From Ostrea edulis (taxonomy: Eukaryota), in assembly GCF_947568905.1 (NCBI RefSeq), contig NC_079166.1:14384001-14448000 (forward strand): 64,000 nt of DNA. Direction: 5' to 3'. Position 1 is the stretch's first letter, and each line of letters starts with the position of its first letter. The notes below the pieces were generated by a model. The model did no database searches. It saw nothing but the letters and a program-made list of their open reading frames with translations, and was not told the DNA's origin. Positions 1 through 64,000 of the stretch are shown piece by piece. The translations under genes were made by a program, and so were the position numbers.

Positions 1-1477
1 ATATTCGAAAAACATCCCCCACTAAGATATTTTTGTAATGTAGGTTTTATATAGCGAATTAGTCCGTCAAATCTACCTCACTCCACGTACCACTTAGAAA
101 ATGTGGAATTTATTTTAGTTACGATTTAGAACATAATATTACATGCTATACTCCCAGGTGAATCAGATATTAATATAAAATCTACATAGCTCCTAGCGAT
201 TTGTCGTTGATGTTATCAAAAGAATAGTTATAAGACATCAAATACAATCAAACACCACAATTTTACTATTGACAAAAGAACTATGATTACAGGTAGAGCA
301 GTCACTGGATTAAATCCTGTGAAGTCCATACACCTTCTCAGTATCTTTGATCGCATACCTCTCTTTCCCGTATTCAGATGAAGTTTTTATGCTTACGTAT
401 TACTTACATGCAGGATTTGAGACGAACGGGATATTTTAGATATAAAAGCATACGGTAATAACCACCCGCCGTACACCTTGACAATCAACGTGGCGATACA
501 GAAAACAAGTCAAACTTCTTCATTCATTCAAATCTGTGTGATATCATAAATATATGTAGTTCCTTTACTATTTCGGAACTTAATATCTTTTAGGACATGT
601 GTGTATATACATGAATCTAAGGTGGCTAGATGGGACAAAGTAAAAGGTTGGCTCATTCGAAGTTACAGGCAGGTTGAATAATTTCCAAAAGGATGTAGAC
701 TCTAGGTGTTGTTATCCGTGATGCTTTGTCACTGCAAACACATAGAGTTAGTTGTCCTTTCTGAGCTAACAGCACGCTCTTGTTCAACGTTTCATGATTA
801 AAACAACGTTGATGACCTTACACTTTCTTCCCAAACGTTTGTGAATCTATAGATTTATATGGTTTTTAAATGAAGGAAACTTTCCATTACAAGTTGAATT
901 GTACTTCAATCACATCCTGTGAATATTCGGAAGACCAAAATGCGATACCATTAACAAAAATTGTTTAAATGAACAGAAATAAGTTTCCTAATTTGAAGAA
1001 AAAATATGACATATTTCAGTTTATGTCTAGGTCAGACTTTTATATTTGTCATCTGAAACTGATTCTCATGTGATAATTTCAGTAATAATGGATCGGTGAA
1101 GATCGAATTTATTTTGGGTTATGTTGATCTATGTAAAGATAAAGTATATATATTTTTTTATCTGTGTACTTTGTAACTACACAAATATATCTGAACATGA
1201 ATACTAGTTTATATCGTGGATACATTCAAAGTTTAAAAGTGAATATTGTTCCTCCCCTCTTAATCATTTTTTTTATTAACATTTCTTATTTTGAAAAATA
1301 AGTGTTATCAAATGTATGTTTACTATAACAATTTAAGTACTTGTTCAGGAATTAGGCACGACATACAAATGTATATAGCATTGTTTATTATCGGAAATTC
1401 CACCAATCTTATTTACTAATATAATACACGAGATCGTGATTGATATCATTCTGTTTATTCCGGCTTCATTGAAATTA

Positions 1478-1785
1478 GGGTGTCCTGGTAGCATAGAGGT
1501 AGCGCTCTCGCTTCTCAACGCTGAGACCCGAGTTCGATCCCCGTGATCGGCAGTGGTTGTATGTGAGAGAGTATGGCGGTCGCCCGCTCGGACAGGTGGG
1601 TTTCCTCCGGGTACTCCGATTTCCTCCCACATAAATGACCCCCTAGCGCAAACATCCGTCCATCAAAAGGACCCCATTGGAAATAAGCTTTCGAGTTTTC
1701 ATGGGTTATTCTTGGTACTTATGTATGTATGTTTGTATGTATGTATATACTGAATAAATATTTATTTTATTTATTTATTTTATTA
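1478..1785 (+). mobile_element. tRNA-derived SINE with V-domain-like core
   Basis: A-box-like tggtagcatagagg, B box gagttcgatcc, core gggtttcctccgggtactccgatttcctcccac, (tatg)n tail; near-identical copy at 36526. Confidence 0.85.
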
Positions 1786-2652
1786 TGGCATTGTTTATTG
1801 TAACTGTTTACCCCAGAGCTGTTGCAGCACTTATGTTGTCAGGCAACAGTGATATCATTGTCATTTGAAAATGTACTGTGCATTGGTAGTACAATGATAC
1901 ATGTGTCATCAACCGAATGTCACTTGACGTGGACGATATACTACTTGAATTAACAACAGGCTTCATACCATTCCACTATGACAAAATGACTACAAAAACG
2001 TAATTTTCAACACGAATTTAGTTTAAATGGATTAGATTATGAGAGACATAATCAAATTTGGCAGCGATCGGAGCCTATGCAAGTCTTCATCTGAGTACAA
2101 GGTCACTACAAGTACATTAGTTACCTACATTAACCAAACTACATTCATAACACAATAATAAACGTATAGAGTACTTATTTGTACTGCACTGTAAATCGTA
2201 GCTAAAAATATCCTGCACATTTAAATTGACAGTACATGTAGGACTTCATAATTGTTATGCCTATGGAAATCGCCTTTTCGTGATTTAGTTTAAAAATGAC
2301 ATAATCACAATTATGTAGCCAGTAAAATACTCCCTTCTTAACGCTAGAATTGCGGAAACATGACGAAATAAATTTTCAATTCGCATTGAAATGTGAGTTA
2401 TCTATCAATTTATACAATGTTTTAACAAGACAACAGTATTATGCAAAAATAAATGTGTGATTTTTTCTAAATACAAAATGCAACAAAACATGCTATACAA
2501 ACTAGATAAATAATTGAATAATTAAAAAACAAATATGGTACTTGATTTACTTGTTACATTCATCAGAGGTATCCATATAAACAAAGCATCTGATGAGGAA
2601 TTACAACATAGACCTTAAACAGACATGTAGAATAGGTGAGGGTTCAGACGTT

Positions 2653-3033
2653 AAAATTGGTACCGTATAAGTTTTACATTATGACCCCTGGGTCGAGGCC
2701 TCTACTGGTGGACTGTTAGTCCCCGAGGGTCTCTACAGCCCAGTAGCTAAGTACTTCGTTACTAGCTTGAAAATGTGGATGTATATTTAATTGCTGTTAT
2801 AAAATTTAGAAATTCATTTCAAAATTAAGGATTATCTCCCTCATGCATAGCTCTTATACTTGGACGAATTTGGCTCCACTTTTTTGGCACGCTGTTTTTG
2901 GCTATATTTAGCTCCAAAACTTCATAGTTATTTCGGATTTCAAACATTTCGGTTGAGCATCACTGAAGAGACATTATTTGTCGAAATACGCATCTGGTGC
3001 ATCAAAATTGGTACCGTATAGGTTTTACATTAT
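2653..3033 (+). mobile_element. Retrozyme-like or PLE pseudo-LTR element, 351-nt unit with ~30-nt terminal direct repeats
   Basis: aaaattggtaccgtata(a/g)gttttacattat occurs at 2653 and 3004; hammerhead just before the 3' repeat; non-coding; second copy at ~62881-63208. Confidence 0.8.
2957..3000 (+). ncRNA. Type I hammerhead ribozyme (minimal form; helix III mismatch)
   Basis: GCATCA-CTGAAGA-GAC(attattt)GTC-GAAA-TACGCATC-TGGTGC: complete core, 6-bp helix I, helix II, AUC cleavage triplet at 2992-2994. Confidence 0.8.
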
Positions 3034-3189
3034 AGGAACAGTATTCGACATTCATGCAAATACACGCTTTGTCCACTAAGCAATTTTATCTTTAAAAAAT
3101 CTGCTTACAAGTAGTTCATGTCACAACAATACAGATGTATGTATCCTTCAGGAAATTGACAACAAATGAAGAACATAGCCATTGAGAAG

Positions 3190-3602
3190 TTAAAATGATG
3201 TGTATGTTGTTCGGCGAACTGGATTCTGTGAAAATGTAAACAGAAATATTAATACACATACGTACACCATTCCAAAACTAACATCGACTTTCTTACTTAA
3301 TTGGAAGATCTTGTACTCACCGACAGATTGATTCTTGGAAGAAGAACCACGCCGGAGTTGTTTTGGGACTCTATAATTTGATAAAAATTCCAATTATTTG
3401 CAACACACACATATTTAGCTGATGGATAGCAGGAACAGCAAAACAAAAGGAATAGAAATTTTCCCGTAATTACCTTTAACCTCATCATCACTGTGCAGAT
3501 CTTTAGAATTTGATTTGGATTCCTGAATTGAAAAGAGCAGCAGTAGAGCGATTAAGGTAAGTGGTACATCCCGCGTGTTCTTGTGTTTACTTAAGTGTTT
3601 AT

Positions 3603-3660
<58 letters not shown>

Positions 3661-6600
3661 GGTTTTAAGGAAACACAAATCAACAAATCAACAATGCTAG
3701 TCATAATTTGCATGTATCTTTCGTTTCCGTTCTTCATCAGATATATTTTGTCAGCTTAGTTACTTACAGACTTATGTTTCGATGATTTTGTTGTTAGTGT
3801 TCTTGATTCATATTTCTGTATTTTTCTTGATATTGCTTTTCGAACCTACAAAATAATATACCAGTAAAATACAAACTACCTGATCTACTAGTACAAACCA
3901 TGGACCCTCCAAACATGTAGGTGCCCCTGTTGTGTATAATAAAGAAGGACGTGTAATAATCAGTAAAGGATATCCAATTTTGGTGATTGAAAAGTAGTGA
4001 AATAATGACATTCTATACTGTATTATTTATTTGCATAAACGTTCGTCCAAACATTCCAAGTACATCCCAAGATATTCAAGAATCAGTGAAAATTTTTATA
4101 GAGTTTTTAATTACATAATTTATAACTGATCATTATATGTGTATACCGTAGGTTTGTGAACAATGAACAAATGCTGCCTAAAATCTTTATCTTTATCTTC
4201 GACGATAGATCTATGTGTTTGAAGTTCCAAGAGAGAACATAATTCATTTCCAAAGCATCTATTCACAACCCACGACCATTTTTAAGCATGTGTAAAGGAG
4301 CGACAGTTTTTTTTATTTCTTTATGGTGTATGCATGTGCGTATTGATATACAGTGTATATTTGTATCAAATGTGAATCCTACCTGATTGTTTAACAGGAC
4401 ATGGAATAGGAAAATGAACAGTCCCTGTTAAAATGTAAAACAAGACGTAATTAATCACTTATGTAATACATGACCTTCTTGCTCAATTTCACGATTTCTT
4501 CAAAATCCACATTACGTTTGCCTAGACAGTCATTCCTATTTAGGATGGTCTTATTTGTTTACATTCGTTGATATCCATAGATATAACCCATCAAACGTTG
4601 AAAACTGCAACATATAAATGTTTGTAATCTGGAAGCCTTATAATGTATGACCTACCTGTAATGAATTAAATACAGCAAACAGATACCCGAAAATAATCGT
4701 ATTTTCATCTATGTAGAGAATTCCGAATACCCAGGTTAATCCAAGGACAGGTAATAACGCACATGTTCCTCGTATTCCGCTCCTGTAACATCAATACTAC
4801 TCCATTACAATACTAAAATATATTTTAATCAACAGGTACATTCTTGATGGTTGTCTACTTAATAATATTACACATGGGCCTAATCTGCGAAATAAATTCG
4901 TATGATTCAATGCAACATAAAACTGACCCCTCTGCTTTGATATCATAACTAATTCATAGATTATATGTGTATGATAGGAAGGTTTGACCGGTCGGCAGGA
5001 ATGCTTACTCCTCCCAGTCACCTGATCCCACCTTTGGTGTGTCTAGGGGTCCGTGTTTGCCCAACTCTTTGTTTTACATTCCTTATAGGAGTTATGAGAT
5101 TGATCACTGTTCGTTATCTTAACCTTTCTTGACAAATATTGCAAACTTCAAATAAACATGTATGATTATTACATCAATATTGTATCACATGGAATTGTAT
5201 CACATGGAATTGTATCATATGGAATTGTATCAGAGACGATTCCACACATTCAAGGTTTCCCAATACTGACCATCACTTACCTCGCTTTATCTCTGATTGA
5301 TTTCTTTATCATAAATGATGAAGAGAACAAAGCTCTCATTGCCACAACAAGAATGGCAAAATTTATCTGGAAGAAAGGATTTTAACGGTGTGATGGAAAT
5401 AAAATAAAAAGGACAAAGAGCGAGAAAAGCAAACAATTTCTTGTCAATTCATGCTACAACAATATCGGAATCATGCTTTCACACGTCACGTTTTCCAGCT
5501 CACTTCTTGAGAGGATGTTTCAGATCGTATCATGTTTCCACTTTTGAAATACGAATATCTCCACTGGAAGTGGGAATGACCTTCCATGTGAATAAGATTG
5601 TTTTAAAAATATGTATATCATATATAAATCAACATTACATTGCGCTACGATTCACTGATTGACTGTCTTTCGCTCAGTAATTCGAGAGATAAAAACAATG
5701 AAGATGTAACAATGTTTATATTGGACAGACAAGCATATCGACATAGAGAGACAATCATCGGGAAATTTTAAACTTTTTCAGTCGTTGGTTCAGACATCAA
5801 AATAAATACTGATTTTCACGACTTAAAGCCTATTTTTCTATATAGATAATGACTTACATTACATACATTACTACAGTACATTACATAACTCGGTTTTCTG
5901 AAGTAGTAGTTATCACTTACATTACATAAATTACTACAGTACATTACATAACTCGGGTCTCTGAAGTAGCAGTAGCATTTACCAGAATAATAACCAGTGC
6001 TGGAACAATGAATCCGTATCGTGTTGTCCTCGCGAGCCAGCAACTAATAATAAAACATTGCTTTTATCACATCAAGTAGTTTGGTTTTAATATATAAATC
6101 ATTAGTGACCACATTTATTTATCAAACATGCATATGTTCATTTACACAATTAAACGAATGCTTACATTTAGAATTCGTTCCTTAAAACAATATTCAATCA
6201 ATCCATCTTATCCATACGTGAAAACATGCAATACTCACACTTCCGTATTTCCAAATCCACGCGTTTCTGTTACCCCCAAGGTTACTGCCACAATAACAGC
6301 TGGTAGACCTGTTATAATCAGTGTGTTAAAAATGTTTGAGATGTTCTTGTTTTCTATGGATATCACCACATGTAATATGAAACCATAAATCCAGTGTAAA
6401 AGATCTTCAAAATGTAAAAGCATTATAATGATGTATTTGCAAGTTATGAATTATGATTGATTTTCTTCCAAAAGATAAGTGCTGTGAGGATGTCGGTTAG
6501 AATATGCCCTCAGTACCCCCTTGCTTGTCGTACGAGGCAACTATATGGGGCGGTCCTTTGGACGAGACCGGAAAAACCGAGGTCCCGTGTCACAGCAGGT

Positions 6601-6757
6601 GTGGCACGGTAAAGATCCCTCCCTGCTCAATCGGCATAAGCACCGAGCATAGGCGTAAAGTTTTGCAGCCCTTCACCAGCAGTGGCGACGTCTCCATATT
6701 AGTGATATATTGTCGACAGGGACGTTAAACAATATTCAATCATTCGATCAATCCAAA

Positions 6758-6831
<74 letters not shown>

Positions 6832-9800
6832 AAAGTTTATATTAACCTAAGCTTAAGTGTATTTTGTGCAATAATCTTCATACAATACAGTTCTATTTCA
6901 ATTTGATCGAAATGACGTAGAACCGGAAATACAACATACAGTAATGTAGTTTGACCATACAGCCTATCGTTGGGTCAAATACTGACTGACGTGTTTCATA
7001 CCGATTGTTAGGTCGTTCTTTGCACACTGATTTTGACTACGGATAACTCAGTTTCCCTGATCACGATACAGGGTTCACGGCGGGTGTGACCGGTCGACAG
7101 GGGATGCTTACTCCTCCTAGGAACCTGGCTCCGCCTTTGGTGTGTCCAGGGGACCGTGTTTGCCGAAATCTCTACTTTGTATTGCTTATAGGAGTTATGT
7201 GATTGATCAGTATTCGTTATCTTCGCCTTTCATTATAAACTGCTTTATTCGGTATTTTGATACAAAATGATTATTTTCTTGATGTTTTCGTTTGAAAATA
7301 TCAAGCACAACCAATGGTACTCTTTTATAATTATATCACAAATCTATCTCAAAACACTATAAATTTCAGATAAAAATTATGTAAAAATACACTGGGTAAG
7401 TTTTGTTTCGTGACATGAAACATTTACTTTGTCTTTGAAGTTTAAAACTATACGCTTTATATGGGTCGAAAGAAGCCGTTATCACACATCGTTCTTTTAA
7501 AACAAATACTTCACCCCAGCCTAATAGCAGTAGAAAGGCAGAACTTGATCTGGAGTTGAACACATCAAGTACAGCTACTGCAAGATCGATCCCAAGCGCC
7601 AACATGATGCAAAACATAGCCAGGAAGAAGTAATGCAGAAGGGCAGCAATAACGACACATCCAATCTGAAATATTATAGAGTATGTATGTGTACATTTTC
7701 ATTTCTAGGTCAAATACAGGTAAATAAGAGGAGGAAATATACTACTAACAATTGAAAGACGATTCTAAGATCAACAAAGACGCCAAAGAAAATATACCAA
7801 ATATGCTTCATATATTCAGATATTTTATAAATCTAATAAACGGCACAACTTTATGACACACGGGGTAACTTCAGCTTCTCCATCGTCAACCTCCCATTTC
7901 CATCTAGCAATAATTAGCAATCACCAGCATATGGTGTTTATGTCTCCCCACTGATTCGATCCGCAATAGTATGTTAAGCGTGTGATTATTTATTAAACTA
8001 AGACATGCTACTCAGTAGTCCGAAATATCTGACGTTTTCCAGGCCTTTTTATGATTTTGATATTTACCATGCAAGGAAAACGTCAGAACCGGCGCCATTA
8101 CGTAAACTGGAAATTCGCCGCCTCCAGGTGGAGGCAGCATTCTTGGGCCAATTTTAAATACTTGCGAGCAAAATTCAATGTTAAACTCATGATTATTCAA
8201 TAAAACCATGCTTTTTGTGCTTACTAATATCGATTTGTTGGATTTTTTCATCACATAGATAGCCTCATGAAAACATTTTTTACAAACTGTCAACCTTTGT
8301 TTTTTGTCACGTGACTTGTTCGCTCAAATGACAGCGAAAATTCGATTGACTACAATTGTGTGCTTCTGTTATCGAATTATGTAGTGATGTTTTCTTTTAA
8401 TCGATATTAGCAAGTACAAGAAGCATTGTTTTATTGATTAATTATGAGTTTAACATTGAAGTCGACTCCAAAGTATTTAAAATCAGCCCGAGAATGCCGC
8501 CTCCAGATGGAGGCGGCGAATTTCCAGTTCACGGAATGGCACCGGTTCTGACGTTTTCCTGGTACGGTAAATATCAAAATCATAAAAAAGCCAGGAACAC
8601 GTAAGATATTTTGGACTAGCTACTCATAAATAAGTCGAATGCTGCCTGATGTGTTTCATGTCAATTGTTACACTTTTCTTTACATACTGATTTTGAAAAC
8701 GGATTACTCTGTTTCCTTAATCAAGCATAAGCAAAACATATGTCACTAGAAATTCAAGAGGTGGGATCAGGTGTCTAAAAGCAGTAAGCACCCCTGTTGA
8801 CCAGTCATACCCATCAACTGGGCTATATCTTGATTAAGTAAATTTTTAGCCGACATCATTGTGCAAAAAAGGAGCTAGCAATATTTTCATGAAATACGCC
8901 ACACAACATTCGACTTCATGACCTATAAAATTCCCATATAATTTGCGAAAAGATCGTCTTTATACGAAATTGTTGAAACAACTGAAACATGTGAGTAATG
9001 TGTGAATACTTGTGTGGATTTCTAGATACATACATGGTTTTCGGTTTTGTCCTTTGCTGACAGAAACAACATGTAAGCGATAAACATAGCCAGACAAAGG
9101 TTGATAATCAAGACGGAACGCCGTGATTTCATATATCTGCAACAGAAATGAAAAGTCCTCATATAATCATATCACTGTAATAGTGATTACACCAAATCTT
9201 AGATTATAGGAAAATAGCAATAAATGCAACTCAATTTCGAAAAATAATTATTTTATCAATCAGCAAAAATCTAACTAGATATTAACCTCCAAAAATAAAG
9301 GTAAATAAAAATCGTTGCCAACGAGCCAACGATGGAGCAACTGCATCCGATATTAGAAATCATAGTCAGCCTTTGATCATCCGGTGGTGGTGTCTATGGA
9401 AAAAAAATCAAAGAATATATCATGGGGATTTGTCGTGCATGATATCATTTTAGATAATCTCTTATTCAGAATCCCCACACTAAGGATAGACAAAACATTG
9501 ACTCATGCATATCATGTAAAAGTAGTTTGGATTTTTTTGCTTGATATGATATCACTGACAAGATGACTCAGCTACGTTATGGTAGGTTGTGACATCATAA
9601 CTGTTGGGAACATTGTGCAATATTTCGAAACAGATCAATTTGTATAGTTCTTTAAAACTTTTTAAGCATTGAGGTACAGTTTAAGAATATATAACAAGAA
9701 TATTTATTGATACAAACTCGGTCGCGACTACTGGAGTAAGCATCCCCTGTTACCTATAACAAGCACACCATTTAGAAGCTTGTCTTTTCCTACATTAGTC

Positions 9801-11179
9801 ATTCATCGTAGTCCTGGCAAGTTAAGGGTATTGTACACACTTTATATCATATAAAATTGTATTAAGTAGTTTCAGAATATTCACATATAGAATGTATTTA
9901 ACTTGATGAAAATAGCTATTTCAATTTTTAAGATACGGTATGAATGTAGTCTTGCTTTCCCACACACTCTCGCTCTCGAGACTGCACAAGGTAGAGTCTG
10001 GTAAGATTCCTTTTTTGTTTGATGGTTTCAAATCGAGGCTTACCGAGAAATCGGTACTGTTTCTGATTGGGTGATAGAGTAACGTGAAGGAACTAAAGTT
10101 CGAAGCAACTATCAGAATTTGTTTACAACGGCAAAATTTAAATTTTCAAGTGAAAGACCTTCCGTTTTTAACACTAAAAGTCAACATTCAATAAAATATC
10201 TCTGTTTGCTTTGCAACGAACAAAGAAAAACACGCAAATATCCTTATCAGTTGTAATTGTTTTGGTCTATTGGTCTCAAAATCAAAATATCAGACTCTCG
10301 CATGTACAAAGTCTCGAGAGTGAGACTCTGGGAAAAGCGAGACTAGGTTTGAATGTAGAAAATGAACAAAATAAACCGTACAACAATGAGAATGTAAATA
10401 CGACAAACTCTGATTACATGGAATAAAACTATACAAAGCTAAATTTTCCAGTCACCTCAGTATAGTCCGTTACGCTACAACGCCAATAGTATTATTCGTA
10501 AGGGAAAGTAGTACAAGAGAATTCACTCTGTGTGGAGTTAGAGCTAAATTATCGCTTTCAATACAAAAATAAATAGTAGGAATTTACAGATCCTGGACAC
10601 CGGAAATTAATAGATGTTTCCATGACCTTCTTCTTTAATTTTCGTATTGTTATTTTTACCAGTATTCATGCAGTGTACCTTATTATCTTCACCAAAGTCT
10701 ACACTCATCAATATAGCAAAGCTGGTCAAATGGCTACACGTACAAGTCGTATATGAACTGTTGGAATGAAGAACACTGCATCCGGTATTGTTCCAAGAGC
10801 TGTATAAAACAACAATGAGACGTGAGTATTTTTTCGATTTATCAGTTGAAAGGTTGGTAAATGGATTATCATTTGTGAGTCGTTGTAGCCCAATAGATTG
10901 GTATAAAAAAATCGAAAAATTTAGTACATATTTGAGCACTAGAAAAAGATGGCATGGTAATGATAATGGTTTATATCAAACTTCTTTGAGTATATTACTT
11001 TATGTTCCAGACGTTATAGCAATGCATTTCGTTGAGTGGATATCCATATCACATGACAAAACATTATCAAGTATATAATACTTTAAGAAAATATGTATAA
11101 CTTACTGTTCTGGTTTATTTAGGAAGACACACTCTGACGTGGTATTTACTGATGCCTGTAAGTAATTGTGATACTCTCA

Positions 11180-11264
<85 letters not shown>

Positions 11265-14200
11265 CATTTGGACAATAGTGGCGAGGATCTGGAATTTTAT
11301 TTGGTAAAATTAACTTACATTTCTGGAATTTTGCTCGAAAGTGAGTGAGATATTTTTCATAATTTCTTTCACATTTTCCAGAGTTAGTGATAAAACGCTA
11401 GAGCCTAGTGATGAATTCCTATGGAAAGAAATTAATAAGAATGAGGATAAAGGAAAATTACATTGCATACAAACTTAGAAATTCAGACAAAGGAATGTGA
11501 TGATACAATTTTTTTAAGTTATATCCTGTCAACTGATGTTGTTATCACTTACAATACAAAATAAAACCCAATTACCTTTCAAGTCTACCCAAATCATGGG
11601 TCTGTGATTCACTACATTTCGTATAAACATTTGACATGTTCTTTTGATACAAATAGAATGCAAAAAAATAGTACATGTCACCACGGCTTCCCATGTGGAG
11701 AGTTTGGGATTCAGTATATTGTTATGCAGCTGCTCTTGGCACACTGATTTTGACTACGGATGACTCCGTTTAAGATACAGAGCTCACGGTGGGTGTGACC
11801 GGTTGATAGAGAATGTTTCCCCTCCTAGGCACTCGATCCCACCTCTGGTGTATCCAGAGATCCGTGACCAACTATCCATGTTGTATTGCTTATTGGAGTT
11901 ATGGGATTGATCACTGTACGTTATATTCACCTTCCATACTTCTCCCAACCCCTTGAAATGCTCCATTGATACTTTCGGGGCTAGATATTTGAATGACTTT
12001 ATGGTCCAAGAAAAATCTGCATTTTGTTCAACAGATAATGGAGACTCACAAGTTCACATATGTTCCCAGTTTACACGCCCGACATTTCAATTCTGATTTT
12101 TATTATGCTTAGAAAATGATACCAAATTTTATATTCTAGAGATGATAATATAAACAAAGGCTATCATATTAACTGAATAATTTATAGGCTTCCACACCTA
12201 ATGGCTAGTGCTTTTTATTGAATGATACATTTACGTACATTTTATACAAGTATTTTGGGGTGAATTGGAACGCATTTGAAAACAATTGTTATTAAATTAT
12301 GCCACATCAAAATTCAACAAAACACATAAATCTTGAAACCTTACCTGCTACTTCCTGCCGTATCAAACTCTGATCCAAAATTATCATATTTTACAGCTGT
12401 AAATGCAACATCTGAAACGATAGTGGGGAACCAACACCTGATTTTATATACAATATAGGAATTCTGAGATTGTTTACACCTCTTCATGCAGTATTAGATC
12501 TATCATAGCTTAGATAAAAGATGAAGATAATGAGCATTGATTAATCTCATAACTCCTATAAACAATACAAAATAGATAGTTGGGCCAACACGGATCCCTG
12601 GATATACCAGGTGCCTAGGAGGAGTAAGCAACCCTGTCGACCGGTCACACCCGCGGTGAATCCTATATCTTGATCAGGTAAACGGAGTTATCCGTAGTCA
12701 CACATCAGTGTGCTAGGAACGGTCTAACAATCGGTATGAAACACGTCAGACAGTATTTTACCCAATGATAGTTTGTATTGGCAAACTAGATCGTAATAAC
12801 AACCATAGAGTTTGCGAAATGCTGACTTTAAATGAGACTGTTGTACCCCATCAACATCACCTTGTTTGTCAGTAACCTGCTTTGATTTAAAACTGAACAT
12901 ACGCAGAAGAAGCTCTTGGGTATCGAATCAGTTGAGAGATATAAATGTGGTAGTACAAATCTATTCTTATTGATTTCTTATGTATTTATTCATTTTTCGT
13001 TTGATTACATTTTTGAAAAGTATAGTAAATTTCGGATTGAGTGGGACTTCTACTGCGCATCGGATTGAGTTGTTTTTCTTATGCGCATTGGATTGAGTTA
13101 ATAGTTTTGTAACGCTAAATTTCATTCGTCATTAAGTATTACCCAATAGTCATGATTCACCTTTAACTATAAGTTACCGTTCAAACTGAGTAAATCAGAG
13201 CAGTGTACATTTTACTTCGAAAATCTAGCTATCCAGCTTCAATCAGGTGCATCTTGTGGTACGTAAGAATCATATTTACTTAGGTCTTACCTTACTACAA
13301 TATTTTTGTAAATGACTCTTATTCTTAATTGCAACGCTTATGCTTTATTGTATTTTTGCAGTTAAAGTTGTCTTAGTATATATTCAGAATTTGTTTGTAA
13401 GTTCAGAGGTCCATTTCTTACAAAACATATTTTTCTATTATAAATGTAAGCTGTATTATTGGTAACTTATTGTCAACAGTTTATCTAAATTATGAACTTG
13501 TCCTTTTTGTCTAATACAATTGTTATTTATTTTGCTTATAGGTCAATGCTATAAAAATAAACACCATCAAACCGAATCAAGACTGCTCGCTTACATAAAC
13601 GCTATATGCAGGGTATCATGGATTATTGCTACATAAATATGGGAAGTTGACGGTGGAGAAGCTGAAATCATCCCATTTGTCATAAAATGGAGTTGTTAGT
13701 TTGCCGTTAATATCTACTTTCAATAAAATATCTAAGTATGAAGCCGGAGTGGACGGCTCAGTGGAGTCTTTTATTTCGAGTTCACGGGGATTTATCGAAT
13801 CTAAATATGAATGAAAGTTATTATTGTTAATAGACAAAACTTCGTCAATATGTGTAAATGTCGAATTGAAGGTGACAACAAGATATTTTCTCTTCTCACG
13901 TAGACGATTTTGAATAAATTCTGTTTCATATGAATATAGAGAATGGTGTCGACGTCGTCGTCGATATATCTAAATGTCGAATTGAAGGCCACAACAAGAA
14001 ATTGTTTCTTCTCACGTAGAAGTTTTTGAATACATTCTGCTTCATAGAAATTTAAAAACATGGCAGCTAACAGAAGAGTACCTATGGTGCCCATGAGAAT
14101 TCCAACAGACTGTTGGAAGACCTGATCACCAACGACAACGAAGATATTGACAATGAGAAACTCCAGCATATTTTTTATTTCAACTTCAGATTGCCTGTGC

Positions 14201-17200
14201 GTGTAATCAGAGTGACGTTTAACAAAGTAATTCTTTGGATGACTGATCAATAGATAGCAATATTTGCATTTTCCATTTTTGTTGAAGAAGCCAAAGTCTA
14301 TGATTTAAAAAAGTTTAGTCTTTAATTTATCGTGGGGAATGGTCGTGTAGAGTGTTGAAAAGTCAAATGTTTTGATGTTGTTGATTTGAGAAAATTTTTC
14401 GATTTCAAGTTTACTAAAAGTTCTGTAGAATATTTTAGAATCCACATTTGATTTACACCACTTCTGGCATATGTGGTCGCACAGTACGTGTTAAGTTTCT
14501 CCTTCAAAGCAGTGAACAGATAATTCTTTCTAATTTAGATTACATTCAACAAAACTTAATAAGTGTACTTCGAATGTGTATTAAAGGGGTTTGCACTTGA
14601 TATTAATGAATTTAAAGGTGTGTTTTTTTAAAGAATCAATGTTCTATTTGGAAAAATATGTCAACCAAATTGATAAATTACATTATTTGAACTAGTTCCA
14701 AGTCTCAACTATTTGTATCATATTATAAAACTGAAATAAACATATTGAAGTAAAAAGATAGATGATATGTTGAATGAAACAGAAAATGTAATATCACGCA
14801 CATTTAGAACTTTTTGATTGACCAATCCTTCCGCCACAAAATACAATCCCTGTCAAAACCCTTTCAAAATTTGAATTGACAGGAACTTTTTCAACTGCAT
14901 AGGGTTCAGAAACAGATGTGTAATATGTTTGCACCAATGGAATGAACATTGAACCAGTAAATACTTAGTTGTAGCATTCTGCGCGGTTGTCTTCAAAAGC
15001 ACAGGGGCTAACGTTTTTAACAAAGCATTAAAAGGTAAAGATAATGATAATTTAAAATAGCTGGAAAACGCCTTGCCTATTTACCAGTAACAGTTCAATA
15101 AGCAAGCATTCCATTAATTAATTCCACACTCAATTATTTCCAATCATTTTGAAAGTAAGAATTCAGAATTACTACTTTCTCTCTAATGAGATTATAGTAA
15201 AAAGTAACACCTGTTATGTCTCCCAGTGCATCTTCTGGTAACGTGAACTTTGTACCATCGTCAACTGCATTTTCTGTTTCTTTCGGAAATACTATTTTCT
15301 GTTTTGGAATCCGTTCGATGTTCAACACTGACAAATAAAATAAGTTTACTTGTTTAATTATCCTCTATCTGTCATTTACTATTGTAACAAAGAAGCACTA
15401 TTACCAGTATCATGCCTTACAAAGATTGTCCCTCTTCACTGTTACGCTCTGATTCACTGTAAGAGCTTTCGTTACCGACTTTGCGAATCCGTCCACAGAC
15501 GATAATATTTGACCCGTAACCTTAAAATAATTTCAGACATTTAAGTAAATTATCAAACTATTACACTGTACGAAGAGTAAATTGCAGTATCACATGTATG
15601 TGTATGATTTTTGTATTAATTTTGGACTAATATTTAATTTTGCTTGAACAGTGTTACTTCTTTCCCTTGTGTCTTGTTCTTAGTTGTCACGTGATCTTTT
15701 CCTGTGCCCAGTAGATTACTGACAACACCCATGAATGTCTGTAAAAATACACATTCTAACGTTTTAGGTATGCAAAGCTTGAATATATAGAAACCATGTA
15801 ACGGTGCATAAATTTTATGATAAACACTGCGTACAGCCAGACTTTCCACAAAAATAAAGTCAACGACGTATGTGATAAGAATATGTACGCCAAATGTCTT
15901 ACCTCTGCTGTTTTCTCAGCAGCCTTCTGATCTGTAAATGTGATGTTTTTCTGTGATATCTTGGCTATAAGATTAACGCTCTGTACGATATCCACACTTG
16001 CCATGCCCTTTTCCCCAGGCGAGGACGTTTGATTGACGATATCAGATATAGTTGATAGAGATGATTCGACCATAGATTCGGAGATGTTTGGCGAAATGTT
16101 CAAAGCCTTAAACATTTGCAGAAACAAACTTTAGTTTAATGAACAGAATCCATTGTATTTACTTCAAGATGGTTTCAGATAAAGTTTATAAATTCAGTTG
16201 TATACAGTACCAAAAGTAATCACATTAAGGGTACTGGATTTTTTCTTTACATTACCACTATTTCATGTAGCTTTAAAAGTGGATGCGAATATCCCTTATC
16301 ATTATAGATGATTTAACTCTTACATTTTCTAACTTCTCTAACTTCTCTTGCTTACACGTATCTGCATTTATTTCCCCCCATTTACCGTCTTTGCCACATG
16401 TTCTTTTTTGTGTACCTATAATTAAGAAGCCTTGTCAACAGGGCACCTTCACCAAAGAAAGGTCATTGCTAATAACGAAGAATGTGTTAGTCACCTATAA
16501 TACTAATAGATGTTTGGTTAATCTAAGAAATACCAGATATGTTAATTGCTAGCAAAACCACTAGACAAGATCGAAGCAATGATTACTCTTGTGTGTCACG
16601 TGATTTGCCCTTTTTTCATTTGATAAAAGATTACCCGAAGTTATCTGGGGAAAATGTCAGCGTTATTGCGGAACTATCATGTTTTGCTAATCTAAATTCG
16701 TTTTAAGGACACGTGGTGGATTATGTAAGTTTCCCCTGCTTTGTCAACAAAACATCGAATAACGGATGGTAGGATGGTATACTGCAAGACTTACTATTAC
16801 GTTAGCTCTTCTACCGAATATATCGCGCTTCGAAATAGGATATGACGTCATAATACACAAATATTTCGCCAAGTCATCCCCAAATACATACTATCTTACC
16901 TTAAGGGTCATAAAATAAATTATATCAACAAGTGAATAGTTATGCCATGTTGATCTATGTGTGTATTCAAACAACGTATCATTCGTTTATCTTTCTCTAA
17001 ATATAATCATTCATTTTTTTTATTATTCATCTCTTTCCGTGACTGACGGAAACCTGATAGTGTCTGCTGTCATCAACTTGAACTGCTATTGTGTGTATGT
17101 TTATCTGTAGTTATGGAGGCCTGGAGGTAACTAGTACAGAATAGTATATGTTCATACAGACAAGTCACCGCATACGATAACAGATTGGTATGGAAGAAAA

Positions 17201-20200
17201 CACACCAAGGCTAAATATGAAGTCCCGATGCACTGTTTACATCAACAGTGTTATATTTTCCGCGTTAAATGAATAGGCCAATCAATGGTTGCAAGACATT
17301 AAGGGTCTTCGCTCGTCTTATCTCATAATTCGTATATCTATACATAAAACACTAAATCACAATACATATAATAACTGATGAAATCAAACGCAGGTGGGTG
17401 GATAAGGTAAATAGGGAAATATTCCACTTTGCTGGTCCCAATAAAACGCGCAAAACAGTACTTCGAATGCGCCTTCTTTATAATATGCCATCGTTTTAGC
17501 GATTGGCAAATTTAAAAAATAAGTGGTTTTCCACGTGTTTTTTTTTTGTTGTTTTTTTTATTTTTTTTGCTCAGAATTTGAATTCTTTGACATTATGTCA
17601 TGTTATAAAGTGGAATTTTAAAAGTGATAAATAATCAATGATATTTACATGATTTTTCAAAATTTTATCCGTTATTGATTTCACACAAGCCAATTCTACA
17701 TTAACGACTTTAATAATTTGACATGTGTAACCTCAATGTACACAAATATGCCAGTGAAGACCTTGTGAAAATATGTGATTCTTTGGAGAGCATAATTGGT
17801 CTTATTCTGAATCTGTAAATCTTGTGGTTTTGAAGTATTTGGATTGCAAAAGGACTCATCTTACAGCAGCCACGTTTGGAGCTGTAACAACAAAAATGTA
17901 TCAAGAAATTATCGATTAAAAAGTCATCCTGGTTTGAAAATCACAATTTAACATTGGAAAAAGTCATTTTTATCACAGTTTTTGTGTTTATAAGTGTGCT
18001 CAAGATTTTGTCATTCACGAACTGGATATTTCTTTAAAAAACAACTAATAACGGACTGGTATAATTTTGGACGAAAAGTGTGTGAAGTTTATTTGGAAAA
18101 ATACGGCAGTAACACATTGGAGGACTGTTAAAATTGATGAATCGAAATTGGGGGAATAGACATATCACAAAGGAAGACTTGTGGACGGAGTGTTGGTATT
18201 TGGAGGCATTGATATTCAATATGCTGTTTTTGTCAGTGTGGCGGACAGCACTGCGGATACCTCGGTGACTATAATTAAGAGACACATGTAAAGCCGGGCA
18301 CCATTATTATAAGCGTTTGTTGAAGAGCGTATATAGCTCCCTCAGTGAAGAAGGATTCAATCGTTTAACTGTGAGCCACAGGGTTAGTTTTGTAGATCTC
18401 CGAACTCCAGTGCCCACACAAATACGACAGAGTCAACTTGGAGGGCACTTAAAAAGCTTTGCCAGCACACGGAACACAGTATGATATAACATTACTTTGC
18501 ACAATATTGTGTGAGGAAAGTATTTCTAAAATAATCCGCCAATCCATTTCTCGTTTTGAAACGGACACGAAAATACAAGTTTCAAATCCAGTCCTAATCC
18601 TTCAAAAATCAAGAAAACTAGCTCTATCTTTTACAGATGTTACTAGCACCGACCTGTTTTATTGCAAGTCGCCGAAAATGAAATGGTGTCGAAATGTTTA
18701 CTTTTGCATAGCAACCAGGATATGGGTCGCGCTGCTTGCGCATTGTATAAACTTCCGGGGACCGGCAAAGGAAATTCTACTCATTCAAAAAGGAATGTTT
18801 TAAAAGGAAGTCAGCTATTATGACGATGAATCTAAATCTACCGCAAACCTTAAACCTTTAGGAACTATTCTACATCGTCATAATGATTGACTTCCTTTTA
18901 AAACGTGGATGAACAAAAGTCAGTATCAGCAAACTCCTTTCCGATTTAACTGCATTATTTTTTTTAACATCATAAGGTATTTTCAAATTTTCAATTTCAA
19001 AATATTGGTGTACATATTCTCTTTTCATCTACATAAAATTTCTCTGGTGTAACATTTCCCTTTAAAACTATTACCACGTTTTCATATCAACCAAAAACCA
19101 AAAAACCTCATCCAGATTCTAAACCTTAATTCTAGGGATGTCAACGAATATTCGACAATTCTTCGATACCATCGACGCTCGACTAATTCTTTTTTACTCG
19201 AATAGCTACTAAAAATTGCGCATCCTGATAACTGATCGGCATAATTTACCAATTTGAATCCACGTGTTCCAATGGCAGAGACTATTCCAAATATCATGGG
19301 TTTGCAGTTCATTTGAAATACCTGTAAACAGGGTGTCGAGCGTGTTGCCTAAATTAATTGTCATAATGGATGTTTACATTGCGGTGTACTTAACTAACTG
19401 ACGACTATTCGTTGGGACTTTACATCTGGGTAATCCTGGTCATGCTGTTATATACACTCAAAGTGATTACCGTATGTATCCCATAGAACGCCTTTACAGG
19501 CCTAAACTAACCTTTGTAAACTGTCAAATTTTTCATCACAATTCTATAATGATTTGATGATTTTGATATATTTCAAAACATGTAACGACAACCAAACTAT
19601 AATTATGAATGCAAGAAAAATAATTAGGACAACTGTGACTATGCATTTCAATTTCTAGAATGTTTGAATAAATACATAATCAATCAGAGAGATTTACCCA
19701 ATGTCTTATTTCCATGACTATTTTTGTCTTACTGCACACTTCATCAGAATGTTTACGATAAAAAAGACAATACCTGTATATCCGGAAGGACAAGGGGCCG
19801 TGGCGTCGTGTTCTGAAAGTGTACTGGGCCATATATTGACTGAAGGGCATAACGTGGTCTCTGCAAATCATGAAATGCATTATTTAGAGTACCGTATTGC
19901 ATAATCTGGTTCCCATTATTATGAAGTTTTGAGTAGCAAATATAAAGATGGCATTACAGAATTCAGGTCAATTTCAATAATTATGTGAAAGTTGTAAAAA
20001 AAAAAAAAAAACAGTATGGAAAAAATAAAAATCCTCCATACATAAATAATATATATTTGTTTATCAAACTGTTTATTGCCTGATAAAACACCATTTTTCA
20101 TTAATCAATCTTTATTTTATTGTTTAACAGTACTGAATTCATATGTGATCGCTCTTTACCTTTTCCCGTCACAGTAATTCTGGAGGATACCCCAAATTGA

Positions 20201-23200
20201 GTACAGTTTCCGAGCCCACACGTAAAATTCTCGCTGAAACGTCCATCAAATCGATAAGACTGATTGTACATGTCTCCGGTAAACCTATGTATTTCCGTCC
20301 CGTTGGCAAAGCACAACTTTAGCATGGTGTCATTTGAATCAAAATATGCTTCCTCCACATTTCTGATGTGGCAGTTGATATCAACTGATTCGGTCTCCGC
20401 TACAACTGTGCTGATAGGCCGCATCACCAGAACAGGCATCTGTTTCAATTCTATATTCATTTCTGCTGTTCCGTTATAATATATTCCAGGAACGTCTGCT
20501 TCCACGTTACAAGTATATAGTCCTTAACAAAAGAGAACGAAGTAGTTATCGATCAGACTAACAAAACTACAACTCATTCATACACTGCAAGTGCTCTAAA
20601 TATATTGTTTACAGATACATGTACCTCTTATCTGAATAAAAAACAATATCCTTGAAATGCTCTAATTTTATGTCTAAACAAATTGAGAGTTCTTCCAAAT
20701 TTTACTTGAAAATGAGGATTTTAAATTCCTTATCTGATCATAACATAATTATTGTTCTAAGTTGTAGAACAATTATTTTTCACTTAATCCCTAGTGTAAG
20801 AGAAATATTTGCCCATGTTTGAAAGCCACATGAGATTTTTTTCTTTCTTACACTGCTACGACGTCATTGATTACGACGTTCTATATATTCTATTATTTAT
20901 GTACACATTGGGAAGTTTGAAAAATTGTTATTTTTATGCAAACGATTTATATTGTGTGTAGAGAACAAATATAACATATTTCATAATATCTCCTCAAAAT
21001 AGATAATTTAAAAAGATTAACAGCAATGCACCGTATGGGTATTGGGTAGGTGGGATAAGGTCGTTCTTCAGACGTTGTAAATCTGAGTTTCTAATTGCAA
21101 TGAATGAACATTAGACCTAGCCTGAATTTTGGCTATGTTCTTTGTCGCCGGGTTATATGCATGTCTCTTGGAGGTGTCAAGATGAAAACAGTTTTGCGAA
21201 TATTGATGTTTGTTTCTCCTACGCTGTAATTTCGTTGGATGTCGTCATTTTACGTTTTTCTAGTTTCTTTCCCGTATTATCCAAACGCTCGCTAAATATT
21301 TTGAACTGATATAAAATGACATTATTTGCCATACAAAACAGAATTATGAATTTTGGTTATGCAAATTAAGATTACAAATTACTTTTAGGATGCAAACTTG
21401 TCAGGTTCTGGTTTTTACAGACACACTATTTTACGTCTCGCACTTTAAATCAAACATTGCCTAGGTATAGAAATCCTCTATACAATATCTAGAATATTTT
21501 GATGAAAGTAAATAGGTGAATTATATATGATACAGACATCACAATACTTAGAAATGATAAAGCAATAAATTCGTGAAATATAAGCCGTTGTTCTAGTTGT
21601 TTCTATCACTCTATGATTTATCTGGACTACTTTGCATACTTTCGGGAATGGATAAAATAATATTAATGTAGATACTTGCCTTCCACAAGAATGCTGATTG
21701 GACGAAAATCTATAGCTGAAGAACAATATATGAAGTCACAATTTGAGGAGATCGACAAAATTGATGAATTTTGCAGTTTCACTCCATTCTTATACCAAGT
21801 AAAGTTGACTGTTCCAATCGAGAAATTCTGTGTAGAATTGAAGGAACACATAACGAAGCCGTGCTCAAGTTCTTCAATAATCGGCGAGTGTTCTATCAAT
21901 ACATCTAGATTTACAATATCTGAAAGAAAAAAAGTATGGTTATATGAGAAAAACAATTTATGTTCATTGTGTGTACATCTCTCCCTTCATTGATTGAAGG
22001 TTACCAACAAATAAGTTGATGTTACAGGAGTCTCAACAGTCTCGTTTAAAGACAGCATTTGGCAAATTTTACGGTCGTTATAACGATACAACCTGCCAAT
22101 AGGTCAAATGCTGTCTGACGTGTTTCGTACCAATTGTTAGATCGTTCTTTACACACTGATTTTGACTACACATTACTCCGTTTACCCGATTAAGATATAG
22201 GTCTCACGGCCAGTGTCAAAATGGGATGCTTACTCCTCCTGAGCACCTGACCTCATCTCTGGTGTGTCCAGGGGTCCGTGTTTGTTCACTCTCATATAAG
22301 ACTTATTGATCACTGTTTGTTATCTCCACTTTTTCATGCATGAAAGCTAACTATACATAGTATTATTGGGGTATTTTAGATTTTAGTTTATGATTAGAAA
22401 TTGCGATTATAAGATTACTACTACTGCATAATATATGTATCAAGATTAAGCAAAAAAATATAATGGTGTAGAAAACCTTGGATTATACCATAGTAATACA
22501 CAATTGTTGAAATAAGGATTGTCGTGATGTTGAATGTACGTTTACCTGGTAGAGTTGTGGGTATCTGTGACGTCGTTATAATTTCAGCAGTTGTAACCTC
22601 AGTCACCGTTGTTTCCCGTGGTGTTTCCGATGTAGTCGTTAGATATTCGTCGGTTGTTACAGTAGTTGTAGGAGTCACAGTAGTTGTGGGAGTTGCAGTA
22701 ATTATAGTAATTGTAGGAGTTGAAGAAGTTATAAGAGTTGCAGTAGTTGTAGGAATTGTGGGAGTTGCAGTAGTTGTGGAAGTTGCAGTAGTTGTAGGAG
22801 TTGTGGTAGTTGAAGGAATAGGAGCCCCAGTAGTTGTAGAAGTTATAGTAGTTGTGGGAGTTGTGATAGTTGTGGAAGTTGCAGTAGTTGTGGAAGTTGT
22901 GGTAGTTGGGGTAGTTGTGGGAGTTGTGGTAGTTACAGTAGTTATAGTAATTGTAGGAGTTGAAGAAGTTATAAGAGTTGCAGTAGTTGTAGGAATTGTA
23001 GGAGTTGTAGTAGTTTTAGGAATAGGAGCCCCAGTAGTTGTAGAAGTTATAGTAGTTGTGGGAGTTGTGGGATTTGCAGTAGTTGCAGTAGTTGTGGGAG
23101 TTGTGGTAGTTGTGGGAGTTGTAGTAGTTGTGGGAGTTGTGGTAGTTGTGGGAGTTGTGGTAGTTGTGGGAGTCGTAGTAGTTGTAGGAGATGTAGTAGT

Positions 23201-26200
23201 TGTGGGGGTTGTAGTATTTGCAGTAGTTGCAGTAGTTGTGGTAGTTGTGGGAGTTGTGGTAGTTGTGGGAGTTGTAGTAGTTGTAGGAGTTGTAGTAGTT
23301 GTGGGAGTTGTAATATTTGTAGGAGTTGTGGTAGTTGTGGGAGTTGTAGTAGTTGTGGGAGTTGTGGTAGTTGTGGGAGTTGTAGTAGTTGTGGGAGTTG
23401 TGGCAGTTGTGGCAGTTGTGGGATTTGCAGTAGCTGCAGTAGTTGTGGGAGGTGTGGGAGTTGTAGTAGTTGTGGGAGTTGTAGTAGTTGTGGGAGTTGT
23501 AGTAGTTGTGGGAGTTGTAGTAGTTGTGGGAGTTGTAGTAGTTGTGGGAGTTGTGGTAGTTGTGGGAGTTGTAGTAGTTGTAGGAGTTGTAGTAGTTGTG
23601 GGAGTTGTAATATTTGTAGGAGTTGTGGTAGTTGTGGGAGTTGTAGTAGTTGTGGGAGTTGTGGTAGTTGTGGGAGTTGTAGTAGTTGTGGGAGTTGTGG
23701 CAGTTGTGGCAGTTGTGGGATTTGCAGTAGCTGCAGTAGTTGTGGGAGGTGTGGTAGTTGTGGGAGTTGTAGTAGTTGTGGGAGTTGTAGTAGTTGTGGG
23801 AGTTGTAGTAGTTGTGGGAGTTGTAGTAGTTGTGGGAGTTGTAGTAGTTGTGGGAGTTGTAGTAGTTGTGGGAGTTGAGGTAGTTGTGGGAGTTGTGGTA
23901 GTTGTGGGAGTTGTGGTAGTTGTGGGAACTGTGGGAATTGTCAGAGATGAAGGAGCTGTGGAAATTGTAGGAACTGTGGTAGTTGTGGGAGTTTTAGTAG
24001 TTGTAAAAGTTATAGTAGTTGAGGGAGTTGTGGTAGTTGTGGGAGTTGCAGTAGTTGTAGTAGCAGTTGTAGTAGTGGTAGTGGTAGTGTTTACAGGATT
24101 TGTCGTGATAGTCAAACTAACTGTAAGTGAACCTAAATAAAATAAAAATACTACATTTGGTTTTCCTCAGTAGCAAGCGATGGACATCATAGTGAACACG
24201 TGAACATGCTGAATGAACAATGGTAGTTTTACTGTATGCATTTTGTTCTAAATCTGCATGTAATCACCTTAAATGTAGCCTTAACTTGATTTAAAGTGGA
24301 AAGATTTGAAGTTTTTATTGTATTTCATAATCTTCAATAGGACATACAAAATGACGTTACAGTTGAGAAAAAAGATACTTTGTTTTACATTAAATTATTT
24401 TTATGGTAGGGATGTCAAATAGACTAGTGTTTTGAGTATCCAATACATGTAGTATGTGCATGAATTTTCAATAACAATGATAAAGTAATTCTGAAATGGT
24501 AGAAAACATTGTACCATTTGTCATCTGGATAACACAGCTTCATGTAGTTTGTAGAGGTCTTATAACTTAATTCTGTTTTCTGCCTCGGTAATGGACATGT
24601 ACAAGCGTAATACTAACATCTTGTGATGGTCATGTTTGTAAAACAAGTAACACATATTGTCGATCAAATCTTAATTCACGTGGTTGAAATGTAAGATTTC
24701 CATGTCAAACAGACACTAATTTATTTGTCTTTTATCGTTAGTATTTGCATTCATCTGTATATCAGAATTGCAATACCTCTAACCTGCTTAGTGTTGTAGA
24801 GACTTGGGGAGTTCATTTATCATCTAACTAGTGACAGAGAAGTCTACAGCACGCCATTTATCAAATGAAATTTTAATGTTATTACATAATACAGTATCAT
24901 TGCTTTAACTGACAAAAATGGTTTGTTATAAAGCATATCTTTGTAAAAACTGCTATAAAAGATAAATACTTTTGTTCTTTAAGGATTATCAAATTATCAA
25001 ATATGAGACAATCACAGACACTCGCACAATATTGATTTAAGATTTTAGTAGATGAAAAATGTAGGCTTACGTATATCAAAGACCTTTCATAGAATTAAGA
25101 AAGTCTAATAGAACACTTAAAAGATTAAAAAGCGATAAAACAAAGTGCGAGCGTCCTCTCTCCTGGAATGATGTCACTCAGGTCTTGTAACCGACACGAA
25201 AACTGTTCCCCATCAAGCCCCAATCCTCCGAAATGCGAGAAAAATCTTCCTTAATTTCACAGACATTATCAGTAGCTTAAGCATAACAGTCTGGATGATT
25301 TTCAGAAAAAAGAAGTTCTTATCATTATTGATTGAACCTGTTTTATTTTAAAGTCACCGGAATCAAAATGGTGTCGAAATGAGTTAACTTGTTCATGGTG
25401 TTCCAGCAAGATAGGCGTTGCGTGACATGCGCATTGTGTAAATTTATGGGGACTGACAAATCAAATTTAAGGGTGTTTTGTGAATCAAATGCTTTCTAAA
25501 GCAAACCTAAGAGCAACAATTCTATTAAAACATTATCAATTTAATTTTGGATATTTTGTAGATACATGATCAAGATATAGGGCTCACGGCGGGTGTGACC
25601 GGTCGACAGGGAATGTTTACTCCTACTAGGCACCTGATCCCACCTTTGGTGTGTTCAGGGGTCCGTGTTTGCCCAACTATCTATTTTGTATTGCATATAG
25701 GAGTTATGAGATTGATCACTGTTCGTTATCTTCACCTTTCACGTACCTCTAATTAGATAGTTGCTCTCTCAAAAGTAATTATTGCGCGCACTAATTGAAT
25801 TTATGATATCATTTATCTAAGGTAAATCAAATACAACTTTGTTCATGATAGAAATATGTCGTTTAGAAAAATGTTATTCCCTGGATAAGATAAGATATTT
25901 GATAAACTATTGATAGTGAAAAGGTTTATTTTTTCCATCTATGTACATGTATTATTAGAAAAATGATGTCAAGGACAATAACTCCTATGCTGGTATTTCC
26001 TACACTACATGTTGTCAATTATTTCCCTAATATCCGCAATTGATTTATACATATTCATAAATTTGAAGTTTTTTAAACTGTTGGTATTTTGAATTTGTCA
26101 TTTGAACAAGTTTTTCTCAATTTCTATGATTCTGATTTTCTGATGTTGACCTACATTTCTGTGTTGCTATGTCTGACACCTTACAGAAATGTGGTAACAT

Positions 26201-38100: not shown

Positions 38101-41100
38101 GTATATTGTAATGCGATTATGTATATAGACATGTACTTAAATATGTATTTCCTATGTACCTGTAACATTAATTAGGCAGAAACAACACTGCTAATGCTTT
38201 TTCCAACTATTCATTAAATATTCTGGTAATAATGCTATGAAATAATCAACTATGGACAACATCCATTATGGTATTCCTAGGTTCAATACATATACCATTA
38301 ACATTTCAGTGTGTCTGTATAGTAATATCTTACCTTCAGTAAATTTGTAATGTTATTATTGCTTTACATCGATCACGTGAAGATCACAGATGTTCCATGC
38401 CCTGTCAGTAATACCAAGTAGTCTTAAGACATGGTTAATATGGTTAATATATGAGTTATTTCCCTTCTCACATTTACATTGGGACTGTTCAGTAATACAG
38501 TTGAAATTTCCTGTCAAAGAAATTAATTTGCAACTGTTAAATCTGAATGCAGACAGTACACTAAATGCATACACACAGAAAGGGGGGTCAAAAGTTCAAT
38601 GTCTGACAAAAAACTAAATTGACATAGCTTTAACCAAGACCCCCTCCCCCTTAAAGCTAAATATGATGAATATTAAAAGAAATCTATTAACAAGGAAAAA
38701 CACACAAGTATAAATAACACTCTGTATTCCATGGTATACCGTTTCAACTGTTTATGTGCAGTAAAATTATTTTAAATGTTCATTAAAATGTAATATTATT
38801 ATGTGATATTTAACAGTTGCTTGTCTTTTTATCTGTTTCCACTGAAGTGTAATAGATATTGGATGACAGAAACTTATGAGAGTTTTTATATCTCCCTCCC
38901 TAACTATTTGAATATTGATTTTTATCCGACATAAATCTTTTGATCTCACCCCTAAGCTACACAGTTTCTCACATCACACATGTTTGATGTCATAGTTGTT
39001 TCAGGTCACTGTGTATCTTATACAATTTCTCAAAATTGTGGGAGTTTTATTTCTCATTCCTTAATGCTCAATGAAAAATGCATTTGGTAAGACATATTCA
39101 TTACATGATTTGTAATTGAACTATTTTGGCTTTTACGTGGTCAGTAAATTGACCAGTCACCACCTATGTACCATCTTAGGTCAACGACTAATCATGCAAC
39201 TATAACACTGTAAGTATCCTATATATAAAAAACTGTTGTATTCACAACTAAACTTTGAAAGTAATGTGTGCTCATTGATACAAGATATGCAATATTTTTA
39301 AAACTATTTAATTTCTAATTCTTTGACCCTTTGTTTATTGTAGCTGCCCCTTGAATTTGATTGGACGGACAGAGTGGATTATGGGCGGAGTTATCACCCC
39401 CACACAGAGTAAGATGTTTATATTGGCTGACGTATTCATAAATCAGCCTTTTGTTGTATAAAAGTTCACTACAAAATGATTTTAAAGTGTAGGGAGAATT
39501 TTAGTCCTTTTATTATATGAAATTATTTATATCTATATTCTTTTTGTTTATTTATTCGCCCATGTTTTGTAGGAGTGACATGTTCTATGATTGCTATTTA
39601 TATCTATATTCTCTATATTTATTTTTTCGCCCGTGTTTTGTAGGAGTGACATGTTCTATGATTGCTATTTATATCTATATTCTCTATATTTATTTTTTCG
39701 CCCGTGTTTTGTAGGAGTGACATGTTCTATGATTGCTATTTATATCTATATTCTCTATATTTATTTTTTCGCCCGTGTTTTGTTGGAGTGACATGTTCTA
39801 TGATTGTTATTTATATCTATATTCTCTATATTTATTTTTTCGCCCGTGTTTTGTAGGAGTGACATGTTCTATGATTGCTATTTATATCTATATTCTCTAT
39901 ATTTATTTTTTCGCCCGTGTTTTGTAGGAGTGACATGTTCTATGATTGCTATTTATATCTATATTCTCTATATTTATTTTTTCGCCCGTGTTTTGTAGGG
40001 GTGACATGTTCTATGATTGCTATTTATATCTATATTCTCTATATTTATTTTTTCGCCCGTGTTTTGTAGGGGTGACATGTTCTATGATTGCTATTTATAT
40101 CTATATTCTCTATATTTATTTTTTCGCCCGTGTTTTGTAGGAGTGACATGTTCTATGATTGCTATTTATATCTATATTCTATATATTTATTTTTTCGCCC
40201 GTGTTTTGTAGGAGTGACATGTTCTATGATTGCTATTTATATCTATATTCTCTATATTTATTTTTTCGCCCGTGTTTTGTAGGGGTGACATGATCATGTT
40301 CCTGATCTCTGTCTTTGGATTTTATGCCCTTGCAGAGTACCTGTGCAACAAATATATACCACGTCACGAAGAGGCGGTATGTAGGATATTTCTGTGTTTA
40401 TCACATGGTGGTATGTAAGATATTTCTGTATTTATCACATGGTGGTATGTAGGATATTTCTGTATTTATCACATGGTGGTATGTAGTATATTTCTGTATG
40501 TATCACATGGTGGTATGTAGTGTATTTCTGTATTTATCACATGGCGGTATGTAGGATATTTCTGTATTTATTACATGGTGGTATGTAATGTATTTCTGTA
40601 TTGATCACATGGTGGTATGTAAGATATTTCTGTATTTATCACATGGTGGTATGTAGGATATTTCTGTATTGATCACATTGTGGTATGTAGTGTATTTCTG
40701 TATTTATCACATGGTGGTATATAGGATATTTCTGTATTCATCACATGGTGGTGTGTAGGATATTTCTGTATTTATCACATGGCGATATGTAGGATATTTC
40801 TGTATTTATCACATGGCGGTATGTAGGATATTTCTGTATATATTACATGGTGGTATGTAGTGTATTTCTGTATTCATCACATGGTGGTATGTAGTATTAT
40901 ATTTCTTTATTGATCATGTGGTGGTATGTAGGATATTTCTGTATTCATCTCTTTGTGGTATGTAGTATTATGTTTCTTTACAGGGTTTGACACTAAGGCA
41001 TGTCCGACCGACCGAGACTACTAAATGATAGGTCCGGTCGGGTAAAATGTTTATTAACTAGTCCGACTGGTTGTGTTAAAAATATAAACAAATTTAAGAA

Positions 41101-44100
41101 ACTTTACTTTAAATCATAAGATATTTTATTCATAAAAAAATAAATGTAAAGAGTTTGCGAGCAATTTTGAACCGCATGATGACATAATCTCTATCTTTAG
41201 TTCTAATAAGTCGCGGTCGTAAGTGATGTTCTACGACATCTACACATTGCTAATGTGTGTAAAGTTATGTTTTGGTTAAATAGAATTATTGAATTCATTT
41301 TCATTAAAAAAAACACCAAAAGTCCAAAACAGTTCATTTGAATTGAATATAAGAAAGTGTTTATTAAACATATGTGCGGGAATGTCTATATAATCAAATA
41401 TGAAATCTTGTCCTCAATGAAAGCAAAAGATGTCTCAAGAAAGAAAAAAAAGGAAAACGTTGGGTAGAAACAAAGCAGGGCTTATGAAATAGAAATTTAA
41501 AAAAAAATATTGAGGTCAATTTATTCTAAATGGATTAAAGAATTTCCGTGCCGGTAAAAATTTAAAGAAACTGAAAAAAGGGTTGAAAGTAAAAGCATCA
41601 AATTGAATGACGAGATTAAAGATTTTTTTGAGACAATTAAATGCATTTTAGTTCATGCAAACTTAACGTTTTTCATTTAAATTAAGTACATGTATTTAGA
41701 TATGGAGAATCTTATAAGATTTTTTCTGGAAGGTTGGTCAGGGCTAGTGGATGTAAGGTCAGGTCTAGCAAAAATCATTTTAAGTAGCCCGATTGGTCTA
41801 GTGCCCAAAAAAGTTAATGTCAAACCCTGCTTTATTTATCACATGGTGGTATGTAGGATATTTCTGTATTTATCACATGGTGATATGTAGTATATTTCTG
41901 TATTGATCACATGTCGGTATGTAGGATATTTCTGTATTTATCACATGGTGGTATGTAGGATATTTCTGTATTTATCACATGGCGGTATATAGGATATTTC
42001 TGTATTTATCACATGGTGGTATGTAGGATATTTCTGTATTTATTACATGTCGGTATATAGGATATTTCTGTATTCATCACATGGTGGTGTGTAGTACATT
42101 TCTGTATTTATCACATGGTGGTATGTAGTGTATTTCTGTATTTATCACATGGCGGTATATAGGATATTTCTGTATTTATCTCATGGCAGTATGTAGTGTA
42201 TTTCTGTATTTACATCATGGTGGTATGTAGGATATTTCTTATTTATCACATGGCGGTATGTAGTATACTTCTGTATTTATCACATGGTGGTAGGTAGTGT
42301 ATTTGTGTATTTATCACATGGCGGTATGGAGGATATTTCTGTATTTATCACATGGTGGTATGTAGTGTATTTCTGTATTTATCACATGGTGGTATGTAGG
42401 ATATTTCTGTATTTATTACATTGTGGTATGTTGGATATTTCTGTATTTATCACATGGTGGTATGTAGTGTATTTCTGTATTTATCACATGGTGGTATGTA
42501 GGATATTTCTGTATTGATCACATGGTGGTATGTAGGATATTTCTGTATGTATTACATGGTGGTATGTAGGATATTTCTGTATGTATTACATGGTGGTATG
42601 TAGGATATTTCTGTATTTATTACATGGTGGTATGTAGGATATTTCTGTATTTATCACATGGTGGTATGTAGTATACTTCTGTATTGATCACATGGTGATA
42701 TGTAGGATATTTCTGTATTGATCACATGGTGGTATGTAGTATATTTTTGTATTTATCACATGGTGGTTTGTAAGATATTTCTGTATTTATCACATTGTGG
42801 TATGTAGGATATTTCTGTATTGATCACATGGTGGTTTGTAGGATATTTCTGTATTGATCACATGGTGGTGTGTAGTGTATTTCTGTATTTATCACATGGT
42901 GGTATGTAAGATATTTCTGTATTGATCACATGGTGGTATGTAGGATATTTCTGTATTTATTACATGGTGGTATGTAAGATATTTCTGTATTTATCACATT
43001 GTGGTATGTAGGATATTTCTGTATTTATTTCATGGTGGTATGTAGGATATTTCTGTATTGATTACATGGTGATATGTAGGATATTTCTGTATTTATCACA
43101 TGGCGGTATGTAGTGTATTTCTGTATTGATCACATGGTGGTGTGTAGTGTATTTCTGTATTTATCACATGGTGGTATGTAGGATATTTCTGTATTTATTA
43201 CATGGTGGTATGTAGGATATTTCTGTATTGATTACATGGTGATATGTAGGATATTTCTGTATTTATCACATGGCGGTATGTAGTGTATTTCTGTATTTAT
43301 CACATGGTGGTGTGTAGTGTATTTCTGTATTTATCACATGGTGGTATGTAAGATATTTCTGTATTGATCACATGGTGGTATGTAGGATATTTCTGTATTG
43401 ATTACATGGTGATATGTAGGATATTTCTGTATTTATCACATGGCGGTATGTAGTGTATTTCTGTATTGATCACATGGTGGTATGTAGGATATTTCTGTAT
43501 TAATCACATGGTGGTATGTAGGATATTTCTGTATTAATCACATGGTGGTATGTAAGATATTTCTGTATTAATCACATGGTGGTATGTAGGATATTTCTGT
43601 ATTAATCACATGGTGGTATGTAAGATATTTCTGTATTGATCACATGGTGGTATGTAGGATATTTCTGTATTGATCACATGGTGGTATGTAAGATATTTCT
43701 GTATTGATCACATGACAGTATGTTGGATATTTCTGTATTTATCTCATGGTGGTATGTAGTGTATTTCTGTATTTATCACATTGTGGTATGTAGGATATTT
43801 CTGTATTTATCACATGGTGGTATGTAGGATATTTCTGTATGTATCACATGGTGGTATGTAGTATACTTCTGTATTTATCACATGGTGGTGTGTAGTATAT
43901 TTTTGTATTGATCACATGGTGGTATGTAGTATATTTCTGTATTTATCACATGGCGGTGTGTAGTATATTTTTGTATTGATCACATGGTGGTATGTAGGAT
44001 ATTTCTGTATGTATTACATGGTGGTATGTAGGATATTTCTGTATTTATCACATGGCGGTGTGTAGTATATTTTTGTATTGATCACATGGTGGTATGTAGG

Positions 44101-44858
44101 ATATTTCTGTATGTATTACATGGTGGTATGTAGTATATTTCTGTATTGATTACATGGTGATATGTTGTCTAGTGTATATATCCCTATTTATCATTATTTC
44201 AAAATTTTGCATTCTGGTTCCACCATTTTCTATATAGATACTCTCATTGCTTGTTATAAAAACACATTTGATGAGGGAGAGGGAAACTCTTCATAGTTTG
44301 TAATTCTACAGTGTAGATGAGAGTCCATCATTGGGAATCTATGGTTTTTCTGAACCAGTACATGAAGTGTAGGGTATGCTGACTGTAAAATAGAGTCATG
44401 CTTCTTGGAATTTTTTCTGACTTAGCAATGCCATCAAGTAACTAATCTCTGTGCTTTTTCGCACCATGCTAGAGTGACTTAGTTTTCATTAAAATCATAG
44501 GTTCAGTTACAAATAGCTACTTTGTAACTCAGGCCACATTTACCGGAGCAAATTCTGAAGAAATCCTAATGAATAAGTGTATAAATACATGTAGGTATAC
44601 AGTGAATTTATCTCGGAATTAAAAGTTTACAAGGCACAGATATACATGTAGACGTTTATATATATGATGTGGTATTACCGTATTATACAATTTTTTGACA
44701 CACTTGCAATCCAGATATTGACAAAGAAATTCAATTTTATTTTACAGATGCCAAAACAATACCCTTACACCTATGACATAAGTAGATCTACATACAAGGA
44801 TCCATCAGAAATTAAAAGAACTATTCACTATACCTTTGAGCCCGAGCAGAGTAACTGA
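35088..44858 (+). CDS. NDUFB8: NADH:ubiquinone oxidoreductase subunit B8 (ASHI), 5 exons, 197 aa
   Basis: Exons 35088-35181, 37042-37271, 39344-39408, 40283-40376, 44748-44858 (594 nt, phases 1,0,2,0). Mitochondrial presequence, [19 protein letters not shown]..DYP motif, one TM helix, PKQYPY..HYTF C-terminus. Confidence 0.95.
36526..36806 (+). mobile_element. tRNA/V-domain SINE, second copy (NDUFB8 intron 1)
   Basis: Colinear with 1478-1785, including B box, core and tail. Confidence 0.85.
37042..37271 (+). CDS. NDUFB8: NDUFB8 exon 2
   Basis: [58 protein letters not shown]; donor gtaaga. Confidence 0.96.
39344..39408 (+). CDS. NDUFB8: NDUFB8 exon 3
   Basis: LPLEFDWTDRVDYGRSYHPHT; acceptor tttattgtag, donor gtaaga; phases 0 and 2. 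Confidence 0.85.
39526..40290 (+). repeat. 71-bp tandem array, ~11 copies, containing the NDUFB8 exon-4 acceptor
   Basis: Unit tttatatctatattctctatatttattttttcgcccgtgttttgtagg(a/g)gtgacatgttctatgattgcta; ORF starts in the track recur every 71 bp. Confidence 0.95.
40283..40376 (+). CDS. NDUFB8: NDUFB8 exon 4 (transmembrane helix)
   Basis: GDMIMFLISVFGFYALAEYLCNKYIPRHEEA; the only unique sequence between two tandem arrays; phases 2 and 0. Confidence 0.88.
40377..44165 (+). repeat. 34-bp tandem array (~85 units by length) containing the exon-4 donor, split by an 849-bp insertion
   Basis: Unit gtatgtaggatatttctgtatttatcacatggtg; first two units start at 40377 and 40411. Confidence 0.95.
40981..41829. 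mobile_element. 849-bp non-autonomous TIR element inserted in the 34-bp array
   Basis: TIRs cagggtttgacactaa / ttaatgtcaaaccctg; 5-bp direct repeat cttta on both sides. Confidence 0.82.
44748..44858 (+). CDS. NDUFB8: NDUFB8 exon 5
   Basis: MPKQYPYTYDISRSTYKDPSEIKRTIHYTFEPEQSN*; acceptor ttttattttacag. Confidence 0.93.
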   Translation: MPKQYPYTYDISRSTYKDPSEIKRTIHYTFEPEQSN

Positions 44859-45881
44859 TGAGAACAGAATATTTTCTTACGTCAGTCAGTGTATAGACCA
44901 AAGTGTGAAATCAGTGACCATGGTGGCTGTTTGATGTAAATAAATTAATGGAATCTTGTTTTTGGGTTGCTGTATTTTTAATTCATTGTACGACAATGTA
45001 TATTGCATCCACTTTAGCTTGACAAATCCCAGATCATGAATGATTTTGGTACTCGTAGATTCACAGTTTAGGTTTTATTTTACTTTATTTTTCTGTGAAC
45101 TTCCATTGGAATAATCAAACTATGATTTGGTAAGTTTTCGGGTTATGAAATACTTTTACTCACAGATTCACAGGAAAGAAAAGTTACAGATTTCTGTATG
45201 GTGATCGAATAATTTTAAAATACATTAAAACAAAGATACTATATTCAAATTAATGATTTACCAAGTAAGAATTGTCCTGGGGGGGGTTGATTGCTGATCC
45301 GCCTTTCAACAAAGCAAACAAAAACATCATATGTCACATTTTACCACATGACGTCAGTCACATTGACATGTGGATCGCGATTTGTCACTTGCTTACATAT
45401 TTTCTTGTGTTGGATTGTACTATTAGTGACAACTTTGTATGAAAGGGTAAATTTTCATGTAGTAGAAATTTTCGGAGTTAAAAGCCGCAAATTATTGCAT
45501 TTTCTGATATTTGAAAAGTTACTTTGGGTAGATCTAGGCCTTAACAATGCAATTTCCCGTATTTTCTCAATCTGTCGGAGATGAGCGACTTCAAAGTTGA
45601 TCTCTAAAGGGCAGCGAAATACGCATGGCATGCATAGTCTACACATACATTCTGTCATGACAAACTTCACTTTCGATACAATAATTCAATAAATAGGCAA
45701 GGCTCTGTTGAACTAAGACAAATTGACAACGAGTTAAGATGGCGACCTTCTATAGCTACATGTAGACGCTTCGTCGTTGCTAAGTGAATCATTGCGCGGC
45801 TCAGTTGACTTGTATTTTTCCGAGTTTATGTACATTTTGATAAACGAAGGTTAGCATCTTTGTCTCCTGCATTAAATTATA

Positions 45882-46016
45882 AGGAATGACTTTAATTCTG
45901 GGGAAAGTTATACGAGTATGACCTGGTTGGGGTCAGTATACGGTTTATAAAAAAGCGTAAACTAACCCAAACCAGGTTATACTCGTATAACTTGCCCCAG
46001 AATTAAAGTCATTCCT
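45882..46016. mobile_element. 135-bp palindromic MITE flanked by TA
   Basis: aggaatgactttaattctgggg..ttatacgagtat..cctggtt mirrored by aaccagg..atactcgtataa..ccccagaattaaagtcattcct. Confidence 0.75.
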
Positions 46017-46998
46017 TAAATAACAAATTAGTAATTTGAAATAACAAATCAATGATTTGTTATAGCAAATGATTAATTTGTTATAACAAACTAAAAAAAG
46101 ATTCTGCCGCGGCCCTAATATGCTTCCGTACGATTTTCATTACAATTATGAGGACGTCTTTTCTTGATTGCGGAAGAAGAAGAACGATTTTCGGGAAATG
46201 AAATGCAAAACTAAGTACAAGTACTGTGTGCGACTCCCAGGTTATGGGATGAGAACAGTATCGTTATAATTCTCTAGACTCACTTCCGGTACTGATGTGA
46301 TGTTCACTTTCCTTGTTGCATGTAGCATTAACCCGGGGCGGAAGTTAGCATTCGTTTACTTTGAATGTTTGTACTTTTTCTATGAAAAATATCTCCACTT
46401 AGGACAATGTGTAGTTTGAAGAGCAATCCTTGCACTTTATGATAATTATCATTATAACGTATGGAGGATTGGTATAGGTTAGTTTATTTTTTATAATTGG
46501 GATATAGGAGACTGCAAGATACGGATGGTAATTTGCAGTGAATAAGAATGGCATATTTCATATTTGTTAACAGATTTGTAACACTGATTGTAGACCAGGA
46601 AGTTTCAAAACAATGAGAAATTTTCTGAGTGTGACTCATAATCACTTGATATTTAATGTGAAACTCAAGTGCTCTAGAAATAGCGTTCATACGAAACAAC
46701 AATATCAAGCAACCGTATTTCACGCCTCGCGGAAACTTAATTTTTCCTCGGTCCAACTCTAGCTGATAAAAAGAAACACGAAATGAAATTCAAATATGTC
46801 CTTTATATGACATTCATTCTGTAGAGAAATATCATGCAATCAACAATAAAGAAACAAAAGGAGACGAGATACAAAAAAAAAAAAAAAAACCCCATAAAGA
46901 TCAATCTCATAATTTCTATAAAGAATACGAAAATAAGACATGGACACCAGAAACCACCAGCAGGAGGATCAGATGTCCATGCGCAGTACGCATTTCCC

Positions 46999-47581
46999 TA
47001 GTCCTAATTATCTGACGTTTCTTATGATTTTGATATTTACCGTGCCGGGAAACGTCAGAACCGGCGCCATTACGTAAACTGGAAATTCGCCGCTTCCAGT
47101 TGGAGGCAGCATTCTCGGGCCGACTTTAAATACTTTGGAGTCGAACTCAATGTTAAAATCATAATTAATCAATAAAACGATGCCTCTTGTTCTCACTAAT
47201 ATCGATCAAAAGAAAATATCACCTGAGAATTCGATAACAGAAGCACACAATTGCAGTCAACTGAATTTTCGTTGTCATTTGAGCGTGACTTAAAACAAAG
47301 CTCGACAGTTTGTTAAAATGTTTTCATGAGGCTATTTATCTGATGAAAGAAACCATAAAATCGATATTTATAAGTACAAGAAACATCGTTTTATTGATTA
47401 ATTAAGAGTTTAACATTGAATTTGGCTCGCAAGTATTTAAAATCGGCCCGAGAATACCGCCTCCAACTGGAGGCGGCGAATTTCCAGTTGACGTAATGGC
47501 GCCGGTTCTGACGTTTTCCCGGCACGGTAAATATCAAAATCATAAAACAAAAGCCAGGAAAACGTCAGATTTTTCGGACTA
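46999..47581. mobile_element. Mutator/Foldback-like MITE, second copy, inverted relative to the first
   Basis: Perfect 9-bp TSD gcatttccc (46990-46998 and 47582-47590); long TIRs. Confidence 0.88.
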
Positions 47582-47621
47582 GCATTTCCCGTGCCATGAT
47601 CCTATACTTTGATCTGGGTAA

Positions 47622-47762
47622 TCCGTAGTCCAAATCAGTAAATAAAGAATAGCCTAACAATGGGTTGACACACGCCATCGTCCCAATCCGTAATCTGTAG
47701 TCAAAATCAGTAAATAAAGAATAGCCTAACAATGGGTATGACATACGCGCCATCGTCCCAAT
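47622..47762. repeat. ~73-bp tandem duplication derived from a PLE-like 3' fragment
   Basis: gtagtc(c/a)aaatcagtaaataaagaatagcctaacaatggg starts at 47625 and 47698. Confidence 0.7.
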
Positions 47763-47939
47763 AATGTACCTCAGGTGAGTGTCTTTTTTCGACAGATGAA
47801 ATGATCCATATGGATAAAATAGCATATAACGTTATATAATTTCATCCATATAATGCTAGCAGAAAAAGGAAAAAACGAAAGAAACTGTAGTTTAATAATT
47901 TTATTTATAGATTCATATACAAAATATTATGTGGTATTA

Positions 47940-48030
47940 AAGGACCCCATTGGAAATAAGCTTTCGAGCTTTCATGGATCATCCTTGATATTTCTGTATG
48001 TATGTATATACCGAATAAACATTTATTTTA
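47940..48030 (+). mobile_element. 3' fragment of the V-domain SINE
   Basis: ggaccccattggaaataagctttcgag...tatgtatgtatataccgaataaa matches the tails of the two full copies. Confidence 0.75.
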
Positions 48031-48129
48031 TTTATTATGTATATCATTAATGCATTGTCTTTCAATTCAAACATCAAATCACGGATTATGTCCATTATGG
48101 TTGACATGAACAGCAATTGAAAATAATGG

Positions 48130-48907
48130 GGTTGCAAAAAAGTTTGACAAGTTTAATAGCGTGTGACCGCCATTTGCACCAATGCATTCTTCACACCTAC
48201 GACGCATTGGGCAAATCAGGCTATGCAGAAATGTTTGGGGAATGTTCCGCCATATGTGCAATAAATAGCGACGCAATGCCTGGCGAATGTTCCGCCATAT
48301 GTGCAATAGACAACGACGCAATGCCTGGCGAATGTTCCGCCATATGTGCAATAAATAACGACGCAATGCCTGGCGAATGTTCCGCCATGTGTGCAATAAA
48401 TAGCGACGCAATGCCTGGGGAATGTTCCGCCATATGTGCAATAAATAGCGACGCAATGCCTGGCGAATGTTCCGCCATATGTGCAATAAATAGCGACGCA
48501 ATGCCTGGGGAATGTTCCGCCATATGTGCAATAAATAGCGACGCAATGCCTGGCGAATGTTCCGCCATATGTGCAATAAATAGCGACGCAATGCCTGGGG
48601 AATGTTCCACCATATGTGCAATAAATAGCGACGCAATGCCTGGCGAATGTTCCGCCATATGTGCAATAAATAGCGACGCAATGCCTGGCGAATGTTTCGC
48701 CATATGTGCAATAAATAGCGACGCAATGCCTGGGGAATGTTCCGCCATATGTGCAATAAATAGCGACGCAATGCCTGGCGAATGTTCCGCCATATGTGCA
48801 ATAAATAGCGACGCAATGCCTGGCGAATGTTCCGCCATATGTGCAATAAATAGCGACGCAATGCCTGGCGAATGTTCCGCCATATGTGCAATAAATAGCG
48901 ACGCAAG
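48130..48907 (-). pseudogene. Tc1/mariner transposase C-terminal remnant expanded into a 45-bp tandem array (~15 copies)
   Basis: (QALRRYLLHIWRNIR/P)n then PQTFLHSLICPMRRRCEECIGANGGHT, matching the Tc1 C-terminal W..IP....LI.SM..RC...I.A.GG.T motif. Confidence 0.75.
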
Positions 48908-49051
48908 CCTCCAACGTAACAGTAGTACTTAATGTCATACATGACCTACACTCACTTCCTACATGTATGTGTCATATGAAGTGATTAATAGAAACTTTCA
49001 GAAATAGATTGTTCATGTTTCTTGTTGTGATTAGTTGGTATTCTGTACACC

Positions 49052-51440
49052 ATGTTCAGTATATCATCCACCGTTGTGATTACTTTCGCATTAATGACCG
49101 GCCTATATGGACAATTCCGTAAGTTTTGTAGGCATATTTTATTACATTGTACATGTATGTAAGGCAAGAATCATGATTTTTGGTCTAACAAATTATACTG
49201 CATGGCTTTTTTTTTTTAACTTCAAGATTGATAATTATGGCTGATATTAGCAGTTTGGTATCATGCCGTCAAACTCTTGATAGTTAAGTTAGCACCCAAA
49301 TGTCTATGCAATCACATTAAGAATATTTGCAAGAAAAATCACTCTATATAGCAATTGTTTTATGTCAAAGGAACTCGTGTCGCACCCATCAGCTTTGAGA
49401 TAAATAAATTACAGGTTTTTTTTATATCATTGTTTCACATAAAAGTTTTAACGTTACACTGCTTATCACTTTTTATGTTTTGGAATCCCATGCCCGTCAA
49501 AATATATTCCATTATAATTAATTGTATACCTAATAGCTAAGAAATCGCCACTTACACTTGCGAACAAATCCACCTTTTCGGTAGTTATAAACTCGTAGAA
49601 ATACACTATCAAAAATTCATATTTCTTCTTTGATTTAGTGATACATTTCCGGACCAGCAGACCATACGTTTACCAAAATGACGTAATAACATGTATTGTT
49701 CGTTCACGTGGTCCATTGTTCTTACTAAAGATGGGACTCGTCTCTGCAAACATTGTTATTCGTCAACACTTGACCAACGGAACACAGGTGGATCTAACTA
49801 CATGTCCAGTGGATAGTGAATTAGACGATTCTACATGTAGTGCAATACTTGTAAACTTGGAATGTAAAGGAACTGCGAGACTTACGTGTTCAGTTATAGA
49901 CTTTCTAAACAATGCAACTGAATCCAGAGGGATGCAAATAAGATTTCTTGGTAAGTATTTCATACAATATAGATCGTTTTCGCCGTCATTCCTTAACGGT
50001 TGTTGATCAAATCATATTTCTTCACAAGTATTGTAAATTCAGTGCCGATGATGGTAAAAATGTCTCTATGATTATTTTTACTGTATTTATTTAATGCATC
50101 GGTCAATTTGAAAGCTTTATTTATATGTGCTCTTATTTTTAAAACTCTAAATAAGTTATATATGTATATACAGGCATGTACAATCAGAATGATTGATTGA
50201 TTGATTGAATATTGTTTAACGTCCCTCTCGAGACTATTTCACTCATATGGAGACGCCACCACTGCCGGTGAAGAGCTGCAAAATTTCGGCCTATGCTCAG
50301 CGCTTATGGCCTTTGAGCAGGGAGGGATCATTGTCGTGCCATACCTGCTGTAACACAGGGCCTCGTTTACCGCCCCATTCAGTCGGCTTCTAGGACAAGC
50401 AACGGGTACTGAGAACCTATTCTAACCTGCATCCCCACGGGACCAATCAGAATGAATACGGGAGCATGGTCCTAACTTTTTTTGACAACGACCATTATTT
50501 GTTATTTCGTGACGGTCACCCCCCCCCCCCCCGAACTATTTTTTATAGTAGCATTAGATAGGAACAATATAAGCTTGGAAGTTATAAATAAGAATTGTTT
50601 AGCGAAGTATGGGCATTAAAAGATACAGATGATTTGCTGCCATTCAATGGCCCCGATAGGCATAGTGTAAACAGTAAAACATGTAAAAGTATGTATGATA
50701 AAGATATTTATATAAAAGCCTAGACAACAATAGTAGGTACTCAGGAACTAGGTTTCAGGAACATTACATGTATATTACATCATGTTTAATAATACATTGT
50801 AATCATTCATCACCTCATAACACCATGACATTCTTAATTGTTCCACATCGTAACAAAAGTTACCATCCCATGAAATATATACAATATGTAAGTTACATGA
50901 CTGCTTGTGTTATGAATAATTAACACAAACAAGTTAAATGTGTAAAGATGAAAGGTGAAGGTAACGAACAGTGATCAATCTCATAACTCCTATAAGCAAT
51001 GCAAAATAGAGAGTTGGATAAACACGAACCCCTGGATATACCAGAGGCGGGATAAGGTGCCTAGGAGGAGTAAGCATCCCCTGTCGACCGGTCACACCCG
51101 CCGTAAGCCCTATACATTGATCAGGTAAACGGAGTTATACGTAGTCAAAATCAATGTGCCAAGAACGACCTAACAATCGGTATGAAACACGTCAGACAGC
51201 ATTTGACCCAATGATAGGTTGTATTGGCAAACTAGATCGTTATAACGACCATAGAATTTGCGAAATGCTGACTTTAAACGAGACTTTTGGAACCCCTGCA
51301 CCATTAACTTGTTTGTCAGTAGGCTGCTTTCTATTCTGTATTGTTTTAGGAGGTATGAGATTGATACTGTTCGTAATCTTCACCTTCCATGTAATATATG
51401 TCTTTTGATAAAGACATGGGATGCGCAAACACACACACAT

Positions 51441-51506
<66 letters not shown>

Positions 51507-54500
51507 TACTCTGTATCTTTAAATACGTTACAGATACAACATCTGTGGGGTCATTCTACACTCGCTATAAGGGAGCTGATAACTACAGTTCTACTCAGAC
51601 ATTTCTTCCTGGAGCTTTGGTTAAATTGATATGCATTGGGAACGTTTCTATGGTGACAGGACGATCCTTTAAGGTATTTCATGTAACTTATGAAGCTCTG
51701 ATCTTTTAAAACATGTTTTATAGACGTCTCCTTATTCAGTGTCCAAATTTAGGCGGTACATCGTACAGCTGATATTGTCAGAGAAATGTCATATGCTTCT
51801 CAACACTATGTGCTCAGAAGACACAAAACGTTAGTATTAAGCTTAATTTGATTTCAATTAATAAAAATATATACAACCTGTCATTAGGCAGAATGTTGTC
51901 TGAAATGTTTCATACCAATTGTTAAAGTCGATTACACACTGATTTTCACTACGGATTAGTCCGTTTACCTGTTCAGTGAATATGCCTCGCGATAAGACAT
52001 TTCAACAAGGATGTTTACACCCCCCAAGCCCCCAATCCCACCTCTGGTGTTTCCAGGTTTCCGTGTTTGCCCTATTTTCAATTCTGTATTGAATTTCATT
52101 ATGGGATTTATGGGATTAATCTCTATTCATAAATTTTACTTTTTTCATGAAAACGTCTTAGTGTTGTGGAGAAAATGCATTATACTGCTGATAATATTTA
52201 TTAAATACATCCACAAAGATGATGGAACAGAAATCAAGATCTAGGAATTGAAGACAACGCTTGATAAAAAAATAAATAAAGAATTGTCCTTTGATGTATG
52301 TTTTAAACGTTTGTTTTGTTGTTGGGCTTGTTGTAGAAATTAACATTATCCCGAAGGAATGGAATCCTTCATTTACAAAATCTCCCAACGGTGAACGTAT
52401 TGAAGAACTGGGACAATGAATGCACCGTCCAGCAACAGGTTTCTGTTTTCCTATACTTGAAGGAAGAGGAGCATTCGTACTCAGAATTCCGATGTGGAAC
52501 AGAGCGTAGATACATACGTTGGAGAGGGAAAACGCCTCGAAAATATATCAGATTAAAAACAGAAAAGGGTATGTAATAATAATAATGATAAATAAATAAA
52601 ATTGATATAGCACCTTATATAAAACAAATTACTCTATGGCGCTTTACAGGGGTAGAGATGAGGAATGTCCAATAAAACACAGATGGAATGACAGTAAAAT
52701 CTTACATCTGTAAAATTATCAAAATCAAACATTATTATTAAAATCGATACCTAAAGTTGTTTTTTATTTGTAGAGCTCTATGAAAAGTATCTAAAAAGCA
52801 CTCAACAATGTTTGAAAACGCATCCTTTTCAAATATTTTTTATTGCTTTTTAGATACTTTTCATAGATTATTAAAAATACAAACATCAAACTCTCCGGTT
52901 AGTAAACACACATAAAATATCAGATTTCTAAAACAACATGAAAAAATAATAAGTTAAAACGCTATTGGCACAAATGTTCTAAGGAGAAAACTAATAATTA
53001 CACAGAAAAAACAAAATCACAGATCACACATTAGAAGCATAAAAAATAGATGGATTTCTAAATTTCTTATGTAGATTACTTATTATGACCTTATTATACA
53101 TGCTAGGTTGATGAGAGATGGCATAGCTGCAAAAAATGTACAAATGTACAGGTAAATATTCTAATTTCAGAAATCCCGATCACAGTTCCCATTTGATATT
53201 ACGAAATATCATAATGAATTTCACGATCGGAACTTCCGACAGCAACAACGCGCAACATATGGTCCATCATAGAACTCAACATTTTAATATACATGGGGGA
53301 TGTTGCTGGACCATTGAATAAGAATTATTCCCACACGATTATATGTTTGGTAAAAGGCTGTTATTTTTTCCCCTAACGATGGCTTGTTTAAGGCTACAAT
53401 TATTAGTGATAGAAATTAAACTTATTTTGAAATTAGGACATGGACTTCACTTCTCACATGGGAATCATCTCAAAATCAAGCGAGAAGACGTATGAGATAA
53501 ATAGAACATATATAATTGCAAGCCTCGCGAATAAATACACCATATCAACTCGTTAGATACAGGGGTTTCAACAGTCTCGATTGAAGTCAGCATTTCGCAA
53601 ATTCTATGGTCATTATAACGATCTAGTTCGTCAATACAACCTCGCATTGGGTCAAATGCTGTTTGACGTGTTTCATACCGATTGTTAAGCCGTTCTTGGC
53701 GCACTGATTTTGACTGCGGATAACTCCGTTTACCTGATCAAGATATAGGGCTCACGGCGGGTGTGACCGGTCAACAGGGGATGCTTACTCCTCCTAGGCA
53801 CCTGATCCCACCTCTGGTGTGTCCAGGGGTCCGTGTTTGCCCAGCTATCTATTTTGTATTGCTTGTAGGAATTATGAGATTGATCACTGTTCGTTATCTT
53901 CACCTTGCATTCAACTATTTTCCGCATGCAAGGTATTTCATTCCAATTGATTTTTATAGTATGGCATGATAGCAACTAGATTAACATATATGTATTTACA
54001 TGCAATAACACCTGTTCAATATGAATGGATTTGATTTGAACCTAGTTATTGCTGTTGTACAGCCAACTATAGAAAAATTCTGTTGAAAGAAATCATAAAG
54101 TCAAATAGCCTCAAAAGTTTAGATTGTAGGATTCTTTAAATGATGTGATTATTTCCACCTGTAACTTTGATTGAATTTTTAAAAATGTAAATCAATATAC
54201 ACTGTATTTCATTAATTGACTTATAGCACAAAAAGCATAGAATCAGTATTTTTTCCGTTTTAATGTTTTTGATTTTGACAAAGGACGTATACGGGCTTCA
54301 TACTATGAATCTCTATAAAACGTAAGCTATAGTTTGAAATGGTTTGCTCATTATTTTGTATTGACCTATATTTGACCGTTGTTTGTGAGAAACATTTTAA
54401 TTCGAAAGCCAATTATTTCTACAGCGGAAATAACACGGAAGGATTACAGTGTTTTTGTTATTGTAGCATAATATACAAACAAATGTGTTCCGGCCTGCAT

Positions 54501-57500
54501 TTATCAAACAAAGCTGGCTTGGTTTTCCCAAAAAGTCTCAAACTCGAGTTTTAGTTTTCTTTTATTTGAGTAGTCAAAATTTTAGCAAAATCTCAGACTT
54601 AAATCGAAGTTAGTTTCCAGAAATTTCGGTCTGAAGTCGCAATTTGTATTGGTAGAAAGTGTATAACTTATAACCAATGAAAGGTGAAGGTAACGAACAG
54701 TGATCAATCTCATAACTCTTATAAGCAATACAAAACAGATAGTTGGGCAAACCTGGACCCCTGGGCACACCAGAGGTGGGATCAGCTGTCTATGAGAAGT
54801 AAGCATCCCCTGTCGACCGGTCACATCCGCCGCGAGCCCTATATCTTAATCAGGTAAACGGAGTTATACGTAGTCAAAACTAGTGTGCCAGGAACGGCCT
54901 AACAATCGGTATGAAACATGTAAGACAGCATTTGACTCACTGAGAGGTTGTATTGATGAATAGATCGTTATAACGACCATTGAATTTGTGAAATGCTGAC
55001 TCCAATCAAGACTGTTGAAACCGCTGTACCATCAACTTGTTTGTCAGTAGCTTGCCTCGATTTAAAAACTGACTATGCCCAGAACAAGCTCTTGCGTATC
55101 GAATCAGTTGAGATATATAAACACCATATGCAGGTGATAATGGAACATTGCTACATGAATATGGGAAGTTGACGATGGAGAAGCTGAAATCATCCTGTTT
55201 GCCATACAGTTGAGTTGTCAGTTTGCCGTTAATGTCTACTTTCAATACAATATCTAAGTATGAAGCAGAAGTGGTCGACTCTGTGGTGTCCTTTATTTCG
55301 AGCTCACAGGGATATATCAAATCGACATATGAATGAAAATTAATATAATTGTTAAAAGACAAAACGTCATCAATATATCGAAATGTCGAATTGAAGGTCA
55401 CAGTGTATACCTCAGGGACACGAATGTTTAGATTGTGATCATTTAATGTGAAAATAACCAGACAAACTGAGCAAATATTTGGAACTTCACATATCTGTGT
55501 TCGAAAGGATGCGTCACTGGCAAGAATATAGACTTACTGTTCACAGACCATTCACAAACCAAGTATTCAAATACAAATGTCAGTTTGCCGTTAATGTCTG
55601 CTTTCAATAAAATATCTAAGTATAAAGCAGAAGTGGACAACTCTGTGGTGTCTTTTATTTCAAGCCCACAGGGATATATGGAATCGACATATGAATGAAA
55701 GTTATCATTGTTAATAGACAAAGTTCAATGCTTTATATTCCTAAGGTTATGTCCAATTAATTACTAAATGTACATATATAGCATTAACATTTAAAAAATA
55801 TAATGTAAGCATGCGGGTTATACATATACGTCTTTTGTGGGATCTGATTACGCTTTTTTGCCCTGGTAATAAATGTGACAAGATATTGTATTCACTTTAC
55901 AAATCTCACTAAAACGTAAGAAATGGACGTCTAGTTTATCATTAATTTTACACATCTCATTTTCTGTAATATATATGATATGGTCACCCACATGCCCAAG
56001 AGAGCAGAAGGTGATTCGTTATATCTGTATTTGAAATAAATATGAAAATATAAAAGCAAACTATCAAAAATAACCCCTGATAGAAATGGTAAAAATTCAC
56101 GAAACGGCTTTCACGGAACCGTGGACAGTTTGCATGACATATTTAATGGTTTGCACGGAGCGATGAATGCTTTGGGAGTATAGTAGTACGCCTCACGGAG
56201 CGATGAATGCTTTGGGAGTATAGTAGTACGCTTCACGGAGCGATGAATGCTTTGAGAGTATAGTAGTACGCTTCATGGAGCGATGAATGCTTTAGGAGTA
56301 TAGTAGTACGTCTCACGGAGCGATGAATGCTTTAGGAGTATAGTAGTACGTTTCACGGAGCGATGAATGCTTTAGGGGTATAGTAGTACGCTTCAGTATG
56401 TCTAGATGTTGATGACTGGTAGATATGTTTCTAGTTTATTTATCTATTTTAACTAATTAAAGCAGAAAGCTATATCCATGGTCCAGAGACTGTCACAACC
56501 GATGAGTCAGAAGATAGAGTACTCCTTTCCATGACTTGTGATGCAATGACTAATCTAGACAATTCAACAGATGTTGCGGTAAATATCATACGGCATTGTT
56601 AATTGTTCTCTACTGTAGTTTTCTGTTTTACGAAAAGGACGCCAACATTTTTATTGCGATATTAATTGCTATGAATGTTGAAATGGATTACAAATAATTT
56701 TTGCACATCAAAATCAACCACCACACTGTTTATTTTTGTTTCTTGGTTATGTTTTGGAAACTTTTTTTCTGTGTTTCTGTGTGTGTCTTTCGTACTCCGA
56801 CTGAAGTTTTAATTGTTTGTTAACTTGTATCTGTACGGTATAACTTACATCTACAATGAATGAGGTAACATTTTATCAGTAAGTTACCAAGGTTTGAGTT
56901 TTCAAGAAAAGAGAAAAAATTCTGTAAAAACAATATTCATTTAACAAGCTCGTTACTGGATGAGGAAGGGAATATAATGACTTATGCTCAATTCAAAATA
57001 TTATAACATTAAAACTTTCTTGGAGTAACACAAGCAGTAAAGAAAATGATGAGATATCTTAATAATGATCGACTGATTAAAGAAGAACTGATTGTTCCCT
57101 TACACATTATAACATGACTAGGCAATAAAACCAACAATAGAAAAATTTACAGATTATTGAATTCTAGCAAAGATAAACCAACTGAACAAAAAATGGGATA
57201 AACAATTTGAAATGCAAGGTGAAGATAACGAACAGTGATCAATCTGATAACAATATCAAGAATGGAGAGCAATTCATAAGGATGTTTTTTATGAAAACGA
57301 AATATAGTAAATTACATTGGTTACAATATGAAAGGTGAAGATAACGAACAGTGAACAATCTCATAACTCCTACAAGCAATACAAAATAGATAGTTGGGCA
57401 AACACGGACCCCTGGACACACCAGAGGTGGGATCAGGTGCCTAGTAGGAGTAAGGATCCCCTGTCGACCGGTCACACCCGCCGTGAGCCCTATATCCTGA

Positions 57501-60500
57501 TCAGGTAAACGAAGGTATCCGTAGTCAAAATCAGTGTGCCAAGAACGGCCTAACGATCGGTATGAAACACTTATATCGAGTGAATCATATAATTTTAATT
57601 ACAAATACCTTTTTGAAAATGATTGAGAAATCAGACAACGATCTATGCACTTTTGTTTAAAGGAGATAGAATCATTGGAACACATTATGTATGATTGTGG
57701 AAAAAGTCAGTATTTATTAAAGAAATATGCAACGTTGGTCTAATGAAATATTTTCATTTAATATCATAACTGATAAAAAAAACTTTTATCCTTGGATGTT
57801 AAAAATTGAAATGGTAAACTTTCTAAATTACCATTTGAAACATTGTATAGACTTCTTCAAATGTAAAGACAATTGTCATTGAATAAAGTTAAAGCCATCT
57901 GGACTAATGTATAAAAAGTAGAAAAATAAATTACAAAGAAAAATATTTGTACAGATCAGTTTGAAAAGAAGTGGAAATTATTTGAAACATTAATTCAAAT
58001 ATAACGTAAACTATGTTGCAACAAAATATGCTAAAATGTTTCCTTTTAGTATTATATGTATTTGTTAGAAACAAATTCTTAAGAAGTGAGGTAAATGATC
58101 AAAATTTGTATAAAGAAGTATTTTTGGATACCAACCTAGGCATTACTACATACATCAGATTGTTGATTATTATAGCATGATATTTCTGAACTCAGCCAGA
58201 GTATATTGTCAATTTTTTCTACTTTCTTTACTTCTAGCCTTTGTTTAGCATGAAAGTTTGTCCGTGTGAATATGTGAGTAAAAGAACTGGAATTCTTAAA
58301 ACCCTGTACCTCCTGGTCAGGTCGGGTTGCAAGGGCTATGTAAAAACCTGACTATATACATGAATACATGTTATTGTATACAAAAAAGGAAATGGATTAC
58401 AAATTGCAATGAGAAATTGGCGACTACATACATGTATCTATAGGTTACACGAAGAAGAAAATATCCATATTGATCAGATGCCCGAAAAACCAAAAAGTCT
58501 AAATTTTTGTATCTGAAGTCAAAAGAATCCAACATGCTAACAAGCAACAACATAAACAAATACAATGGTTACGATAGTTTTGACATCAAGCTAATGTTTC
58601 CCCATAAATGATTAGTTGATGGATTGTATATTGTTTAACGTCCCTCTTGAGAATTTGTCATTCATATGAAGAAGCTCCCAAAATGAAATACATTTTTTGT
58701 ACATTTAGTACAATGTCGCAGTCAAAACAATGTTTCTTTGGTATCTTTATAGCTTTTTTCTAATTTCATGATGACTGGTTATTTTAAGAAGATGAAGAAA
58801 TTTCAAAGCTTATGATACTACTATGTATACCAGTAAATATGAACACAATTCATGAACAATAGATCATATATGTCGTTCGTTTCGTTTGCTCCATATCGCA
58901 CAACGTTAAAAATGGTCAACAGAGAAGATCGAATGCGATTTTGTCGAAACGCGTATGAGCAACAATCGTCTTTTGATGTGCAATCAGGACTGTGACATTT
59001 GCAATTATTCATTTAAAAGAAAATGATATAGTCGATATGGTCGACAAATCTGACAAATTCCTTGATGTATGTTGTATAAGCTAGATATATCTATCATGAA
59101 ACTAACTCTAATGATCTTTTAAATAATGTAAAAAAAAATTGAAATCAATATAAGGAAAAGCTTCTCTTCTTTATTCTTACACGTGCAACAGAACATAAAT
59201 GTTAATCTTCTTAGCGAAGGTACAGATACATATAACAAGTGGCATTCCCACGAGGCTCTAATCTAGATTTAAATATATGTAATTTACAAAATAGAATAAA
59301 ATCGTCACACAGAACCATGGAAAAAACAAAATTAGTAAATACAGGTTTAAAACTTGCATTTGGAAATTGGTAAACTACACAAGTCATGGTAATATGAAAA
59401 ATTATCGTTTGACTGTCCTATTAATCAAGACATGTTTCAGGATATACGATGGTGCATCAGAAAAGAAAATGACACACGATATGTCAGCCTCCCTCTTCAA
59501 GAGAGACCGAATGGTGAGGCTTTCAACACATCATTAGGCAGGAAGCTGACGAGTGTCGTTCTCTATCAATTGCTGAAAAGTGATAGAAATGTAGAAATTA
59601 TCTGCGAAACAAACTATTCCGAAACATGTGGATCTGGAGCTCTTCGCGGTTCTGCTGTCTTTAATGAAGACCCGATGGAAAAGATGACAAACACTAGTTT
59701 TAATTCGATCACATGTAAGTATTCTACAAAAGTACATCTCACCTGAGTGGAGTTGAAATGATTGAGGTTATTTCTATATACTTTTTAGAGGAAATTTCTT
59801 TTGCTAAATATATGGAGATAACAAACTTTAGCCAGGTAAAACTAACCTTTTAAAAAAAGTCAAAGAGCATTTAGAAATTTGAGAACATAAAACCTCTCCC
59901 AAATCAGCAACATAAATACCTACGTAGTCTAGCCTTTGTGATCAGATCTTCCAACAGTCTGTTGGAATTCCCATTGTGGTCCAATTTTGACCTGTTACTT
60001 TATTTATACGAGGCATTAATTATCAAAAAGCTTCTGCATGGGAAAAAATAAATCTCTTGCCACGACCTTCAACTCGACATTTAAACATATCGACTACATT
60101 TTATATACTAACTATACTCATTTCATTTATAGGTCGATTCGATATATTCCAGTGAACAAGAAATAATAGATACTACAGAGGCCTACACTATGCTTCATAC
60201 TTAGATATTTTATTAAAATAAATGAAAAAATAAACAACAACTTTATGACTTACGGGGAGACTTCATCTTCTCCATATTCAACAGATAGTGTTTATGTCTC
60301 TCATCAAGAAATTTCCTGCGTATGATCAGATTTTAAATTGAGGCTGGCAACTGACAAACAAGTTATGCCACTGGGGTTTCAATAGTCTCGCCTAATGCCA
60401 GGATTTGTATAAATTATATGGCCGTTATAATGATTTAAAATACAGTCTGCCATTAGATGAAATGCTCTCTGACGTATTTCAGTCCCATTGTTCGGCTCTG

Positions 60501-61597
60501 CTTTCCATATCAATCTTGACTGCGGATTACTCCGTTTAAATAGGGTAAACGGCGGGTGTCACCAGTGGAATAGGGTAAACGGCGGGTGTCACCAGTGAAC
60601 AAGGGATTCTTTCTCCTCCTTCGCACCTGATTCCACCTCTGGTGCGTCTAGGGGTCCGTGGTTACTCTACTCTTAATTTTGTATTCTTTAAGGGAATTGT
60701 GAGATTAGGCGTTGTTCCTTGTGTTGAATTTTTCATGTAATGAAAGTAATGACACTTTTACTCTACAAAACTGTAGCATCAAAATATTGCTCTCTCAAAG
60801 AATTTAACACAGTGAAAGGTGAAGGTAACGAACAGTGATCAATCTCATAACTCCTATAAATAATGCAAAATAGATAGTCGGGCAAACACGGACCCCTGGA
60901 AACACCAGAGGTGGAATCAGGTGCCTAGGAGGAGTAAGGATCCCCTGTCGACCGGTCACACCTGCCGTGAGCCCTATATCTTGATCAGGTAAACGGAGTT
61001 ATCCGTAGTCAAAAACAATGTGCCACGAACGGCCTAACAATCGGTATGAAACACGTCAGATAGTAAATCAAAGGTTTTTGAAGCTTTTGAAATCAGAGTT
61101 TTTATTTGTTTGTTTTGTTTACTTTAAAACCTTAAATTTTCTTTGCTGATTTTGATTCAATAAATGATTACATTTTACCACATCAAATCAACGTTTCAAA
61201 CATTTTAGTTCAGTAACTCTTGAGTGTGTCTTAGTAGGACTGGACCGATTATGAAGTGACCATTATTAATACTGTTTATTAAGCAATGTTGATTAAGTGA
61301 ATTGTATTTTTAAGTAGGCGTAATTGAAGAAATGAGTGAAAATTTACTTTGCTTTTTATGATTTGATTTTAGCAGCTGCTGCAGACGTTGTATGTGATGT
61401 TTCTTATGTGTATGTTGCGACTGCTATGATGGTTGTTGGTGTAGCCAGTCTCATAGCGGGTGTTATTGCCTGTTGTAAGGTAAAACAAAGAGGTAAGTAC
61501 TTTGTATCAAATTTTTAAAAAAACACAAACAACAACATAAGATGCGGTAGAAAAATCTAAGACTATGAGAAATAGCTGTATGCAAGATTTATATCTG

Positions 61598-61669
<72 letters not shown>

Positions 61670-63543
61670 GTTTTTAAAGGAAAATGTATTTCTACAACAC
61701 CGCTTATATCATAGCGGCGTTGTTCCTGGCATATTTTTGTATCTACTATTAGGGAATTAATAGCTGTAGCATTGATTTACACTTATCGGTAGCGTCAGTA
61801 TTTTACCGAGTACTTATCAGTAAATATCAACATCTCGCAGTATCAACAGAAATTACTATCATTGCTACCAACTGTAGAAATATGTTATTGTAAGAAGTTA
61901 TCAGTACCAAAAATACGCAATATCAGTGATTATCAAAATTAAATGACATCCTCAATACTTCTTTTCATCCAGTGCTGGACGTAAAGAGCCGTACCCTTTT
62001 ATATATAATTAAAACCTATATTCAAAATTGATTAATGTAACGTCCTTGTAAATAAGATGTGATAATTCCATTAGTGATCATGTTTTAACTACATATTACA
62101 ACAAGTGTTCAAATCGCGATAAAGATGTACATTAGATTTCCGATGCTTTGCATTGTAAATACTTGAAATGAATTGTATACCATCTAGTTCGTCAATACAA
62201 CCTCGCATTGGGTCAAATGTTGTCTGACGTGTTTCATACCGATTGTTAAGCCGTTCTTGGCACACTGATTTGACTGCGGATAACTCCGTTTACCTGATCA
62301 GGACATGGGGCTCACGGCGGGTGTGACCGGTCAACAGGGGATGCTTACTCCTCCTAGGCACCTGATCCCACCTCTGGTGTGTCCAGGGGTCCGTGTTTGC
62401 CCAACTATCTATTTTGTATTGCTTGTAGGAGTTATGAGATTGATCACTGTTCGTTATCGTCACCTTGCATACCACATATGCCTCAACTAAATATGGTTTA
62501 TTTTCAGTAAAAAGTGACAACAGTTCTTCAACGTAAGTAGCAGTACATGAAATGTCAATATCAGAAATATGTCATCATTAATGCATACAGAAAGGTGTAT
62601 ATTTACATGTCTGTCCAAAAGACTCCGGCCGAAATAGTGTGACTTTGTCTTCTATCCTGTGTTTTATTCCTTAATCATAATGTATACTAAATTCTTTATA
62701 TATCGTTATGTTCCTCACCACGGTCTTAAAACAATGTTTATTTTTACTTGCGACTTTAATGATCTAAGTTACGTTGTCTACTTTCAAGAGATGACAACAT
62801 TTCTATCGGAAAACTTACACTAAACTAGTTTGATATCATTCGATATTTGGAAAAATGTAATAAAGGATATATATATATATTGGTACCAAAATTCAAGTTT
62901 TACATTATGACCCCTGGGTCTCTACAGCCCAGTAGCTAAGTACTTCGTTACTAGCTTGAAAATATTTAATTGCTGTTGCAAAATTTAGAAATTCATTTCA
63001 AAATTAAGGATTATCTCCCTCACGCATAGCTCTTATCCTTGAACGAATTTGACTCCACCTTTTTGGCACACTGTTTTTGCCTATAATATCTCTAAAACGT
63101 CATAGTTATTTCGGATTTCAAACATTTCGGTTGCGCATCACTGAAGAGACATAATTTGTCGAAATGCGCATCTGGTGCATCAAAATTGGTACCGTATAAG
63201 TTTTACATACATTATAGATATGAAAAGATCTTATATATATGTAAATGTGTACAAATCGAAATAACGTTGTCCTTTTAGGTTGGATGTGTTGTCTGCAAAG
63301 AGACATGACGTACAGGTGACTCCCACTGCAATGGGAAATTTAGAAGGACATAGTAAACAACAGGAGCAGGTCTATGAAAACAGATTGGTGGAAACCAAAC
63401 AAGGATTAAAACAAGTGTATGAACTTAATGAAACACACATTGATGCAGCTGGAGAAATGTATGAGGCGTTGAACGCGAATGTCCAGGAACCACATATCTA
63501 TGAAGGAAAAAGTGGTTCAGGCGAACTGTACGAAGTTGTTTAA
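49052..63543 (+). CDS. Type I membrane protein with three Ig-like domains and a tyrosine-rich cytoplasmic tail, 515 aa
   Basis: Exons 49052-49118 (signal peptide MFSISSTVVITFALMTGLYGQF), 49639-49950 (D1), 51534-51673 + 52337-52568 (D2), 56466-56578 + 59441-59714 (D3), 61373-61492 (TM), 62508-62532, 63279-63543. 1548 nt, all GT-AG and phase-consistent. The Ig-like assignment rests on Cys spacing and phase-1 domain boundaries. Confidence 0.82.
50193..50443 (-). mobile_element. SINE-like element, second family, full length with 12-bp TSD
   Basis: Direct repeat caatcagaatga at 50181-50192 and 50444-50455; microsatellite tail. Confidence 0.82.
50947..51300 (-). mobile_element. 3' fragment of the PLE-like family
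   Basis: Reverse complement of the shared 3' region plus RT C-terminus. Confidence 0.82.
53540..53910 (+). mobile_element. 3' fragment of the PLE-like family
   Basis: GFQQSRLKSAFRKFYGHYNDL codons followed by the 3' region. Confidence 0.85.
54680..55405 (-). mobile_element. Penelope-like RT fragment plus 3' end
   Basis: [46 protein letters not shown]; a partial duplicate lies at ~55575-55720. Confidence 0.88.
56154..56395 (+). repeat. 40-bp tandem repeat, 6 copies
   Basis: Unit cacggagcgatgaatgcttt(g/a)ggagtatagtagtacg(c/t)(c/t)t. Confidence 0.92.
57330..57570 (-). mobile_element. 3' fragment of the PLE-like family
   Basis: Reverse complement of the shared 3' region; an extra terminal stub lies at ~57215-57245. 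Confidence 0.82.
59930..60720 (+). mobile_element. Highly decayed PLE-like RT plus 3' end
   Basis: cagatcttccaacagtctgttggaattcccat (QIFQQSVGIP), SYLDI remnant, degenerate 3' region with a ~30-bp duplication. Confidence 0.7.
60815..61060 (-). mobile_element. 3' fragment of the PLE-like family
   Basis: Reverse complement of the shared 3' region. Confidence 0.82.
61373..61492 (+). CDS. Transmembrane exon of the Ig-like receptor
   Basis: YVYVATAMMVVGVASLIAGVIACC followed by basic KVKQR; donor gtaagt. Confidence 0.88.
62180..62470 (+). mobile_element. 3' fragment of the PLE-like family
   Basis: Near-identical to the 53625-53910 segment. Confidence 0.85.
62881..63208 (+). mobile_element. Second retrozyme-like copy with two internal deletions
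   Basis: Colinear with 2653-3033. Unit is 303 nt because of a ~37-nt deletion between two gggtc repeats and a ~11-nt deletion. Confidence 0.8.
63135..63178 (+). ncRNA. Type I hammerhead ribozyme (intact, palindromic helix III)
   Basis: GCATCA-CTGAAGA-GAC(ataattt)GTC-GAA-ATGCGCAT-C-TGGTGC; predicted cleavage after C63172. Confidence 0.88.
63279..63543 (+). CDS. Terminal exon of the Ig-like receptor, encoding five YE motifs
   Basis: VYENR, VYELN, MYEAL, IYEGK, LYEVV*; acceptor gtccttttag. Confidence 0.85.
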
Positions 63544-64000
63544 ATGTTTGAAAAGATGCGCATTATCGTGCTTTGGTGTGCTGACTTTTTTCCATCTTGC
63601 CTACCAAATGTGTAACGCTTGTAAAGGATTCAGTAGATAGAAATACGAATCATATTCAGAATCATCCATATAGCTGTAGGTTTTATAATGTAGATTTGTT
63701 TATCTGTTCATCAACGACATGTTTATGAAACATGAACCATACAAATATTATTTTATGCAATATTTAACTAAACAAAAACCGCCATTGCCAGGACTTTCAC
63801 ATATGTAGATCCTTTTCAATATTATCTATCTTTTTATTCTGAAAATATTGACTTTATTTGAATGTTCAAAGTTTTCGCGTTTTTTAAGAGTATGCAAATA
63901 CTTCTGTCATACTATCAGCTGTAATGTGCACTTGTTTTTGGTCAACTTTTAAGACTGTACTTGACACGATGGCTACCTAAAACCTATTGATGTTTGATGA

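Follow-up and report, generated by a model that had tools for sequence, protein, structure and literature searches.

Non-LTR retrozymes are an already known class, and the closest described system is the retrozyme of the mussel Mytilus galloprovincialis, whose RNA undergoes self-cleavage and RtcB ligation and forms abundant circles (PMC7229834). PLEs have earlier been proposed as retrozyme partners (PMC7229834; PMC7761336; PMC8557442; 10.64898/2026.07.22.740005, in the sections of these sources drawn on here), PMC7229834 naming them only as candidates. Among PLEs, Naiads are without a canonical hammerhead in the sections of PMC8557442 that we draw on, and the purified Poseidon PLE has an internal reverse transcription (RT) start and needs RNA 3' of that start, according to the parts of PMC11167929 used here. 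The retrozymes of Xenopus are derivatives of PLE pLTRs, a link that consists of homology between pLTRs in vertebrates, a group in which no Naiads were found (10.64898/2026.07.22.740005).

Here we analyse a 64,000-nt stretch of Ostrea edulis DNA (contig NC_079166.1, positions 14,384,001 to 14,448,000; hereafter the window), in which a preliminary description had noticed a retrozyme-like element. We hold with good confidence that this insertion, a copy with one ribozyme and likely a dead end, belongs to a non-LTR retrozyme that is present in high copy number and is likely mobilised by the PLE Naiad via a stem-loop that the two share. Taken singly, the window copy is ordinary, and its value rests on the family-level link to Naiad. 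Neither a Naiad–retrozyme link nor a description of the stem-loop was found in the literature, and Repbase, subscription journals and supplements may hold the family or the motif.

The window copy and its family

The argument refers to the following features, given in window coordinates.

2653..3030, + strand: retrozyme insertion of 1.08 units; its 5' end is the truncation point and its 3' end the family's fixed end (…TTTTACAT)
2653..2679, + strand: partial upstream copy of the tail, ending at an internal …ACAT site
2687..2744, + strand: three-tier stem-loop, also found at the Naiad 5' end, with a near-invariant core at 2700-2728
2957..3000, + strand: type I hammerhead motif from sequence reading and a motif scan, with the cut predicted after C2994
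2995..3030, + strand: tail of 36 nt, from the predicted cut to the fixed 3' end
3190..3225, - strand: likely last coding exon and stop of an adhesion GPCR; the element lies antisense and downstream
55006..55533, - strand: Naiad RT fragment, the probe for full-length Naiad copies
62182..62470, + strand: Naiad 3'-end fragment, one of about 14 in the window, with the fixed end …CACCTTGCAT
62879..63208, + strand: second, independent retrozyme copy, with the stem-loop core deleted and a ribozyme with an intact palindrome

The preliminary description had seen a 351-nt unit with terminal redundancy at 2653-3033 and another copy about 60 kb away, and both observations hold: 2653-2682 and 3004-3033 agree at 29 of 30 nt with a period of 351, and the second copy, at 62879-63208, lies on the same strand. 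The last three positions, 3031-3033 (TAT), are compatible with both element and target. The unit, with a GC content of 38.5%, is non-coding; ORFs of more than 40 aa are absent, and the longest on its own strand has 22 aa. In the second copy (62916 region), a 37-nt deletion between short direct repeats took exactly the stem-loop core.

The hammerhead that had been proposed within 2653-3033 has a complete type I anatomy. Helix I pairs GCATCA (2957-2962) with TGGTGC (2995-3000), the core is CTGAAGA (2963-2969), helix II pairs GACA with TGTC around a TTATT loop, GAAA lies at 2983-2986, helix III has two pairs and a 4-nt loop, and ATC stands before the predicted cut after 2994. Rfam reported no hammerhead family at E<=1 across the whole window or at E<=10 across 2600-3100, and the call therefore rests on motif anatomy, a complete core with three helices. 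Folding of the hammerhead alone was no better than that of shuffles (z -1.06), nor was the 351-nt unit highly self-paired as a circle (z -0.11 and -0.7, 60 shuffles each); PMC7229834 gives no statistic for the self-pairing of its circle. The helix III mismatch ascribed to the window copy proved half right. The variant is real, since ATACGCATC occurs in 7 of 210 mapped ribozymes against 180 with ATGCGCATC, A2988 being a G in most family copies, but the base sits in the tetraloop and the monomer pairs are intact, so that the change would weaken only the palindromic dimer helix.

Thousands of exact matches place the family far above chance: the 43-nt ribozyme occurs 5,819 times in the genome, the 20-nt tail 10,144 times and the read-through junction 1,903 times, each with 0 matches for the reversed control. 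Insertions reach up to 5.4 units, and among the best 40 of 1,550 candidates identity to the window copy is 97-98%. Compared by described features, the family resembles the Mytilus retrozyme in its ~350-nt non-coding unit and thousands of copies, in its type I hammerhead with a two-pair helix III and tetraloop, and in its GC content below 45%, partial tandems and absence of LTR features (PMC7229834). Unlike there, as far as the main text of PMC7229834 goes, a fixed 3' end and a Naiad stem-loop are described here. The retrozyme identity first suggested is thus supported by the non-coding 351-nt unit, the hammerhead motif, the thousands of copies and the tandems, and the family is almost certainly a non-LTR retrozyme. 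RNA contigs from three RNA runs and one presumed RNA run cover the element without its flanks, as family-level matches only that are blind to ends, strand, level and circles and that may include DNA carry-over.

The window copy itself contains one ribozyme and is missing the 9 nt that would directly follow the upstream cut. It therefore would yield no unit-length circle by double self-cleavage and is likely a dead-end copy. In one study, contigs from two runs lack the element at this site (joint 2649-3031); this element-free version differs locally from the window site, with a flank about 7% different, and could represent either an allele or a paralogue. Its existence makes the window insertion recent or polymorphic. 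A 32.7-kb block (window position 1 to about 22,660 plus 10 kb before it), which includes the retrozyme copy with its flanks and most of the adhesion GPCR, is repeated 36 kb upstream at 99.2% identity, as a recent duplication or a retained haplotype.

The adhesion GPCR is encoded on the minus strand (GPS domain; 7TM-like exons), and the element had been placed antisense to it, about 160 bp past its stop codon. Indeed, the likely stop at 3190-3192 is 157 nt from the element, and one contig of the presumed RNA run stops at the splice acceptor of the 3190-3225 exon. On the GPCR strand, the first AATAAA past the stop is found only at 1761-1799. The 3' UTR may therefore extend across the element, and one could imagine the window copy as a co-opted antisense regulator within that UTR. 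We regard this as highly improbable: the site exists in an element-free version, the window copy shares about 98% identity with others of its family, its ribozyme lies on the strand opposite to the GPCR, and an ATTAAA at 2786 could end the UTR within the element.

Several other repeats in the window are worth recording. A long, Thr/Pro-rich exon of the GPCR (22421-24166, - strand) encodes a mucin-like repeat; the near-perfect inverted repeats at 26311-26393 and 45893-46005, with sub-threshold Rfam miRNA matches, are probably MITE-like hairpins; and a ~42-nt tandem repeat at 48079-48971 has open frames on both strands.

A stem-loop common to retrozyme and Naiad

Naiads dominate bivalve genomes. 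The RT of the abundant PLE-like family of the window had been put forward as a possible copier of the retrozyme; that PLE is Naiad, and the structured stem-loop that the two share supports the suggestion. A full-length copy (L261) has a 1,028-aa frame in the order N-terminal GIY-YIG, CxC, DKA and C-terminal RT, with GIY-YIG at 159-248 (22.2 bits, just below the Pfam cut-off), CSC at 457, DKA at 584 and the RT at 772-879 (below the Pfam cut-off) with YIDD at 871. By eye, its 5' end matches Naiad_CGi, and the 5' end of the resident Naiad is nearest to published oyster consensuses. The 3' end is fixed at …CACCTT(T/G)CAT, with 35,558 exact matches in the genome, and at 27 of 30 stem-loop loci Naiad reads through it into a next unit.

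Ribozyme-free mini-Naiads also occur (L341-L343 at G000:C1:46.48 Mb, L334, L337, L338, L340, L359 and L362). They join the first 70-100 nt of Naiad, with the stem-loop, to its last 28-54 nt, stand singly or as 122-nt tandem arrays, and may define the minimal cis-signal. Many Naiad 3' ends, furthermore, are followed by tandem repeats of their own last 30-47 nt, which suggests that priming was repeated close to the 3' end.

When the retrozyme unit is compared with a full Naiad, the 29-nt stem-loop core is the only strong match. It is identical at 25 of 29 nt (E 3e-5) and scores 38, where the best of 300 shuffles scored 35; outside the stem-loop there is one weak 23-nt match (E 0.056). The core begins 19 nt past the fixed …CAT end in Naiad and 20 nt past it in the retrozyme, and both versions are predicted to form the same three-tier stem-loop. 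In a covariation set of 19 sequences (three retrozyme and three Naiad sequences from this genome and 13 of 15 metagenome loci, L374 and L377 being left out as degenerate), 9 of 22 pairs show compensatory change on both sides and 93.5% of cells pair, counts that are inflated by relatedness and by the derivation of the structure from these same sequences, the metagenome rows having been chosen by their invariant core. The covariation score was reached by 0 of 500 shuffles, slid controls pair at 36-46%, and RNAalifold recovered the inner 15 pairs and not the outer helix. The stem-loop at 2687..2744 is likely the signal that recruits the Naiad protein.

Beyond this genome, the core heads 9 of the 54 published Naiad consensuses in the material of PMC8557442 used here, from corals, oysters, another bivalve, hemichordates and a fish; one further match, inside an ORF, was set aside as a chance match. 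The retrozyme thereby resembles the Naiad_CGi / Naiad_Sglo type in having a 5' stem-loop at an equal distance from a fixed …CAT end, and Naiads generally in its partial tandems, strong 5' truncation and dispersed insertion; it differs from them in having no ORF and a canonical hammerhead (PMC8557442, same sections). A scan of metagenome contigs gave 15 core loci: three Naiad 5' ends, ten hammerhead units and two degenerate relatives. Eight of these loci have both motifs in order; there, the distance from the cut to the core is 51-57 nt (56 nt in the window family), and the related hammerhead units measure 332-350 nt. The outer stem of the retrozyme is closer to that of foreign-host Naiads (L365, L368) than to that of the resident Naiad, and an exact-pattern search for a resident Naiad with the retrozyme outer stem returned only a retrozyme variant. 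On this comparison of sequences, the likeness to foreign Naiads suggests an old capture or a transfer.

Hammerheads are not confined to the retrozyme in this genome. A very young Neptune-like PLE (L151, L152, L167, L168; e.g., G000:C1:110.50-110.52 Mb) has a unit of 3,717 nt with frames of 406 aa and 787 aa. Its copies are near-identical, occur in tandem and inverted forms, carry a minimal hammerhead core, have (TA)n targets and show two alternative 3' ends separated by 48 nt. Further type I hammerhead families (L131, L155, L163, L164, L166) have tails of about 45-50 nt, and most of them end at microsatellites, near PLE fragments.

Such elements raise the question of whether another RT, that of the young, hammerhead-bearing Neptune-like PLE or of a LINE, mobilises the retrozyme, with the stem-loop as an inherited promoter or stability element. 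Near-identical copies with a minimal hammerhead core put a candidate in this genome, published retrozyme–PLE links rest on hammerhead-bearing pLTRs (10.64898/2026.07.22.740005), and our GIY-YIG survey scored 150 of 1,102 candidates, with 50 loci read. The Neptune-like family, however, has no stem-loop, carries (TA)n at 10 of 10 ends and shows two 3' ends and frequent inversion, and was rejected as the partner. The retrozyme, for its part, has no poly(A) or repeat tail. Mobilisation by another RT thus appears improbable, and Naiad is very probably the partner.

Insertion ends, tandem units and targets

Two samples of ends were drawn, both from the start of one contig and by exact match, so that they contain too few of the very short and old copies. 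In the first, 90 loci among the first 100 ribozyme matches listed gave 82 insertions with distinct flanks. Eighty of these end 34-46 nt past the cut, with the mode at +36 (…TTTTACAT), whereas their 5' ends are spread across the whole unit. Lengths run from 67 to 835 nt among the 82, and up to 1,897 nt, or 5.4 units, among the best-match loci. The second sample consisted of 60 loci picked for the read-through junction. Their 3' ends fall at +36 to +41 in 47 cases and at other positions in the remaining 13; 4 copies start no more than 10 nt after the cut, 2 of them exactly at it, and the sharp pile-up of 5' ends at the cut that was sought in these copies amounted to a slight excess only. At one further locus (L277), a 35-nt insert begins exactly at the cut. 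A fixed internal RT start with 5' truncation is the PLE pattern. Because 3' ends are fixed and 5' ends scattered, the 30-nt redundancy is neither a designed end nor a feature of the family, but one of the results that a fixed start combined with a random stop can give; in the window copy, it is the chance stopping point of its reverse transcription. The …ACAT site at the end of 2653..2679 is likely the RT start, in RNA that continues into the stem-loop.

The tandem units were born together, from one template. Units within one insertion are closer to each other than units of different insertions in 77 of 85 pairs (mean 4.0% vs 6.2%, a few of the 85 pairs including misaligned flank), and 91 of 463 rare variants are common to the neighbouring unit of the same insertion, against 5.3 expected. 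At least two intact ribozyme cores, the two tandem ribozymes of monomer release, are present in 16 of 77 sampled clusters.

Tandem units of up to 5.4 copies could also be read as a solo pseudo-LTR of a PLE or as a satellite grown by unequal crossing-over, and local amplification from PLE ends has been proposed (10.64898/2026.07.22.740005). The preliminary description had named attachment of all copies to PLE ORFs as the mark of a solo pseudo-LTR; 116 of 150 loci have no PLE ORF match within 300 nt, and the other 34 adjoin internal or C-terminal fragments of PLE ORFs in both orientations, with an ORF start beside the element at 0 of 150. Copies are, moreover, dispersed, with one fixed and one random end, and beyond the stem-loop the likeness to Naiad consists of just the weak 23-nt match. 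This reading is largely refuted, and we give it hardly any weight.

The insertion signatures of retrozyme and Naiad are alike, with a fixed …CAT end, dispersed AT-rich targets and a short TSD excess. An end at C|AT followed by AT-rich sequence is common to 160 retrozyme and 135 Naiad ends, and a microsatellite adjoins 1 of the 160 and 2 of the 135, the former count also speaking against the other RTs considered above. TSD-like matches of at least 5 nt occur at 24 of 75 retrozyme insertions (11 in shuffled pairs) and at 17 of 57 Naiad insertions (6 in the control), which is a modest excess.

Retrozyme insertions also converge on Naiad DNA. Of 65 retrozyme ends within the last 50 nt of Naiad, 52 fall at one position, some of these being segmental duplicates, where about 0.2 would be expected per position. 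This hotspot is one site in the Naiad 3' UTR, and the 3' flank of the window copy starts with TTATAGGA, as at that homing site. Template switching from Naiad RNA was considered as the cause and rejected: at 25 of 30 loci Naiad also lies upstream, and Naiad on both sides favours insertion into DNA copies. A better microhomology 9 nt away was used once, so pairing alone does not explain the hotspot; Naiad's own use of the site is lower (9 of the first 100 of 273 matches; 0 of 135 sampled ends), so microhomology contributes.

The Anolis Poseidon PLE offers a biochemical parallel, in the sections of PMC11167929 used here: its genomic 3' end, too, is fixed and lies downstream of the ribozyme cut, its target is AT-rich, and the RNA 3' of its start site is the likely protein-binding signal. 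It differs in belonging to another PLE clade and in having two start sites, against one dominant end here; its function is shown in vitro, whereas that of the retrozyme we infer. The retrozyme also resembles those of Xenopus as a non-autonomous PLE passenger (10.64898/2026.07.22.740005). Unlike in Xenopus, the link here is a 58-nt structured module in common with a ribozyme-free Naiad, and the tandems appear to arise at insertion.

Circular and linear templates

We propose the following route. Loci with two ribozymes would be transcribed and self-cleave to monomers, which a host RtcB-type ligase, as known for the mussel retrozyme (PMC7229834), would close. A Naiad protein would bind the stem-loop and nick AT-rich DNA; priming would take place inside the RNA, at the …ACAU site that precedes the stem-loop core by about 20 nt, and the RT would copy the 36-nt tail, cross the ligated cut site and circle until a random stop. 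A linear monomer would yield only a 36-nt copy, of which the L277 insert is one case, whereas a circle would produce a ladder of lengths such as the one seen.

The chief competing scheme invokes strand transfer on a linear template. Here too Naiad would be the partner, but tandem copies would come from uncleaved tandem transcripts or from strand transfer between redundant ends, with the hammerhead as a passenger or an end-trimmer. Ribozyme-free Naiads and the 122-nt mini-Naiads form tandems too, so tandem copies need no hammerhead; ribozyme activity is dispensable for Poseidon insertion in vitro, in the sections of PMC11167929 used here; a few copies start exactly at the cut; and the variants common to units of one insertion fit a young tandem source equally well. 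Yet each round on a linear template would lose the stem-loop of the last unit, and arrays would shrink unless regenerated. Ribozyme and stem-loop are, furthermore, kept at their 51-57 nt spacing in diverged foreign-host units, and the mussel retrozyme accumulates mainly as circles (PMC7229834). We therefore consider the linear scheme unlikely and lean fairly clearly towards a circular template over a linear one.

These results speak to the question of which RT mobilises the retrozymes of animals and what signal it uses: one partner and one 58-nt RNA structure are proposed here. They also suggest that reverse transcription is the step at which tandems of retrozyme units form, and they hint at a cis-element of Naiads. 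More broadly, and with somewhat better than even confidence, we suggest that the retrozymes of bivalves parasitise ribozyme-free Naiads as circular RNAs and combine two modules: a 5' stem-loop captured from Naiad, which would fix the RT start, and a hammerhead about 55 nt upstream, which would make the circle. The stem-loop, conserved from corals to hemichordates and a fish, would then serve one subclade of Naiads as a signal for RT recruitment that has so far gone unrecognised, and any circle that carries it could be written into the genome as a tandem array.
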